From positions 2,112,001-2,176,000 of the forward strand of contig CBDBGH010000003.1 of NCBI GenBank assembly GCA_965205265.1: a stretch of 64,000 nt of DNA. The letters are read 5' to 3'. This document shows, piece by piece, positions 1-64,000 of the stretch. Within the stretch, counting starts at the first letter, position 1. Each line of letters starts with the position of its first letter. The notes beneath the pieces were generated by a model. That model was not told the DNA's origin and did no database searches. It saw only the letters and a program-made list of their open reading frames with translations. The translations under genes were made by a program, and so were the position numbers. Origin of the DNA: Alphaproteobacteria bacterium. GTDB lineage: Bacteria; Pseudomonadota; Alphaproteobacteria; Bin95.

Positions 1-2
1 TC

Positions 3-392
3 GACCTTGCGGACGCGCTCGCTGCGCCCTTTGCCGGCGGGCTCGCGGCGCAGCGCAGCCTCGTCGAAGCCATGCTCCCGCCGGATGCCGAGGCCGGCGT
101 GCTGGCCTTCTCCGAAGGCAATGACAGGATCGCGGCGCCCGGCTACCTCGCCGACGCCGTGGCAGCCGACGAGGACAGGCTCGATATGGAGCGCGCGCGG
201 GACAGCCTGCTGGATGCCGCCATGCAGGCCGCCTCCGACCGTCCTGCCATCGCCGCCTGGCTGCTGGACGAGCCGGAGATGGGCCCCTTCGCATCCGATA
301 TCCACGCCGCGACCGGCCGGCCCGTCTATGACCGGACGCGTTTCCTCGCCTGGTTCCACGCCAGCCTTGCGCCCAGGGTGTTTCCGCGATGA
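3..392 (+). CDS. Asp/Glu racemase-like protein, 5'-truncated by window edge; diverged paralog of the next gene
   Basis: Frame open from position 3. C-terminal half (MLPP...TGRPVYD...AWFHASL) parallels the next ORF. ATGA overlap with it. Confidence 0.6.
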   Translation, partial: DLADALAAPFAGGLAAQRSLVEAMLPPDAEAGVLAFSEGNDRIAAPGYLADAVAADEDRLDMERARDSLLDAAMQAASDRPAIAAWLLDEPEMGPFASDIHAATGRPVYDRTRFLAWFHASLAPRVFPR

Positions 393-1099
393 CGGTCGCG
401 CTCGGAGGCGCGCCCATAGGCGGGGCGGCGCTCGGCATCCTCATGCTGGACGCCCGCTTTCCGCGCGTGCCGGGCGACATGGGCAATGGCGACACCTGGC
501 CTTTCCCGGTGCTCTACGAGATCGTGCGCGGCGCCACGCCGGAGCGGGTGGTGCGCCGCCGGGCCGAAGGGCTGGACGGCGACTTTCTGGACGCCGCCCG
601 GCGGCTGGTGGACCGCGGCGCCAGGGCCGTCACCACCGTTTGCGGGTTCCTGTCGCTCTTCCAGCCGGAGCTCGCCGCCCATGCCGGCGTGCCGGTCGCC
701 TCATCGACCCTGATGCAGGTGGCGGCGCTGGACCGCATGCTGCCGCCCGGAAAGCGGACGGGCGTCATCACGGTCAGCCGCGAGAGCCTGTGGGACGACC
801 ATTTCACCGCTGTCGGCGCGCCTGCCGACACGCCGGTCGAAGGCACGGAGGGCGGGCTCGAGCTCACCCGCGTGCTGATCGGCAACGAGGCCTGGCTGGA
901 CATGGCGGCAGCCGAAGCCGATGTCACCGCCGCCGCCCGCCGCCTCACGGCGCGCTGCCCGGAGGTCGGCGCCATCGTGCTCGAATGCGCCAACATGGCC
1001 CCCTACGCCGCCGCCGTCCGCCGCGAAACCGGCCTGCCGGTCCACGACATCTACAGCTTCATAACCTGGGTGCATTCCGGCTTCGCCGACACACCCTGA
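389..1099 (+). CDS. Aspartate/glutamate racemase family protein
   Basis: GILMLDARFPRVPGDMGN, TVCGF and LECANM motifs. Confidence 0.85.
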   Translation: MTVALGGAPIGGAALGILMLDARFPRVPGDMGNGDTWPFPVLYEIVRGATPERVVRRRAEGLDGDFLDAARRLVDRGARAVTTVCGFLSLFQPELAAHAGVPVASSTLMQVAALDRMLPPGKRTGVITVSRESLWDDHFTAVGAPADTPVEGTEGGLELTRVLIGNEAWLDMAAAEADVTAAARRLTARCPEVGAIVLECANMAPYAAAVRRETGLPVHDIYSFITWVHSGFADTP

Positions 1100-1112
1100 C
1101 GGCCAGCGGCTC

Positions 1113-2177
1113 CTATCCCCCGGAAATGCCCGCCACCACCCTGTCGGCGAAGGCGCGGGTGCCGAGCGGGCCGCCGAGGTCGGGCGTGCGCGTTTCGGGC
1201 GAGGCGAGCAGCGTCTCGACGGCGCGCTCCAGCACCTGCGAGGCTTCCATGAGCGTGTTGTTCTGCTCGCGCGCGCCCTTCCATGCCAGCAATTGGGCCG
1301 TCGAGAAGAGCAGCGCGCTCGGGTTGGCCTCGTCCCTGCCGGCGATGTCCGGCGCGCTGCCATGCGCAGCCTGCGCCACCGCCACCCGGTCGCCCGCATT
1401 GATCGAGCCGCCGAGGCCGAGCCCGCCCGATAGCTCCGCGGCGAGATTGGAAAGGATGTCGCCGAACATGTTGGTGCAGAGCAGCACGTCGAAGCGTTCC
1501 GGCTCCCGCACCAGCAGCGCGGCGGCCGCATCGACATGCACGTCGTCCGTCTCGACATCGGGCCATTCGGCGGCAATCTCGTAGGCGGTGCGCTCGAAGA
1601 GGCCGTCCGTGTGTTTCAGCACATTCGACTTGTGGACGATCGTGACCTTGCGCCGCCGGTCGCGCGCCGCGGCGAAGGCGGCGCGCGCGATGCGCTCCGA
1701 GCCCTTGCGGGTGATCTTGCGGACGGCGAGCCCGACATCCTCTGTCGCCATGAACTCGCCGGTGCCTGCGAACATGTTGCGGTCGGCGTAGAAGCCTTCC
1801 GTGTTCTCCCGCGCGACCAGCAGGTCCATGCCGGGCGCAAGCGCCGGCACGCCCTCGAGCGCCCGGCTCGGGCGCATGTTCGCGTAGAGCTCCAGCCGCG
1901 TGCGGACGGCGGCGCTCGGATTGACGCCGCCCTCCTCCGGCGGCGGATAGACGGCTGTATCGACCGGGCCGAGGATCGCGAGGTCGGCCGCGCGCACCGC
2001 CGCCTCTGCGGCATCCGGCCACGTCGTCCCGTCCCGCTCCAGCGCGGCGAGGCCGACGCGGCCTTCCGAAAGCTGCAATCCCAGCGCGAAGCGGGCGTCC
2101 AGCGCTTCCAGCGCGCGCCTCGCCGCCGCCGCGATCTCGGGACCGATGCCGTCGCCCGGAAGGATCAGAACCTGCAT
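1113..2177 (-). CDS. Isocitrate/isopropylmalate dehydrogenase family protein
   Basis: LPGDGIGPEI, RENTEG, NMFGDILS, HGSAPDIAG; start placed at MQVLILPG. Confidence 0.9.
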   Translation of the reverse strand: MQVLILPGDGIGPEIAAAARRALEALDARFALGLQLSEGRVGLAALERDGTTWPDAAEAAVRAADLAILGPVDTAVYPPPEEGGVNPSAAVRTRLELYANMRPSRALEGVPALAPGMDLLVARENTEGFYADRNMFAGTGEFMATEDVGLAVRKITRKGSERIARAAFAAARDRRRKVTIVHKSNVLKHTDGLFERTAYEIAAEWPDVETDDVHVDAAAALLVREPERFDVLLCTNMFGDILSNLAAELSGGLGLGGSINAGDRVAVAQAAHGSAPDIAGRDEANPSALLFSTAQLLAWKGAREQNNTLMEASQVLERAVETLLASPETRTPDLGGPLGTRAFADRVVAGISGG

Positions 2178-2265
2178 GGGAGCTTTGCCTCCTGCGCCAT
2201 TTGATTTCCCTGGCCGCCCGCCTATGTTCGCGCCCCCGTTCAGGCAAGAGAGGAGTTCCCTGCCA

Positions 2266-3564
2266 GTGTCAAGCAACCGCAGCCCGCGTCCGGAGACCAT
2301 CGTGCTCCATGCGGGCCACCGGGGCGACCCCAATACCGGTTCGGTCGCCGTCCCGATCCACCAGACCACGTCCTACCAGTTCCGGGATACCGAGCATGCC
2401 GCGAACCTGTTCGCGCTCTCCGAACTCGGCAACATCTACACCCGGATCATGAATCCGACCCAGGCCGTGTTCGAGGATCGAATGATGGCGCTGGAAGGCG
2501 GGGTTGCGGCGCTGGCGCTGGCCTCGGGCCAGGCGGCGACGGCGTTCTCGCTCCAGAACGTCGCCCATGCCGGCGACAATGTGGTGAGCTCGACCGACCT
2601 TTACGGCGGCACCTGGAACCTGTTCGCCAACACGCTGAAGGACCAGGGCATCGAGGTGCGGTTCGTCGATCCGGCGGACCCGGAGAACTTCCGCCGCGCC
2701 ATCGACGACCGGACGCGCGCCTTCTACGCCGAGACGCTGCCGAACCCGAAGCTGCATGTCTTCCCGATCAAGGAAGTTGCCGATATCGGGCGCGAATACG
2801 GCATCCCGCTCATCATGGACAACACGGCCGCGCCGCTGATCTGCCGGCCCTTCGACCACGGGGCGGCGGTCGTCATGTATTCGACGACGAAATATATCGG
2901 CGGGCACGGCACCTCCATCGGCGGACTCCTGATCGACGGCGGCAATTTCGACTGGGAGGCCTTCCCCGAACGCCAGCCCTATCTGAACCGGCCGGACCCG
3001 AGCTATCACGGCGCGGTCTGGACCGAGGCGGTCAAGCCGCTCGGCCCCATCGCCTACATCATCAAGGCCCGGACGACGCTGTTGCGCGACCTCGGCGCGG
3101 CGACCACGCCGATGAACGCCTTCCTGTTCCTGCAGGGACTGGAGACCTTGCCGCTGCGCATGGAGCGCCATAACGCCAATGCCGCGGCCGTCGCCGACTT
3201 CCTGAACGGCCACCCGAAGGTCGCAAAGACGATCTATCCGGGCCTGATGGACGGCGAGGAGCGGCGCCGCGCCGACGCCTATCTGGAGGGCGGCTACGGC
3301 GCGCTGGTGGGCTTCGAGCTCGAAGGCGGCCGCGAGGCCGGGCGGAACTTCATCGACGCGCTGGAGCTGTTCTTCCATGTCGCCAATATCGGCGATGCGC
3401 GCAGCCTCGCCATCCACCCGGCGACCACCACCCACTCGCAGCTCTCGGAGGAGGAGCAGGCGGCCACCGGCGTCACGCCCGGCTATGTGCGCCTCTCCAT
3501 CGGCCTGGAGCATATCGACGACATCCTCGCCGACCTCGACCGGGCGCTTGCCGCCGCGGGCTGA
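2266..3564 (+). CDS. metY: O-acetylhomoserine aminocarboxypropyltransferase (sulfhydrylase)
   Basis: PIHQTTSY, GNIYTRIMNPT, STTKYIGGHG, HVANIGD, HPATTTHSQL; AGGAG RBS before GTG at 2266. Confidence 0.92.
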   Translation: MSSNRSPRPETIVLHAGHRGDPNTGSVAVPIHQTTSYQFRDTEHAANLFALSELGNIYTRIMNPTQAVFEDRMMALEGGVAALALASGQAATAFSLQNVAHAGDNVVSSTDLYGGTWNLFANTLKDQGIEVRFVDPADPENFRRAIDDRTRAFYAETLPNPKLHVFPIKEVADIGREYGIPLIMDNTAAPLICRPFDHGAAVVMYSTTKYIGGHGTSIGGLLIDGGNFDWEAFPERQPYLNRPDPSYHGAVWTEAVKPLGPIAYIIKARTTLLRDLGAATTPMNAFLFLQGLETLPLRMERHNANAAAVADFLNGHPKVAKTIYPGLMDGEERRRADAYLEGGYGALVGFELEGGREAGRNFIDALELFFHVANIGDARSLAIHPATTTHSQLSEEEQAATGVTPGYVRLSIGLEHIDDILADLDRALAAAG

Positions 3565-3579
3565 GACAGCCGCAATATC

Positions 3580-3608
3580 GGGGCCGCACCCGACAAGGGC
3601 GCGGCCCC
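3580..3608. terminator. GC hairpin between convergent genes, possible terminator
   Basis: GGGGCCGCACCC-gacaa-GGGCGCGGCCCC; no clear U-tract. Confidence 0.4.
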
Positions 3609-3615
3609 TGTTGCG

Positions 3616-4443
3616 TCAAAACCCGTACATCTCGCCCGCCTTGGTGCGGGCACCGGAGTGTTCCATCAGGAAGGCGCGGAGCGCGGTGTTGAAACCGAGC
3701 GAGTCCTCGATATTGGAGAGGTGGCGCGCACGCGGCAGCACCAGCAGGTCCGCCGAGGGGATTTTGGCCGCGATCACCTCATGCGCGGAAACCGGCGTGC
3801 CGGGGTCGTTCTCGCCCACGATGGCGAGCGTCGGCACATGGATTTCGTGCAGCCGGTCGGTCAGGTCCAGCTGCGAGATGGCCGCCGCGCAGCCCTTGTA
3901 GCCGGCGAGCGGCGTCGCGCGGATCATGGCGCGCACCGCGTCCACCTCCTGCCCGTGATGCTCGCAGAATTCCGGCGAGAACCAGCGGTCGATGGTGGCC
4001 TCGACCATGGAGTCCATGCCGTTCTCCTCGGCCGCTGCAATGCGCTCCCGCCATTGCTGGCGGGCCTCGGCGTCGTAGCGGCTGGAGGTGTCGCAGAGGA
4101 TGAGCCCGCGCAGCAGGTCCGGGCGCTTGAGGGCCAGCGTCTGCGCGGTCATGCCGCCCATCGACAGCCCGCAGAACACCGTCTTCCCGATGCCCAGCTC
4201 TTCCAGCAGCGCGATGGCGTCGTCGGCCAGCATCTCCAGCGTGTAGGGCCCTTCCGGGGCCGCCGAGGCGCCGTGGCCGCGCGTGTCGTAGCGCAGCACG
4301 CAATAGTCCCGGAGCGCCGGCATCTGCGCGTCCCACATGCGGTGGTTCGCCATCAGCGAGTGCGACAGCGTCACCACCGGGCGGGTTTGCGGGCCCTCGA
4401 GGGAATAGAAGATTTCGGTGCCGTTGATATGGGCGGTCGGCAT
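3616..4443 (-). CDS. pcaD: 3-oxoadipate enol-lactonase-like alpha/beta hydrolase
   Basis: RYDTRGHGAS, GLSMGG nucleophile elbow, HLSNIE. Confidence 0.8.
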   Translation of the reverse strand: MPTAHINGTEIFYSLEGPQTRPVVTLSHSLMANHRMWDAQMPALRDYCVLRYDTRGHGASAAPEGPYTLEMLADDAIALLEELGIGKTVFCGLSMGGMTAQTLALKRPDLLRGLILCDTSSRYDAEARQQWRERIAAAEENGMDSMVEATIDRWFSPEFCEHHGQEVDAVRAMIRATPLAGYKGCAAAISQLDLTDRLHEIHVPTLAIVGENDPGTPVSAHEVIAAKIPSADLLVLPRARHLSNIEDSLGFNTALRAFLMEHSGARTKAGEMYGF

Positions 4444-4482
4444 GGTGCGCGTTCTCCTCCACGCGGAAACGGGGCGGCCGCC

Positions 4483-4857
4483 TCAGCGGCCTCCGGGAGC
4501 GGGGCCGGCCTGGTGGAGCGCCATCCGCCAGGCGCCGTCCTCCAGCACGAACCCGTTGGTTGCGACCAGCACGCCGCCGGACAGCCGCTCCACGCAGCTT
4601 ACCAGAGCGAAACCGTCATAGCACAGCGCGTTGGGCGACAGGCACACGATGGCCGGCCGCGTCGGCGCGCCCAGGATCGCGTCCCAGCTGGCGAGCACGG
4701 CTTCGCGCCCGACGATCGCCGCGCCGCCCGGATGGACGCAGACGACAGGCGCACGCCGGGCCCAGAGCCGGCGCATCGCCTCCCGGTCGCCGTCGTCGAA
4801 GGCGCGGTAGAAGGCCTCGTTCGCGGCAAGCACCTCGTCTTCGTGCATGGCCGTCAT
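4483..4857 (-). CDS. NTF2/SnoaL-like protein
   Basis: ANEAFYRAF...CVHPG...SW...ATNGF...WRMALHQA; ATGA overlap with MFS stop. Confidence 0.85.
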   Translation of the reverse strand: MTAMHEDEVLAANEAFYRAFDDGDREAMRRLWARRAPVVCVHPGGAAIVGREAVLASWDAILGAPTRPAIVCLSPNALCYDGFALVSCVERLSGGVLVATNGFVLEDGAWRMALHQAGPAPGGR

Positions 4858-6089
4858 GTCCTTCCCGGTCCGGGACGAATCGCCCGGTCGCCTGCAAGGT
4901 CCGCTGGCTTCAGGAACAGCAGGGCCAGCGGCCCGAGCGCCATCACCAGCGCTATATGCGCGAAACCGATGCCCCAGGCCAGCACGCTCTCGCCGCCCAT
5001 GAGGTCGAGGATGCCGCCCAGCACCACCGCCCCGACGAAGCCCATCCCGTAGCCGGAGAGCGCGTGGACGGCGAGGGTGGCGCCGCGCCGTTCGGGCTCC
5101 GAGGCGCCGACCGTGCCGGCGGTCAGCGCTGACGAATCCGCGTAGATCGCCATGTTGTAGAGGATGCAGAGCACCGCCGCCGCCCAGTAGCCCCAGGCCG
5201 AGATAAAGCCCGTGGCGCAGGCGAGCGCCATGCACACGCTCATGGTAAGCAACACCCAGCGCTGGCGCCCGATGCGGATCGCGAACTCGTTGCCGGCGAG
5301 GCTGCTTGCGGTACCGAGAAGCTCCATCAGCATGGCGACCACGGTGGGCGCAAGCCAGTATTCCGGCCCGAGGCCGGAGCGCATCGCCGCGAACGTCAGG
5401 AAGGCGACCGCCCAGGAGCGCACCGCGAACATCTCCCAGGTATGCACGCCGTAGCAGGCGATATAGGCCATGGCGGAGCGGTTGCGGAACACATGCCCGA
5501 AATCGGCGAGCGGATTGGTGCCGGAGGGCGTCGGCTCGCGGCGCGGGAAGAGCAGCAGCGCGACCAGGAACGCGCCTCCCGTGCCGGCGGCGCTGACCAG
5601 GAAGGCCGCCTCCCAGCCGAGCCACCGGTCGATCTCGCCCGCAAGGAAGAAGGAGAGCGAGCCGCCCGTGCCCATCGCGGCCGCGTGGAAGGCCACGCCG
5701 CGCGAGCGTATCCGCCCCTCCAGCTCGTCGCTCAGCACCCGGAGCCCGACCATGTAGGTCCCGGCCCAGCCGAATCCGGCGATCGCGCGGAAGATCATGC
5801 CCGTTGCGAAATCGTGGGCCACATAGGCCATACCCAGATGGCTGACCGTGCTGGCGAAGACGCCGATCATGTAGATGCGGCGAGCCTGGAACCGGTCCGT
5901 CGCGGTCACCAGCACCAGCACCGAAAGCGCATAGACGCCGAAGATGATGCCGGACAGCAGGCCCCCCTGGGTGTTGGTCAGCCCCCACTCGTCCCTGAGC
6001 ACCGGAAGCAGGCCGTTGAACGTGGTGGAGCCCATCTGCCCGATGAACTGGGCGAAGCAGACGGTGACGATGAGGGCGGTCGCATTCAT
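4854..6089 (-). CDS. MFS transporter
   Basis: About 12 hydrophobic segments with MFS-like loops. Confidence 0.88.
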   Translation of the reverse strand: MNATALIVTVCFAQFIGQMGSTTFNGLLPVLRDEWGLTNTQGGLLSGIIFGVYALSVLVLVTATDRFQARRIYMIGVFASTVSHLGMAYVAHDFATGMIFRAIAGFGWAGTYMVGLRVLSDELEGRIRSRGVAFHAAAMGTGGSLSFFLAGEIDRWLGWEAAFLVSAAGTGGAFLVALLLFPRREPTPSGTNPLADFGHVFRNRSAMAYIACYGVHTWEMFAVRSWAVAFLTFAAMRSGLGPEYWLAPTVVAMLMELLGTASSLAGNEFAIRIGRQRWVLLTMSVCMALACATGFISAWGYWAAAVLCILYNMAIYADSSALTAGTVGASEPERRGATLAVHALSGYGMGFVGAVVLGGILDLMGGESVLAWGIGFAHIALVMALGPLALLFLKPADLAGDRAIRPGPGRT

Positions 6090-6138
6090 CGGCGCAGAAC
6101 GCCGGGCGCTGACCGTATTGCAGCCTTCCGCAGAGCGC

Positions 6139-7749
6139 TCACGCGAGGCCCGCCTTCTCGCGCTCCCGCTGGCGCAGGTCGCGGCGGCGGATCTTGCCGG
6201 TGGCGGTCATCGGCAGCTCGCGCACGAACTCCACCGCCCGGGGATATTCATGCGCGGACAGCCGCTCGCGGACATGGGCGCGGAGCGCGGCCTCCAGCGC
6301 CTCCGTCGGCGCCTCGCCCTCGCGCAGCACCACGAACGCCTTCACGATATCGCCGCGCACCGGGTCGGGCGCGCCGACCGCCGCGGCCATGGCGACCGCC
6401 GGATGGCCCATCAGGCATTCCTCGATCTCGCCGGGGCCGATGCGGTAGCCGGCCGAGGAGATCACGTCGTCCTCGCGCCCGACGAAGCGGAAGGCGCCGT
6501 CCCCGTCCTGCACGCCGAGGTCGCCGGTCAGCAGCCACTCGCCGTTGAACTTAGCGGCCGTCGCCTCGTCGTCGCGCCAGTAGCCGAGGAACATGACCGG
6601 GTCCGGGCGGCGGACGGCGATCTCGCCCGGTTCTCCCGGAGGCAACATCTCACCGGCGCCGTCCAGCACCGCGACCTCATGGCCCGGTATCGCCCGCCCG
6701 AGCCAGCCCGGCCGGACCGGGAACAGGCTCGCGCAATTGCCCACCACGAGATTGCATTCCGTCTGCCCGTAAAATTCGTTGATGGTGAGGCCGAACACCT
6801 CGCGGCCCCAGCCGAGCAGCTCTTCGCCAAGGCTCTCGCCGCCGCTGCCGATGCTGCGCATGGCAAGCCCGGGCGTGCGCTGCGCGGCCTCCGACGCCTG
6901 GCGCATCATCTTGAGCGCCGTCGGCGGCAGGAAGGCGTTGCGCACGCCGTGGCGCGCGATGAGCGCGAACGCCTCCTCCGGGTCGAACTTGCCGGCGCGG
7001 GACGCCAGCACCGGCACGCCCGCCGCCCAGGCCGGCAGCAGCACGTCCAGCAGGCCGCCGGCCCAGGCCCAGTCGGCCGGCGTCCAGAACAGGTCCCCCG
7101 GCTGCGGGAAAAAATCCTGCGGCAAGGCCACGCCCGGCAGGTGTCCCGGCAGGACCCGGTGGCCGTGCAGCGCGCCCTTGGGCGGTCCCGTGGTGCCGGA
7201 AGTGTAGATCAGCAGCGCCGGGTCGTCGGGCCCGGTATCGACCGCCTCGAAACGGTCCGAGGCCCGCTCCAGCACCTCCCAGAAATCCTCTGCAATCACC
7301 GTCGAGAGCGCCGGCAGGTCGAGCGCGGCAACCTTCCCGCGGCCTTCTGCGTCGGTGATGAGCGCCTTCGCGCCGGAATGGCCGAGCCGGTAGGCCAGCG
7401 CCTCCTCGCCGAACAGTGTGAAGAGCGGCAGCGCGACCGCGCCGAGCTTGTAAGCGGCCAGATGGGCAAGCCCGGTCTCGACGCCCTGCCCCAGCAGCAC
7501 CGCCACCCGGTCGCCCCGCCCGACGCCTGCGGCGGCGAGCGCATTGGCAAGCCGGTTGGAGAGGCGGGAGAGCTCCCGGAACGACCAGAGGCGGGGCTCG
7601 CCGCCTGCCGGGTCCGGGCAGATCATCGCCGGGCGGCGGCTGCCGACATGCCGTTCGCAGGCATGTTCGGCGATGTTGTAGCGGGCCGGCACCTGCCAGC
7701 GGAACGCTGCCCGGACCGCCTCCCAGCTCTCGCGGCGCTCGACGATCAT
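6139..7749 (-). CDS. AMP-forming acyl-CoA synthetase
   Basis: YTSGTTGPPKG, YGQTE, TGD, GREDD, TATGKI. Confidence 0.92.
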   Translation of the reverse strand: MIVERRESWEAVRAAFRWQVPARYNIAEHACERHVGSRRPAMICPDPAGGEPRLWSFRELSRLSNRLANALAAAGVGRGDRVAVLLGQGVETGLAHLAAYKLGAVALPLFTLFGEEALAYRLGHSGAKALITDAEGRGKVAALDLPALSTVIAEDFWEVLERASDRFEAVDTGPDDPALLIYTSGTTGPPKGALHGHRVLPGHLPGVALPQDFFPQPGDLFWTPADWAWAGGLLDVLLPAWAAGVPVLASRAGKFDPEEAFALIARHGVRNAFLPPTALKMMRQASEAAQRTPGLAMRSIGSGGESLGEELLGWGREVFGLTINEFYGQTECNLVVGNCASLFPVRPGWLGRAIPGHEVAVLDGAGEMLPPGEPGEIAVRRPDPVMFLGYWRDDEATAAKFNGEWLLTGDLGVQDGDGAFRFVGREDDVISSAGYRIGPGEIEECLMGHPAVAMAAAVGAPDPVRGDIVKAFVVLREGEAPTEALEAALRAHVRERLSAHEYPRAVEFVRELPMTATGKIRRRDLRQREREKAGLA

Positions 7750-8543
7750 GACCGCGCGGGCTCCAGGTCGAAACGCAGGATTTCGCCCTCGAACTCCGGC
7801 CCGGCCGCCGGGAAGCGCCGCACGAGCTCCGGGTCGTGGCCGGGGATCAGGTGGTCGCGGGAGAGCATGCGCGCGCCGAGCGTCCGGTAGCCCTCGAACA
7901 TCTCGCGCAGGTCGTAGAAGACGCGGAAGGGCCGCGCCCGCTCCATCTCCTCATAGAGATGCACGGCGTCCGAGGCGACGATCACCGGCCCGCGCCGCGT
8001 TTTCACCTCCAGCGCGATCTGGCCGCGCGAATGGCCGCCGACCAGGATCTGCGAGAGGCCGGGCGCAAGCGCGCCGCCGCCGTCATGGAACCGCACGCGC
8101 CCGTCATAGTTCAGCCCGACGAGGGTCAGCGTGTTGCGCTTGCCGTACATCTTGAGCGCCGGATGGGTCACGTCCCGGCCGGTGACGGTCAGCATCTCGC
8201 GGTCCTGGATATGGAACATGGCCTGCGGGAAGGCTTCGAGGTTGCCGACATGGTCGTAATGGCAATGGGTGACGATGACATCGGACACGGTGGCCGGGTC
8301 GATGCCGAGCCGGCGCAGGCCGTCGGCCGGGTCGTAGAGCGTGTCGTGGCCGAGCCGGTCGCCGACGCGCACCGCATAGCCGCAATCGACCACCCAGACC
8401 CGCCCGCCGCCGCGTATGACCCAGAAATAGAAGTCGAGGCCGGGCGCCTGCACCGCCGGGTCGCCGTCCAGATACATCTCGCTTTCCGGGCGGAAGTCCT
8501 CGCGCCCGTAGCGCAGGCCGTAAATCTCGTAGTCCGGAATCAT
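7746..8543 (-). CDS. Metallo-beta-lactamase fold protein (N-acyl-homoserine lactonase family)
   Basis: THCHYDHVG, GGHSRG, SDAVH, PGHD; RBS GGAGGG upstream. Confidence 0.85.
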   Translation of the reverse strand: MIPDYEIYGLRYGREDFRPESEMYLDGDPAVQAPGLDFYFWVIRGGGRVWVVDCGYAVRVGDRLGHDTLYDPADGLRRLGIDPATVSDVIVTHCHYDHVGNLEAFPQAMFHIQDREMLTVTGRDVTHPALKMYGKRNTLTLVGLNYDGRVRFHDGGGALAPGLSQILVGGHSRGQIALEVKTRRGPVIVASDAVHLYEEMERARPFRVFYDLREMFEGYRTLGARMLSRDHLIPGHDPELVRRFPAAGPEFEGEILRFDLEPARS

Positions 8544-8552
8544 GCGAGCCCC

Positions 8553-8618
8553 TCCCTCCCGCCAGCATAGCGCGCCCCGGGCACGAGGCGTATAAGCCGC
8601 CGGCGCGAAAGGAGGGGG
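8553..8618. repeat. Promoter-like intergenic repeat, copy 1 of 3
   Basis: CCGCCAGCATAGCGCGC..GGGC..GGCGTATAAGCCGCCGGCGCGAAAGGAGGGGG; recurs at 11474 and, in part, at 12811. Confidence 0.85.
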
Positions 8619-9059
8619 ACGCGCTATGGTTAGGATCGTCTGCTGGAATATCGCCAAAAGGAAGAAGCCTTGGACGTGTTTGAAGGAGATGGCGGAGCAG
8701 GAAGAGGCAGATGTCGCGCTCTTGCAGGAGGCGGGAAAACCGCCCGGCGAGCTCTCGCAGTTCTTCCGCTATGAGAACGATATTTTCTGGGACCGGTCCC
8801 TCCGCGACCCTCGGTCCCTGGTGGTGCCGCTGTCGGACCGGGTAGAGGTCGAATTGTTCCGGCAGGTGCCGCCGAGCATCGGAAAAGCCAAGGCGGACGA
8901 AATCGGCGTCAGCGGCGTCGGAACGATAAGCGCCGCCAGAGTGATCCCGCGCGACCGGCCGGAAGAAGTGTTCATCGCCATATCCATGTATGCGAGCTGG
9001 ATGTCCGTTAGTCCTCTCGCAACACAGGGGAGCATCGCATCGGATGTCTCGGCGCACCG

Positions 9060-10975
9060 CCTGACTTCGACGGTTGATTCGCATAAGTAGTTGATATTGC
9101 CTGGTTCTCATTTCGGCTAGGCACTACATCCGGCATTTCTTCGAGCCGTGCTTCGTCGACGGTCAGGCGAGTTGATACGGGGTGATCGTCAGGGGCAGCC
9201 CCATGGTTGCGTAAATCTGCTCCGCCGCCGGTGTCGGCTTCGAGGGGATGACGTAGCGGTTGCCCGATTGCCGACAGCGCAGCAGGGAGCACTGGCGGTG
9301 GACGAGGGCGGAGCGGATGACCTCCGGGGACATCCGCCGCTTCTGGATGGCGACGCGGTACGCAAGGTGTCGAACGCAGGCGAAGGCCAGGAAGGCGATG
9401 GCGATGTGAGCGCGGATCCGGTCCGGGTTCCAGTGCCAGATGGGACGTATCTTCAGGTCGTGTTTGGTGATCCGGAAGCTCTCCTCGACCTGCCAGAGCC
9501 CCTGGTAGTGAGCCATCACTTCGGTGACGCGCGCGTCGCGCAGATTGGTGATGACGCCGGTGAGCCCGTCCCATCGTGCGGCCTCGGCGATCTTCTCCGG
9601 GTTCACCGTGAGCCGTGCGTCGCCCTCGACGGCGATGAAGCGCTTCGCCCCGTGATTGGAGAGCAGTTCCCTGGGATTGTCGCTGCGGGCCAGCCTGTCG
9701 AGCAGGCGTTCCACCTGATGGCGGCGCTCGTGCGCGTCCTTGCGTGCGCGCTGGGGGCAGAAGACGACGATCAGGCGACGGCCCTTGTACTCCCACTCGC
9801 CGACCCGGCGGTCCTGTGAGCCCTCCAGCGGGGCATAGGTCCCGGGGTCGAGAACCTGCCCCAGCAGCGCGAGCGGCAGCTTGCGCAGCCGCGCGCCGAC
9901 GACATACTCGCCGCCGATGGCGTCCATGGCGTCGAGGTTGTCGGCGCTCAGCATGCCCCGGTCGGCCACGCATACCGTGCGCTCCACCTGGTGGCGGCGC
10001 TGCATGTCCTGCAGGACCGGGACCATGCTGTGTCCCTCGTAGGTGGCGCCGGGGAAGACCTCGTAGCTGATCGGCAGCCCTTCGCGCGTCACCATCAGCG
10101 CCAGCAGAACCTGCGAGTCCTTGTGTTTGCCGTCCTTGCTGAAGCCGTGCTGGCGAAGCTCGTCCTCGGCGGCCGTCTCGAAGTAGAGCGTGGTGCAATC
10201 GAAGAAGAGGATCGCGACCGGCTCCGGCAGCAGCGACCGGCTCGCCTCGCCGACGCGCGTGCGCAGTCGCTCGATCACCGTCGCGTCGAGCTGATCCATC
10301 ATCCGGTAGACCTTCTCGAGCGGAAGACTCACGCCGAAGTCCTCCTCGAGCCGGCGCACGCTGCCCCGCTTGCTGTCGGGGTTGGCTACCCGCGCCATCA
10401 CCACATGGAACAGCGCGTCATGGGAGGCCCGGTAGCGCGAGCGCGGCAGCAGCGCGTCGAGGCCCAGCAGCCGGTAGATCTCGCCATAGACCTCGTGGAT
10501 GCCTGTGATCAGGCGCTGCTCCTCTTCAAGCTGCTTGAGGTCGACCGGGAGTTCCTCCTTGCCGTCCCCCCGGCGGCCGACACGGATCGCCTGCTCAGCG
10601 ATCTTCTCGGGCGCAAACAATGCCGGCTGACGCTCGTCCTCCAGCTTCGCCTTGACGTACTCGCCGAGCTGCCTCAGGCGCTCGAGCTCGTCCTCGTCCA
10701 TGGCCACGCCGACATGGCGGACGATGCGCTGTCGGACCTTGCCGCCGTCGCGCACGGCCTCGACGATCTGGACCGAGCGTCGCGGGCTGTTGGGGGAGGT
10801 CTTGATGCGCACGAACATGGGGGGAGTGTAGCGCGTGGCGGAGGCATTGACAGTCTCAAAGATTTACTAGGCACTACAACGCAGCTTGACCGCACCGCAA
10901 CTGCCAACTCATTGGCTTTACTGAAAACTCCAGACGCGAGATCGGTCAGAAGTCAGCCCAACCGTCGAAGTCAGG
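9060..10975 (-). mobile_element. IS1634-family insertion sequence, copy 1 (1916 bp), 93-bp flanking direct repeat
   Basis: TIR CCTGACTTCGACGGTT; duplication 8967-9059 = 10976-11068. Confidence 0.93.
9163..10818 (-). CDS. IS1634-family DDE transposase
   Basis: FFDCTTLYFE, GFSKD, VADRGM, YQGLWQVEESFRITK, RPIWHW. Confidence 0.92.
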   Translation of the reverse strand: MFVRIKTSPNSPRRSVQIVEAVRDGGKVRQRIVRHVGVAMDEDELERLRQLGEYVKAKLEDERQPALFAPEKIAEQAIRVGRRGDGKEELPVDLKQLEEEQRLITGIHEVYGEIYRLLGLDALLPRSRYRASHDALFHVVMARVANPDSKRGSVRRLEEDFGVSLPLEKVYRMMDQLDATVIERLRTRVGEASRSLLPEPVAILFFDCTTLYFETAAEDELRQHGFSKDGKHKDSQVLLALMVTREGLPISYEVFPGATYEGHSMVPVLQDMQRRHQVERTVCVADRGMLSADNLDAMDAIGGEYVVGARLRKLPLALLGQVLDPGTYAPLEGSQDRRVGEWEYKGRRLIVVFCPQRARKDAHERRHQVERLLDRLARSDNPRELLSNHGAKRFIAVEGDARLTVNPEKIAEAARWDGLTGVITNLRDARVTEVMAHYQGLWQVEESFRITKHDLKIRPIWHWNPDRIRAHIAIAFLAFACVRHLAYRVAIQKRRMSPEVIRSALVHRQCSLLRCRQSGNRYVIPSKPTPAAEQIYATMGLPLTITPYQLA

Positions 10976-11473
10976 AGTGTTCATCGCCATATCCATGTAT
11001 GCGAGCTGGATGTCCGTTAGTCCTCTCGCAACACAGGGGAGCATCGCATCGGATGTCTCGGCGCACCGGATTCTGTCGGACCTGTCGGCATTTAGCGGTT
11101 GCCGCATTGTCGCCGCCGGGGACCTGAACATGTTCTACGGGGCGTGCGGAAAAAGGTTGTCCATGCCCTGTCGCGAGCGAACGGTCTGGGAGCGGTTTAA
11201 GGCCCTCGGGCTCGAACTCCTGGGGCCGCAACTTCCGAATGGCCGTCCATCGGCGAAGCCTCAGCCCGACGTTCCGGCGGATACCGGAAATGTCCCGACA
11301 TACTATACCCCAAAGGAGAAATGTCCGGCGAACGCCCGCCGTCAACTTGACTACGCCTTCGCCTCGCGCGGCTTCCACAAACAGGTGAAGGTCCGCGCGC
11401 TCAACGGCATTGACGAGTGGGGTCCGAGCGACCATTGCCGGCTGCTGATCGAGGTCGCCGCGGGCTGAAGGCT

Positions 11474-11539
11474 TCCCTTCCGCCAGCATAGCGCGCGCAG
11501 GGCGCAGGGCGTATAGGCCGCCGGCGCGAAAGGAGGGGG
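11474..11539. repeat. Promoter-like intergenic repeat, copy 2
   Basis: Near-identical to 8553-8618. Confidence 0.85.
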
Positions 11540-11546
11540 GCTGAGA

Positions 11547-12806
11547 TTGATCCGGGTCATAAGCTGGAATGTCGCCAAACGGGGCGCCCCATGGCGCTGG
11601 CTGGCGAAAATGGCGGAGCGCGGCGAGGCCGATGTCGCGCTGCTACAGGAAGCCAGGAGCCCGCCGGAAGGTCTACCGCACCCGGTTCGCTACGAGAACG
11701 AAATGCACTGGGACCGGTCCTTCTTCGACCGCTGGCCCTTGGTGGTCCAGTTGTCGGACCGGGTCGAGGTCGAATGGTTCCGGCAGGTTCCACCGTGGAG
11801 CGAACTGGGCGAGCGGGAGATCGGCTCCAGCGGCATTGGGATAATGGCTGCCGCGAGAGTGGCGCCGGTCGGAAGGCCGGAACAGGCATTCATCGCAATC
11901 TCGATGTATGCGCGATGGACGAGATCTCATCCGTCCGTCGGAAGGAACCCGATGATCCACGTCGATCTCTCGGCGCACCGTATCCTCTCGGACCTGTCGA
12001 CCTTCATCAACTATGCGGACCCTTCCCGACACCGCATTCTCGCAGCGGGTGACCTCAATCTGGTCTACACCACAACGGGCGACGGCCCGTCGTTCAGGCG
12101 CTATCGCACTGTGTGGGACCGCTTCGAGGCGCTCGGCCTTGAGTTCCTCGGGCCGCAGGCCCCGAACGGACGCCAGCCGGGGCTGCCCCAGCCGGGTACG
12201 AGCGCCGATACGAAGAATGTTCCGACATACTACACCGCGCGCCAGAGACGCGCGGAGAACGCGGTCCGCCAACTGGACTATGTCTTCGCCTCGCGCGGCT
12301 TCCACGAACAGGTTGCGGTGCGGGCGCTCAATGGCGTGGAGGAGTGGGGTCCGAGCGACCATTGCCGGTTGTCGATCGAGATATCCGCGCCCAAGCCGCC
12401 GGTTCCGCGCCGCAGGCTCACTGTTGACGCGGTCCGCCACCGGGCTGTCGATGCGGGCGTAGGCGTGCAGTTCGACCGTTTCGTGGCGATGGCGGAGAAA
12501 GCCGGTCTGTGGGTTCGGCCGTGGGCCTTGTCCGTGACAATCGCGCCGCCGAACCAACGCAACCGGACCCTGATGTATGCGCGATCGGAGTCCGGCGACG
12601 AGGGCGGCAGGTTGCATATCTGGGTCGCACCGGGACCGCTTGTCGAGTTCTTTCCGCATCTGCGCGAACAGGAGATTATCGAGGCTCTGGCTATGAGCGA
12701 GTCGGACTGGCAGAGTTCGGGCGGCGAGAAACTCGACGAGCTCCTCGACCGAATCGAGCGTTTCCTGAAGGACGAGCTCCCGCAGCCGGACGCCGGCGGC
12801 GGGTAG
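11547..12806 (+). CDS. EEP family nuclease/phosphatase with a ~135-aa C-terminal extension of unknown function
   Basis: SWNV, LQE, GDLN, LDY, SDH; paralog of the 8626 gene; TTG start after AGGAGG. Confidence 0.88.
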   Translation: MIRVISWNVAKRGAPWRWLAKMAERGEADVALLQEARSPPEGLPHPVRYENEMHWDRSFFDRWPLVVQLSDRVEVEWFRQVPPWSELGEREIGSSGIGIMAAARVAPVGRPEQAFIAISMYARWTRSHPSVGRNPMIHVDLSAHRILSDLSTFINYADPSRHRILAAGDLNLVYTTTGDGPSFRRYRTVWDRFEALGLEFLGPQAPNGRQPGLPQPGTSADTKNVPTYYTARQRRAENAVRQLDYVFASRGFHEQVAVRALNGVEEWGPSDHCRLSIEISAPKPPVPRRRLTVDAVRHRAVDAGVGVQFDRFVAMAEKAGLWVRPWALSVTIAPPNQRNRTLMYARSESGDEGGRLHIWVAPGPLVEFFPHLREQEIIEALAMSESDWQSSGGEKLDELLDRIERFLKDELPQPDAGGG

Positions 12807-12810
12807 CGCG

Positions 12811-12851
12811 CCCGCCATAGCGCGCGCCGGGCGCAGGGCGTATAAGCCGCC
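12811..12851. repeat. Promoter-like intergenic repeat, copy 3 (core only)
   Basis: CATAGCGCGCGCCGGGCGCAGGGCGTATAAGCCGCC directly before the MFS ATG. Confidence 0.8.
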
Positions 12852-12858
12852 CGCACCC

Positions 12859-14403
12859 ATGTCCGACACCGCCGCCCCCGCCGCGCCCGCCGCCGCGCAG
12901 CCCGAATACACCGAGCTGCAGCGCTGGCTGACGCTGATAACGGTCACGCTCGCCACCACGCTCTACGCGATGACGGTGACGATCGCCAATGTGGCCCTGC
13001 CCAAGATGCAGGGCACCTTCGGCGCGACCCAGGACGAGATCGCCTGGGTCGTCACCTTCAACATCATCGCCACGGCCGTGATGACGCCGGCCACCGGCTG
13101 GCTGGCGGAAAAGGTCGGGCGGCGCAATGTCATGGTCTGGGGCATCGCGGTCTTCACCCTGGTCTCCGCCGGCTGCGGCCTCGCCGAGAGCCTGGAGCAG
13201 CTGGTCTTCTTCCGCATCCTGCAGGGGCTTGCGGGCGCGCCGCTGGTGCCCGTCAGCCAGGCCATCGTGATGACGATCTTCCCGCGCGAGCGCCACGGCA
13301 CCGCGCTCGCGGTCTGGGGCATCGGCGTCACCATCGGGCCGATCATCGCGCCGACGCTCGGCGGCTATGTCACCGAGCTCTACAACTGGCGCTGGATCTT
13401 CTTCCTGCTGGTGCCGGTGGGCATGGTCGCGTTCCTCTGCGCGGCCGCCTTTGTGCGCCGCCGCGCGCAGCGCCACCCGACGACGCTCGACTGGACGGGC
13501 TTCATCGCGCTCTCGCTCGCCATCGCCGCCCTGCAGCTCATGCTCGACCGGGGCGAGCGGCTCGGCTGGTTCAACTCCAACGAGATCGTCCTTGAGGCGT
13601 TCGTCGCCTGCCTCGCCTTCTATGTGTTCGTCGCCCACATCTTCACGACCGACCGCCCCTTCCTGCAGCCGCGCATCCTCACCAACCGCAATTTCGTCAT
13701 CGGGCTGGCGCTCACCTTCGTGTTCGGCCTGCTCAATTTCACGCCCATGGTGCTGTTCCCCTCGCTGCTGCAGGGCCTGCGCGGCTATCCGGACAGCATC
13801 ATCGGCTACCTGCTGGCGGTGCGGGGCCTCGGCACCTTCTGCGGCTTCCTGTTCATCATGTTCTACGGCCAGCGCATCGATCCGCGCCTGCTGCTGCTCG
13901 CGGGCTTCCTCACCCAGGGCATTTCCGGGCTCGCCATGGCACAGTTCGACATCAACCTCACCACCTTCGGCGTCGCCTGGACTTCCATGCTGCAGGGCTT
14001 CGGCGTCGGGCTGATCTGGGTGCCGCTCTCGATCGCGACCTTCTGGACGCTCGCGCCCCAGGACATGACCGAAGGCACGGCGGTCTTCCACCTCATGCGC
14101 AATATCGGCTCGTCCATCCACATCTCGCTGTCGGTGGCGCTGGTGATCCACACGGCCAAGATGAGCTATTCCGAGCTTTCCAGCTTCGCGACGCCTTACA
14201 ACGACGCGCTCGGCCGGGCCGCGTCGGAGGGACCGTGGAGCCTGGAGGGCGGGGCCGGCATGGCGGCGCTGGTGCGCGAGATCGGCCGCCAGGCGCAGAT
14301 GATCGGCTATGTGAACGCCTTCTACTTCTTCGCCGCCACGGCCTTCGTGTGCATCCCGCTCCTCTTCTTCGTCCGCAAGCCGACGGCGGCGACGGCGGGG
14401 TAA
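12859..14403 (+). CDS. DHA2 (EmrB/QacA) family MFS efflux permease
   Basis: TIANVALP, GWLAEKVGRR, GPIIAPTLGG, WRWIF, LDRGE. Confidence 0.92.
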   Translation: MSDTAAPAAPAAAQPEYTELQRWLTLITVTLATTLYAMTVTIANVALPKMQGTFGATQDEIAWVVTFNIIATAVMTPATGWLAEKVGRRNVMVWGIAVFTLVSAGCGLAESLEQLVFFRILQGLAGAPLVPVSQAIVMTIFPRERHGTALAVWGIGVTIGPIIAPTLGGYVTELYNWRWIFFLLVPVGMVAFLCAAAFVRRRAQRHPTTLDWTGFIALSLAIAALQLMLDRGERLGWFNSNEIVLEAFVACLAFYVFVAHIFTTDRPFLQPRILTNRNFVIGLALTFVFGLLNFTPMVLFPSLLQGLRGYPDSIIGYLLAVRGLGTFCGFLFIMFYGQRIDPRLLLLAGFLTQGISGLAMAQFDINLTTFGVAWTSMLQGFGVGLIWVPLSIATFWTLAPQDMTEGTAVFHLMRNIGSSIHISLSVALVIHTAKMSYSELSSFATPYNDALGRAASEGPWSLEGGAGMAALVREIGRQAQMIGYVNAFYFFAATAFVCIPLLFFVRKPTAATAG

Positions 14404-14441
14404 TACGAAGCCCGTTCAGGCTGAAACGGAAGTCCGGCCGT

Positions 14442-14592
14442 CCCTCGATACGCGGCTGTGCCGCTACTCGGGATGAGGGAAGCCCAGGAGCTCTGCGTTC
14501 CTCCCTGTCCCTTACCCTGAGTAGCGCCCGCGCCGCGTCGTCCCATTCCTTACCCTGAGTAGCGTCTGCGTCAGCGGGCGCGTATCGAAGGG
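14442..14592. repeat. Intergenic palindromic (REP/RIME-like) element
   Basis: Inverted arms TCGATACGC / GCGTATCGA and GCTACTC / GAGTAGC; internal 17-bp direct repeat CCTTACCCTGAGTAGCG (14510-14526, 14548-14564). Confidence 0.7.
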
Positions 14593-14627
14593 CCGCCGCG
14601 GCGCTTGAGGGCAGTCGATGGTTACCG

Positions 14628-15503
14628 CTACGGCCCGCCCGCCGCCGCGACGACCGCCGCCAGCCCCCGCCAGTCCGGCGGGCCGGCGGCGGCTATCGGC
14701 TGGATGCAGACCTGGTCGGCGCCGGCGTCGAAATGCGCGCGGAGCCGCGCGGCCACGTCCCCGGCGCTGCCCCATGCGACCATGGCGTCCATCAGCCGGT
14801 CGGAGCCGCCGTTCTCCATGTCCTCCGTCCCGAAGCCGCTGCGGAGCCAGTTGTTGCGGTAATTGTCGAGCGTCATGTAGCGCGCGAGTTCCTTGCGCGC
14901 CGCCGCCCGCGCCGCGCCGGCGTCTTCTGAGAGGCAGATTTTCTGCTCGACCGCGAGCCAGCGGCCGGGGCCGAGCATGGCGCGGGCGCGTTCCGTGTGC
15001 TCCGGCGTGACATTGTAGGGGATGGCCCCCCGGCAGAGTTCTGCGGCGAGTTCCAGCATGCGCGGCCCGAGCGCGGCGATCACGACGGGCCGGTCCGGAT
15101 CGTCGAGCGGCGGCCCGTCGGCGGCAGCGATGCCCTCCAGGTAACGCCGCATGGTCGCCACGGGGCCGGCGTAGCGGTGGCCGCGCAGGCCCTCGACCAG
15201 CGGCGGGTGGCTGACGCCGAGGCCGAGCACGAAGCGCCCGCCGGAGAGGTCCGCCAGCGTGCGCCGCCCGTTGCGCGCCGTGACGGGATCGCGGGCGTAG
15301 ATATTGGCGATGGAGCTGCCGACCGCGATCCGCGAGGACTGCGCCAGCAGGAAGCTCGCCAGCGCGAGGCTCTCGTAACCCGTCGATTCCGGATACCAGA
15401 GATGCGAGCAACCGAGCGCCTCCGCGCTCCGCACCAGATCACCGAGCCCCGCCCCGTCCAGCCGGTCGGTCGGATACCAGAAGCCGAAACGTCCGTAATG
15501 CAT
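14628..15503 (-). CDS. LLM-class (putatively F420-dependent) oxidoreductase
   Basis: IANIYARD, GRFVLGLGVSH, AALGPRML, HFDAGADQV. Confidence 0.88.
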   Translation of the reverse strand: MHYGRFGFWYPTDRLDGAGLGDLVRSAEALGCSHLWYPESTGYESLALASFLLAQSSRIAVGSSIANIYARDPVTARNGRRTLADLSGGRFVLGLGVSHPPLVEGLRGHRYAGPVATMRRYLEGIAAADGPPLDDPDRPVVIAALGPRMLELAAELCRGAIPYNVTPEHTERARAMLGPGRWLAVEQKICLSEDAGAARAAARKELARYMTLDNYRNNWLRSGFGTEDMENGGSDRLMDAMVAWGSAGDVAARLRAHFDAGADQVCIQPIAAAGPPDWRGLAAVVAAAGGP

Positions 15504-15609
15504 GTCGGGAATGTTCCTTTCCGTCGGGGCGCTGCGCCGTCTCCCGCAGCATAACGCATGGGAGAAGGCGCCAGAGAGGGGCTGCCCGGGCTTGAGTCAT
15601 GAGGCTCCT

Positions 15610-15624
15610 TTACGCAAAACGTAA
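15610..15624. promoter_or_regulatory. Palindromic operator upstream of higBA
   Basis: TTACG-caaaa-CGTAA ending 21 bp before the toxin ATG. Confidence 0.6.
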
Positions 15625-15645
15625 CGGCGGCTAAGGTTCACGCAA

Positions 15646-15924
15646 ATGATAAGGAGCTTCAGGGACAGGGAGACGAGGCGTTTCTTCGAAGGCCGGCGTG
15701 TCGCCGCTTTTCACGGCATCGCCGAGCGGGCAGCCCGCCGGCTGACCCTGTTGGACAGCGCGGAGACGCTACGCGACCTCGCTGCGCTGCCGAGCAACCG
15801 GCTGGAAACGCTGCGCGGCGACCGCGCCGGCCAGCACAGCATCCGGATTAACAGGCAATGGCGCATTTGTTTCCGCTGGACCGACGAAGGACCGTGCAAC
15901 GTGGAAATCGTGGACTACCATTGA
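15646..15924 (+). CDS. higB: HigB (RelE/ParE family) toxin
   Basis: MIRSFRD...RLETLRGDRAGQHSIRINRQWRICF...EIVDYH. Confidence 0.93.
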   Translation: MIRSFRDRETRRFFEGRRVAAFHGIAERAARRLTLLDSAETLRDLAALPSNRLETLRGDRAGQHSIRINRQWRICFRWTDEGPCNVEIVDYH

Positions 15925-15943
15925 ACACTGAAGGGGTGCGGGC

Positions 15944-16249
15944 ATGAATGCGAGGAATGGCATGCGGCCGGTCCATCCGGGCGAAGTTCTGCGCGAGGAA
16001 CTTGATGAACTCGGCCTCTCGGCCAATGCGCTGGCGAGGGCGCTCGGCGTACCGACTAATCGGGTGACGGCAATCCTGAACGGCCAGAGAGGCGTGAGCG
16101 CCGACACGGCGCTCAGGCTTGCGCGGTATTTCGGCACCACGCCGCAGCTTTGGATGAACCTGCAAAAGACCTGGGAGCTTCGCCGGGCGGAAATCGAGTT
16201 GGGCCGGGAGATCGCGGCATGCGTGACGCCCCGGCAATCGGCTGCGTAG
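15944..16249 (+). CDS. higA: HigA antitoxin (Xre HTH)
   Basis: HPGEVLREE, ADTALRLARYFGTTPQLWMNLQ; toxin-first order. Confidence 0.93.
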   Translation: MNARNGMRPVHPGEVLREELDELGLSANALARALGVPTNRVTAILNGQRGVSADTALRLARYFGTTPQLWMNLQKTWELRRAEIELGREIAACVTPRQSAA

Positions 16250-16301
16250 CTTATATGCGACCGGTCGGGAGCGTGTCCCGCCCGACCTGGCAGGGAAACC
16301 G

Positions 16302-16586
16302 TCAGCCGGCCTTTTCGGTGGTCGGGTCGATGGTCTTGCCGATGGGCGTCACCTTCGTCGCGGGGAAGCCGCTCATCTCGGCATGCCTGTGGATGATGGC
16401 TTCGTCCTTGGCCAGATAGACGCAGAAGGTCTTGTCCGCGGCGACGAAGCTCTCCACCCACTGGATGTCCGGCCCGAGCGCCGTCAGCACCTCGTTCGAC
16501 TTCGCCGCGGCCTCCGCCAACTGCCGGCGCTCCAGCGTCCCGACCTCGGGAATGTCGCGTTCGATGATGTATCTGTTGAGCGCCAT
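16302..16586 (-). CDS. DUF4242 domain protein
   Basis: YIIERDIP...IQWVESFV..DKTFCVY...HAEMSGFPA. Confidence 0.85.
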   Translation of the reverse strand: MALNRYIIERDIPEVGTLERRQLAEAAAKSNEVLTALGPDIQWVESFVAADKTFCVYLAKDEAIIHRHAEMSGFPATKVTPIGKTIDPTTEKAG

Positions 16587-16726
16587 GACGCCCTCCCGTC
16601 TTCCTGTTCGCGGGTGCCGCGGCCCAAGCGCGCGGCGGAGGCGCAGGTTAGCGCAATTCCGCTGGCGGCGGCTCGACGCCGCGTGCGGCGCCTGCGACAA
16701 TACGCGGCTGAGGAGGAGCCGCACCC

Positions 16727-17146
16727 ATGTCCGAAGCCATGACCGAAGCGAAGATCGTCCGCCTTTCCGAGACGGAGACCGTGCCGTTTGCGCCGGATTC
16801 CTTCTACAACCCCATCCTGCTCGGCGAGGAGGCCGGATTCCCGATCCGGGTCGGCATCCAGACAGCCGAGCCCGGCTACGAGCCGGGGCTGCATGCACAC
16901 CCCTATGTCGAGATCCTGCACATCCTGGAAGGCAGCTGCGATGTCTGGCTGGAGGGCGCGGAGGAGGACCGGACTCGCCTCGAAGCCGGCGACACGGTCG
17001 CCCTGCCCCCGGAGCGCCGGCATAATTTCGCTGCCGTCGGCGACAGGCCGATGCGGCTCATGGGCATCCACCTCAGCCCGAAGCGGATCGTGAACTACCG
17101 CGACGGCGCGTCCGACGAGCACGGCTACCCGATCCACCGCCGGTGA
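16727..17146 (+). CDS. Cupin domain protein
   Basis: HAHPYVE...LEG...GD...P..RH. Confidence 0.85.
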   Translation: MSEAMTEAKIVRLSETETVPFAPDSFYNPILLGEEAGFPIRVGIQTAEPGYEPGLHAHPYVEILHILEGSCDVWLEGAEEDRTRLEAGDTVALPPERRHNFAAVGDRPMRLMGIHLSPKRIVNYRDGASDEHGYPIHRR

Positions 17147-18192
17147 GCGATGTCGCGGCGGCGGCCGCCCGCCTGATCCGCGGCCGGGACGACCTGCGCC
17201 GCCGCCGGGACTATCCGCCGGACCTCTGGCAGGGCCTCGCCGAAGCCGGCCTGCTCGGCCTCACCGTTCCCGGGGAATACGGGGGCCGGGGCCGGGACCT
17301 CGAACGGCTTGCCGACGATTGCCGGGACATGGTGCGCCACGGCCGCAGCCTCGGCGCCATGCTCGCCTGGAAGGTGCATTGCACGCTCTGCCTTTTCGCT
17401 ATCGCCCGCCTCGGCGACGAGGCGCAGAAGCAGGCATGGCTGCCCCGCCTGGCGACGGGCGAAACCACGCTGGCGGCGGCGATCTCAGAGCCCGGCGCCG
17501 GCGCGCACCCCAAATATCTGAAGGCGCGGGCGGAGCAGCAGCCGGACGGCGGCTGGCGGCTCGACGGCGAGAAAGCCTGGATCACCAACGGCCCCGCGGC
17601 CGGCCTCTTCATCGTGGTGGCGGTCAAGGACGAGAGCGGCGGGCGCAAGCGTTTCGGCGCCTTCCTCGCGCCGGCGGACGCGCCGGGCCTTGCGCGCACG
17701 GAGGCCGGCGCGGTCGAGTTCCTGCGCCCGACCGGCCATTGCGGCCTCAGTCTCCACGATGTCCGCCTGCCCGCCTCGGCGGAGCTCGCCCCGGATACCG
17801 ACATATGGAGCGCGTTTGCCCGGCCGCTGCGCAATGTCGAAGACCTGCTGAAGCTGGGTTCGCAGCGGGGCGCGATGGAGGCGCTGCTAGACGATGCGGC
17901 CGCGGCGGGCCTCGACGACGAAACCCTGGGCGGGCTTGCGGCGCGGCTGGTGTCCTTCGAGGCGCTGGCCGCGCTGCCCGGCAGGGACGAGGCCCGCCTG
18001 CTCGCGGCGCGCTACCAGCAGCGCGATTTCCTCCTCGCCTATGAGGCGCTGGAGCTGCCGGAAGACCCGGCGCGGGCGGCGCTGATCGCCGACATGAAGG
18101 CCTCCGGGAGCGTCGCCGGCAGGGTCCATGCCATCCGCCTCGCCGCGCTCGGCCGCGAGACGCGCGGGGCCGCCGCCGCCGATTCCCCCTGA
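17143..18192 (+). CDS. Acyl-CoA dehydrogenase family protein
   Basis: PGEYGG, AISEPGAG, LDGEKAWITNG. Confidence 0.85.
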   Translation: MSDVAAAAARLIRGRDDLRRRRDYPPDLWQGLAEAGLLGLTVPGEYGGRGRDLERLADDCRDMVRHGRSLGAMLAWKVHCTLCLFAIARLGDEAQKQAWLPRLATGETTLAAAISEPGAGAHPKYLKARAEQQPDGGWRLDGEKAWITNGPAAGLFIVVAVKDESGGRKRFGAFLAPADAPGLARTEAGAVEFLRPTGHCGLSLHDVRLPASAELAPDTDIWSAFARPLRNVEDLLKLGSQRGAMEALLDDAAAAGLDDETLGGLAARLVSFEALAALPGRDEARLLAARYQQRDFLLAYEALELPEDPARAALIADMKASGSVAGRVHAIRLAALGRETRGAAAADSP

Positions 18193-18245
18193 AGCGCAAA
18201 GGCTATAGCTTGACCCGCATCCCGGCGCCGGAGAGGAAGCGCGGC

Positions 18246-19352
18246 ATGAAGCTCGGCCTGTTCTCGATGCCCCTGCATCGACCCGAAAAGCCGTTTCTGC
18301 AGACCCTGGAGGAGGACCGCGAGGCGATCCTGCTGGCGGACCGGCTCGGCTATTCCGAGGCCTGGATCGGCGAGCATTTCACCTCCAAGGTCGAGCAGAT
18401 CGCCTCGCCGCTGATCTTCCTCGCCACGCTGATCCACGAGACGCGCTCCATCCGCTTCGGCACCGGCGTCATCAACATCCCCCACCACCATCCGGTCACG
18501 GTCGCGAGCCATGTAGCGCTCTTCGACAATCTCAGCGAAGGCCGCTTCCTGTTCGGCATCGGGCCCGGCGGCCTCGTCAGCGACGCCGAAATGTACGGCC
18601 ACCACGACCCGGCGGAGCGCCAGCGCATGATGCTCGCCGCCATCGACATCGTGCTGGAGCTCTGGCGCGGCGAACCGCCTTACCGTTTCGAGAACGAATG
18701 GTGGGACATCGCCATCGACGAGGCGGTGTTTCCCCGCCACGGCGTCGGCCTCATCTCCAAGCCCTACCAGGACCCGCACCCGCCCGTCGCCATGGCGATG
18801 GTCTCGGCCCATTCGGGCTCGGCCGGCGTCTGCGGCGGACGCGGCTGGATTCCCATCTCGGCGAACTTCATCCCTTCGCGCGACGTGGCGACCCACTGGC
18901 CGCTCTACGCCGAGGCGGCGGAGCAGGCCGGCCGCCCGGCGGACCCGTCGGTCTGGCGGGTGGCGCGCAACCTGCTGGTGACGGAAAGCGACGGGCAGGC
19001 GGACGACATTCTCGGCGACCCGGACGGGCTGTTCCACTTCTACTTCCGCTATCTGCGCAGCCTGCGCCGGCTGCCGGAGGTGAAGGCGGTTGCGGATGCG
19101 CCCGCGGAAGAGCTGAACGAGTTGCTCGACGTGGAGGAGGCCGTCGCCGAAATCCCGATCTGCGGCACGGCGGAAACCGTGCTCGACCGGCTGGTCGCGC
19201 TGCGCGAGGAGATCGGCCCCTTCGGCACGCTGCTCATCGGCATGCATGACTGGGAGGACCCCCACCTCTGCCGCGCTTCCATGCGCGCCCTCGCCGAGGA
19301 TGTCCTGCCGGCCTTCTCGCAGCATTGCGGGGCGCTGGACGGGCGGACCTGA
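18246..19352 (+). CDS. LLM-class flavin-dependent oxidoreductase
   Basis: MKLGLFSMPLH, EAWIGEH, GRFLFGIGPG. Confidence 0.9.
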   Translation: MKLGLFSMPLHRPEKPFLQTLEEDREAILLADRLGYSEAWIGEHFTSKVEQIASPLIFLATLIHETRSIRFGTGVINIPHHHPVTVASHVALFDNLSEGRFLFGIGPGGLVSDAEMYGHHDPAERQRMMLAAIDIVLELWRGEPPYRFENEWWDIAIDEAVFPRHGVGLISKPYQDPHPPVAMAMVSAHSGSAGVCGGRGWIPISANFIPSRDVATHWPLYAEAAEQAGRPADPSVWRVARNLLVTESDGQADDILGDPDGLFHFYFRYLRSLRRLPEVKAVADAPAEELNELLDVEEAVAEIPICGTAETVLDRLVALREEIGPFGTLLIGMHDWEDPHLCRASMRALAEDVLPAFSQHCGALDGRT

Positions 19353-19432
19353 CGCTGCCGCCCCGCCCGGTTGCCGCCGAACAGGCCGTTGCATAGGATT
19401 TCGCTGCCGACCGCGAACGCCGGAGACACGCC

Positions 19433-20602
19433 ATGAACCGCGTTTCGACCCCGGAGACGGAACCGACCAGGGCCGAACATGCCGCGCGCACCGCGGCCTA
19501 TCTCGGCGCCGGCGAGGCGCGCGCCCGCGGCCTCGCAAACCGCGGCCCCATGCGCTTCGGCCCCGACGGCAGGCTTCATCCCGATATTCTGGCGGCATAC
19601 CGGAAGCACGGCTTCTACGTGTTCGAGGGCGTGATCGGCGAAGCGGAACTGGACGAGTTGCGCGCCGACGCCGACATGATGATCTCGCGCGCGCCGGTCC
19701 GTCCCGACGCCGATCTGGACGCGCAGGGCCGCCCCGCGCTCGGCCGGGACTATGCCCGCGAGCCCTATACGCTGGTGAAGCCGCTCTCCGACCCTTGGGG
19801 CGGCACCGGCAAGCTCAACGGCCGCCATCCCCACCGGATGACCCAGCCGACACCCGACGCCGATGCGCCGGACTATGTGGTGTTCCTGATGTACGGCATG
19901 TGCCAGGCCATGCCGGCGGCGCTGCGCGTCTATGGCCACCCCTGCCTGCTGGCGGTGGCGGAGGCGATCAACGGGACGGACTTCGTGCCCTATAACGACG
20001 CCGTCTTCGTCAAGCAGGCCGGCGTCGGCGGCTCCGTCGCCTGGCACCAGGACGGCGTGACCCACTGGGACTCGCCCGACTGGGACGAGGGCAGCCACGG
20101 CTTCAACTTCCAGGTGCAGCTCTACCCGACGACGCCCGCCAACTGCCTCTGGGTCGTGCCCGGCACCCACAAGGCGGGGCGGATCGACATTCCGCGCCGG
20201 GTCCGGGAAAACGGCGGCGACGAGAAGCTGCCGGACGCCGTGCCGCTCATCTGCGAGCCGGGCGACGTAACGGCCGTCAACCGCCAGATGCTGCACGGCT
20301 CCTTCGCCAACACATCGCCCGACAAGCGCATCTCGATCACCATGGGCTTCCATCGCCGCCGCTCGGTTCTGGGCCAGCGGGGCAAGCTCAGCATGGGCGC
20401 GGACCAGGTCTATGACGAGCAGCGCATCTTCGAGCGCTCGGCCGTCATCCAGGTCGCGATAGACGCGCGGCGGCAGCGCTTTCCCGAGGAGGCGCCCTTC
20501 CGCTACCGACCCTTCGAGGGGCTGGAAGAGCGGTTCCGCTACAATGACGAGACCTTCGAGCGGGTCATCCGCGACTACAACACGAAGGACCTGGCGATCT
20601 GA
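19433..20602 (+). CDS. Phytanoyl-CoA dioxygenase (PhyH) family protein
   Basis: WHQD, VPGTH, LHGS..N...R. Confidence 0.88.
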   Translation: MNRVSTPETEPTRAEHAARTAAYLGAGEARARGLANRGPMRFGPDGRLHPDILAAYRKHGFYVFEGVIGEAELDELRADADMMISRAPVRPDADLDAQGRPALGRDYAREPYTLVKPLSDPWGGTGKLNGRHPHRMTQPTPDADAPDYVVFLMYGMCQAMPAALRVYGHPCLLAVAEAINGTDFVPYNDAVFVKQAGVGGSVAWHQDGVTHWDSPDWDEGSHGFNFQVQLYPTTPANCLWVVPGTHKAGRIDIPRRVRENGGDEKLPDAVPLICEPGDVTAVNRQMLHGSFANTSPDKRISITMGFHRRRSVLGQRGKLSMGADQVYDEQRIFERSAVIQVAIDARRQRFPEEAPFRYRPFEGLEERFRYNDETFERVIRDYNTKDLAI

Positions 20603-20634
20603 CGCCGGCGGGCGCGGACAGGGAGGATACGGAC

Positions 20635-21696
20635 ATGGATGCGATGGGCAGTTTCCTCGATTCGACCGAGCTCATGGAGGACGGCCCGGCGCTCGCCGAA
20701 CGGCTGGAGCGCGACGGCTACCTCTTCCTTCGCGGCCTGCTGCCGCGCGATGCCGTCATGGAGGTGCGCCGGCGGATGCTGGAGAAGGCGGCGGAAGGCG
20801 GCTGGCTCGACCCGGCGCATCCGGTGGAGAAGGGCGTCGCCGACAAGGCCGCCGCCTGCAAGGACCCCGAGGAACGCTACATGCAGGTGTTCCGGCGCAT
20901 GTGGAAGGACGAGGAGCTGCACCGGCTCCGCATCCATCCGAACGTGCTGGCGCTGTTCGAGCGCATCTTCGGCGAGCCGGTGCTGGCGCACCCGATGTTC
21001 ATCCAGCGCAACATCTTCCCGCAGACCGAGAGCTTCGATTTTACCACCGGCGCGCACCAGGACAAGGTGCATATCGGGGGCGCGACCAACCATGCGCTCT
21101 GGGCGCCGCTCGGCGACTGCCCGCTGGAGAAGGGGGCGCTCGCGGTGGCGGCCGGTTCTCACCGCGCCGGCGTGCTCGACACCAGGGTCGGCAACGGCGC
21201 GGGCGGCATGGACATCGCCGTGCCGATCCCCGGCGAGTGGGTCACGGGCGCCTTCGAGGCGGGCGATGCGCTCATCTTCGCGGACACCGTCGTGCATTGC
21301 GCGCTGCCCAACCGCACGGACGAGATCAGGCAATCCTTCGACGACCGCTACCAGCCGGCGAGCCAGCCGATCGCGGACACCAACATGGTGCCCTATTCCG
21401 GCTGCGGCACATGGGAGGAGGTCTATGCGGACTGGTCCTCCGACGACGGGCAGTATTTCTGGCGCACGCTCTCGCCGACCGTCGTGCCGCTGGACCGGCA
21501 ATATTACGAACGCCGCGACCGGATGGCCTTCGATATGGCCGCGGAGGGCGACCCGGCAGCGCGCGACGCGCTGCTCCGCATCGCCCAGCGCGATCCCGAC
21601 GAGGCGAAGCGCCGCCGCGCCGAAAAGGCGCTGCACGAACTCGCCGCCATGACAGGCCAACAGGAAAGCGGCGCCACGCACATTGCGTCGGCCTAG
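20635..21696 (+). CDS. PhyH family dioxygenase
   Basis: AHQD, WAPLGD, GSH, VHCALPN...RQSFD. Confidence 0.88.
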   Translation: MDAMGSFLDSTELMEDGPALAERLERDGYLFLRGLLPRDAVMEVRRRMLEKAAEGGWLDPAHPVEKGVADKAAACKDPEERYMQVFRRMWKDEELHRLRIHPNVLALFERIFGEPVLAHPMFIQRNIFPQTESFDFTTGAHQDKVHIGGATNHALWAPLGDCPLEKGALAVAAGSHRAGVLDTRVGNGAGGMDIAVPIPGEWVTGAFEAGDALIFADTVVHCALPNRTDEIRQSFDDRYQPASQPIADTNMVPYSGCGTWEEVYADWSSDDGQYFWRTLSPTVVPLDRQYYERRDRMAFDMAAEGDPAARDALLRIAQRDPDEAKRRRAEKALHELAAMTGQQESGATHIASA

Positions 21697-22432
21697 AGGC
21701 CGCTGGCGCAGGCTGAAACCCACGCTTCAGGCCACGCCCCTCACAGGCGGATATTGCGCGCCGCGTCCTCCGGGTCCCGGTGCAGGAATTCCGGGCCGAG
21801 CCGGTCGAGGGACGGGCAGCCGATCTGGGCCATGACCTTTCCTGACTTCGACGGTTGATTCGCATAAGTAGTTGATATTGCCTGGTTCTCATTTCGGCTA
21901 GGCACTACATCCGGCATTTCTTCGAGCCGTGCTTCGTCGACGGTCAGGCGAGTTGATACGGGGTGATCGTCAGGGGCAGCCCCATGGTTGCGTAAATCTG
22001 CTCCGCCGCCGGTGTCGGCTTCGAGGGGATGACGTAGCGGTTGCCCGATTGCCGACAGCGCAGCAGGGAGCACTGGCGGTGGACGAGGGCGGAGCGGATG
22101 ACCTCCGGGGACATCCGCCGCTTCTGGATGGCGACGCGGTACGCAAGGTGTCGAACGCAGGCGAAGGCCAGTATAGCGCGACAATCTGGGTGAGAGCCGC
22201 GCGTCAATCAGGATGAGATTCCCCGGCGGCATCGGCGAGTTGATGATTGTCGCGCGGGGCGCGGATTGCAAGCGGTTTCGGATTTTGATTGTCGCGGCGC
22301 GACAAACAAGGTTTTCGGAGAGCGTTTTGATTGTCGCGGGGGGGCCGTCGGGTCGGAGAAGAGACGGCCCGCGGAGGCGATTCCCGCGGGCCGTGAGTGT
22401 TGTGGCCGCTGGGCCGATCTGGCGGCAGCGGT

Positions 22433-24780
<2,348 letters not shown>

Positions 24781-26640
24781 CTACTCGGAAAAACGTCACC
24801 GTTCGCCCAGCCGACCGACCCCGCCAGAAGGTCCAGGAAAAATTTTTTGAGGCGGCGGCCCGGAACTCCGGTCGGGCTACGCCCTCCCTCCGTTCCGGGC
24901 CGCCGCCTTCCCCCGTCTCATCCTGATTGTCGCCAGCGTCTCAAGCTGATTGTCGCGCCGCAGGCCAGGAAGGCGATGGCGATGTGAGCGCGGATCCGGT
25001 CCGGGTTCCAGTGCCAGATGGGACGTATCTTCAGGTCGTGTTTGGTGATCCGGAAGCTCTCCTCGACCTGCCAGAGCCCCTGGTAGTGAGCCATCACTTC
25101 GGTGACGCGCGCGTCGCGCAGATTGGTGATGACGCCGGTGAGCCCGTCCCATCGTGCGGCCTCGGCGATCTTCTCCGGGTTCACCGTGAGCCGTGCGTCG
25201 CCCTCGACGGCGATGAAGCGCTTCGCCCCGTGATTGGAGAGCAGTTCCCTGGGATTGTCGCTGCGGGCCAGCCTGTCGAGCAGGCGTTCCACCTGATGGC
25301 GGCGCTCGTGCGCGTCCTTGCGTGCGCGCTGGGGGCAGAAGACGACGATCAGGCGACGGCCCTTGTACTCCCACTCGCCGACCCGGCGGTCCTGTGAGCC
25401 CTCCAGCGGGGCATAGGTCCCGGGGTCGAGAACCTGCCCCAGCAGCGCGAGCGGCAGCTTGCGCAGCCGCGCGCCGACGACATACTCGCCGCCGATGGCG
25501 TCCATGGCGTCGAGGTTGTCGGCGCTCAGCATGCCCCGGTCGGCCACGCATACCGTGCGCTCCACCTGGTGGCGGCGCTGCATGTCCTGCAGGACCGGGA
25601 CCATGCTGTGTCCCTCGTAGGTGGCGCCGGGGAAGACCTCGTAGCTGATCGGCAGCCCTTCGCGCGTCACCATCAGCGCCAGCAGAACCTGCGAGTCCTT
25701 GTGTTTGCCGTCCTTGCTGAAGCCGTGCTGGCGAAGCTCGTCCTCGGCGGCCGTCTCGAAGTAGAGCGTGGTGCAATCGAAGAAGAGGATCGCGACCGGC
25801 TCCGGCAGCAGCGACCGGCTCGCCTCGCCGACGCGCGTGCGCAGTCGCTCGATCACCGTCGCGTCGAGCTGATCCATCATCCGGTAGACCTTCTCGAGCG
25901 GAAGACTCACGCCGAAGTCCTCCTCGAGCCGGCGCACGCTGCCCCGCTTGCTGTCGGGGTTGGCTACCCGCGCCATCACCACATGGAACAGCGCGTCATG
26001 GGAGGCCCGGTAGCGCGAGCGCGGCAGCAGCGCGTCGAGGCCCAGCAGCCGGTAGATCTCGCCATAGACCTCGTGGATGCCTGTGATCAGGCGCTGCTCC
26101 TCTTCAAGCTGCTTGAGGTCGACCGGGAGTTCCTCCTTGCCGTCCCCCCGGCGGCCGACACGGATCGCCTGCTCAGCGATCTTCTCGGGCGCAAACAATG
26201 CCGGCTGACGCTCGTCCTCCAGCTTCGCCTTGACGTACTCGCCGAGCTGCCTCAGGCGCTCGAGCTCGTCCTCGTCCATGGCCACGCCGACATGGCGGAC
26301 GATGCGCTGTCGGACCTTGCCGCCGTCGCGCACGGCCTCGACGATCTGGACCGAGCGTCGCGGGCTGTTGGGGGAGGTCTTGATGCGCACGAACATGGGG
26401 GGAGTGTAGCGCGTGGCGGAGGCATTGACAGTCTCAAAGATTTACTAGGCACTACAACGCAGCTTGACCGCACCGCAACTGCCAACTCATTGGCTTTACT
26501 GAAAACTCCAGACGCGAGATCGGTCAGAAGTCAGCCCAACCGTCGAAGTCAGGAGGCCAACAGGAAAGCGGCGCCACGCACATTGCGTCGGCCTAGAGGC
26601 CGCTGGCGCAGGCTGAAACCCACGCTTCAGGCCACGCCCC

Positions 26641-27810
26641 TCACAGGCGGATATTGCGCGCCGCGTCCTCCGGGTCCCGGTGCAGGAATTCCGGGCCGAG
26701 CCGGTCGAGGGACGGGCAGCCGATCTGGGCCATGACCTTTTCGATCTCGTCGCGGAGGATGTCCACCGCCCTGGCGGCCCCGGCTGCGCCGCCCGCGACC
26801 GCGCCGTAGAGGGTCGGGCGGCCGAGGAAGACGAACTTCGCTCCGCTCGTGAGCGCGATCAGTATGTCCGCGCCCCGGCGGACGCCGCCGTCCAGCATCA
26901 GCGCCATGCGGTCGCCGACGGTCGCGTCGAGCGCCGGCAGCATATCCAGCGGGGAGGGCGCGCGGTCGAGTTGGCGGGCGCCGTGGTTGGACACGATCAG
27001 CCCGTCTGCGCCGGCCTCCGCTGCGCGCAGCGCGTCGTCCGCTCGCAGGACGCCCTTCAGGATCAGCGTGCGCGGCCAGAGCGCGCGGAACCGCTCGATA
27101 TCGGGCCAGGTAAGGCCGGTCGGCCTCTGTCCGGCCACGAATTCATCGACCTCTTTGGCGCTGGCGCCCGCCGGCGCATAGGGCCGCCAGTTCTCCAACA
27201 TGGCGGAACCGTGCCTGATGTAGTCTTTCAGCCAGAGCGGATGGCGGAGCGCATTCAGCTTCGTCGCGAGCGTGAGCCTGCCGCCGAGGCCGTTGCGCCG
27301 GTTGCGCTCCTTGTTGGAATCGACCGGCGCATCGACCGTGACCACCAGGGCGGGAATGCCGAGGTCGGCGGCGCGCCGGATCATGTCTTCGGAGATCGAC
27401 CGGTCCTTCGCTGCGGACAACTGGTACCAGCCATGCTCGGGCGCCTCGCGCGCCATGTCCTCCATCGAGGCGGTGGCGACAATCGACATAACGAAGGGGA
27501 TATTCGCGTCCCGCGCGGCCCGCCACAGCATCGCGTCGCCGCCGCGGCGGAAATTGCCGATGCCGCCCGTGGGCGCGATGCCGTAGGGGCTGGACCATCG
27601 GCGCCCGAACAGCTCCACCGACCGGTCCAGCGTCGAGACATCCACCATGTAGCGCGGCACGAGCGAGCGCCGCCGGAAGGCCTCCTCATTGCGCTGGAGC
27701 CCGCCCTCGTCGTCCACACCGCCCTCGATGTAGTCGTAAACCAGCTTCGGCACGCGCCTCTTCGCCAGCACGCGCAGATCGTCGAGATTGACGCACTTGT
27801 CGATCTTCAC
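26641..27810 (-). CDS. FMN-dependent alpha-hydroxy-acid oxidase/dehydrogenase, paralog B
   Basis: LKG, SNHGARQLD, DGGVRRG, GRP; GTG start. Confidence 0.88.
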   Translation of the reverse strand: MKIDKCVNLDDLRVLAKRRVPKLVYDYIEGGVDDEGGLQRNEEAFRRRSLVPRYMVDVSTLDRSVELFGRRWSSPYGIAPTGGIGNFRRGGDAMLWRAARDANIPFVMSIVATASMEDMAREAPEHGWYQLSAAKDRSISEDMIRRAADLGIPALVVTVDAPVDSNKERNRRNGLGGRLTLATKLNALRHPLWLKDYIRHGSAMLENWRPYAPAGASAKEVDEFVAGQRPTGLTWPDIERFRALWPRTLILKGVLRADDALRAAEAGADGLIVSNHGARQLDRAPSPLDMLPALDATVGDRMALMLDGGVRRGADILIALTSGAKFVFLGRPTLYGAVAGGAAGAARAVDILRDEIEKVMAQIGCPSLDRLGPEFLHRDPEDAARNIRL

Positions 27811-27965
27811 CCGGCCTTCTCCCGGCATCGCCTGCCGCAGTTCCGGCCGGCGCAACGCTCCCAAATGGGTTCGGTCCCGCCGGCCGGCAACCGTCCGGCC
27901 CGAACAGCCCCTTCGCTCTTAAGGTCGCGGCCGCAACCTTCACTTCTTGCTTCGGGCCGCGGCCG

Positions 27966-29141
27966 TCACAGCCGGATGTTGCGCGCCGCGTCTTCCGGGT
28001 CCCGGTGCAGGAATTCCGGCCCCAACCGGTCCAGCGACGGGCAGCCGATCTGGGCCATCACCTTGTCGATCTCGTCGCGGAGGATGTCCACCGCCCTGAC
28101 GGCTCCGGCCGCGCCGCCCGCGACCGCGCCGTAGAGCGTCGGTCGGCCGAGGAACACAAACTTCGCCCCGCTCGCGAGCGCAATCAGGATGTCCGCGCCG
28201 CGCCGGACGCCGCCGTCCAGCATCAGCGCCATGCGGTCGCCCACTTCCGCATCCAGCGCCGGCAGCACATCCAGCGGCGACGGTGCCCGGTCGAGCTGGC
28301 GGGCGCCGTGGTTGGAGACCATCAGCCCGTCCACGCCGGCCTCCGCCGCCTGGAGCGCATCGTCGGTGCGCATCACCCCCTTCAGGATGAACGTGCGCGG
28401 CCAGAGCGCCCGGAACCGCTCGATATCGGCCCAGGTGAGGTTGGCCGGGACCTGTTCGGCCATGAATTCGCCGACCTCGAGCGCGCTCGCGCCCGCCGGC
28501 GCATAGGGTTGCCAGTTCTCCAGCATGGCGAAACCCTGTTTCATGTAGTCCCGGAGCCAGGCGGGATGGCGGAGCGTGTCCAGCTTCGTCCTGAGCGTCA
28601 GCCTGAGCGGGCGGCCGAAGCCGTTGCGCCGGTTGCGCTCGCGGTTGGAATGGACCGGCACATCGACCGTGACGACGAGCGCCGGAATCCCGAGATCCGC
28701 CGCGCGGCGGATCATATCTTCGGAGATCGAGCGGTCCTTCGCCGTGTACATCTGGTACCAGCCATGCTCCGGCGCCTCTCGCGCCATGTCCTCCATCGAA
28801 GCGTTGGCGGCCCCGGACATGATGAAGGGGATATTGGCGTCGCGCGCCGCCCGCGCCAGCATCATGTCGCCGCCGCAACGATAATTGCCGATGCCGCCGG
28901 TGGGCGCGATGCCGTAGGGGCTCGACCAGGTGCGGCCGAACAGCTCCACCGACTGGTCGAGCACCGAAACATCGACCATGTAGCGAGGCACGAGGGAACG
29001 CCGCTGAAAGGCGTCCTCATTGCGCTGGAGTCCCTCCTCGTCGTCCACGCCGCCCTCGATGAAATCATAGACCAGCTTCGGCACGCGCTTCTTCGCCAGC
29101 ACGCGCAGATCGTCGAGATTGATGCACTTGTCGATATTCAT
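27966..29141 (-). CDS. FMN-dependent alpha-hydroxy-acid oxidase/dehydrogenase, paralog A
   Basis: WYQMY, TVDVP..NRE, SNHGARQLD, DGGVRRG. Confidence 0.9.
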   Translation of the reverse strand: MNIDKCINLDDLRVLAKKRVPKLVYDFIEGGVDDEEGLQRNEDAFQRRSLVPRYMVDVSVLDQSVELFGRTWSSPYGIAPTGGIGNYRCGGDMMLARAARDANIPFIMSGAANASMEDMAREAPEHGWYQMYTAKDRSISEDMIRRAADLGIPALVVTVDVPVHSNRERNRRNGFGRPLRLTLRTKLDTLRHPAWLRDYMKQGFAMLENWQPYAPAGASALEVGEFMAEQVPANLTWADIERFRALWPRTFILKGVMRTDDALQAAEAGVDGLMVSNHGARQLDRAPSPLDVLPALDAEVGDRMALMLDGGVRRGADILIALASGAKFVFLGRPTLYGAVAGGAAGAVRAVDILRDEIDKVMAQIGCPSLDRLGPEFLHRDPEDAARNIRL

Positions 29142-29285
29142 CCGGCCCTCCCCCGGCGCCGGCCGCCGTTGCGTCGGGCAGAGTATTCCCAACCGGCCCC
29201 GTCCTGTCAGCCGCAAACTGTCCCACCCCATAATGGTCCGCTCCGGGGCGCGACAAATGACCCGGCGGGATCGGGTGTAGCATGA

Positions 29286-29772
29286 TGTTCATTAAATATC
29301 GGTAATAATTCTAAAAAACATTTGACATATTAGAACAAGACTCCATATTTGGCCGGACGGGGCGGTGTCCGGAAGCCGCCTTGTCCTTCGCGTCCGCGCC
29401 GGCGCGAAAAAGCCTCGATTCAGCCGACAGGCGAAGTGCGCCCTGCGCCTGGCTCGCGCGCGCGGGCGCACCCGGGCAATCAGGCGCGCGATTCGCGCCG
29501 CCGCGAAACGCGCGCAGGCGGGCGCAGGCACGGGCGCGCAGGATACGCGCGAATCAGGGTCCCGCCGCGCCGGGCAGCCGGGTGGCGGGGAGAGTGGAAC
29601 AAAACGGGATGAAAGAACGATATGCGGAAGATGAACAAACACAGCTTCGGCGAGGCACACATGCCGCCGGACAAGCTCCCCTCCTGCTCGCGGGAGAGGC
29701 CGGGAGAGGGGCGGAACCCATGCTCGAACAGCACACAGGTTATGCGCCTCGCGCATGCGGAACATGACATTT
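29286..29772 (+). repeat. Dispersed non-coding element, copy A (AT-rich promoter, conserved core 29416-29561, CATGAC end motif)
   Basis: Collinear similarity to the reverse complement of 61048-61471. Confidence 0.75.
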
Positions 29773-29787
29773 GTATGGACGCCTCCC

Positions 29788-30062
29788 GTTACGCAAGGGT
29801 TGATTTGGTGTGAGGGTTTTGGAGGTTGCAGTTTTGTATCCGGCCTTTTGTGTGGGGCGTGATGCCCGCTGGCCCTGATGGGATTTGCCGATCCGCGCCT
29901 CATTTCCATGACGGGCCTCTCGCCCTTCAATGTCATGCAGGCTTGGCGGATCGCGGTCTGCCCCGTTTGCCATCACTCCTTGTCGTGCCTTGCGCAATCT
30001 TCTGGCGGCTTCCTCCTGTGCCGGTTCGCCCTGTCGGTTTGTGTGCTGTTGTCGCTCTCACC
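29788..30062 (-). ncRNA. Bridge/seek RNA region of the IS1111-type element (boundaries approximate)
   Basis: Target-matching guides at 29901-29912 and 29929-29937; donor-matching guides at 29833-29839 and 29878-29884; each pair brackets a hairpin. Confidence 0.75.
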
Positions 30063-31043
30063 CTATGTCGGCTGGCTGACGAAGTTCGCCTGGTATGCCC
30101 GGTCATGAGCCAGCAAGGCCCAGATCGTTCGCGCCGTCTTGTTGGCCAGCGCCACTGTGACCACGTTGGGCGGTCGCCGCGAAGCCAGGCGCAGGGCCCA
30201 TTCGGGCGGTGTCTTGCTTCTGGCGAGCACCGTGCGCGCGCCGTGGATCAGCAGGGTCCGCAGATATTTGTCGCCGCGCTTGGAGATGCCGAGCATGCGC
30301 ACCCGTCCCCCGGTGCCCGTGTGGCGCGGCGCCAGACCGAGCCAGGCGGCGAACTCGCGTCCGGAGCTGAAGGCGGCAGGATCGCCCATCACCGCCACGA
30401 CAGCGGTCGCGGTGAGTATGCCGACGCCGGGGATCTCCGCGACCCGCTGGCTGCCGGGACTGCTGCGGTGCCACAGCGCGATCCGTCGTTCGATCACGGC
30501 GATGTCCCTGTCGAGCGTACCGACACGCTTCCACTGCTCGCGCAGGGTCTCGACGACCGGCGCCGGAAGACGCGCCGCGAGGCGGTCCAGGGCCGGAGCG
30601 ATCCCACGACCGATGCCGGCCCGACCTTTCGCCATGACCTCGCCATACTCGGCCAGCAGGCCGCGCAGGGCGTTGATCTGCGCGGTGCGGAACTTCACCA
30701 ACTGCTGGCGCATGCGATGCAGCGCCAGAACCGCCTGCTGCTCCTCGCTCTTGACCGCCACCGTCTTCACGCCCGGTTGCTGCGCGGCGGTCCAGATCGC
30801 CCGGGCGTCACGCGCGTCGTTCTTGTTGCCGACCGCGAAAGGCCGCACCGCCCGCGCCCAATGCTGCGAGCCCCCGCACGCCTCCATCGCCACCACGCAG
30901 GGCGAACGGGCGGCGAAATGCTTCAGGAACTTCGCCCGCACCAGCTGCAAATCGACAATCTCCCCCGTCTCCCAATCGACCCAGTGCAACTGGAACACGC
31001 GCTTGGCCGTATCCACACCGACCACCGTTCTGTTAGTCTCCAT
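30063..31043 (-). CDS. IS110-family recombinase/transposase with an apparent in-frame internal deletion (possibly inactive)
   Basis: GVDTAK, MEAC, KNDARDA, IPGVG, GLAPRHTGTGG, VALANKTAR; HWAR runs directly into AVRPF. Confidence 0.85.
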   Translation of the reverse strand: METNRTVVGVDTAKRVFQLHWVDWETGEIVDLQLVRAKFLKHFAARSPCVVAMEACGGSQHWARAVRPFAVGNKNDARDARAIWTAAQQPGVKTVAVKSEEQQAVLALHRMRQQLVKFRTAQINALRGLLAEYGEVMAKGRAGIGRGIAPALDRLAARLPAPVVETLREQWKRVGTLDRDIAVIERRIALWHRSSPGSQRVAEIPGVGILTATAVVAVMGDPAAFSSGREFAAWLGLAPRHTGTGGRVRMLGISKRGDKYLRTLLIHGARTVLARSKTPPEWALRLASRRPPNVVTVALANKTARTIWALLAHDRAYQANFVSQPT

Positions 31044-31372
31044 CTCGGACCCTCCGGTTTGCCTGTGAAGAGCTCGCTCTTCCCTCTGGGCACTCTAGAT
31101 GCCGTCGGCCCGAGAGGGTCCAACTCAACCCCCACAACCAACAACATCAGGACAGGGAGGCGTCCATCCCATTTCTATGACACATAGCGCGGCGTCCCGC
31201 CGGGTCGCATGATGAAACATGAGGAGCTCATATGGATAGGTTGACGGGGAGGCCGGCGACACTTTTTCCGTCATGCCCGGACTTGTTCCGTATGCGGTGC
31301 GAGCGCCCCACCTTCATACAGGCCTGGTGATGTGGGAGTTAGGGTTCGGAATGAGACGAAGGGAATTTCTCA

Positions 31373-31771
31373 TTGGAGCCCTCAGCAGAGCTTCTCACCA
31401 ACGCCAGGGTTGAAGTGTTGCCGGCGCGTGGCGGCTTTCGCCGTCGCTGGCCGGCTTCGGTGAAAGCGCGGATTGTTGCCGAGACACTGGAGGAAGGCGC
31501 GACGGTCGCCGGGGTAGCGCGTCGCTACGAGATCAACTCGAACCAGCTGTCGGAATGGCGCCGCCAGGCACGGAAGGGCCTTCTGGTGTTGCCTGCGGAG
31601 GGCGAGATGGGTTTTGCTCCGGTGGTCTTGCGTCAGGATGAGCGCCGGGTTCCCGCTGCGGGCAGCGACCGCCTGGAAGTGATCCAGGACCGGGTGACGC
31701 TCCGTCTGGACGCCGCGACACCGGCTTGCCGGATCGCCGAGATCGTGTCGGCGTTGAACGCATCGGTATGA
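31373..31771 (+). CDS. tnpA: IS66 TnpA (HTH)
   Basis: RRRWPASVKARIVAETL...VARRYEINSNQLSEWRR. Confidence 0.88.
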   Translation: MEPSAELLTNARVEVLPARGGFRRRWPASVKARIVAETLEEGATVAGVARRYEINSNQLSEWRRQARKGLLVLPAEGEMGFAPVVLRQDERRVPAAGSDRLEVIQDRVTLRLDAATPACRIAEIVSALNASV

Positions 31772-32121
31772 TCTTCCCATCGAACCGGGTCCGGATCGTG
31801 GTTGCGACGAAGCCCGTGGACTTCAGGAAGCAGCACGACGGCCTTGTTGCGCATGTGAAGAGCGTATTGCGCAAGGACCCGTTCACGGGAACGGTCTTCG
31901 CGTTCCGTACGAAACGAGCTGACAGGCTGAAGCTGATCTACTGGGACGGGACCGGCCTGGTGATGGTCTACAAGCGTCTGGAGGACCAGGGCTTTGTCTG
32001 GCCGGCGATCCGCGACGGGGTGATGTCGCTGAGCCATGCGCAGTTCGAGGCGCTGTTCTCCGGGCTGGACTGGCGCCGTGTGCGAGCGCTGTCGGCACGG
32101 CGCCCGGCTGAGGCCGAATGA
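31768..32121 (+). CDS. tnpB: IS66 accessory protein TnpB
   Basis: PVDFRK, DRLKLIYWDGTG..YKRLE. Confidence 0.92.
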   Translation: MIFPSNRVRIVVATKPVDFRKQHDGLVAHVKSVLRKDPFTGTVFAFRTKRADRLKLIYWDGTGLVMVYKRLEDQGFVWPAIRDGVMSLSHAQFEALFSGLDWRRVRALSARRPAEAE

Positions 32122-32176
32122 CTCACTGGGCGGATCGGGGCGTGCCGCGTCCCGACACTGTGCTACCAGACTGGCC

Positions 32177-33820
32177 ATGCCGGCCCTTGCGGAGATCGAC
32201 CTCGGAACGCTGACGCCCGAACAGCGGGAAGCGGCGGTGCAGGCAATCGCGGCGCTGGAGGTGCTTCGCGCCGAGAACGAGACGCTGGCGGAAGAGAAGG
32301 CCTGTCTCGCGGGCGAGAACGAAGTTCTGACGGACCGCAACGGGGCTCAGGCGGAGCGCATCCGCCGTCTCGAACATCTGAACCTCGAACTGATCCGCCT
32401 TCTGTATGGCAAGAGGTCGGAGAAGCTGTCGGCGGACGAGCGCCAGCTGGCGTTCGAGGACCTTGAGGGCGCGGCGGCGGAGATCGAAGCAGCGGCCGCG
32501 CCGGAAGATCCGACGCCGGCCCAATCGCCGAAGCGTCCTCGCCCGGCGCGCAATATCGGCCACTTGCCGGAGCATCTGGAGCGGATCGAGCAGGTGGTCG
32601 AGCCGGAGAGCACGCTCTGCCCCTGCGGCTGCGGGGAGATGGTGAAGATCGGCGAGGATCGCACGGAGCGCCTGGACATCGTGCCGGCGCAGCTTCGGGT
32701 GATCGTCACGGTGCGGCCGAAATACGCCTGCCGGGCCTGCGAACAGGGCGTCACCCAGGCGCCGGCGCCGGCCCGGCTGATCGAGGGCGGGTTGCCGACC
32801 GAAGGCGCGATCGCCCATGTGCTCGTCTCCAAATACCTGGACCATTGCCCGTTGCACCGGCAGGCGCAGGTCTATGCCCGTTCCGGCCTCGATCTGGACC
32901 GCTCGACGCTGGCCGGCTGGGTCGGCAGGGCGTCATTCCATCTGAAACCGGTGGCCGACCGGCTGGCGGAGCATCTCAAGCGCTCTTCGAAGCTGTTCAT
33001 GGACGAGACGCGGGCGCCGGTGCTCGATCCGGGCCGCGGCAGGACCAAGACCGGCTGGCTGTGGGCGCTGGCCCGCGACGACCGTGCCTGGAGCGGACCC
33101 GACCCGCCGGGCGTTGTGTACTTCTATGCGCCCGGGCGCGGCGGTGAATATGCCGAGCGCTTCCTCGACGGCTTCGATGGTATCCTCCAGGTGGATGGCT
33201 ATGCCGGCTACAACCGGCTGACTGGACCGAGCCGCAAGGGCGGCGCGCCGATACGGCTGGCTTACTGCTGGTCCCACGCGAGGCGCCGGCTCCGCGAGAT
33301 CTACGACAGCAGCGGCTCCGAGATCGCGGCAGAGGGCCTGCGCCGGATCGCCGAGCTCTACGCCATCGAGGCCGACATCCGCGGCAGCCCGCCCGAGCAA
33401 CGTCTCGCAGAACGACACGCGCGCTCCGCGCCCCTGGTCGAGGCCTTCGGCGACTGGCTGAAGCAGCAGCGCGCCCGCATCTCGCCCAAGTCCCGCCTCG
33501 GCGAGAAGCTCGCCTATATCGCCCGTCACTGGGACGGCCTCCGGCTGTTCCTCGCCGACGGCCGCGTCGAGATGGACAGCAATGCCGTCGAGAACCTCGC
33601 CCGGCCGATTGCCCTTACAAGGAAAAACGCGCTCTTCGCGGGTCACGACGAAGGCGCAGTCGCCTGGGGCCGGATCGCTTCACTCACCCAGACCGCCAGG
33701 TTGAACGGGGTCGAGCCCTACGCCTGGCTCAAGGCCACCCTCGAAGCCATCGCGGTCGGCCATCCCAACGACCGCATCGACGACCTGCTCCCGTGGAACT
33801 TCAAGCCGTCGTCAAGCTGA
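32177..33820 (+). CDS. tnpC: IS66 transposase TnpC
   Basis: CPCGC/CRAC zinc finger, FMDET, QVDGYAGY, CWSHARR, IDDLLPWN. Confidence 0.94.
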   Translation: MPALAEIDLGTLTPEQREAAVQAIAALEVLRAENETLAEEKACLAGENEVLTDRNGAQAERIRRLEHLNLELIRLLYGKRSEKLSADERQLAFEDLEGAAAEIEAAAAPEDPTPAQSPKRPRPARNIGHLPEHLERIEQVVEPESTLCPCGCGEMVKIGEDRTERLDIVPAQLRVIVTVRPKYACRACEQGVTQAPAPARLIEGGLPTEGAIAHVLVSKYLDHCPLHRQAQVYARSGLDLDRSTLAGWVGRASFHLKPVADRLAEHLKRSSKLFMDETRAPVLDPGRGRTKTGWLWALARDDRAWSGPDPPGVVYFYAPGRGGEYAERFLDGFDGILQVDGYAGYNRLTGPSRKGGAPIRLAYCWSHARRRLREIYDSSGSEIAAEGLRRIAELYAIEADIRGSPPEQRLAERHARSAPLVEAFGDWLKQQRARISPKSRLGEKLAYIARHWDGLRLFLADGRVEMDSNAVENLARPIALTRKNALFAGHDEGAVAWGRIASLTQTARLNGVEPYAWLKATLEAIAVGHPNDRIDDLLPWNFKPSSS

Positions 33821-33896
33821 AATCCGGGTGACCCGCCCGCATCGCTTACCTTGTTCCGGGCATCTCCCTCCACCGCTTCTCCCGGGGCGGCCGCAT

Positions 33897-33924
33897 GGAT
33901 GCCCGGAACAAGTCCGGGCATGAC
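33897..33924. repeat. REP-like palindrome (partner arm 31270-31289 plus 33858-33864)
   Basis: GGATGCCCGGAACAAGTCCGGGCATGAC; same family as 61518-61603. Confidence 0.8.
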
Positions 33925-34165
33925 GATATGGGGGCGGGCATGACGCGGAAGAGAAGGCGCGAAGCCTCGCAAACCTGTTGTCACCCTATCCATATGAGCC
34001 CCAAACATGACATTTCATGACGCTTCCCTGGAATGGGCTCCCGGGTCCGGACAGTCGGGTTGAAGAGAATTGACAGCTGTGCGTGCAATGGAAGGATGGA
34101 CGCTCATGAGGAAGCAGCGCAGGCGCAGCATCCGTAGCCTGGAGAGATTCGGAGACCGGGTTCGG

Positions 34166-34864
34166 ATGGTTCGGTTCCGACCGGTTCTGGTCCTTGCGGC
34201 GGCCATTGCCGTCCATGCGGGGCCGCACCCGGCGGAGGCCGGCGATGCGGACGCCGGTCGTCAGGTGTTCGACCAGTGCAAGGCCTGCCATGAGGTCGGC
34301 GCCGGGGCCCGGCACGGCATCGGCCCGCATCTGAACGGCCTCTTCGGCCGGGTCGCGGCAAGCCATCCGGACTTCATCTATTCCGGGAGCTTCCTCCGGC
34401 TCAGGGACGACGGGCATGTCTGGAGCGCCGAGACGCTCGACGCCCTCATCGGGGAGCCGGCCGCCGTCGCCCCCGACTCCCGGATGACCTTCGACGGGAT
34501 TGCGGATGCAGGCGCGCGGGCCGACCTGGTCGCCTTCCTGCAAAGCATCGGGGACGGGACCGGCGTGGCGCTGATTTCCGGCAGCGCCGAGGACCACGGC
34601 ATCGATCCGGCCGTTCTGGCCATCGAGGGCGACCCCGAATACGGCGCCTGGCTCAGCGGCGAGTGCACGACCTGCCACCGGGCGGACGGAGGCGACAAGG
34701 GCATACCCTCCATCCTGCGCTGGCCGGTGGACCGGTTCGTCATCGCGATGCACGATTACAGGAACAAGCGCCGCGAGCACCCGGTCATGCAGATGATTGC
34801 GGCGCGGCTCGGCGACGAGGAAATCGCCGCGCTTGCCGCCTACTTCGCCAATCCCGCAGAATGA
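34166..34864 (+). CDS. Di-haem c-type cytochrome (SoxE-like)
   Basis: Signal peptide, CKACH and CTTCH; adjacent to the flavoprotein. Confidence 0.85.
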   Translation: MVRFRPVLVLAAAIAVHAGPHPAEAGDADAGRQVFDQCKACHEVGAGARHGIGPHLNGLFGRVAASHPDFIYSGSFLRLRDDGHVWSAETLDALIGEPAAVAPDSRMTFDGIADAGARADLVAFLQSIGDGTGVALISGSAEDHGIDPAVLAIEGDPEYGAWLSGECTTCHRADGGDKGIPSILRWPVDRFVIAMHDYRNKRREHPVMQMIAARLGDEEIAALAAYFANPAE

Positions 34865-34917
34865 GGACCCAACCCGCCCGTCACGACGACAACGCAACGC
34901 ACAAGGAGGAACCTGCT

Positions 34918-36180
34918 ATGAAACTCGACAGGAGATCATTCGTCGGCTCGACGGCCGCTACCGCGGCCTTGCTTGCAGCGCCGGCAGCCATCGGCCAGGG
35001 CCGCCCTCGCGTGGTCGTCATCGGCGGCGGCGCCGGCGGCGCCACGGCGGCGCGCTACATCGCCAGGGACAGCAAGGGCGCCATAGACGTCACCCTCGTG
35101 GAGCCGACCCGCACCTACTACACCTGCTTCTTCTCGAACCTCTATATCGGAGGCTTCAAGGAAGTCGCGGATATCGGGCACACTTACGGCCGGCTCGCCA
35201 GCGCCCACGGCGTCAATGTCGTGCATGACTGGGCCGTCGGCGTGGACCGCACGGCCAAGACGGTGAGCCTCGCAGGGGGCGCCACGCTCTCCTATGACAG
35301 GCTTATCCTCTCGCCGGGCATCGACTTCGTCGAAGGGGCCGTGGAGGGCTGGGATGTCGGCGCGCAGAACGCAATGCCGCACGCCTACAAGGCCGGCTCG
35401 CAGAGCGAACTGTTACGGGCGCAGGTCCGCGCCATGCCGGAGGGCGGCGTTTACGCCATGGTCGCCCCGCCCAACCCGTTTCGGTGCCCGCCGGGACCCT
35501 ATGAGCGCATCTGCATGGTGGCGCACCACCTCAAGGCCCACAATCCGACGGCGAAGATCATCATCGCCGATCCGAAGCCCAAATTCTCCAAGATGGGGCT
35601 CTTCCAGGAGGGCTGGGCCGACCACTATGGCGGCATGATCGACTGGATCGGGCCGGAGTTCGGCGGCGACAAGGTGTCGGTCGATCCCGCCGGCATGACC
35701 GTCATCATCGACGGCGAAGAGACGAAGGTAGATGTCTGCAACGTCATTCCGGCCATGAAGGCCGGGCGCATTGCCGAGCTTGCCCGCGTCACCGACGGCA
35801 ACTGGGCCCCGGTCAGCGCCTACGACATGTCCTCGAAGGCGGACGCGGATGTCCATGTCCTCGGCGATGCCGCCCAGCAGGGCGACATGCCGAAATCGGG
35901 CTTCTCGGCCAACAGCCAGGCGAAGGTCTGCGCCAATGCCGTGCGCGGCGCGCTCACCGGGTCGAAGGTGTTCCCGGCCAGATACTCCAATACCTGCTGG
36001 TCGCTCATCTCGACGGAGAACGGCGTCAAGGTCGGCGCGTCCTACGAGGCGACCGACGAGAAGATCGCCAAGACGGACGGCTTCATCTCCAAGACCGGCG
36101 AAACTGCGGAGCTGCGCAAGGCCACCTACGAAGAGTCGGAAGGCTGGTATTCCGGCATCACGGCCGACATCTTCGGCTGA
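34918..36180 (+). CDS. soxF: Flavocytochrome c sulfide dehydrogenase flavoprotein (SoxF/FccB)
   Basis: Tat DRRSF, GGGAGG, RCPPGPYER, MPKSGFSANSQAK, NTCWS. Confidence 0.88.
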   Translation: MKLDRRSFVGSTAATAALLAAPAAIGQGRPRVVVIGGGAGGATAARYIARDSKGAIDVTLVEPTRTYYTCFFSNLYIGGFKEVADIGHTYGRLASAHGVNVVHDWAVGVDRTAKTVSLAGGATLSYDRLILSPGIDFVEGAVEGWDVGAQNAMPHAYKAGSQSELLRAQVRAMPEGGVYAMVAPPNPFRCPPGPYERICMVAHHLKAHNPTAKIIIADPKPKFSKMGLFQEGWADHYGGMIDWIGPEFGGDKVSVDPAGMTVIIDGEETKVDVCNVIPAMKAGRIAELARVTDGNWAPVSAYDMSSKADADVHVLGDAAQQGDMPKSGFSANSQAKVCANAVRGALTGSKVFPARYSNTCWSLISTENGVKVGASYEATDEKIAKTDGFISKTGETAELRKATYEESEGWYSGITADIFG

Positions 36181-36275
36181 CCGTGCAACGCCGCCGGCGC
36201 GGCGCAAGGGGAGCATGAGGCACCCGGTTGGCGCCTCCTCCCCGCCGCTTGCGCCGGCGCCTCGCCCCCGTTGCG

Positions 36276-36310
36276 TTGACGGTATTTCGGGGGGGGGGGG
36301 GGGGTACACT
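36276..36310 (+). promoter_or_regulatory. Candidate sigma70 promoter with a G16 tract in the spacer
   Basis: TTGACG (36276-36281), gtatttc, G16 (36289-36304), TACACT (36305-36310). Confidence 0.55.
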
Positions 36311-36362
36311 GGAAGGTAGCGATGTCTTGAAGAAGCGCACACGAACGACCGGGGAGGAAGAC

Positions 36363-37658
36363 ATGCCAAAGGATTCTCACGAAAACAAAGGACTTTACGC
36401 ATATTTCGCGGAAAACCCGGAGGAGGCGCGCCGGCAGTTTTTCGAGCCGGCGCCGGGGTTGAGCCGGCGCGGTTTCTTCGCCGGCGCCGGGCTGGCGGCC
36501 GCGGGCGGCCTGCTCGGCATGACGATCCCCTTCTACGCCAACATGCCGCGCGGGCTGGTGCCGGCCGCCTTCGCTTCCGAGGACGTGCTGGTCGGCAAGG
36601 ACGGGCTGACGCTCCTCAACGACCGGCCGATCAATGCCGAAACGCCGGCGCACCTGCTCGACGACGCGATCACGCCCACCGACCGGCACTTCATCCGCAA
36701 TAACGGCCTGCCTCCGGAAGAGGCCGATGCCGCCGGCTGGACGCTCGCCGTGGACGGGCTGGTGGACAACCCGATGGAGCTGTCCATCGAGGACCTGAAG
36801 ACCGGGTTCGAGGTGGTGACCATGGCGCTCACCATCGAGTGCGGCGGCAACGGACGGGCCTTTTTCGACCCGCCGGCGCGGGGCAACCAGTGGACGGTCG
36901 GCGCGGTCGGCTGCTCGGAGTGGACCGGCGTCAGGCTTGCCGATGTGCTGAAGAAGGCCGGGGTCAGGCCGGGCGCGGTCTATACCGCGCATTACGGCGC
37001 CGACACCCATCTCTCCGGCAAGGAGGGCAAGCTGCCGATCTCGCGCGGCGTGCCGATCGCCAAGGCCATGACCGACAATGTGCTGATCGCCTTTGCGATG
37101 AACGGCGGGCCGCTGCACAGGCAGAACGGCGCGCCGCTCCGCCTCGTCGTGCCGGGCTGGCCGGGCTCCTGCTCGCAGAAATGGCTGAAACGCATCCAGC
37201 TTCGCGACATCGTGCATGACGGGCCGAAGATGACGGGCACCTCCTACCGGGTGCCGCGCTATCCGGTCGCTCCCGGCGACAAGGTGCCGAAGGAGGACTT
37301 CGACATCATCGAGCGCATGCCGGTGAAGAGCCTCGTGACATCGCCGGAGAACGGCGGTGCGGCGGGCCGGGAGGTGGAGGTGCGCGGCCACGCCTGGTCG
37401 GGAGACCGCACGGTTTCCGCCGTCGATCTTTCGAACGATTTCGGCAAGAGCTGGATGGCGGCCGAGCTGGACGGGCCGGTCAATCCCGGCGCATGGCAGA
37501 ACTGGCGGCGCACGGTCGCCTTCCCCGAGGCCGGTTATTACGAGGTCTGGGCGCGGGCGACCGACAGCGCCGGCGAGATGCAGCCCTTCGCCATCGACTG
37601 GAACCCGAAAGGCTATCTCAACAACACCATGCACCGGGTCGCGCTGCGCGTGGCCTGA
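36363..37658 (+). CDS. Periplasmic molybdopterin sulfite dehydrogenase (SorA/SorT/SoxC family)
   Basis: Tat SRRGFF, FIRNNG, ECGGNGR (Mo-binding Cys), GAPLRLVVPGW, WNPKGY. Confidence 0.92.
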   Translation: MPKDSHENKGLYAYFAENPEEARRQFFEPAPGLSRRGFFAGAGLAAAGGLLGMTIPFYANMPRGLVPAAFASEDVLVGKDGLTLLNDRPINAETPAHLLDDAITPTDRHFIRNNGLPPEEADAAGWTLAVDGLVDNPMELSIEDLKTGFEVVTMALTIECGGNGRAFFDPPARGNQWTVGAVGCSEWTGVRLADVLKKAGVRPGAVYTAHYGADTHLSGKEGKLPISRGVPIAKAMTDNVLIAFAMNGGPLHRQNGAPLRLVVPGWPGSCSQKWLKRIQLRDIVHDGPKMTGTSYRVPRYPVAPGDKVPKEDFDIIERMPVKSLVTSPENGGAAGREVEVRGHAWSGDRTVSAVDLSNDFGKSWMAAELDGPVNPGAWQNWRRTVAFPEAGYYEVWARATDSAGEMQPFAIDWNPKGYLNNTMHRVALRVA

Positions 37659-37666
37659 CCGCGCCG

Positions 37667-38362
37667 ATGCGGACCGTCATGGCGGCGGCGCTGCTGCTTG
37701 CCTGCGCAGCGGCAGCGCCCGCCGGCGCGGCCGAACTGGAGGCCCGCCTCGCCGCGGCCGATCCCGCGCGCGGCAAGAAGGTGTTTCGCAAGTGCGCCGC
37801 CTGCCACACGGCCGAGAAGGGCGGCCGCAAGAAGATCGGGCCCAATCTCTGGGGCATTGTCGGCGCGCCGGTCGGGGCGAGGGAAGGATTCGGCTATTCC
37901 AGGGCGATGACGGCGTTCGGCGGCAGCTGGTCGCCGGAGCGCCTCGACGCCTATCTGGCGAAGCCGCGCGCGGTGGTGAAGGGCGGCTCGATGAGCTTCG
38001 CCGGGCTGAAACGCGGACGCGACCGCGCCGATGTCATCGCCTTCCTGAACGGGATGAGCGACAGCCCGGCCGATTTCGGGAGGGCGTCTGCGGCGCCGGC
38101 CGTTCCGCAGGCCCCGGAGCCGGAGGACTTCGGCCTGATGGTCAGCGCGCCCGGCGCCTCCGAGACCTTCGACGCCTGCACGCCCTGCCACTCGGAGCGG
38201 ATCGTCGTGCAGCAGGGCCTGACGCGGGAGCAATGGGACGAGCTTATGGTGTGGATGGTCGAGGAGCAGGAGATGGAGCCGATAGAGGACAACGCGCTCG
38301 CGGTCATCCTCGACTATCTGGCGGAGCATTACGGCCCCGACCGCCCGAACTTCCCGCGCTGA
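37667..38362 (+). CDS. Di-haem c-type cytochrome, probable electron acceptor of the sulfite dehydrogenase
   Basis: CAACH (c2-like, IGPNLWG) plus CTPCH...WMVEEQEM. Confidence 0.85.
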   Translation: MRTVMAAALLLACAAAAPAGAAELEARLAAADPARGKKVFRKCAACHTAEKGGRKKIGPNLWGIVGAPVGAREGFGYSRAMTAFGGSWSPERLDAYLAKPRAVVKGGSMSFAGLKRGRDRADVIAFLNGMSDSPADFGRASAAPAVPQAPEPEDFGLMVSAPGASETFDACTPCHSERIVVQQGLTREQWDELMVWMVEEQEMEPIEDNALAVILDYLAEHYGPDRPNFPR

Positions 38363-38575
38363 CAGGCGGCATCCGATACAGATTGCAGCGTCCGCCCCCA
38401 GCCCGGCCCTTCAGGATGGCTCCGCGAATGCCGCGATACACCTCTGCAATCAATTCTATTTTCAAAAGCTGTACCCCTTCGCCCCCTCCTGTTACCAACT
38501 TTCTTATATCTGACTCTTGACTATTCACGAGAATATAACTTCAGAAAAATCAATAATGAAGCGCTTGGATCTACT

Positions 38576-40491
38576 CCTGACTTCGACGGTTGGGCTGACT
38601 TCTGACCGATCTCGCGTCTGGAGTTTTCAGTAAAGCCAATGAGTTGGCAGTTGCGGTGCGGTCAAGCTGCGTTGTAGTGCCTAGTAAATCTTTGAGACTG
38701 TCAATGCCTCCGCCACGCGCTACACTCCCCCCATGTTCGTGCGCATCAAGACCTCCCCCAACAGCCCGCGACGCTCGGTCCAGATCGTCGAGGCCGTGCG
38801 CGACGGCGGCAAGGTCCGACAGCGCATCGTCCGCCATGTCGGCGTGGCCATGGACGAGGACGAGCTCGAGCGCCTGAGGCAGCTCGGCGAGTACGTCAAG
38901 GCGAAGCTGGAGGACGAGCGTCAGCCGGCATTGTTTGCGCCCGAGAAGATCGCTGAGCAGGCGATCCGTGTCGGCCGCCGGGGGGACGGCAAGGAGGAAC
39001 TCCCGGTCGACCTCAAGCAGCTTGAAGAGGAGCAGCGCCTGATCACAGGCATCCACGAGGTCTATGGCGAGATCTACCGGCTGCTGGGCCTCGACGCGCT
39101 GCTGCCGCGCTCGCGCTACCGGGCCTCCCATGACGCGCTGTTCCATGTGGTGATGGCGCGGGTAGCCAACCCCGACAGCAAGCGGGGCAGCGTGCGCCGG
39201 CTCGAGGAGGACTTCGGCGTGAGTCTTCCGCTCGAGAAGGTCTACCGGATGATGGATCAGCTCGACGCGACGGTGATCGAGCGACTGCGCACGCGCGTCG
39301 GCGAGGCGAGCCGGTCGCTGCTGCCGGAGCCGGTCGCGATCCTCTTCTTCGATTGCACCACGCTCTACTTCGAGACGGCCGCCGAGGACGAGCTTCGCCA
39401 GCACGGCTTCAGCAAGGACGGCAAACACAAGGACTCGCAGGTTCTGCTGGCGCTGATGGTGACGCGCGAAGGGCTGCCGATCAGCTACGAGGTCTTCCCC
39501 GGCGCCACCTACGAGGGACACAGCATGGTCCCGGTCCTGCAGGACATGCAGCGCCGCCACCAGGTGGAGCGCACGGTATGCGTGGCCGACCGGGGCATGC
39601 TGAGCGCCGACAACCTCGACGCCATGGACGCCATCGGCGGCGAGTATGTCGTCGGCGCGCGGCTGCGCAAGCTGCCGCTCGCGCTGCTGGGGCAGGTTCT
39701 CGACCCCGGGACCTATGCCCCGCTGGAGGGCTCACAGGACCGCCGGGTCGGCGAGTGGGAGTACAAGGGCCGTCGCCTGATCGTCGTCTTCTGCCCCCAG
39801 CGCGCACGCAAGGACGCGCACGAGCGCCGCCATCAGGTGGAACGCCTGCTCGACAGGCTGGCCCGCAGCGACAATCCCAGGGAACTGCTCTCCAATCACG
39901 GGGCGAAGCGCTTCATCGCCGTCGAGGGCGACGCACGGCTCACGGTGAACCCGGAGAAGATCGCCGAGGCCGCACGATGGGACGGGCTCACCGGCGTCAT
40001 CACCAATCTGCGCGACGCGCGCGTCACCGAAGTGATGGCTCACTACCAGGGGCTCTGGCAGGTCGAGGAGAGCTTCCGGATCACCAAACACGACCTGAAG
40101 ATACGTCCCATCTGGCACTGGAACCCGGACCGGATCCGCGCTCACATCGCCATCGCCTTCCTGGCCTTCGCCTGCGTTCGACACCTTGCGTACCGCGTCG
40201 CCATCCAGAAGCGGCGGATGTCCCCGGAGGTCATCCGCTCCGCCCTCGTCCACCGCCAGTGCTCCCTGCTGCGCTGTCGGCAATCGGGCAACCGCTACGT
40301 CATCCCCTCGAAGCCGACACCGGCGGCGGAGCAGATTTACGCAACCATGGGGCTGCCCCTGACGATCACCCCGTATCAACTCGCCTGACCGTCGACGAAG
40401 CACGGCTCGAAGAAATGCCGGATGTAGTGCCTAGCCGAAATGAGAACCAGGCAATATCAACTACTTATGCGAATCAACCGTCGAAGTCAGG
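38576..40491 (+). mobile_element. IS1634-family copy 3 (1916 bp), 14-bp flanking direct repeat
   Basis: Same TIRs; CGCTTGGATCTACT at 38562-38575 and 40492-40505. Confidence 0.93.
38733..40388 (+). CDS. IS1634-family DDE transposase
   Basis: Translation identical to 9163-10818. Confidence 0.92.
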   Translation: MFVRIKTSPNSPRRSVQIVEAVRDGGKVRQRIVRHVGVAMDEDELERLRQLGEYVKAKLEDERQPALFAPEKIAEQAIRVGRRGDGKEELPVDLKQLEEEQRLITGIHEVYGEIYRLLGLDALLPRSRYRASHDALFHVVMARVANPDSKRGSVRRLEEDFGVSLPLEKVYRMMDQLDATVIERLRTRVGEASRSLLPEPVAILFFDCTTLYFETAAEDELRQHGFSKDGKHKDSQVLLALMVTREGLPISYEVFPGATYEGHSMVPVLQDMQRRHQVERTVCVADRGMLSADNLDAMDAIGGEYVVGARLRKLPLALLGQVLDPGTYAPLEGSQDRRVGEWEYKGRRLIVVFCPQRARKDAHERRHQVERLLDRLARSDNPRELLSNHGAKRFIAVEGDARLTVNPEKIAEAARWDGLTGVITNLRDARVTEVMAHYQGLWQVEESFRITKHDLKIRPIWHWNPDRIRAHIAIAFLAFACVRHLAYRVAIQKRRMSPEVIRSALVHRQCSLLRCRQSGNRYVIPSKPTPAAEQIYATMGLPLTITPYQLA

Positions 40492-40911
40492 CGCTTGGAT
40501 CTACTGTAATAGTCCTTAACTGTCCTGTATCCAGTCCCGTTTGGTTTTCCATGTGCAATTTGATCCCGTAAGGTCTTCAGGCTGTCAATCGCCGATATAT
40601 TCTCAATAGCAGTATTTGCCTCAATGGTGGGCCACCAATCTTTGTCAAAATCCCGCAATACCCTTTCGATTTTTTCGCAGTTCAGTGAATTATTTCTACC
40701 TACCGACTTTTCTACAAATCGTGCCATCCTTAGATTTCCACGAGTTCGCCCGTATTCCGAAAGGATAGCCGCGACGCTATCTTCAACATATCCTGCTCCT
40801 GCCAATACGATATGATTAGCAAACACGTTTTGAATTATTGGCTCAACCTCGTCAATAGTTGTATCCAAGGTTAAAAGCAACGCATCTATCCGATTCTCAT
40901 TTTGAGTTACT

Positions 40912-41982
40912 CTAAGCGGCAGCATTTATCTGACTTATTGCCATTGCAATCCGGCCATGGACGTTCGCCTCATCCGAGGTCGCATCGCTACTCATACGCA
41001 TGAAATTATCATCCGATATCAACATCTCATACGCAGATCTCACACCTTCAATACTTACCTCGGGAGACTCCAGAATTGCCACCATTATAGCGTCGTAAAC
41101 TGCTACATTCATGGCTCTTTGTGGTCTAAACGCTCGACTCCCAAGGGCCTCATGTACGCGACCAATTGTATTAACAAATTGCTTGGCGAGTGTATTAGCA
41201 ACCTCTTCCTGCAGAAATCGATGTTTCTTCATGTAATCATTCAGAAACGCTTTCATTGGCTTTTCGTACGTGTTACGATTGTTGGCTAATGCTAAAAAAC
41301 GCAAAATAAGTTCTTGGTCCTTTGCACGCCTATGTTTCGATCCAAAAATTTCCCGCCAATTGGATTCTTCGTTGAGCGTACCAAGTAATGATTGAAATGG
41401 CCCGTTATAAATCGCAGCACGTATCTCTTGTGGCTGGAGTGGTGTTCCATTTGAATTCAATCGATCAAAGATGTAAAAAACGGAGCTGTTATTGTCATCT
41501 GGTGCTGTCTGTTGAATTATCATTGCATGTATTACTGCATCTTCAAATCGACGGTAATCTTCTTCCTCAAGATCATCAATTGTACGCCCCTCAAATCGGG
41601 ACTTCACGTCTTTCAAACGAAACACTCGGTCGTTATGCTGGAATCTTCCTTTGTGGAAGGCATGAAGAGTGGAAAGTCGTTGGAGTCCATCTACAATAAG
41701 ATGTTTCTGAGTACTGTCCTCCCGATAAAGGAATATGCTTGGAATCGGAAGTCCAAGAAGAATCGATTCGATAAATTTTGATGCTTGAGGCAAAGTCCAA
41801 ACGAAATTCCGTTGAAATTCTGGTCGAAAAATATCTCCTCTATCAAAACGTTTTACGAGACCATCTACAGTGTAATCAGCACCAAATGTATTTATCTGAT
41901 AGACAATATCCTCGTCTTGGAGCTCTTCGTCAACGTCTTCGATCAACTGTTCATTCTCGACATTATTGTCTTCTTCGTGCAT
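40912..41982 (-). CDS. DUF262 (ParB/GmrS-like) domain protein
   Basis: RPEFQRNFVW, IESILLGLPIP, IVDGLQRLST, FDRLNSNG; AT-rich. Confidence 0.9.
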   Translation of the reverse strand: MHEEDNNVENEQLIEDVDEELQDEDIVYQINTFGADYTVDGLVKRFDRGDIFRPEFQRNFVWTLPQASKFIESILLGLPIPSIFLYREDSTQKHLIVDGLQRLSTLHAFHKGRFQHNDRVFRLKDVKSRFEGRTIDDLEEEDYRRFEDAVIHAMIIQQTAPDDNNSSVFYIFDRLNSNGTPLQPQEIRAAIYNGPFQSLLGTLNEESNWREIFGSKHRRAKDQELILRFLALANNRNTYEKPMKAFLNDYMKKHRFLQEEVANTLAKQFVNTIGRVHEALGSRAFRPQRAMNVAVYDAIMVAILESPEVSIEGVRSAYEMLISDDNFMRMSSDATSDEANVHGRIAMAISQINAAA

Positions 41983-42198
41983 GGGTCTGCTCTACCAGTT
42001 AGCGAAAAGTTGGAGAAAAGCGCAAATCAACACGAGGTGCTAGAAGACGGTAGCTTGGTACGTTGACGCGAGTACCCATTCTATCATACTCTTCGAAAGA
42101 GTTGATCATGATCGATTCGCCGACTGTGCCCTGTATCGGGCGACTGCATCCTTATAACCTTAGGCGCGACGAGCCGCAATAGGCCGTGCATCCGCCCC

Positions 42199-44849
<2,651 letters not shown>

Positions 44850-44853
<4 letters not shown>

Positions 44854-45902
44854 GCCGCAAGGACGAAGGGTTCGAGCCCTGCAAGGCGCATGCGCCGCTC
44901 TATCCGGGGCGGCTTGCGCGGCGTCACACCGGCGACCGCGTCCGCGACAGCCTCGATATGCGCGGGCGTGGTGCCACAGCAGCCGCCGACCAGGTTCACC
45001 AGCCCGTCCCGCGCCCAGGCGCCCAGATGGGCCGCGGTCGTCTCCGGCGTCTCGTCATAGCCGCCGAAGGCGTTGGGCAGGCCGGCATTGGGATAAGCGG
45101 AGATCAGCGTGTCCGCGACGCGCGCCATATCGGCGAGGAAACCGCGCATCTGCTCCGCGCCGAGCGCGCAGTTGAGGCCGGCGGCGAAGGGCCGCGCATG
45201 GCGCACGGAATACCAGAAGGCCTCCGGCGTCTGCCCGGAGAGCGTGCGGCCCGAAAGGTCCACTACCGTGCCGGAAACGATCACCGGCAGGCGGCGGCCG
45301 CGCGCCTCGAACACTTCCTCCACGGCATAGAGCGCAGCCTTGGCGTTCAGCGTGTCGAACACCGTCTCGATGACGATGAGGTCAGCGCCTCCGTCCATCA
45401 GGCCCTCGGCGTTCTCCCGGTAGGCGGCGCGGAGCGTGTCGAAATCGGCGTTGCGCGCCGCCGGGTCTTCGACATCGGGGGAGATGGAGGCTGTGCGGTT
45501 GGTCGGCCCGATAGCGCCCGCAACCCAGCGCGGCCTCCCGTCCCGGCGCCCGTCCACGGCGGCGCGGGCGATCCGAGCCGACGCCTCGGCGACCTCGCGG
45601 GCGAGGCCTTCCATGCCGTAATCGGCAAGGCTTATCCGGTTGGCGTTGAAGCTGTTGGTCTCGATTATGTCCGCGCCGGCGTCGAGGAAGATGTTGTGGA
45701 TGTCGGCGATGGCGTCCGGCAGTGTCAGGCTCAACAGGTCGTTATTGCCCTTCACGTCCTGCGGCCAGTCGGCGAAGCGCGCGCCGCGGAAGTCGGCCTC
45801 CTCCAGGCCGAGCTGCTGGATCATGGTGCCCATCGCGCCGTCCAGCACGAGGATGCGTTCCGCGGCCGCTGCTTCCAGCGCCGCTCCCCTGTCTTCCGCC
45901 AT
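44850..45902 (-). CDS. Methionine synthase homocysteine-binding (S-methyltransferase) subunit
   Basis: [25 protein letters not shown]; ATGA-coupled to metH. Confidence 0.93.
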
Positions 45903-46021
45903 AGCCTCCAAAGCCGCTTTCGGGCCGATCTCGAACCGCCCGGAGGTATAGCCGCTTCCTCCGCAGGCGCAAGCGGAGGGCAGATGCCGGCGGGCGGGAA
46001 ACATGCTAAGCGGCCCGGACC

Positions 46022-46546
46022 ATGGATATTCTCGCCGTCCTTGTCCGCGCCGCCTTCCGGCTCCTCAGGCAGCAGCGCCGGCGACAGCCCGGCCGCGCGC
46101 GGCATACGCCCGCACCCGAGGTCGGAGGCATCATCGCCGGCAAGGCCTGGGTGACGGATGGCGACGGGCTCCGGGTCTCCGGCCACAGGGTCCGCTTCTC
46201 CGGCCTCGACGCCCCGGAACTGGACCAGTGGGCGAAACACCGCGACGGCACTTGGTTCAAGCACGGCAAACGGGTCAAACGCGCGCTCATCCGCGCCGTG
46301 GGCGGCCGGCATGTCGAGGTATCCGTGGAAGGGATCGACCGGCATGGCCGCTTGCTGGGCTGCGTGACCTGCGACGGCAAGGATGTAGGCGCCTGGCTCG
46401 TCCGCAACGGCCACGCCATCGCCGCCTATGGAGATCGCTACAAGGGAGTCGAGCAGGAAGCCCGCCGGGAAGGGCGCGGCCTCTGGGGCCACGATGTCGC
46501 CTTCGACCCGCGATACTGGCGGCACAGGCAGGCGGGGCGGAGGTAA
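46022..46546 (+). CDS. Thermonuclease (SNase) family protein
   Basis: [26 protein letters not shown]. Confidence 0.88.
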
Positions 46547-46604
46547 AGCCGCCGCGCGCCGGCTTGCGATGCGGGCCCGGCTGCCGGGCCCGCTCGACGT
46601 TGCG

Positions 46605-47087
46605 TCAGCCGCCCGCCTTCCTCCGCGACTCATATAGGTCGATCAGCTTCAGCACGTCGGCGGCGTCCATGCGGCCTAGCGGGCCGTCGCTGTAGCTGGA
46701 CGCTTCAACTGTGCCATTCCCGTCGAGGATGAACTCGGAGGGCTGGACGATGCCGCGGCGCTCCTCCCACCACGCGCCGACCCGCTCCCCGTCCGCGCGC
46801 GTCATGCCGTATGCGAAGGGGAAGCTCTTGCCGTCCGCCAGTTTGCGGGCGTTGTCCTCATCGTCCACGCTGCCGGCGAGGATGGAGACGCCGCGCGCCT
46901 CGAACTCCGGCCACAATTCCTGGAAACCGTCCAACTGACGGCGGCAATAAGGTCACCAGTGGCCGCGGTAGAACAGCACCACCTTCCAGGCGCCCGGTAT
47001 GTCGGCGGGCACTTCCGCCGGCCCCCGGTCCAGCAGGTTCAGCGAAAGGGCCGGAAATGCGGCGCCGATCCCCAGCTTCTCACCCAT
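46605..47087 (-). CDS. Peroxiredoxin-like (AhpC/TSA/redoxin) selenoprotein, UGA at codon 45
   Basis: RBS plus ATG at 47087; FYRGHW-TGA-PYC (UxxC); TGA at 46953-46955; downstream hairpin GCCGUC-AGUUG-GACGGU. Confidence 0.85.
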
Positions 47088-47154
47088 CGGTTGTCCCCCT
47101 CTCTATATCCGACGCCGCCATCCTGACACGCACGCGGCAGCGGGGCAATCGCCG

Positions 47155-47685
47155 CTACCCGGCCGCGTCGCAGGTCCTCGTCGGCAGGCCGGGCCCGCCG
47201 GTGCGGGCGCTGCGGCGTTCGAACAGCAGCACGTCGTGCCAGACGCCGTCCAGATGCCCGTAGCGCTCCCGGCAGCCGACCTCGCGGAAGCCGCATTTCC
47301 GGTGGAGCGCGATGCTGGGCTCGTTGGCGACCATGATCTGCGCCTGGAGCGTCCAATAGCCTTCCGCCTCGGAGGCCGCGATCAGGCCTTCCAGCAGGGC
47401 AGTTCCGGTCCCCGACCCTTGCGCGCTTTCGCCGACATAGACGCTGACCTCAGCGACACCGGCAGCGCCTCAGGTGTCGGGCGCGGGCGTCAGCGCCGCC
47501 CAGCCGACCGCGCGGCCGTCATCGCCGCGCACGACCAGCCTGCCGATAGCCAGATGGCCCTTGTTCCACGCCTTCCAGCTCGGCGGGTTCTTCATGAAAG
47601 CGGCGATGCCCGTCCTCAGGCCCGTGCGGTAGATGGCGCGGACCTCGGGCCAGTCGCTGTCCCGCATCGCGTCGATGACGATCAT
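47155..47685 (-). CDS. GNAT (phosphinothricin/MddA-like) N-acetyltransferase with in-frame UGA at codon 72, probable selenoprotein
   Basis: GWAALTPAPDT-TGA-GAAGVAEVSVYV...QGSGTG...NEPSIALHRKCGFREVG; TGA at 47470-47472; hairpin CGCUG-AGGU-CAGCG. Confidence 0.75.
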
Positions 47686-47790
47686 CGGCCGGGTTCCATC
47701 TGTTCCTTCTGCGGCATTGCCGGCAATTCTGTGCGCCCGCCGGTCCGGCCGGTCAAGAGGCTGTATTGGCTCTTGACTCGGCCGTGATTA

Positions 47791-47805
47791 GAACAAATAT
47801 TGAAC
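47791..47805 (+). promoter_or_regulatory. Alphaproteobacterial LexA box
   Basis: GAAC-AAATATT-GAAC upstream of imuA, overlapping a candidate -10 (TTGACT at 47773). Confidence 0.88.
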
Positions 47806-47807
47806 TA

Positions 47808-48635
47808 ATGTTGCCTATATGCCCCCGAAAGAACCCCGCCGGCCTTGCCGTGCTGCGCCGGCGGATCGCGCTGCTGGAGCGCCGGACGGCGGTTGCGGAG
47901 CCGGTGGGAGGCGGGGCGGCGGAAGCCTGGCAGCTCGGCCCGGACGCCCTGGATGCGGCCCTGCCGGAAGGCGGGCTGGCGCCGGGCGGGCTGCACGAGG
48001 CGGCGGGCGCGGCGGCGGGGGACGGGCCGGCGGCCGGCGCCTTCCTCGCCGCCCTGCTCGCCCGGCTCCGGCGCCGGGACGAACGGCGCGCCGTGCTGGT
48101 CTGCCAGAGCCGGATGAGTCCCTTCGGCCGGCTTTACGGGCCGGGCTGGCGGGACCTCGGCCTCGAACCGGCTGACCTGCTGCTGCTCTCCGCCCGCCGC
48201 GACCGGGATGTCGCCTGGGCGATGGAGGAGGGATTGCGCAGCGCTTCCCTGGCAGCGGTGCTGGGCGAGGTCGAAAGCCTCGATTTCACCCTGAGCCGCC
48301 GGCTCGCGCTCGCCGCCCGCGAGAGCCTGACTCCCGCCCTGCTACTGCGCCGCGACGGCCTCGCGCCCGCAAGCGCCGCCTTCTCGCGCTGGCGGGTCGC
48401 GGCGCTGCCCCCGGATCGGGGTACGGGGCGGGCCGATCCATTCGACGCGGCCGCGCCCGGCCTGCCGCGCTGGCGTCTGGAACTGCTGCGCTGCCGGGGC
48501 GGGCGGCCTGCAACATGCGATGTGGAATGGAACCATGAGACGGCTGATTTCGGTGTGGCTGCCGCGCTGGCCGATCGACCGGCTGCGCCGCGCGCGGCGG
48601 CCCGCCGCCCTGCCCTCGCGCGCGCCGCCGGCTGA
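47808..48635 (+). CDS. imuA: ImuA (RecA/SulA-like) mutasome protein
   Basis: LDAALPEGGL..GGLHE, WAMEEGLR, SRRLALAA, WRLELLRCRGG; start uncertain. Confidence 0.88.
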   Translation: MLPICPRKNPAGLAVLRRRIALLERRTAVAEPVGGGAAEAWQLGPDALDAALPEGGLAPGGLHEAAGAAAGDGPAAGAFLAALLARLRRRDERRAVLVCQSRMSPFGRLYGPGWRDLGLEPADLLLLSARRDRDVAWAMEEGLRSASLAAVLGEVESLDFTLSRRLALAARESLTPALLLRRDGLAPASAAFSRWRVAALPPDRGTGRADPFDAAAPGLPRWRLELLRCRGGRPATCDVEWNHETADFGVAAALADRPAAPRAAARRPALARAAG

Positions 48636-50087
48636 GCCGGTGCCGTTCGCGCTCACCGCGCCCGGCCGCCACGGCGCGGTGCTGGCGGCGGTCAACCGGC
48701 AGGCTGAGGCCGAGGGGCTCGCGCCCGGCATGCGGCTTGCCGACGCCCGCGCCCTGCTGCCCCGCCTCGCCGCCGCCGAAGCCCGGTCGGCGGAGGACCG
48801 GCGCGGGCTCGAACGCCTCGCGCTCTGGTGCAACCGCTTCACCCCCTGCTGCGCGGTGGACGGCGCGGACGGCCTGATGCTCGACATTGCGGGCGCCGAC
48901 CATCTCTTCGGCGGCGAGACGGCGATGACGGCGGAGGTCGAGGCGCGCATCGTCGGCCTCGGCTTCGAAGCGTGGACCGGCCTTGCCGACACGCCGGGAG
49001 CCGCCTGGGCGCTCGCCCGCTTTGGCCGGGAAGGCAGCCGCATTGCCGCGCCCGGCGCCGCCCTTGCCGCGCTCAAGGCGCTGCCGGTCGAGGCGCTCCG
49101 GATCGCGCCGGAGGACGCCCGCCTGCTGCGCCGCCTCGGCCTCAAGACCGTCGGCGCGGTGGAGGTCCTGCCGCGCGCGGCCCTCGCGCGCCGGTTCCCC
49201 CGTGGGAAGTCGAGCGACACCGTTCTGGAACGCCTCGACCGCGCGCTCGGCCGCCGCCCCGATCCGGTCGCGTCCCTGCCGCCGCCGCCCGCCTGCCTCG
49301 CGCGCCTTGCCTTCCCGGAACCGCTGATCGACCTTGCCGGGCTGGAGTCGGCGCTCGCCCGGCTCGTGGAAGACCTTTCCGCCTCGCTGGAGCGGGACGG
49401 GCTCGGCGCGCGGGAACTCGCGCTGCTGTTCTGCCGGGTGGATGGCGACGCAGCGGAGCGCGGCGTTTCGACCGCGCGCGCCACTCGCGACGGGGCGCAT
49501 CTCCAGCGCCTCTTCACCGGGAAGATCGAGACCGTGGACCCCGGCTTCGGGATCGACGCGATGGCGCTCCATGCCGTCCGCGCCGAGCCTCTTGCGCCCG
49601 AACAATTCCGGCTGGCGGAAGGCGGGCGCGGCAGCGGCGAGCTCGGCCTGCTGATCGACCGCTTGCAGGCCCGCCTGGGCGAAGGGGCGGTCTCCCGCCT
49701 CGCGCCGGTCGCAAGCCACCTGCCGGAACGCGCCGAACGGCGGATGGCGCCCGGCCGGGGAGGTGCGGCCTGGCCCGTGCGGCCGGGCCTGCCGCAACGC
49801 CCCTTCCGCCTGTTCGACCGGCCCGAACCGGTAGAGGCCGTGGCCGAGGTGCCGGACGGGCCGCCGGCGTTGTTCGCCTGGCGCCGGCTCCGCCGCCGCA
49901 TCGCCCACGCCGAAGGTCCCGAGCGCATCGAGCCGGAATGGTGGGCCGGCGGCCCGGAGGATACGCCGCGCGACTATTTCCGCGCCGAGGACACGGAAGG
50001 CCGGCGCTACTGGCTCTTCCGCGCCGGGCTCTACCGGGACGCCGGCAGCAAGGGGCCACCCCGCTGGTATATCCACGGACTCTACGG

Positions 50088-50091
<4 letters not shown>
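48535..50091 (+). CDS. imuB: ImuB Y-family polymerase-like protein
   Basis: GMRLADARA, DHLFGGE, GPERIEPEWW, RDYF, WYIHGLYG. Confidence 0.92.
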
Positions 50092-53312
<3,221 letters not shown>

Positions 53313-53395
53313 GGCGGGCTGACGAAACCGCGTATGGCGGCGGAACCAACGATATGCGAGACTGTCCGGAGCCGGAGAGGAGAAAGCACGAAGCC

Positions 53396-53620
53396 ATGAC
53401 CCCGGAGATCATCGCAACGCTGGTCGCCGCCGTCGGCATGGTTGCGGCCCTTGGCGGACTGACGGTCAGCCTCTTTCTCTGGCTGCGCTCTGACATAAAG
53501 TCGATTGAGACGAGAGTAACCGACCTCGGTGAACGAATGGCGCGGGTCGAAGGTAAGCTCGAATTCCTCGAGCACTATATCACCCGGCAGAACGAGCCGC
53601 CGCCGGCACCGGCCGAATAG
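53396..53620 (+). CDS. Small membrane-anchored coiled-coil protein
   Basis: N-terminal hydrophobic helix followed by the heptad-like run IKSIETRVTDLGERMARVEGKL; AGGAG upstream. Confidence 0.7.
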   Translation: MTPEIIATLVAAVGMVAALGGLTVSLFLWLRSDIKSIETRVTDLGERMARVEGKLEFLEHYITRQNEPPPAPAE

Positions 53621-53710
53621 AGCATCAGTCCGGCTGCGAATTCCCCTGCCGCCCGAAACCGCCTACGCTCCCGCTTCCGGAATATGGCAGGGACGGAAGG
53701 AAGCGGCGCG

Positions 53711-55312
53711 ATGGCGGAAGCTGAGTTCGATTATATCGTCGTGGGCGCGGGGTCTGCGGGGGCAGCGCTCGCCAGCCGGCTGACCGAGGACCCGAATTGC
53801 AAGGTGCTGCTGCTGGAGGCCGGCAAGGCGAGCCACCCCTACTCCCGCTTCCCGATCAGCTTCGGGCTCCTGATCGACAACCCGGCCGCCAACTGGTGCT
53901 TCATGTCCGACCCGGAGCCGACCACCGCAAACCGGGAAATCCCGGTGCCGCGCGGCAAGCTGCTCGGCGGGTCCAGCAGCATCAACGGCCTCGTCTATGT
54001 GCGTGGCCAGCCGCTCGACTACAACAGCTGGGCGCAGATGGGCAATCGCGGCTGGACCTGGGAGGACGTGGCGCCCGTCTTCAAGCGCATGGAGAGCTAC
54101 GAGAAGGCCGGAGACGGCATCAGGGGCGAGGACGGCCCGCTCCAGGTCACCGAGGTTCCGGACCGGAACCCGCTCTACGATGCGTTGTTCGCCGCCGCCG
54201 AAGAGGTCGGCCACAAGATCAACCCGGACTACAACAGCCCCGACCAGGAAGGCGTGGTCAAGACGCAGGTGACGATCAAGAACGGGCGGCGCATGTCCAC
54301 CGCCCATTGCTACCTGAAGCCTGCCGAGAACCGCCCGAACCTCCGGATCGTGACGGAAGCGCATACCCGCCGCGTGCTGCTGGAGGGCAAGCGCTGCGTC
54401 GGCGTCGCCTATGAGAAGGGCGGGCAAACGGTCGAGGCGCGGGCCGGGCGCGAGACGGTGCTCGCCGCAGGCGCCGTCTGCTCGCCGCAGATCCTGGAAC
54501 TATCCGGCATCGGCCGCCCGGAGGTGCTGGGTGCGCACGGCATAGAGGTGCAGCACGAACTGGCCGGCGTCGGGGAGAACTTCCGCGACCACATCAACGC
54601 CCGCATCCAGTGGCGGGTGACGGCGAAGGGCGTGTCCTACAACGAGCGCATGGGCACGCTGTTCGGCAAGGCCGGCCAGGTGCTGCGCTACGCCTTCACG
54701 CGCGGCGGATTCATGAGCCTGCCCTCCGCGCCGCTGCTCGCCTTCCTGCGCACCCGGCCGGAGCTGGAGACGCCGGATGTGCAGATGCACCTGGTGCCCT
54801 ATGCCGTGAAGGACCCGAAGCGCCGGCTGCTCCAGCCCTTCCCCAGCATGACCATCGCCTGCTACCAGCTGCGGCCCGAGAGCCTGGGCTCGATCCACAT
54901 CCGCTCGGCCGACCCGGACGCGCAGCCGGCGATCCGGTTCAACTTCCTGGCCGACGAGATCGACCGGCGGGCTATGACCGGCGGCTTCCGCATGATGCGG
55001 GAACTCATGGCGGCCGAAGCGATGGCGCCCTTCCGGGGCGCGGAATTCGACCCCGGCGAGGACGTGGCGAGCGACGACGAGATCCTGGACTGGATCCGCA
55101 ACAACTCGCAGACCGCCTACCACCCCATCGGCACCTGCCGCATGGGGCCCGGTCCGGAGGCCGTGGTCGATGACCGGCTCAGGGTGCATGGACTGGAGGG
55201 CCTGAGGATCGCGGACGCCTCGATCTTCCCGACCATGCCGTCGGGCAACACCAATGCGCCCTCGATCATGATCGGCGAACGCTGCGCCGACTTCCTGCGC
55301 GCCGGCGAATAG
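53711..55312 (+). CDS. GMC oxidoreductase (choline dehydrogenase-like)
   Basis: GAGSAG, RGKLLGGSSSING, YHPIGTCRMG, GNTNAP. Confidence 0.93.
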   Translation: MAEAEFDYIVVGAGSAGAALASRLTEDPNCKVLLLEAGKASHPYSRFPISFGLLIDNPAANWCFMSDPEPTTANREIPVPRGKLLGGSSSINGLVYVRGQPLDYNSWAQMGNRGWTWEDVAPVFKRMESYEKAGDGIRGEDGPLQVTEVPDRNPLYDALFAAAEEVGHKINPDYNSPDQEGVVKTQVTIKNGRRMSTAHCYLKPAENRPNLRIVTEAHTRRVLLEGKRCVGVAYEKGGQTVEARAGRETVLAAGAVCSPQILELSGIGRPEVLGAHGIEVQHELAGVGENFRDHINARIQWRVTAKGVSYNERMGTLFGKAGQVLRYAFTRGGFMSLPSAPLLAFLRTRPELETPDVQMHLVPYAVKDPKRRLLQPFPSMTIACYQLRPESLGSIHIRSADPDAQPAIRFNFLADEIDRRAMTGGFRMMRELMAAEAMAPFRGAEFDPGEDVASDDEILDWIRNNSQTAYHPIGTCRMGPGPEAVVDDRLRVHGLEGLRIADASIFPTMPSGNTNAPSIMIGERCADFLRAGE

Positions 55313-55325
55313 CCGGGCGCAGGCC

Positions 55326-56501
55326 CTATTTCGGCGGGTGGGCGCGGACGGCGTCCTCGTTCACCTCGGCGCCCCAGCCCGGCCCTGTCGGCAGGATGAG
55401 TTCGCCGTTCTCGATCCGGGGCGGCACCGTCACGAGGTCGTCCTTCCACGGCACGTCGTCGATGTCGATCTCCATGATGCGGAAATTCGGCACGGTCGCG
55501 CAGAGATGCGCGCTCATCAGCGTCGAGAGATGGCCGTAGAAATTGTGCGGTGCGATGTTGACCTCCCAGGCGTCGCACATGGCGGCGATCTTGAGGCTCT
55601 CGCTGAAGCCGTTCCAGGGCACGTCGATAATCGCCGCGTCCATGGAATAGCGTTCCAGGAAGGGCCGGAACTGGCGGCGCCCATATAGCGATTCGCAGGA
55701 CGCGATGGGCGTTTCGACGGACCGGCGGATCATGGCCAGCCCCTCCGGGTCGTAATTGTCGATCTCGATCCAGTAGAGGCCCAGATCGTCGAGCGCGCGG
55801 GCGAGCGCCATGTAGCCGTCGGTGCGGAAGTTGAAATTGAGGTCCACGAGGATATCGACCCGGCCGCCGCTGCCCTCCTGGAAAGCCGAGATCTGGTTGC
55901 GGAGCGCGCGCACCGTCTCGCGCGAGAGGTTGAGCTCCGGCCGGTCGCCGGCCGCGCGCGCGAAGCCTGGCATGTAGACATAGGGCTCGGGGCCGTCGAA
56001 TCGGTACATGTTGCACTTCAGCGCCGTAAAGCCGCGTTCCCGCACCCGTGCGCCCAGCGCCTCCACATCGTCGAGGCTCCGCAGCGGCTGCTCGCCGATC
56101 ACGTCCGCATGGTTCACCAGATAGGTGCCGCAGTGGGACCAGTAGAGCCGGAACCGGTCGCGCACCGGCCCGCCGAACAGCTCATAGACCGGCACGCCGA
56201 GCGCCTTCGCCTTGATGTCGAGCAGCGCGTTCTCGATGGCGGCGATGGCCTGGGCGTTCATGCCGCCCGGCGCCTGGCGCGTCTGCGCGTAGAGCATGGC
56301 GCCGATCCGCTCGACCGGCCGGGGGTCGGCCCCGACAAGCGTCTCGCCGAGCGCGGCAATGACCGCGCTCAGGCCCCGGCTGCCATAGCTCTCATTGTAT
56401 TCCGACCAGCCGACCAGCCCTTCGTCGGTGGTGATCTTCAGGAAGGAAATGTTCCGCCAGCCGGCGTCCGCATGCAGGTTCTCGAATCCCCGGATCTTCA
56501 T
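55326..56501 (-). CDS. Mandelate racemase/muconate lactonizing (enolase superfamily) protein
   Basis: AIENALLDIKAKALGVPVYELFGG, PHN, P.GPGWG. Confidence 0.9.
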   Translation of the reverse strand: MKIRGFENLHADAGWRNISFLKITTDEGLVGWSEYNESYGSRGLSAVIAALGETLVGADPRPVERIGAMLYAQTRQAPGGMNAQAIAAIENALLDIKAKALGVPVYELFGGPVRDRFRLYWSHCGTYLVNHADVIGEQPLRSLDDVEALGARVRERGFTALKCNMYRFDGPEPYVYMPGFARAAGDRPELNLSRETVRALRNQISAFQEGSGGRVDILVDLNFNFRTDGYMALARALDDLGLYWIEIDNYDPEGLAMIRRSVETPIASCESLYGRRQFRPFLERYSMDAAIIDVPWNGFSESLKIAAMCDAWEVNIAPHNFYGHLSTLMSAHLCATVPNFRIMEIDIDDVPWKDDLVTVPPRIENGELILPTGPGWGAEVNEDAVRAHPPK

Positions 56502-56597
56502 CGGCCTTGCCCCCTTCTTTTCCCTCTACAGACCGCCCGGGCGACTATGGCACGGTTTGCGCGGGCGTTCGACGGCACGGCTCTTGCGCCCCCGGGA

Positions 56598-57698
56598 TCA
56601 TGAAACCGGGGCCTCGGGATCGAGCCTTTCCAGCCTGGCCGGATCGTAGGGACGCAGATCGACCCCGCCCTGCGCGTCGCCGGCGATCAGCGCCGCCATC
56701 GCCTCGCCTGTCGACGGGGCGTTGAGCATGCCCCAGACGCTGTGGCCGGTCGCCACAAACGCGCCGGCTATCCCCGGAACGGGGCCGATCAGGGGCAGCC
56801 CATCTGCGGTGACCGGCCGGAAGCAGGCCTGCTCGGCGAGGACCCTGGAGGCCGCGAGGCCGGGGGAGACGCTTGCCGTCATCCGCCGCAGCCGCTCTGA
56901 GGCCCCGGCCTCCGGCAGGACGTCGGCCGGATCGACGGGCAGGGCATGTTCGCCGGACAGGCCGCAGACATAGGTGGTGCCGTCCAGCCGCGGATTGATC
57001 TCGGGCGCGGCCACCTCTCCGTCCCCGGTTTCCAGTTCGACGAACAGCGAGACCGGAGAGGGCTCGTAGTCGAAGACGAGGCTGTGCCCCTTGATGCCGT
57101 AAACAGCGGGCAGCGGCAGCCAGCGGCAGGCCAGCAGCGACCACGGGCCCATGGCGATGACGACGGCGTCGGCGGCGACTTCCGTCCCGTCCACGACCGC
57201 GCCCGCCGCGCGCGCGCCGCCGGCCGCGAGCGCGATGCCCTCGACGCATCCCTCGATCAGCCGCGCGCCGCGCTCGGCGGCGGCCGCCATCATCGCTTCG
57301 GTGAAGGCCGCCGGATCGATCTGCGCCGTCGTTTCGGGGCTCCCCAGCTTTCCATGCACCGCGCAGTCGCCGGCCAGCCAGTCGGGCGAAGGCAGGCGCC
57401 TGAAACGGCCGACATCCTGCCGGGCGCTCGCGACGACGCCGAGGGTCTCGACCCGGCGATAGCCCCAGTCGCGGCCGAGGCTCCCGGCCAGTTCCGCATG
57501 CAGGTCGAAGCCCCGGCGCGCCAGCGCCTCAAGCGGCGAGCCGTCGCACCAATCGCGCGCGAGGAACCCGCCCGACTTGCCGGAGGCGGCGTTGGCGACG
57601 CCCGCACGCTCGACAACGAGCGCCTCCATGCCGCGAAGGCTCAGGAAATAGGCAAGCGACGTCCCGATGACGCCGCCGCCGCAGATCAAGACTTTCAT
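56598..57698 (-). CDS. FAD-dependent oxidoreductase (DAO family)
   Basis: GGGVIG, ASGKSGGFL, RPVTADGLP, TGHSVWG. Confidence 0.9.
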   Translation of the reverse strand: MKVLICGGGVIGTSLAYFLSLRGMEALVVERAGVANAASGKSGGFLARDWCDGSPLEALARRGFDLHAELAGSLGRDWGYRRVETLGVVASARQDVGRFRRLPSPDWLAGDCAVHGKLGSPETTAQIDPAAFTEAMMAAAAERGARLIEGCVEGIALAAGGARAAGAVVDGTEVAADAVVIAMGPWSLLACRWLPLPAVYGIKGHSLVFDYEPSPVSLFVELETGDGEVAAPEINPRLDGTTYVCGLSGEHALPVDPADVLPEAGASERLRRMTASVSPGLAASRVLAEQACFRPVTADGLPLIGPVPGIAGAFVATGHSVWGMLNAPSTGEAMAALIAGDAQGGVDLRPYDPARLERLDPEAPVS

Positions 57699-57703
57699 GC
57701 CGC

Positions 57704-58615
57704 TCAGGCCAGTTCCGGCATGTTGGCGGCGCGGCTGGCTAGCGGGATTTCGGTCATGTCCGCGACATCCCTGGCGGCCCGGACCGCCTCGCCGGCGCCG
57801 ACGCCGCAATCGACGCCCATGGCGTTCAGGAAGCTCACGATATCCTCCGTCGGCAGGTTGCCGACCGAGCCGTAATCGCCGGGGAAGGCGATGCCGCCGC
57901 CGATGCCGCAGATCGACCCCTCGACCATGGTCACACCGGCATCGAGCGCCGCCATCACATTGGCTTGCGCCCAGCCGCGCTTCTCGTGGACATGGAAGCC
58001 GAACTCGCAGTCGGGGAAGCGGTCGTGCGCCATGCGGAACAGCGTGTTCACCTGGCGCGGCTCCTCCATGCCCGTGCTGCCGGCCAGATAGAAGCGGCGC
58101 ACGCCGAGGTTCCGCAGCCGGTCCACGCAATCCAGCGTGCGTTCGGGCTGGATGACGCCCTCATAGGGGCAGTAGAGCGACATGCCGAGCGCCATGATGA
58201 AGGCCCGGCCGGCCTCGTCCGCGACGCGGAAGCAGTCTCCGCCCGCCTGGATCGCCTCATCGACGGTCATGTTCTGGTTCTTGGCCATGTAGGTGCCGCT
58301 CACCGTCATGAGGCCGAGTATCTCGTCGATATCGGTCTCGACGGCGCGCAGCGCGCCGCGCTTGTTCGGCACCAGCGCGCGATAGACGGTGCCGTCCCGG
58401 CGTTTCACCCGCGAGACGACCTCCTCGGCGTCCGTCAGCATCGGCACATAGCGGGGGCTGGCGAAGCTGGTGATCTCGATGACGGGAAAACCCGCATCGG
58501 TCAGCCGGTCGATCATGGCGACCTTCACATCGGTCTCGATCCAGCGGCCGAGCGACTGCAGGCCGTCGCGCGGGCCCACCTCGACCACAGTCACCCGTTC
58601 CGGCAGCGCCAGCAT
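57704..58615 (-). CDS. Hydroxymethylglutaryl-CoA lyase family protein
   Basis: EVGPRDGLQ, FHVH, GNLPTED. Confidence 0.88.
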   Translation of the reverse strand: MLALPERVTVVEVGPRDGLQSLGRWIETDVKVAMIDRLTDAGFPVIEITSFASPRYVPMLTDAEEVVSRVKRRDGTVYRALVPNKRGALRAVETDIDEILGLMTVSGTYMAKNQNMTVDEAIQAGGDCFRVADEAGRAFIMALGMSLYCPYEGVIQPERTLDCVDRLRNLGVRRFYLAGSTGMEEPRQVNTLFRMAHDRFPDCEFGFHVHEKRGWAQANVMAALDAGVTMVEGSICGIGGGIAFPGDYGSVGNLPTEDIVSFLNAMGVDCGVGAGEAVRAARDVADMTEIPLASRAANMPELA

Positions 58616-58651
58616 GTCCTTCCTCCCCTGGTCCCTTTGCCGGCCGCCGGC

Positions 58652-59851
58652 TCAGTCGAGCGGCAGGCCGGCGGCGCGCAACTCCGCCTCGTCGAAGCCG
58701 AGCCGCTCCACCAGGACGGCCCGGTTGTCGGCGCCGAGCTTCGGCCCGGCATGGCGGATCCCGCCCGGCGTGCGCGAGAACTTGCCGACCACGTTCTGCA
58801 TCCGGATCGGCCCGCCGAGCTCCTCGTCCTCGACCGCGACGATGTTCTCCCGCGCCTTGTAGTGCGGGTCCTCAAAAATCTCCGCGATGCTGTTGCAGGG
58901 CGCGGCGGCCGCGTCGAACCGGTCGAAGAGCGCCAGCAGGTCGTCGCGGTCGAAGCGCAGCATCGCCGCCTGGAGCGCCTCGTCGAGCGCCGGCGCGTTC
59001 TGGATGCGGAGCCGGTTGTCGAGGAACCGCTCGTCATGGACAAGCTCCGGCACCTCCAGCGCCTCGCACATGCGCTCGAAGGTGGACTGCGCGCTGCCCG
59101 AGATCGAGACCCACTTGTCGTCCTTCGTGCGGTAGGTGTTGCGCGGCGCGGTGAAGGGCAGACGGCTGCCGTTGCGCTCCTGCACGATGCCGAGCTGGTC
59201 GAAATCCACCACCTGCGGCCCGAGCAGGGTGAAGAGCGGCTCGTAGATGGCGAAGTCCACGACCTGTCCCCTGCCCGACCGCCGCTTCTCCTGCAGCGCC
59301 ACCATGGCGAGGAACGCGCCCATCAGGCCCGAGCTCTCGTCGGCGAGGCCGAAGCCGGGCAGCAGCGGCGGCCGGTCGGCATAGCCGGTGATGTAGGCAT
59401 AGCCCGAATAGCCCTCGGCGAGCGTGCCGAAGCCCGGCCGGTGGCTGTTGGGGCCGGTCTGCCCGAAGCCGGTCAGGCGCACCATGATGAGGCCGGGATT
59501 GATCTCGCTCAGCACGTCGTAGCCGAGGCCCCAGCGCTCCAGCGTCCCCTTGCGGTAGTTCTCGACCACGATGTCGGCGTCCGCAACGAGGCGCTTGACG
59601 ATCTCGACGCCGAGCGGCGTGCGCAGGTCCGCGGTGACCGAGCGCTTGTTGCGGTTCACCAGCTTGAACATCAGGCCGACGCCGTCCTTGTCGTTGCCCC
59701 AGAAGCGCAGCTCGTCGCCGGTATCCGGGCGCTCGATCTTTACGACCTCGGCGCCGAAGTCCGCCAGGAACATCGTGGAAACGGGGCCGGCGAGGAAATT
59801 GGAGATATCGACGACCTTGACGCCGGCAAGCGGCGGAGCGGCTTCAGGCAT
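58652..59851 (-). CDS. CaiB/BaiF family III CoA-transferase
   Basis: LADFGAEVVKIE, NRNKRS, ENYR, GFGQTGP. Confidence 0.93.
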   Translation of the reverse strand: MPEAAPPLAGVKVVDISNFLAGPVSTMFLADFGAEVVKIERPDTGDELRFWGNDKDGVGLMFKLVNRNKRSVTADLRTPLGVEIVKRLVADADIVVENYRKGTLERWGLGYDVLSEINPGLIMVRLTGFGQTGPNSHRPGFGTLAEGYSGYAYITGYADRPPLLPGFGLADESSGLMGAFLAMVALQEKRRSGRGQVVDFAIYEPLFTLLGPQVVDFDQLGIVQERNGSRLPFTAPRNTYRTKDDKWVSISGSAQSTFERMCEALEVPELVHDERFLDNRLRIQNAPALDEALQAAMLRFDRDDLLALFDRFDAAAAPCNSIAEIFEDPHYKARENIVAVEDEELGGPIRMQNVVGKFSRTPGGIRHAGPKLGADNRAVLVERLGFDEAELRAAGLPLD

Positions 59852-59968
59852 GGCTGGAACCCATTGCAGCGGGGACGCGCGGGGCGCCCCACGGACCCCG
59901 GAACCGTGCCCCGAAACGACGGGCCGCGCAACCGCTGCCGGACGGGGAGCAGGAGGCGCCGCGGCCGC

Positions 59969-60844
59969 CTATTCCGCCGCCTCCAGCTTGTCCTGGGTGC
60001 GGAGCTCGAAGTCGGAGGCGTCGTGGCGCTCGTGGAGCTGGTCCTCCAGAGGGCCCCTGATCCGGTTGACCTTCCGCCCCCGGATGACGGCGCCGCGGGC
60101 CGCGATCTCCTCGTACCAGCGCACGACATTGCGGTAGTCCTGCGCGGCGAGGAATTCCGCCGCGCCGTAAAGCGCATCCGTGGTCAGCACGCCGTACCAG
60201 GGCCAGATCGCCATGTCAGCGACGGTGTAGTCCCCGCCCGCCACATAGCGCGTCTCGGCGAGCCGCCTGTCGAGCACGTCGAGCTGGCGCTTCACCTCCA
60301 TGGTGTATCGGTCGATCGGGTATTGCTGCTTGCTCGGCGCATAGGCGTAGAAATGCCCGAAGCCGCCGCCGAGATAGGGCGCGGAACCCATCTGCCAGAA
60401 CAGCCAGGAGAGGCATTCCGCCCGCGCCGAGGGGTCTTCGGGAAGGAAGGCGCCGAATTTTTCGGCGAGGTAGAGCAGGATCGCGCCGGACTCGAACACG
60501 CGCGTCGGTTCGGGCGTGGAGTAATCGACCAGCGCCGGGATTTTCGAGTTCGGGTTGATCGCCACGAAGCCGGAGCCGAATTGGTCGCCGTCGCCGATCC
60601 TGATGAGCCAGGCGTCGTATTCCGCGCCGCTGTGGCCTGCCGCCAGCAGCTCCTCCAGCATCACCGTCACCTTCACGCCGTTGGGCGTGCCCAGCGAGTA
60701 GAGCTGGAAGGGGTGCCTGCCGCGCGGCAGCTCCTTCTCATGCGTGGCGCCGGCGACGGGGCGGTTGATCGAGGCGAAGCGGCCGCCGCTCTCCTGCTCC
60801 CAGGTCCAGACTTTCGGCGGTTCGTAGGCGGAGGCGTCGGTCAT
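59969..60844 (-). CDS. yghU: Glutathione-dependent disulfide-bond oxidoreductase (GST Nu class)
   Basis: YEPPKVWTW, SLGTPNG, NPNSKIP, ERHDASDF. Confidence 0.92.
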   Translation of the reverse strand: MTDASAYEPPKVWTWEQESGGRFASINRPVAGATHEKELPRGRHPFQLYSLGTPNGVKVTVMLEELLAAGHSGAEYDAWLIRIGDGDQFGSGFVAINPNSKIPALVDYSTPEPTRVFESGAILLYLAEKFGAFLPEDPSARAECLSWLFWQMGSAPYLGGGFGHFYAYAPSKQQYPIDRYTMEVKRQLDVLDRRLAETRYVAGGDYTVADMAIWPWYGVLTTDALYGAAEFLAAQDYRNVVRWYEEIAARGAVIRGRKVNRIRGPLEDQLHERHDASDFELRTQDKLEAAE

Positions 60845-61047
60845 GTCGTCGTCCTTCAAGCGGGCATCGTGTGTGCGGGAAAACCGGAGGCGGAGGGTTT
60901 ACCACCCCCGGACGCGGATTGCATGCGCTCCCGTTTCCGGATCGCCGGGCTCCTCCTTTTCGTCGCCCCGGACGCCCGCAGAGCCTGCCCCGGACCCGAT
61001 CCGGGGGCGAGCCGGGGCCTTGTGCGGCCGGGGCAGGCTGTTGCGGC

Positions 61048-61471
61048 GTGTCATGGAACGTCATGTTAACTCATCTTTTGTCATGGTAGTGATTGCGGAA
61101 GGCTTCCTGCCGGGAGGAGAGGGAGAGGGTCGGGTCGAGCACGGGCATGGGATGCGGTTCCTTCGTTCCGGTTCGCGTTCATCCGGCGCACCGGCCCGGC
61201 AGGGAGCGACCCTTATTCGCGCGTCATCCTGCGCGGGCGCCTGTGCGCGGGCGGGCGGGCGTTTCGCGGCGGCGCGGTTCGCGCGCCTGATTGCCCGCGC
61301 GCGAGGCAGGCGCAGGACGCACTTCGCCTGTCGGCTGAATCGGGGTCGTTCCGCACCGGGCCGGCACGGGCGGGAAGCGGTCCGCGCGGACTCCACTCCC
61401 TCGGACCCATCATAGCACAATTTCTGAGAATGCAAGCTCTATGGAGAAATATTACATAAATTTCATGAACA
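61048..61471 (-). repeat. Dispersed non-coding element, copy B (core 61208-61342)
   Basis: Reverse-complement match to 29286-29772. Confidence 0.75.
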
Positions 61472-61517
61472 ATTTATCATCACAGTGGCCTCGACTTCGA
61501 ACTCATGCCTTCTTCTC

Positions 61518-61603
61518 GTCATGCCCGGACTTGTTCCGGGCATCCATACGGCCGCCCGGCGGAGCCGCTTGAGAGAGATACCCGGAACAAGTCCGGGTAT
61601 GAC
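61518..61603. repeat. Inverted pair of REP-like palindromes
   Basis: GTCATGCCCGGACTTGTTCCGGGCATCC ... GATACCCGGAACAAGTCCGGGTATGAC. Confidence 0.82.
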
Positions 61604-61696
61604 GGGAACAGGGCCAGGGCACAGAGATGGCGGTCGGGGCGCGGGGCAATGGCGGGGCAGGCCTGCCGCCCGGATCGGACTGCATGCGCTCCCGCC

Positions 61697-62644
61697 TCAA
61701 TCGGCGTAGCCGCCCATTACTTCCTCGACGAAGCGTTCGACCGTCGCCATCGCCGTATCGACGGTCGGCTCGTGGATGCGGCCGGGGATGGTGTACCAGG
61801 GATTGAGCGTGATGTGCTCCAGCCCCATGTCCCGCGCCATGTCGAGCTTGCGGCATATGTCGTCGCGGCTGCCGGTGAAGGCGTAGCCGTCGCCGAGGAA
61901 ATCCGCCGTGTCGATGTCGAAGGCGAGCGTCGCATGGAGCGAGCGCGCGATGCCGGCGGGGTCGCGACCCGCCTCTTCGGCCATGCGGTCGAGCAGCTTC
62001 AGCCGGCGGCGGAGGTCATCGACGGTCCATTGCACGGAGCCCGGGCGCCGCGCCGAGGTGATCGGATGCCAGCCGTCCCCATAGCGCACGACCCGCTCAA
62101 GCGCGCGCTCGTTGTTGCCGCCGATCCAGATCGGCGGGCGCGGCTTCTGCACGGGCGGCGGGTCGAAGGCGAAATCCCCGAACTCGTAGAACTCGCCCCG
62201 GAAGTCGTTGGACCCCTCCGACCACAAACGGTCCAGGATGCGCAGCATCTCGTCCGCCCTTGCGCCCCGCCGGGCGAAGGGCACGCCGAGCGCCTCGTAT
62301 TCCTCCCCGATCCAGCCGAAAGCGACGCCGTAAATCGTGCGCCCGCCGGAAAGGTCGTCGATGCTCGCCATTTCCTTGGCGAGCGTCACGGGATGGCGGT
62401 AGGGCAGCACGATCACCGTCGTTCCGAGCTTTACCCGGTCGGTGATGCCGGCGAGGAAGCCGAGCGTGCTGAACAGCCCGTAAACCCTGTCCGAGAAGCG
62501 CTCGACGAAGGGGCGCGGAATGATGATGTGGTCGATCGCCCAGATCGAGGCGAAGCCCATGTCCTCCCCCGCCCGGGCCATGCGTTCCAGGCTCGCCCGG
62601 TTGGCGAAGGCGCCGTGCTGCGGCATCACCAGTCCGAATTCCAT
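61697..62644 (-). CDS. LLM-class (putatively F420-dependent) oxidoreductase
   Basis: GFASIWAIDH, VLPYRHP, PPIWIGG, GDGW. Confidence 0.88.
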   Translation of the reverse strand: MEFGLVMPQHGAFANRASLERMARAGEDMGFASIWAIDHIIIPRPFVERFSDRVYGLFSTLGFLAGITDRVKLGTTVIVLPYRHPVTLAKEMASIDDLSGGRTIYGVAFGWIGEEYEALGVPFARRGARADEMLRILDRLWSEGSNDFRGEFYEFGDFAFDPPPVQKPRPPIWIGGNNERALERVVRYGDGWHPITSARRPGSVQWTVDDLRRRLKLLDRMAEEAGRDPAGIARSLHATLAFDIDTADFLGDGYAFTGSRDDICRKLDMARDMGLEHITLNPWYTIPGRIHEPTVDTAMATVERFVEEVMGGYAD

Positions 62645-62664
62645 GTCGCTTCCTCCCTCGATTC

Positions 62665-64000
62665 TCAGGCCCGGCGCTGCCAGAGCGCCCGCAGCACAGG
62701 AAATGCGAGCGCCAGCAGCACCAGGACCAGTATGCCGAGCGCAATCGGCCGGCCGAGGAAATAGCCCGCAAGGTCCGAGCTTGCCAGCGTCGCCGCGCGC
62801 CGGAGGTTCACTTCCACGATGGGGCCGAGCACGAAGCCGATCACCAAGGGCGCCAGCGGAAAGCCCGCCTTGCGCATGGCGTAGCCGACGACCCCGAACA
62901 GCCACATGATCCAGAGGTCGAGCGTCTGGCGCTGCACCGCGAACGTGCCGAATATCGCCAGCAGCAGCACGCCGGCGAGCATGTAGTCCAGCGGCACCCG
63001 GAGCACGCGCACGAACAGCGGCAGCAGCGCCAGGCCGAGCGGCAGCAGCAGCATCGCGCCGATCAGGAAGGTCGCGAAAATGCCGTTCAGCACGTCAAGA
63101 TTGGTGAAGAACAGCATCGGGCCGGGCGTGACGCCGTGGATGAGCAGCCCGCCCATCATCACCGCCACGATGGGGTCGCCGGGGATGCCGAGCGCCAGCA
63201 TCGGGATGAGCGCGCCGCCGGTCGTCGCGGAGTTGGCGGCCTCGCTCGCGATCACGCCTTCGGGCGCGCCCTTGCCGAAGCGCTCCGGCTCCTTGGAGAA
63301 GTCCCGCGCCAGCTTGTAGGCGAGGAAGGCGGAGGTGACGCCGCCGACGGCCGGGATGATGCCGATGCCGACGCCGACCATGCTCGCCCGGAGATAGCCG
63401 AAGAAGCGCGAGACGAGCGTCCTGAACATGGAGAAGGCGACGCCGATGCGCTCGCTCGCCTGCCAGCCGCGCAAGGTCCGCTCGATCTGCATCAGCACTT
63501 CGGAGATCGCGAACAGCCCGACCAGCAGCGCAACGAATGTGAGGCCCCCGGAGAACTCCGTGCGGTCGAAATTGAAGCGCGCGATGCCGGTGAACGGATC
63601 GGTGCCGATGGTGGCGCACATCAGGCCGAACAGCCCCGACAGCAGGCCCTTCAGGGTGCTGCCCTGGCTGAGGCTGGCGATGGCGGTGAGGCCCAAGGCC
63701 GCGAGCGCGAAGGTCTCCGCCGGGCCGAAGCGCACCGCGATCTTGGCAAGCGCAGGGGCGGTGAAGAGCAGGACCGTGCCGCCGATCAGCCCGCCGACCC
63801 ACGATGCAAGCGTGGCCAAGGTCACGGCCTCCGAAGAGCGCCCGGCAAGCGCCATCGGATGCGCGTCGAGAAGGGTTGCGGCGGCGATGGGCGTGCCCGG
63901 TATGCCGAGCACGGTGGCTGTCACCGCGCCTCCGTATGACCCGCCCTGGTAGAAGCCGATGAGCAGCGCGATGGAGGACACCGGGTCCATGTGGAAGGTG
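62665..64000 (-). CDS. Tripartite tricarboxylate transporter permease (TctA family), 5'-truncated by window edge
   Basis: YGG, GIPGTP, SEAANSA, LGIPG, PGP. Confidence 0.9.
   Translation of the reverse strand, partial: TFHMDPVSSIALLIGFYQGGSYGGAVTATVLGIPGTPIAAATLLDAHPMALAGRSSEAVTLATLASWVGGLIGGTVLLFTAPALAKIAVRFGPAETFALAALGLTAIASLSQGSTLKGLLSGLFGLMCATIGTDPFTGIARFNFDRTEFSGGLTFVALLVGLFAISEVLMQIERTLRGWQASERIGVAFSMFRTLVSRFFGYLRASMVGVGIGIIPAVGGVTSAFLAYKLARDFSKEPERFGKGAPEGVIASEAANSATTGGALIPMLALGIPGDPIVAVMMGGLLIHGVTPGPMLFFTNLDVLNGIFATFLIGAMLLLPLGLALLPLFVRVLRVPLDYMLAGVLLLAIFGTFAVQRQTLDLWIMWLFGVVGYAMRKAGFPLAPLVIGFVLGPIVEVNLRRAATLASSDLAGYFLGRPIALGILVLVLLALAFPVLRALWQRRA

Follow-up and report, generated by a model that had tools for sequence, protein, structure and literature searches.

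The RNA-guided architecture of IS1111/IS110 elements was published in 2024: a seekRNA has been described in the IS1111 elements ISEc11, ISPa11, ISKpn4 and ISPst6 (Siddiquee et al. 2024, PMC11187229), which as far as that account sets out their ends carry terminal extensions of 7 (or 6) bp on the left and 3 bp on the right and make no target duplication, and a bridge RNA has been described in IS621 (PMC11208160, PMC11208158). Within the window, the 64,000-nucleotide stretch of DNA that we analysed, positions 29772–31174 of the minus strand very probably represent one IS1111-type copy (IS110 family) together with a minus-strand seekRNA/bridge RNA that specifies a 16-bp target; the element adds no new principle to the published architecture. 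Over the properties that PMC11187229 describes, it resembles the IS1111 seekRNA elements in its non-coding region downstream of the gene, its 11–13 bp subterminal repeats, its 7/3 extensions and the absence of a target duplication; in a transposase of about 340 amino acids (in intact relatives) with a GL-P----S(t)G motif; in a top-strand guide lying 5' of the bottom-strand match, with the two matches overlapping in the target; and, like ISPa11 in particular, in targeting a dispersed chromosomal repeat. It differs from them in its target, GTCATGGAATGTCATG, in its hosts and in a deleted transposase, and is known here from sequence alone. The features that define its extent and its gene are as follows.

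29772–31174, minus strand: whole IS, 1403 bp; ends from alignment with 28 related elements, boundary from empty sites (own genome and the related genome G001)
29775–29787, no strand assigned: subterminal inverted repeat of the right end (low-coordinate side), plus-strand sequence ATGGACGCCTCCC, 13 bp
31155–31167, no strand assigned: subterminal inverted repeat of the left end, plus-strand sequence GGGAGGCGTCCAT, 13 bp
30063–31043, minus strand: transposase gene, 326 amino acids, with DEDD RuvC-like and Transposase_20 domains (PF01548, PF02371; NF033542)

The two repeats are perfect 13-bp reverse complements of each other, within the 11–13 bp usual for IS1111. Taking GTCATGGAATGTCATG as the empty site, AAATGGG precedes the left repeat and ACA follows the right repeat in the inserted DNA, which fits the IS1111 extensions, and target duplication is absent, as the family requires. 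We set the limits by the IS1111 convention, 7 bp beyond the inverted repeat on the left and 3 bp on the right, so that one copy of X, the base apparently common to target and donor, lies inside them and a second copy lies at 29771. From the stop codon to the right end, downstream of the transposase gene, the non-coding region measures 290 nt, again as in IS1111; it spans 250–291 nt in 27 of the 28 relatives, the remaining one (L019) reaching 427 nt because of a shortened reading frame. Searches of Rfam matched no family to 29000–32000 at E values up to 1, and yielded only sub-threshold chance matches to 29280–29780 at E values up to 10. Among the records compared, no name was found for the element, and the closest named one in the plasmid collection is IS884 (IS110-like, from Cupriavidus necator H16 plasmid records). 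Matching 74% of the query at about 65% nucleotide identity, IS884 is too far removed to be this IS.

Protein matches to Pfam PF01548 and PF02371 and to NCBIfam NF033542 (‘IS110 family RNA-guided transposase’, 278 bits) bore out the assignment to the IS1111 type proposed in an earlier note on this DNA. The C-terminal motif (window protein, GLAPRHTGTG; L030, GLVPAQTGSG) fits the IS1111 pattern and aligns with the Ser region of IS621 (8wt6); as described in PMC11208160 and PMC11208158, the IS621 recombinase likewise combines a DEDD RuvC-like domain with a C-terminal Ser/Thr domain. At about 30859 the window copy has a 45-bp in-frame deletion, removing 15 amino acids of the RuvC-like domain, a feature that the earlier note did not mention. 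All four DEDD residues are kept. Pfam aligns the DEDD domain over positions 1–153 of an intact relative (L008; 51.7 bits) and over 88–153 only of the window protein (37.6 bits), a partial match that follows from the deletion; the deletion also places the protein, at 326 amino acids, outside the 330–350 of IS1111, a defect of this copy rather than of the element type. Among the 28 relatives the longest ATG-started frame encodes 339–345 amino acids in 19, 369–386 in seven (with an upstream in-frame ATG) and fewer in two. Since the phmmer alignments to IS621 (8wt6, E 2.5e-07) and ISCro4 (9t56) were confined to the C-terminal domain, the deleted segment has no placement on the RuvC fold. The loss of 15 residues probably inactivates the transposase and renders the copy immobile, and because the element is also single-copy in its own genome, it is most likely stranded.

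Every string match that the earlier note had read between the 3' non-coding region and the flanks of the element was present. The segment 29901–29912 (CATTTCCATGAC) agrees with 31170–31181 (CATTTCTATGAC) at 11 of 12 positions, the exception pairing G in the RNA with T in the DNA, and 29929–29937 (AATGTCATG) is the reverse complement of 29763–29771; elsewhere in the region, 29833–29839 is identical to 29770–29776, and 29878–29884 is the reverse complement of 31166–31172. The first two matches define the putative guides and their targets.

29929–29937, minus strand: 5' target-loop guide, RNA CAUGACAUU, complement of the top strand across X and the right target (element orientation)
29901–29912, minus strand: 3' target-loop guide, RNA GUCAUGGAAAUG, composed of 7 nt from the left target followed by X and a constant AAUG
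29763–29771, no strand assigned: right target half (element orientation), X (29771) plus ATGTCATG, part of the dispersed repeat
31175–31181, no strand assigned: left target half, GTCATAG on the minus strand, differing at one position from both the guide and the family consensus GTCATGG

The earlier note's proposal of a target loop with one strand matching each flank agrees with how guides and flanks vary together among relatives. We found 47 related loci, in hosts that include alphaproteobacterial MAGs, Burkholderiaceae and Xanthomonadales, and could recognise both ends in 28; the other 19, in which one end went unrecognised (contig ends, truncation or divergence), were left out, and L029 has no flanks. 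Aligned, the non-coding regions form a conserved scaffold with two variable blocks, exactly at the guide positions given in the earlier note. All 19 distinct guide pairs score at least 12 of 15 against their own flanks, whereas none of 298 cross pairings reaches 12 and two reach 11 (mean score 13.68 for own flanks, 7.01 for cross pairings). Judged by this covariation, target choice in elements of this kind is probably RNA-guided. Two of the 28 loci match at one flank, L021 at the right only and L020 at the left only. The guide type of the window occurs in nine elements, eight of which (the window element, L008–L013 and L014) match at both flanks, with L021 the ninth; the sites are GTCATGGAAATG / AAATGTCATG in L008–L013 and GTCATGGAAATG / AAACGTCATG in L014. 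These 19 guide pairs on one scaffold amount to a natural reprogramming series, which could help to define the guide register, crossover base and junction promoter in the less-studied IS1111 branch.

The same alignment yields a consensus fold for the RNA.

29821–30008, minus strand: conserved seekRNA/bridge-RNA region, eight helices in the consensus fold of the relatives’ non-coding regions
29890–29900, minus strand: 3' strand of the target-loop closing stems (helices 4 and 5), partner strand 29938–29952
29913–29928, minus strand: hairpin between the two target guides (helix 6), pair 91–101 being GC in nine sequences and AU in eight

Over its 40 pairs, 95.8% of alignment cells are paired, against 89.9% in shuffles (none of 500 reaching 95.8%) and 32–44% when the fold is slid along the alignment; 15 pairs change on both sides, and the guide columns are unpaired. 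The stems that the earlier note had drawn by eye (GATCCGC/GCCT with AGGC/GCGGATC, and a GGGC/GCCC hairpin) correspond to helices 4, 5 and 6 and show compensatory changes, pairs 64–123, 65–122, 61–126 and 73–118 of the closing stems being altered on both sides. In the family consensus the guides thus occupy an internal loop bounded by covarying stems, as that note had predicted, while folding the window RNA as a single sequence joins one guide to the other, CAUGAC to GUCAUG; the looped state is a model that derives from the family consensus and not from the single-sequence fold.

Two further segments resemble the donor guides of a bridge RNA.

29832–29839, minus strand: left-donor-guide-like segment, RNA AUACAAAA, from comparison across 19 elements
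29878–29884, minus strand: candidate right-donor guide, RNA AUCCCAU, able by sequence to pair with ATGGGAT at the IS left end

In order, AUACAAAA comprises the 4 nt that immediately precede the terminal A of the right end, that A itself, X and 2 nt of the left end; this second RNA region would thus read out of the right end through X into the left end, which is the sequence of a circle junction. With two guide pairs, one strand to each side of the crossover and guides that overlap at the core, the arrangement would parallel the IS621 bridge RNA as PMC11208160 and PMC11208158 describe it. Going by the same descriptions, the window element differs in that its RNA lies 3' of the gene, that of IS621 lying 5', in the reversed order of guides within the loop, in its long subterminal repeats and in a candidate right-donor guide that does not reach the core, ending short of X. 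Four of the seven nucleotides of this candidate pair with an upstream UGAUGG in helix 2 of the consensus fold, so that in the model it may be sequestered in a helix.

That overlap invites the reading that survives best among the alternatives, although we consider it unlikely on balance: the target loop exists but a donor-binding loop does not, the protein recognises the ends through the subterminal repeats, AUCCCAU is simply a strand of helix 2 and the match of AUACAAAA is incidental. Helix 2 (UGAUGG with CCAUCA) is paired in 97.4% of cells, with pair 43–135 GC in 11 sequences and AU in eight; AUCCCAU is only imperfectly complementary to the left end, G:U wobbles occurring in L015–L017 and in the beta-proteobacterial group, with mismatches in L019, L030 and L037; and an 82-nt short seekRNA of ISEc11 with the target matches is reported to suffice for transposition (PMC11187229). 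Against these points, the AUAC/AUAU part of the left-donor-like segment tracks the right end in 19 of 19 elements, and X in 19 of 19, following X as A, G or T by lineage and including the G and T variants in three lineages; column 134, outside helix 2, changes from C to U along with G to A at the left end in most lineages; helix-2 pair 39–139 is broken in L030 and L037; and loops complementary to the donor are reported among IS1111 members (Durrant et al., PMC11208160). A different closing stem for the donor loop, GGCA/UGC, was also considered and rejected, its variable positions being non-compensatory in an alignment judged by eye.

We turn to the length of the target, on which the earlier note erred. 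It had rebuilt the empty site as AACATGA-CATTT-CTATGACAC, with a 5-bp core; the resulting 17-bp target has no copies in the own genome or in G001, a relative with at least seven copies of the element, whereas the 16-mer GTCATGGAATGTCATG occurs ten times in the own genome and 12 times in G001. In a second lineage (G003) the empty site is GCGACAATTATGTTGG, with X again single. The reconstructed target is therefore one base too long. A target GTCATGG-A-ATGTCATG (element orientation), lying within a dispersed chromosomal repeat, would account for the 16 bp, and counts of the pattern in the own genome agree with the note's placing of the site in a repeated chromosomal motif.

The longer version, in which the element is programmed for the 17-mer CATGACATTTCCATGAC (CATGAC-N5-YATGAC) with a 5-bp core CATTT at both ends and a circle junction CCATCC-CATTT-GTATGG, can claim that CATTT is indeed found next to the element at either side, in the window as in L008–L013, and that the 12-nt guide fits the 17-mer read straight across the flanks. 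It is nevertheless very improbable. In the own genome GTCAT[AG]-N5-GTCATG is found 0 times, against 136 for the N4 spacing, and in G001 all 12 pattern matches have N4 and none of the 12 has N5; the proposal that other copies would occupy the same site held (at both flanks in eight of nine elements), while the N5 spacing it specified gave way to N4 in the empty sites. Relatives with other targets (such as L030, L037, L038 and L024) lack the AAATG repeat in the right flank, and the last four guide nucleotides track the IS left end rather than the target, both being GATG in L032. The apparent core arises because the window target is by chance similar to the first bases of the IS left end, which carries a general caution: an empty site rebuilt from a single occupied copy can be one base off if the target resembles the IS end.

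By sequence comparison, then, target and donor in the 16-bp reading have one base in common, X, and the 5-bp core is accidental. The same base stands at both junctions in 18 of 19 elements, L015 differing between its two X positions; L018 and L030 carry G as X, L024 and L025 carry T, and the rest carry A. With X variable in three lineages, this reading of the core rests on few independent events together with the empty sites. In all 19 distinct guide pairs the 3' target guide matches X, and in only 13 of the 19 does the 5' guide match it. The two target guides would overlap at X alone, and X would be the sole base that target and donor must have in common; the core would accordingly comprise 1 nt (A, G or T), in contrast to the CT dinucleotide reported for IS621.

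Least credible of all, and scarcely worth entertaining, is the notion that the guide–flank matches are captured remnants of target DNA or chance rather than functional RNA guides: the target hexamer GTCATG is indeed common in the own genome (4,813 occurrences), but when the 290-nt non-coding region was shuffled 5,000 times by mononucleotide, an exact left-flank match of at least 9 nt appeared in 18, a right-flank match of at least 11 of 12 in none and both together in none, 19 different guide pairs follow 19 different flank pairs where no cross pairing does, the matches sit in a fixed scaffold between covarying stems, and experiments on family relatives are reported to find the RNA essential and reprogrammable (PMC11187229).

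The guides of the 16-bp reading have one further peculiarity, which, like the single common base, we describe by comparison. The AAUG tail that closes the 3' guide has the same sequence as the first 4 nt of the IS left end and is matched in 17 of 19 distinct guide pairs. Because the tail copies the start of the IS, the 3' target guide would read the recombinant left junction over 12 contiguous nucleotides; such an extension of one guide into partner DNA would resemble the handshake guides described for IS621 (PMC11208160, PMC11208158). We tentatively suggest, as a possibility that falls somewhat short of an even chance, that the element combines one freely variable common base with a composite 3' guide (left target, X and the first four IS bases) that reads the recombinant left junction and not the naive target. 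Were this so, the same loop could act either in excising the integrated element or in a handshake of four bases; L020 and L021, each matched at one flank, would be natural products of half-site recognition; and the geometry would be unlike the two-base CT core of IS621.

With the 5-bp core accidental, the circle junction is therefore predicted to hold four A, not three as in the junction proposed earlier: it would read CCATAC-AAAATG-GGATGG, with four A between CCATAC and TGGGATGG. A promoter may be rebuilt there.

29791–29796, minus strand: putative −35 hexamer TTGCGT of the junction promoter

The −10 hexamer, CAAAAT, would span the junction and be present in the circular form only; three A would cost it its final T, a further point against the 17-mer. 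The best promoter candidate falls at the same position in 18 of 19 elements, and an internal promoter scan of the integrated element gave no sigma-70-like sites. Rebuilding of a promoter at the circle junction is described for IS621 (PMC11208160, PMC11208158) and would apply by analogy to the window element, in which circle formation by excision, a promoter at the junction and strand exchange guided by RNA would follow the published IS1111 and IS621 mechanisms.

Four of nine sequencing runs with matching material, all of them in the form of contigs, were examined and showed no circle-junction or empty-site joint; the four joints listed in the runs have short sides (23–35 nt) and are located elsewhere. 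In two RNA-library runs from one metatranscriptome study, Logan contigs of a relative about 96% identical, which carry neither RNA ends nor strand and so cannot reveal a small RNA, cover 29761–30387 and 29763–30095 in the non-coding region. An orthologous empty locus was sought in relatives and none could be picked out, because the left flank is itself a high-copy repeat; for genome annotation, the element is a single copy, probably dead, inside a high-copy repeat. The repeat core of about 250 bp beside the target has a weak consensus fold, with 21 pairs and no compensatory changes on one strand and 27 pairs with six on the other.

The element, at 29772-31174 of the window, contains a single long open reading frame (ORF) whose 326-residue product carries the Pfam domains DEDD_Tnp_IS110 and Transposase_20 and matches the NCBIfam model 'IS110 family RNA-guided transposase' with 278 bits; the gene is followed downstream by 290 nt of non-coding sequence. 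All tested features that define the IS1111 family are present except transposase length, which departs only through a deletion in this copy. The closest named annotation found is IS884, with ~65% nucleotide identity, and the kind of system is one known since 2024. The element interrupts no gene and is present once in its own 5.7-Mb genome (G000). That genome also holds two copies of a distant, different IS110-family element (G000:C3:588517-589169 and C3:2334742-2335394; loci L002-L007), which resembles the window element only over short stretches of 69-90% identity.

Features of the element and its neighbourhood, in window coordinates
27966-29231, minus strand: gene for an FMN-dependent alpha-hydroxy-acid dehydrogenase (413 bits with PF01070), upstream of the repeat in which the element sits
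29330-29771 and 31175-31200: dispersed repeat, ~450-500 bp, also in many other places in the own genome (for example G000:C3:851164, 1896916 and 1576556)
29775-29787 and 31155-31167: perfect 13-bp inverted repeats flanking the ORF
29832-29839, minus strand: donor-side segment AUACAAAA
30063-31043, minus strand: transposase ORF, 326 aa
31373-33820: IS66-family element, close neighbour of the IS1111-type element
31373-31771: HTH_Tnp_1 protein of the IS66-family element
31726-32121: IS66 Orf2-like TnpB of the same element
32036-33820: DDE_Tnp_IS66 transposase of the same element

An earlier note, made from the sequence alone, had read guides for the element's own junctions in the non-coding region. 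All the string matches it listed lie at the coordinates it gave, and among 5000 shuffles of this region the exact 9-nt match to the left flank arose 18 times, the 11-of-12 match to the right flank never, and both together never. A scan of one genome per species yielded 47 loci encoding relatives with 55-90% amino-acid identity, in alphaproteobacterial metagenome-assembled genomes (MAGs), Burkholderiaceae, Xanthomonadales and other hosts; both ends could be recognised in 28, the other 19 being left out for contig ends, truncation or divergence. The 3' non-coding regions, once aligned, revealed a conserved scaffold with two variable blocks, precisely at the proposed target-guide positions: the 5' block is reverse-complementary to the right flank and the 3' block has the sequence of the left flank (in element orientation). 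The left-flank match extends over 12 contiguous nt in L038 and the right-flank match over 9 nt in L019, while between L031 and L033 a C/G swap in the guide is mirrored by the complementary swap in the flank.

We collapsed the loci to 19 distinct guide pairs and scored each out of 15, from six positions of the left guide and the best 9-nt window of the right guide. All 19 pairs score at least 12 against their own flanks; against the flanks of elements with different guides, none of 298 pairings reaches 12 and two reach 11 (means 13.68 and 7.01, respectively). Nine elements carry the window's guide type, and contrary to the possibility that other copies might sit at unrelated sequences, eight of them (the window element, L008-L013 in one MAG and L014 in another) match the same site on both flanks. 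The ninth, L021, has a perfect right flank and a left flank matching at 4/8; in L020, the left flank matches the guide and the right flank is unrelated. These one-flank matches could be half-site insertions or later rearrangements; half-match recombination is reportedly the subject of a 2026 preprint.

Folded as a single sequence, the window RNA forms a CAUGAC-GUCAUG pairing between its two guides, a consequence of the direct hexamer repeat in the target; on its own, this result would speak against looped guides. In the consensus fold of 19 non-redundant 3' non-coding sequences, however, both guide blocks are unpaired, lying in an internal loop closed by helices 4 and 5 and enclosing helix 6; these are the GATCCGC/GCCT stem and the GGGC/GCCC hairpin of the earlier reading. 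Paired cells amount to 95.8% in this fold against 89.9% in shuffles (0/500 reach the observed value), and sliding the partners by 1-3 columns leaves 32-44% of cells paired. Two-sided changes occur in 15 of 40 pairs, most of them splitting two clades and so representing few independent events.

The observation in the earlier note is thus real and its general reading right, with the details of target length, core and circle junction wrong by one base. Joining the flanks with one CATTT had given a CATGAC-N5-YATGAC target; in the own genome, GTCAT[AG]-Nn-GTCATG occurs 136 times with N4 and never with N5 (N3, 7; N6, 4; N7, 2; N8, 1), and the 16-mer GTCATGGAATGTCATG occurs ten times. In G001, a relative's genome with at least seven element copies, the pattern GTCATGGA-N{0,2}-ATGTCATG has 12 matches, all without the extra base. 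In a second lineage, whose target differs, the sole empty site found, GCGACAATTATGTTGG in the relative's genome G003, is again one base shorter than the joined flanks; the other four genomes searched gave no match. From such empty sites, the inserted DNA runs as AAATGGG, left repeat, body, right repeat and ACA, with the same 7-bp left and 3-bp right extensions that PMC11187229 describes for IS1111 elements.

The base beside AATG on the left equals that beside ACA on the right in 18 of 19 representatives. For most representatives this base, X, is A; L018 and L030 have G, and L024 and L025 have T. The 3' target guide and the donor-side segment each carry a copy of X in 19/19, and the 5' target guide matches it in 13/19. 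On these comparisons, X is the only base common to target and donor across the representatives, in place of the 5-bp core first proposed, which appears in the window because the target after X continues ATG, like the left end of the element. The 3' guide ends in AAUG, a four-base tail identical to the start of the element in 17/19, and in L032 guide tail and element start both read GATG, so that the 3' guide would read the recombinant left junction over 12 nt.

On the donor side, AUACAAAA tracks the right end (ATAC or ATAT) in 19/19 and matches the circle junction over 8 nt if this contains four A, as against 7 nt with the three A suggested previously. A second segment, AUCCCAU, has its complement, ATGGGAT, at the window element's left end; among relatives the match is often via G:U and fails in L019, L030 and L037. 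In the consensus fold, an upstream UGAUGG pairs with four of its seven bases as helix 2, in which a change from GC to AU involves both strands and 97.4% of cells are paired. AUCCCAU may be a strand of an RNA helix or a DNA guide. A donor loop may not be required in the IS1111 family, because, according to PMC11187229, transposition of ISEc11 needed no more than its short seekRNA, in which the target matches lie. Set against IS621, the window RNA lies 3' of the gene, its guide order is reversed (top-strand complement first, as PMC11187229 describes for the IS1111 family), the core is one variable base rather than CT, and a full donor loop is a candidate only.

An internal promoter scan of the integrated element found zero sigma-70-like sites. 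In the computed circle junction, the best -35/-10 pair falls at the same position in 18/19 elements, its -10 hexamer composed of right end, X and left end (CAAAAT in the window, TAAAAT or CATAAT in others), which fits the family's junction promoter as described in PMC11187229 and points to a putative one in the window element.

The window copy itself is damaged. Compared with ten relatives, its protein has lost 15 residues from the segment that runs from HWAR to AVRPF, after the second acidic residue of the DEDD set and before the third; the DNA shows a 45-bp in-frame deletion at about 30859. In the intact relative L008 these 45 bp are present and have a copy of the 8-bp repeat GGCGCGGG on either side, an arrangement suggestive of replication slippage. 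Of the Pfam DEDD model, the L008 protein covers positions 1-153 (51.7 bits) and the window protein covers 88-153 only (37.6 bits). Neither the RNA region nor either end is damaged, and the own genome still offers ten perfect empty targets, yet it has a single element copy; we infer that this copy cannot move on its own and is probably dead.

The target hexamer pairs form the 3' part of the dispersed repeat, about 150 bp from its GC-rich core of ~250 bp, which has 56 BLAST matches in the own genome at E <=1e-20; of 12 other genomes of the genus searched, 11 match a left-flank query containing the core more than once. An AT-rich, promoter-like 5' part with TTGACA and TAnAAT-like hexamers precedes the core, followed by GGAAC repeats, a variable stretch and, in most copies, GCATGCG...CGCAT and the CATGAC hexamers, two or three of which lie 10 bp apart within 260 nt in 25 of 40 copies. 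The repeat has no Rfam match and its consensus fold is weak. Targeting of such a repeat has a counterpart in ISPa11 and IS621, whose insertion sites are REP sequences according to PMC11187229 and PMC11208160. On the side of the IS66-family element, the sequence that starts near 31295 is found by BLAST in 10-11 copies in the own genome.

In two metatranscriptome runs of one study, contigs of a ~96%-identical relative span the non-coding region and extend 10-12 nt into the same flank; they carry no information on a small RNA, its ends or strand, and were not counted as evidence. The copy in these contigs has C>T at window 29906, changing the 3' guide from GUCAUGG-A to GUCAUGA-A, which would fit the repeat variant GTCATGAAATGTCATG, present in 23 copies in the own genome, and is possibly a one-base natural retargeting.

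Follow-up and report, generated by a model that had tools for sequence, protein, structure and literature searches.

The window (the whole 64,000-nucleotide stretch of DNA that was analysed) carries on its minus strand, at 47155..47685, a gene for a GNAT-type protein of 176 codons that starts with ATG at 47685 and ends with a TAG stop at 47155-47157. Its codon 72 is UGA (47470..47472, minus strand), which is read here as Sec, and which occupies the column that is UGA in orthologs and mostly Cys in stop-free homologs. Translation confirms the frame that had been laid out in a reading made from the sequence only: the ORF at 47470-47685 (minus strand) runs for 71 residues to TGA (47472-47470), and beyond it the frame stays open for another 104 sense codons, as far as TAG (47157-47155). 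The whole translation has 176 residues, residue 72 being U in the context ...PDT-U-GAAGVAEVSVYVGESAQ... The strings GVAEVSVYV, QGSGTG and NEPSIALHRKCGF, which had been picked out as undamaged GNAT sequence, are all found in this translation. Membership of the GNAT superfamily is indicated by a match to Pfam Acetyltransf_1 (PF00583) at 53.6 bits (cut-off 20.7), and two further Pfam models exceed their gathering scores (PF13508, 36.9 vs 27; PF13420, 33 vs 24.3). The AF2 model (pLDDT 91, pTM 0.87) has the GNAT fold, with Foldseek TM-scores of 0.81-0.86 against structures of PAT, ArsN1 and BAR. The segment Q89-G-S-G-T-G94 (47404..47421, minus strand), of which G92 is nearly invariant in a 55-sequence alignment (A2), conforms to Q/R-x-x-G-x-G/A, the GNAT acetyl-CoA loop motif, and we take it to be the loop that binds the pyrophosphate of acetyl-CoA.

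TGA stands at the identical alignment column in all 20 of the orthologs that were selected by protein similarity (64-94% identity), which came out of a protein-query search of 61 genomes. A protein query of metagenomes found 69 loci, 47 of which could be parsed; TGA lies at the same column in 29 of the 47, and the remaining 18 are stop-free. Seventeen of the 29 TGA-bearing loci form a divergent low-GC subclade, which is marine. A base-call error, named in the sequence-only reading as something that would undo it, is excluded because TGA recurs in the 20 orthologs, in the 29 metagenome loci and, with 0 differences, in a contig from another study. (The comparison of sequencing runs used contigs only: contig X1, from which the window probably derives, is not independent, and holes in the coverage of X4 carry no meaning.) A contig from an RNA library (X16), which is no proof of transcription, is 93% alike and spans 47195-47783, its differences being only partly listed. 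Purifying selection acts on the gene on either side of the TGA, with dN/dS of 0.21 upstream and 0.16 downstream. In a further set of 62 loci, the downstream frame is intact in 58; two more end at contig ends, and two (L069 and L095) are broken downstream of the TGA. These 62 loci were picked by the pattern of the hairpin that follows the TGA, and the invariance of their hairpin therefore proves nothing.

The core of this putative SECIS element, GUCGCUGAGGUCAGCGUC, covers codons 77-82 (47440..47457, minus strand) and consists of a 5-bp stem, CGCUG/CAGCG (47451-47455 with 47442-47446), and the apical loop AGGU at 47447-47450. The minimum free energy (MFE) fold of the 48 nt from the UGA pairs CGCUG with CAGCG and leaves AGGU as the loop, just as had been proposed from the letters, and the 19-nt spacing from UGA to loop and the G at the second loop position are likewise borne out. 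The hairpin agrees with all four constraints of the bSECIS model as these are given in the legend to Fig. 2 of PMC13188914 (4-nt loop with G second; 5-bp stem; 19 nt; MFE -17.3 kcal/mol). Against shuffles, the 48-nt folding energy of -17.3 kcal/mol has z = -0.74, with 43 of 200 shuffled sequences folding as well, and the z-scores of the 26-nt core (-1.71) and of two orthologs (0.75 and -1.00) are also not significant. Since stability does not reach significance in this GC-rich DNA, conservation at synonymous sites is used as evidence. Among the orthologs, 6 of the 56 degenerate columns that are invariant in amino acid are also invariant in codon, and these six are exactly the consecutive hairpin codons 77-82. 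The conservation of hairpin and TGA goes far beyond chance. The low-GC subclade keeps the hairpin block with one AGC>AGT change, which turns a G-C pair into G-U; this is the sole change in the stem among the loci compared, and no compensatory double change was found among them. Stop-free homologs encode the same residues by varied codons, without the hairpin. An extended lower stem of the MFE structure (GCGCUG.CG.. with ..CG.CGGC; 47430..47467, minus strand) is genus-specific: the flanks of the hairpin vary in other genera, so that the core alone is conserved. A search of Rfam gave no match to a SECIS family and three chance hits only (E above 3). This compact and highly conserved 18-nt SECIS would lend itself to study.

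The genome has the means to read such a signal. It carries selA (531 bits), selB (435 bits) and selD (277 bits), each over its cut-off, together with a tRNA-SeC found by ARAGORN, so that the check on sel genes that the sequence-only reading had called for comes out in its favor. Across the genomes searched, selA is over cut-off in 20 of the 20 that carry the gene, as compared with 41 of 61 overall. The formate dehydrogenase-like genes of the genome, which were checked as an internal SECIS control, are without TGA; it is therefore proteins like the GNAT selenoprotein that keep the Sec machinery in use. There is strong support for a step in which SelB carrying Sec-tRNA(Sec) would bind CGCUG-AGGU-CAGCG and insert Sec at UGA72.

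Among the best stop-free homologs, Cys is found at the Sec column in 103 of 120 (and in 15 of 19 sequences of an earlier set). The sequence-only reading had placed the Cys of a homolog motif on the UGA; the stop-free consensus GWAALSPVSxRCVYAGVAEVSVYV does align its Cys to the TGA, and orthologs alternate between TGA and Cys at this column rather than presenting Arg, Trp or Gly. These Cys-type relatives (...SxRCVYAGVAEVSVYV), with Cys exactly where Sec stands, are 53-61% identical to the Sec form over about 90% of the length. They are uncharacterised, and their ArsN1a scores of 128-155 fall below the cut-off of 170; JGI labels them 'phosphinothricin acetyltransferase' or 'YncA'. All 119 of those compared retain S69, R71 and Y74, whereas the Sec clade does not (its low-GC subclade keeps Tyr74), and a C-terminal arm that characterizes the Sec form is absent from 117 of the 119; the stop-free sister sequence P0027 has a GGPSIC tail. 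In a tree made by quick search with SH-aLRT support, the 55 rows with U lie on one side of a single branch (SH-aLRT 99), nested among Cys rows, a monophyly that is partly by construction because the hairpin pattern selected the loci. Comparing the clades shows that the Sec form arose once, from Cys-bearing relatives.

Origin from a Cys codon (TGC or TGT) also admits a rival reading, in which TGA marks a decaying gene. One substitution is enough to turn TGC into TGA, gene callers do divide the coding sequence (261 short fragments, and no full-length call more than 61% identical), and L069 and L095, 2 of the 62 pattern-selected loci, are indeed broken past the TGA. Decay does not, however, account for a TGA that all 20 orthologs share, even at 64% identity, and that recurs in the low-GC subclade, for a downstream frame that 58 of 62 loci keep intact, for the downstream dN/dS of 0.16, or for a hairpin that is kept at synonymous sites; nor do the orthologs look like recent copies of one mobile pseudogene, given their 64-94% range of identity and the synonymous changes throughout the rest of the gene. 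That the gene is a pseudogene is hardly credible. It is also very improbable that the UGA is functional without specifying Sec, being either read through by near-cognate Trp or Cys insertion or serving as a programmed stop, in which case a peptide of 71 residues and a C-terminal piece with its own start would result. One public gene call (P0260) does have W at position 72, but this W is TGA in its DNA. Genes of this genome, including the neighboring Prx-like gene and a paralog, end at TGA, and the genetic code is therefore standard. No conserved start codon is found past the TGA, and a split at this point would, on the structural model, divide a single sheet between strands beta3 and beta4. 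Read-through would, in addition, leave the invariant SelB-type hairpin, its canonical spacing and the strict presence of selA unexplained. The in-frame TGA almost certainly encodes selenocysteine in a gene that is not broken, and one intact 176-residue selenoprotein with the GNAT fold is very probably the best explanation for the locus.

What Sec might do in this protein is approached by comparison with the PAT/ArsN1/MddA group (PpArsN1, 5JTF/5WPH; PSPTO_3321, 9IGK/9IGL; PA4866, 2J8M; BAR, 5T7E). These structures share the fold and are of similar length, at 25-32% identity and E-values of about 1e-14, and have in common with the Sec form the acetyl-CoA loop and a Glu in beta4; loop and Glu79 are both retained in the Sec clade. 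NCBIfam equivalogs all score below cut-off (ArsN1a, the best, 116.9 against 170; PPT_acetyltrans, 59.6 against 300; ArsN1b, 58.7 against 210). In PpArsN1, the substrate is held by Arg75, Ala76, Arg77 and Tyr80 from the partner chain, according to PMC6465285. Alignment to this protein uses an offset of 6, because its Val86 and Tyr89 match V80 and Y83, and places Sec72 at PpArsN1 residue 78, in the beta3-beta4 loop of the solved complex as it is described there. In PAT and ArsN1 relatives, the Arg-x-Arg-x-x-Tyr side chains of this loop hold the amino-acid substrate at its far end, and the loop extends into the active site of the partner subunit. P, T and A stand at positions 69, 71 and 74, in place of Arg75, Arg77 and Tyr80 (PpArsN1 numbering), which bind the substrate; Sec lies between these replacements, and G116 has become Q. 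For the Sec clade as a whole the replacements are S/R69>P, R71>T/N and G116>Q/E, with Y74>A in the main subclade; in the low-GC subclade Tyr74 is kept and the arginines are gone. His150 is clade-specific.

Relative to the PAT/ArsN1/MddA group, the Sec form also adds a C-terminal arm, GGPGLPTxxC, which is represented here by G163-G-P-G-L-P-T-R-T-C172 (47170..47199, minus strand; Cys172 at 47170-47172). Alignment A2, with its 55 sequences, shows no variation at C172, L167 or G163, and the Gly/Pro-rich arm is present in 29 of the 29 TGA-bearing metagenome loci. In the AF2 model, pLDDT is 80 over residues 161-170 of the arm and 54 over residues 171-176. In Msr enzymes and in the tail of thioredoxin reductase, a resolving Cys is carried on a flexible Gly-rich C-terminal arm. 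The likeness is that of a chalcogen in a pocket and a Cys near the end of a Gly/Pro-rich tail, a pairing that we infer for the GNAT selenoprotein; the fold is different. Sec72 and Cys172 would then form a redox-active selenenylsulfide pair, with Cys172 on a swinging arm. A new acceptor, unlike phosphinothricin, would be captured, gated or acted on by this pair, in an enzyme that continues to bind acetyl-CoA. Such a Sec72-Cys172 redox pair, in the acceptor pocket or gating it, is put forward tentatively, as a proposition that may well prove wrong. (Both residues are invariant, and no co-variation can therefore show.) Rather unlikely, as a more detailed scheme, is one in which Sec72 would capture or reduce an S-, Se- or As-bearing amine by way of a covalent Se-X bond, Cys172 on its swinging arm would resolve this bond and the GNAT core would acetylate the substrate so held; we know of no such capture-resolve-acetylate mechanism for GNATs or for selenoproteins. 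If true, this would be the first selenoenzyme on the acyl-CoA N-acyltransferase fold, with two chemistries in one pocket.

Other roles for Sec in an intact protein can be envisaged. Selenolates are excellent nucleophiles and some acetyltransferases go through a Cys acetyl intermediate, so Sec72 might be an acyl carrier, forming an acetyl selenoester in a ping-pong reaction to which Cys172 would be incidental; retention of the acetyl-CoA loop and of Glu79 is in keeping with this. Residue 72, however, would lie in the partner-chain loop that holds the distal end of the substrate rather than beside the thioester, to judge from alignment with PpArsN1, and an acyl carrier leaves unexplained the invariant Cys on a flexible arm that was gained together with the remodelled pocket. 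A carrier function is quite improbable, and the comparisons favor a redox or ligand role that Sec would have at the far end of the pocket. Sec72 and Cys172 might alternatively bind a soft metal or metalloid, either in a trivalent arsenical form of an arsinothricin-like amino acid, which the enzyme would go on to acetylate, or as a metal that regulates it. The best family match of the protein is ArsN1a (116.9 bits), the clade-specific His150 is near in sequence terms, and arsenite methyltransferase is a verified selenoprotein in Table 1 of PMC13188914. The ArsN1a score is nonetheless under the cut-off of 170, as it is for the Cys-type homologs (128-155), neither ars genes nor other conserved neighbours were seen at the 62 pattern-selected loci, and the arsinothricin-binding residues are lost. 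Metalloid binding is improbable.

Selenoproteins are overwhelmingly thiol-oxidoreductase-like. The sequence-only reading had set Sec in a 'non-redox transferase fold' apart from these; as a description this is fair, but transferase-type selenoproteins, arsenite methyltransferase among them, have already been catalogued. Table 1 of PMC13188914 includes, as selenoproteins outside the thioredoxin fold, arsenite methyltransferase, methylated-DNA-protein-cysteine methyltransferase, a CTP-synthase-related and a SelO-like protein; in common with the GNAT selenoprotein, these have Sec in place of a functional Cys in a transferase-type scaffold, a hairpin just past the UGA and abundant Cys homologs. 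No GNAT or acyl-CoA acyltransferase is among the 119 families and subfamilies in that table of the 2026 catalogue; the family may be listed in BSepDB itself. The literature searched, as far as its text was accessible, yielded no GNAT or acetyltransferase selenoprotein, and the NCBIfam scan returned acetyltransferase models only and no selenoprotein model. That Sec is conserved in a GNAT acceptor pocket suggests a chemistry as yet undescribed for either GNATs or selenoproteins.

The Sec form is carried by 5 of 401 evenly sampled genomes of the class, in which it scores 289-310 bits, the next best score being 191 bits. It is found in 62 species genomes, most of which are alphaproteobacterial and a few of which carry the label Gammaproteobacteria. 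The public protein collections that were searched contain the Sec family only as fragments of 59-95 residues. The gene in the window is thus presented as the founding example of a widespread Sec-containing GNAT-fold family that is cut in two by gene callers; recognition of this family would correct many annotations and add one family to the catalogue of the selenoproteome.

Among the 62 pattern-selected loci, no conserved operon partner that might hint at a substrate was seen; the commonest real neighbours are CobT (14) and a cupin (11), neither of which offers a functional lead, in a census made by crude ORF clustering that is noisy in high-GC DNA. In the window, a second selenoprotein gene, of the AhpC/TSA (Prx-like) type, lies 67 nt downstream of the GNAT gene on the same strand (46605..47087, minus strand; PF00578, 70 bits). 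Its motif is W-U-P-Y-C, its Sec codon is at 46953-46955 and its stop is TGA at 46605-46607 (minus strand). The Prx-like gene and the GNAT gene may belong to one operon. They adjoin, though, at only 7 of 20 loci; G001 and G011 have the Prx-like gene with GNAT absent, and in the GNAT carriers G002 and G013 no Prx-like gene was found. Since co-occurrence is not strict, no partnership is claimed. A candidate Prx-like hairpin seen by eye, CCGUC-AGUUG-GACGG, was discarded, as the MFE fold did not give that stem. The Prx-like TGA is kept in the match of every full-length relative, and a GC-rich inverted repeat lies past the stop of this gene.

The GNAT gene (47155-47685, minus strand) opens with ATG at 47685, runs through 71 codons to an in-frame TGA (47472-47470) and continues for 104 sense codons to TAG (47157-47155). 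Read through the TGA, its product has 176 residues and scores above the cut-offs of Pfam GNAT models (53.6 bits for Acetyltransf_1, cut-off 20.7); the top NCBIfam models are all under cut-off, with ArsN1a at 116.9 bits (170), the phosphinothricin acetyltransferase model at 59.6 bits (300) and ArsN1b at 58.7 bits (210). The sequence-only reading had proposed that this gene encodes a selenoprotein (Sec72), a proposal supported by the conserved TGA, the SECIS hairpin, the Sec machinery of the genome and the Cys column; the coordinates of the frame and the motifs quoted from it hold on translation. The UGA is conserved, selected, SECIS-flanked and situated at a Cys column in a Sec-competent genome, and the GNAT-fold selenoprotein family is real and widespread.

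A protein search with the read-through sequence in 61 genomes (the window's own and 60 relatives) matches 20 places at 64-99% identity, every one of them with a TGA inside. Besides the window's own genome, the carriers comprise 13 of the 16 genomes from its genus, 5 from two further genera of the same family and 1 from a different family within the class. Once extracted and aligned, 20 of 20 orthologs place the TGA in one column, in the context ..P[A/V]PDT-U-GA[A/P]GVAEVSVY.., and no further stops or frameshifts were found in them. Pairwise dN/dS is 0.21 upstream of the TGA (154 pairs) and 0.16 downstream (189 pairs), implying that the halves on both sides are translated and constrained. Base-call error, which the sequence-only reading had named as a possible refutation, is countered by this conservation and by a contig from another study's run that spans 47335-47485 with 0 differences to the window. 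Among 1.84 billion representative proteins, a profile search returns one full-length gene call (P0260, 244 bits), which has W at the Sec column; in the DNA of metagenome contigs this W is TGA. TGA is at the column in 29 of 69 metagenome loci (17 of the 29 from a low-GC subclade) and 18 are stop-free homologs, with 22 that the motif pattern did not parse standing outside these counts. A pattern search for TGA plus hairpin adds 62 species genomes, a set chosen by the hairpin itself and so uninformative on hairpin conservation; the frame after the TGA is intact for 101-108 residues in 58 of these loci, contig ends truncate 2 more, and the last 2 are broken. Past the TGA the broken pair no longer keep the frame (L069 diverges after ~35 residues, L095 reaches a stop after 33) and may be decaying copies or assembly errors.

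The 20 protein-selected orthologs have 56 columns in which the amino acid is invariant and its codon degenerate. In 50 of these the codon varies; the other 6 show no codon change and lie side by side as codons 77-82 (GTC GCT GAG GTC AGC GTC). On folding, these codons constitute the hairpin CGCUG-AGGU-CAGCG, just as the sequence-only reading had drawn it after the UGA, and, beyond a U-U mismatch, a single flanking G-C pair. In the low-GC subclade (found by protein search) the block stays GTC GCT GAG GTC AGC, and neighbouring codons mostly end in A or T. The sole stem change in protein-selected metagenome loci is AGC to AGT in locus L144, turning a G-C pair into G-U (2 sequences among 85 distinct stretches have this change); no compensatory double change in the stem was seen in the loci compared. 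Since stop-free homologs specify the same residues with varied codons (GTT, GTA, GTG; GCA, GCC, GCG; GAA; AGT, TCG), protein constraint does not explain the invariance of the hairpin codons. The hairpin agrees with the bacterial SECIS model on all four of its constraints, as stated in the Fig. 2 legend of PMC13188914; its loop is of 4 nt with G second and G as the next base, its upper stem is of 5 bp, and the UGA-to-loop spacing is 19 nt. The MFE of the 48-nt stretch (-17.3 kcal/mol) is no better than that of shuffled sequence (z = -0.74), and an Rfam search gave no model matching the hairpin.

The machinery that selenocysteine insertion presupposes, named as a check in the sequence-only reading, is found in the window's genome: selA (531 bits), selB (435 bits) and selD (277 bits), all above cut-off, and a tRNA-SeC with anticodon TCA. 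SelA is above cut-off in 41 of the 61 genomes, including all 20 carriers of the GNAT gene. The Sec trait of the window's genome is apparently kept up by selenoproteins other than formate dehydrogenase, because the formate-dehydrogenase-alpha-like genes of this genome (contig C3, 2645458-2648259 and 3866038-3867954; extracted loci L130-L133 and L136) have no in-frame stop.

The top stop-free homologs are 53-61% identical over ~90% of the protein. Cys, rather than the Arg, Trp or Gly that would have told against the sequence-only reading, occupies the Sec column in 15 of the 19 stop-free homologs that were aligned and in 103 of the 120 that were listed (others have R, P, E, H, A, T or Q; 4 are unparsed). 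A quick maximum-likelihood tree was built from 110 rows: every third of the 120 stop-free matches (40), 55 Sec rows, and 15 rows that are paralogs or relatives. In it a branch with SH-aLRT 99 separates the Sec rows from the rest, and they nest within the Cys rows; this monophyly is partly by construction, since the Sec rows come mostly from the hairpin-selected set. Their sister (support 89) is the public gene call P0027, a Cys form already with a GGPSIC tail. Independently of hairpin selection, a profile search over 401 genomes, sampled evenly across the class, finds 5 that score 289-310 bits with one TGA each; the next best is stop-free at 191 bits, and no Cys ortholog lies in the 191-289 bit gap. 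Public proteins of 96-308 residues include none more than 61% identical to the GNAT selenoprotein. Among those of 30-95 residues 261 match at E <= 1e-15, and the 120 listed of these measure 59-95 residues, with 65-94% identity and 34-54% query coverage. The fragments, none of which has a name, are gene calls ended at the TGA or restarted past it.

An AF2 model made from 55 sequences of the family (pLDDT 91, pTM 0.87; with pLDDT dropping to 75 over residues 71-80 and, in the tail, to 80 and then 54) has its closest solved folds in PSPTO_3321 PAT, PA4866, Brucella PAT, BAR and PpArsN1 (TM-scores 0.81-0.86; sequence E-values ~1e-14). The structure section of PMC6465285 places Ile31, Phe33, Ala124 and Val158 of one PpArsN1 chain in the substrate site, with Arg75, Ala76 and Arg77 supplied by the partner chain (and Tyr80 for one phosphinothricin pose), and describes the arginines as gates. 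Matching Val86/Tyr89 of that protein, as numbered there, with V80/Y83 of the GNAT protein gives an offset of 6, by which Arg77 falls on position 71 and Tyr80 on position 74, and Sec72 coincides with PpArsN1 residue 78; the R-x-R-x-x-Y spacing is likewise seen in the alignment to 9IGK. UGA72 thus falls in the loop shaping the acceptor pocket. Comparison of 55 Sec-clade with 119 Cys-type sequences brings out the remodelling of this pocket: the Cys-type has S69, R71, Y74 and T29 (each 119/119) and G116 (110/119), and the Sec clade has P69 (89%), T71 (87%, else N or S), G73 and A74 (both 100%), A29 (95%) and Q116 (95%). Residues 166-172 of the Sec clade read G-L-P-T-x-x-C, a stretch missing in 117 of the 119 Cys-type sequences. 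Cys172 shows no variation among the 55 Sec-clade sequences, and each of the 29 metagenome loci with the TGA has it. Also kept are Glu79 and the Q/R-x-x-G-x-G/A loop, whose functional roles we take to be those familiar from other GNATs, and acetyl-CoA is probably still bound.

The acceptor is presumably not phosphinothricin, arsinothricin or methionine sulfoximine, because the anion-binding Arg and Tyr residues are lost. Sec would be the catalytic chalcogen, with a resolving Cys on the Gly/Pro-rich arm, because Sec and the invariant Cys on that arm appeared jointly. This Sec72-Cys172 redox pair is a tentative reading that falls somewhat short of being probable. The sequence-only reading had also entertained metalloid binding at the Sec site, which is unlikely, and Sec as an acyl carrier, which is slightly more doubtful still; the neighbouring genes vary, and no evidence choosing among redox pair, metalloid and acyl carrier was found in them.

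Recoding proceeds by the standard mechanism and the fold is a known one; the novelty lies in their combination, with the remodelled pocket and the arm. The family is apparently uncatalogued. Table 1 of the 2026 review PMC13188914 (119 selenoprotein families and subfamilies) has, over the whole table, no GNAT or acyl-CoA acyltransferase, and no acetyltransferase or acyltransferase selenoprotein was found in the available text of that review or of the 2022 review PMC9312934. The accessible portions of the BSepDB, deep-Sep, GOS and Sargasso papers and of the 2022 eight-new-families preprint likewise yielded no acetyltransferase selenoprotein. NCBIfam (June 2026) has no selenoprotein model matching the GNAT protein, and full-text literature searches gave nothing relevant on a GNAT selenoprotein, though the family may yet sit in supplementary tables or BSepDB entries.

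The low-GC subclade is divergent and marine (metagenome loci L138-L147, L150-L154, L157 and L158), with the motif SST-U-GY[V/I]GVAEVSVHV and the tail GG[N/H/P/L]GLPTRKC; Tyr74 is kept and His replaces Tyr83. It is the TGA of this subclade that the gene call P0260 renders as W. The gene also occurs in MAGs labelled Gammaproteobacteria (Pseudohongiella, Granulosicoccaceae; L107, L064, L112). At 94% identity to the window's protein, the L107 copy suggests mis-binning or recent transfer, not vertical descent. A stop-free paralog in the window's genome (C3:900123-900626 of genome G000; L002 1501-2005), 50% identical to the GNAT protein, reads Pro at the Sec column (..APVSARPVYAGVGEVSIYL..) and scores 128.5 bits, under the ArsN1a cut-off of 170; the internal TGA flagged in it is its terminal stop. 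Same-genus genomes without the Sec form still carry this Pro-type paralog.

Downstream of the GNAT gene by 67 nt is a second selenoprotein gene (46605-47087, minus strand; AhpC/TSA, PF00578, 70 bits) whose codon 45 is a TGA within the motif W-U-P-Y-C, matching the catalogued 'Prx-like thiol:disulfide oxidoreductase, UxxC' type. Its TGA is retained in all full-length matches in relatives, and it adjoins the GNAT gene in just 7 of 20 loci; the co-occurrence of the two genes is not strict. On the downstream side of this pair are a staphylococcal-nuclease-like gene (46022-46546, plus strand; PF00565) and a homocysteine S-methyltransferase domain gene (44850-46004, minus strand; PF02574), probably the N-terminal part of MetH; neither has an apparent link to the GNAT selenoprotein. 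Divergent from the GNAT gene is what seems to be an imuA-like/ImuB (Pfam IMS)/DnaE2 mutagenesis cassette (47766-53312, plus strand). The window's sole match to GTTC-N7-GTTC, the motif of the alphaproteobacterial LexA box, is at 47791-47805 (1.29 matches expected by chance); it precedes the cassette and is also ~110 nt upstream of the GNAT start.
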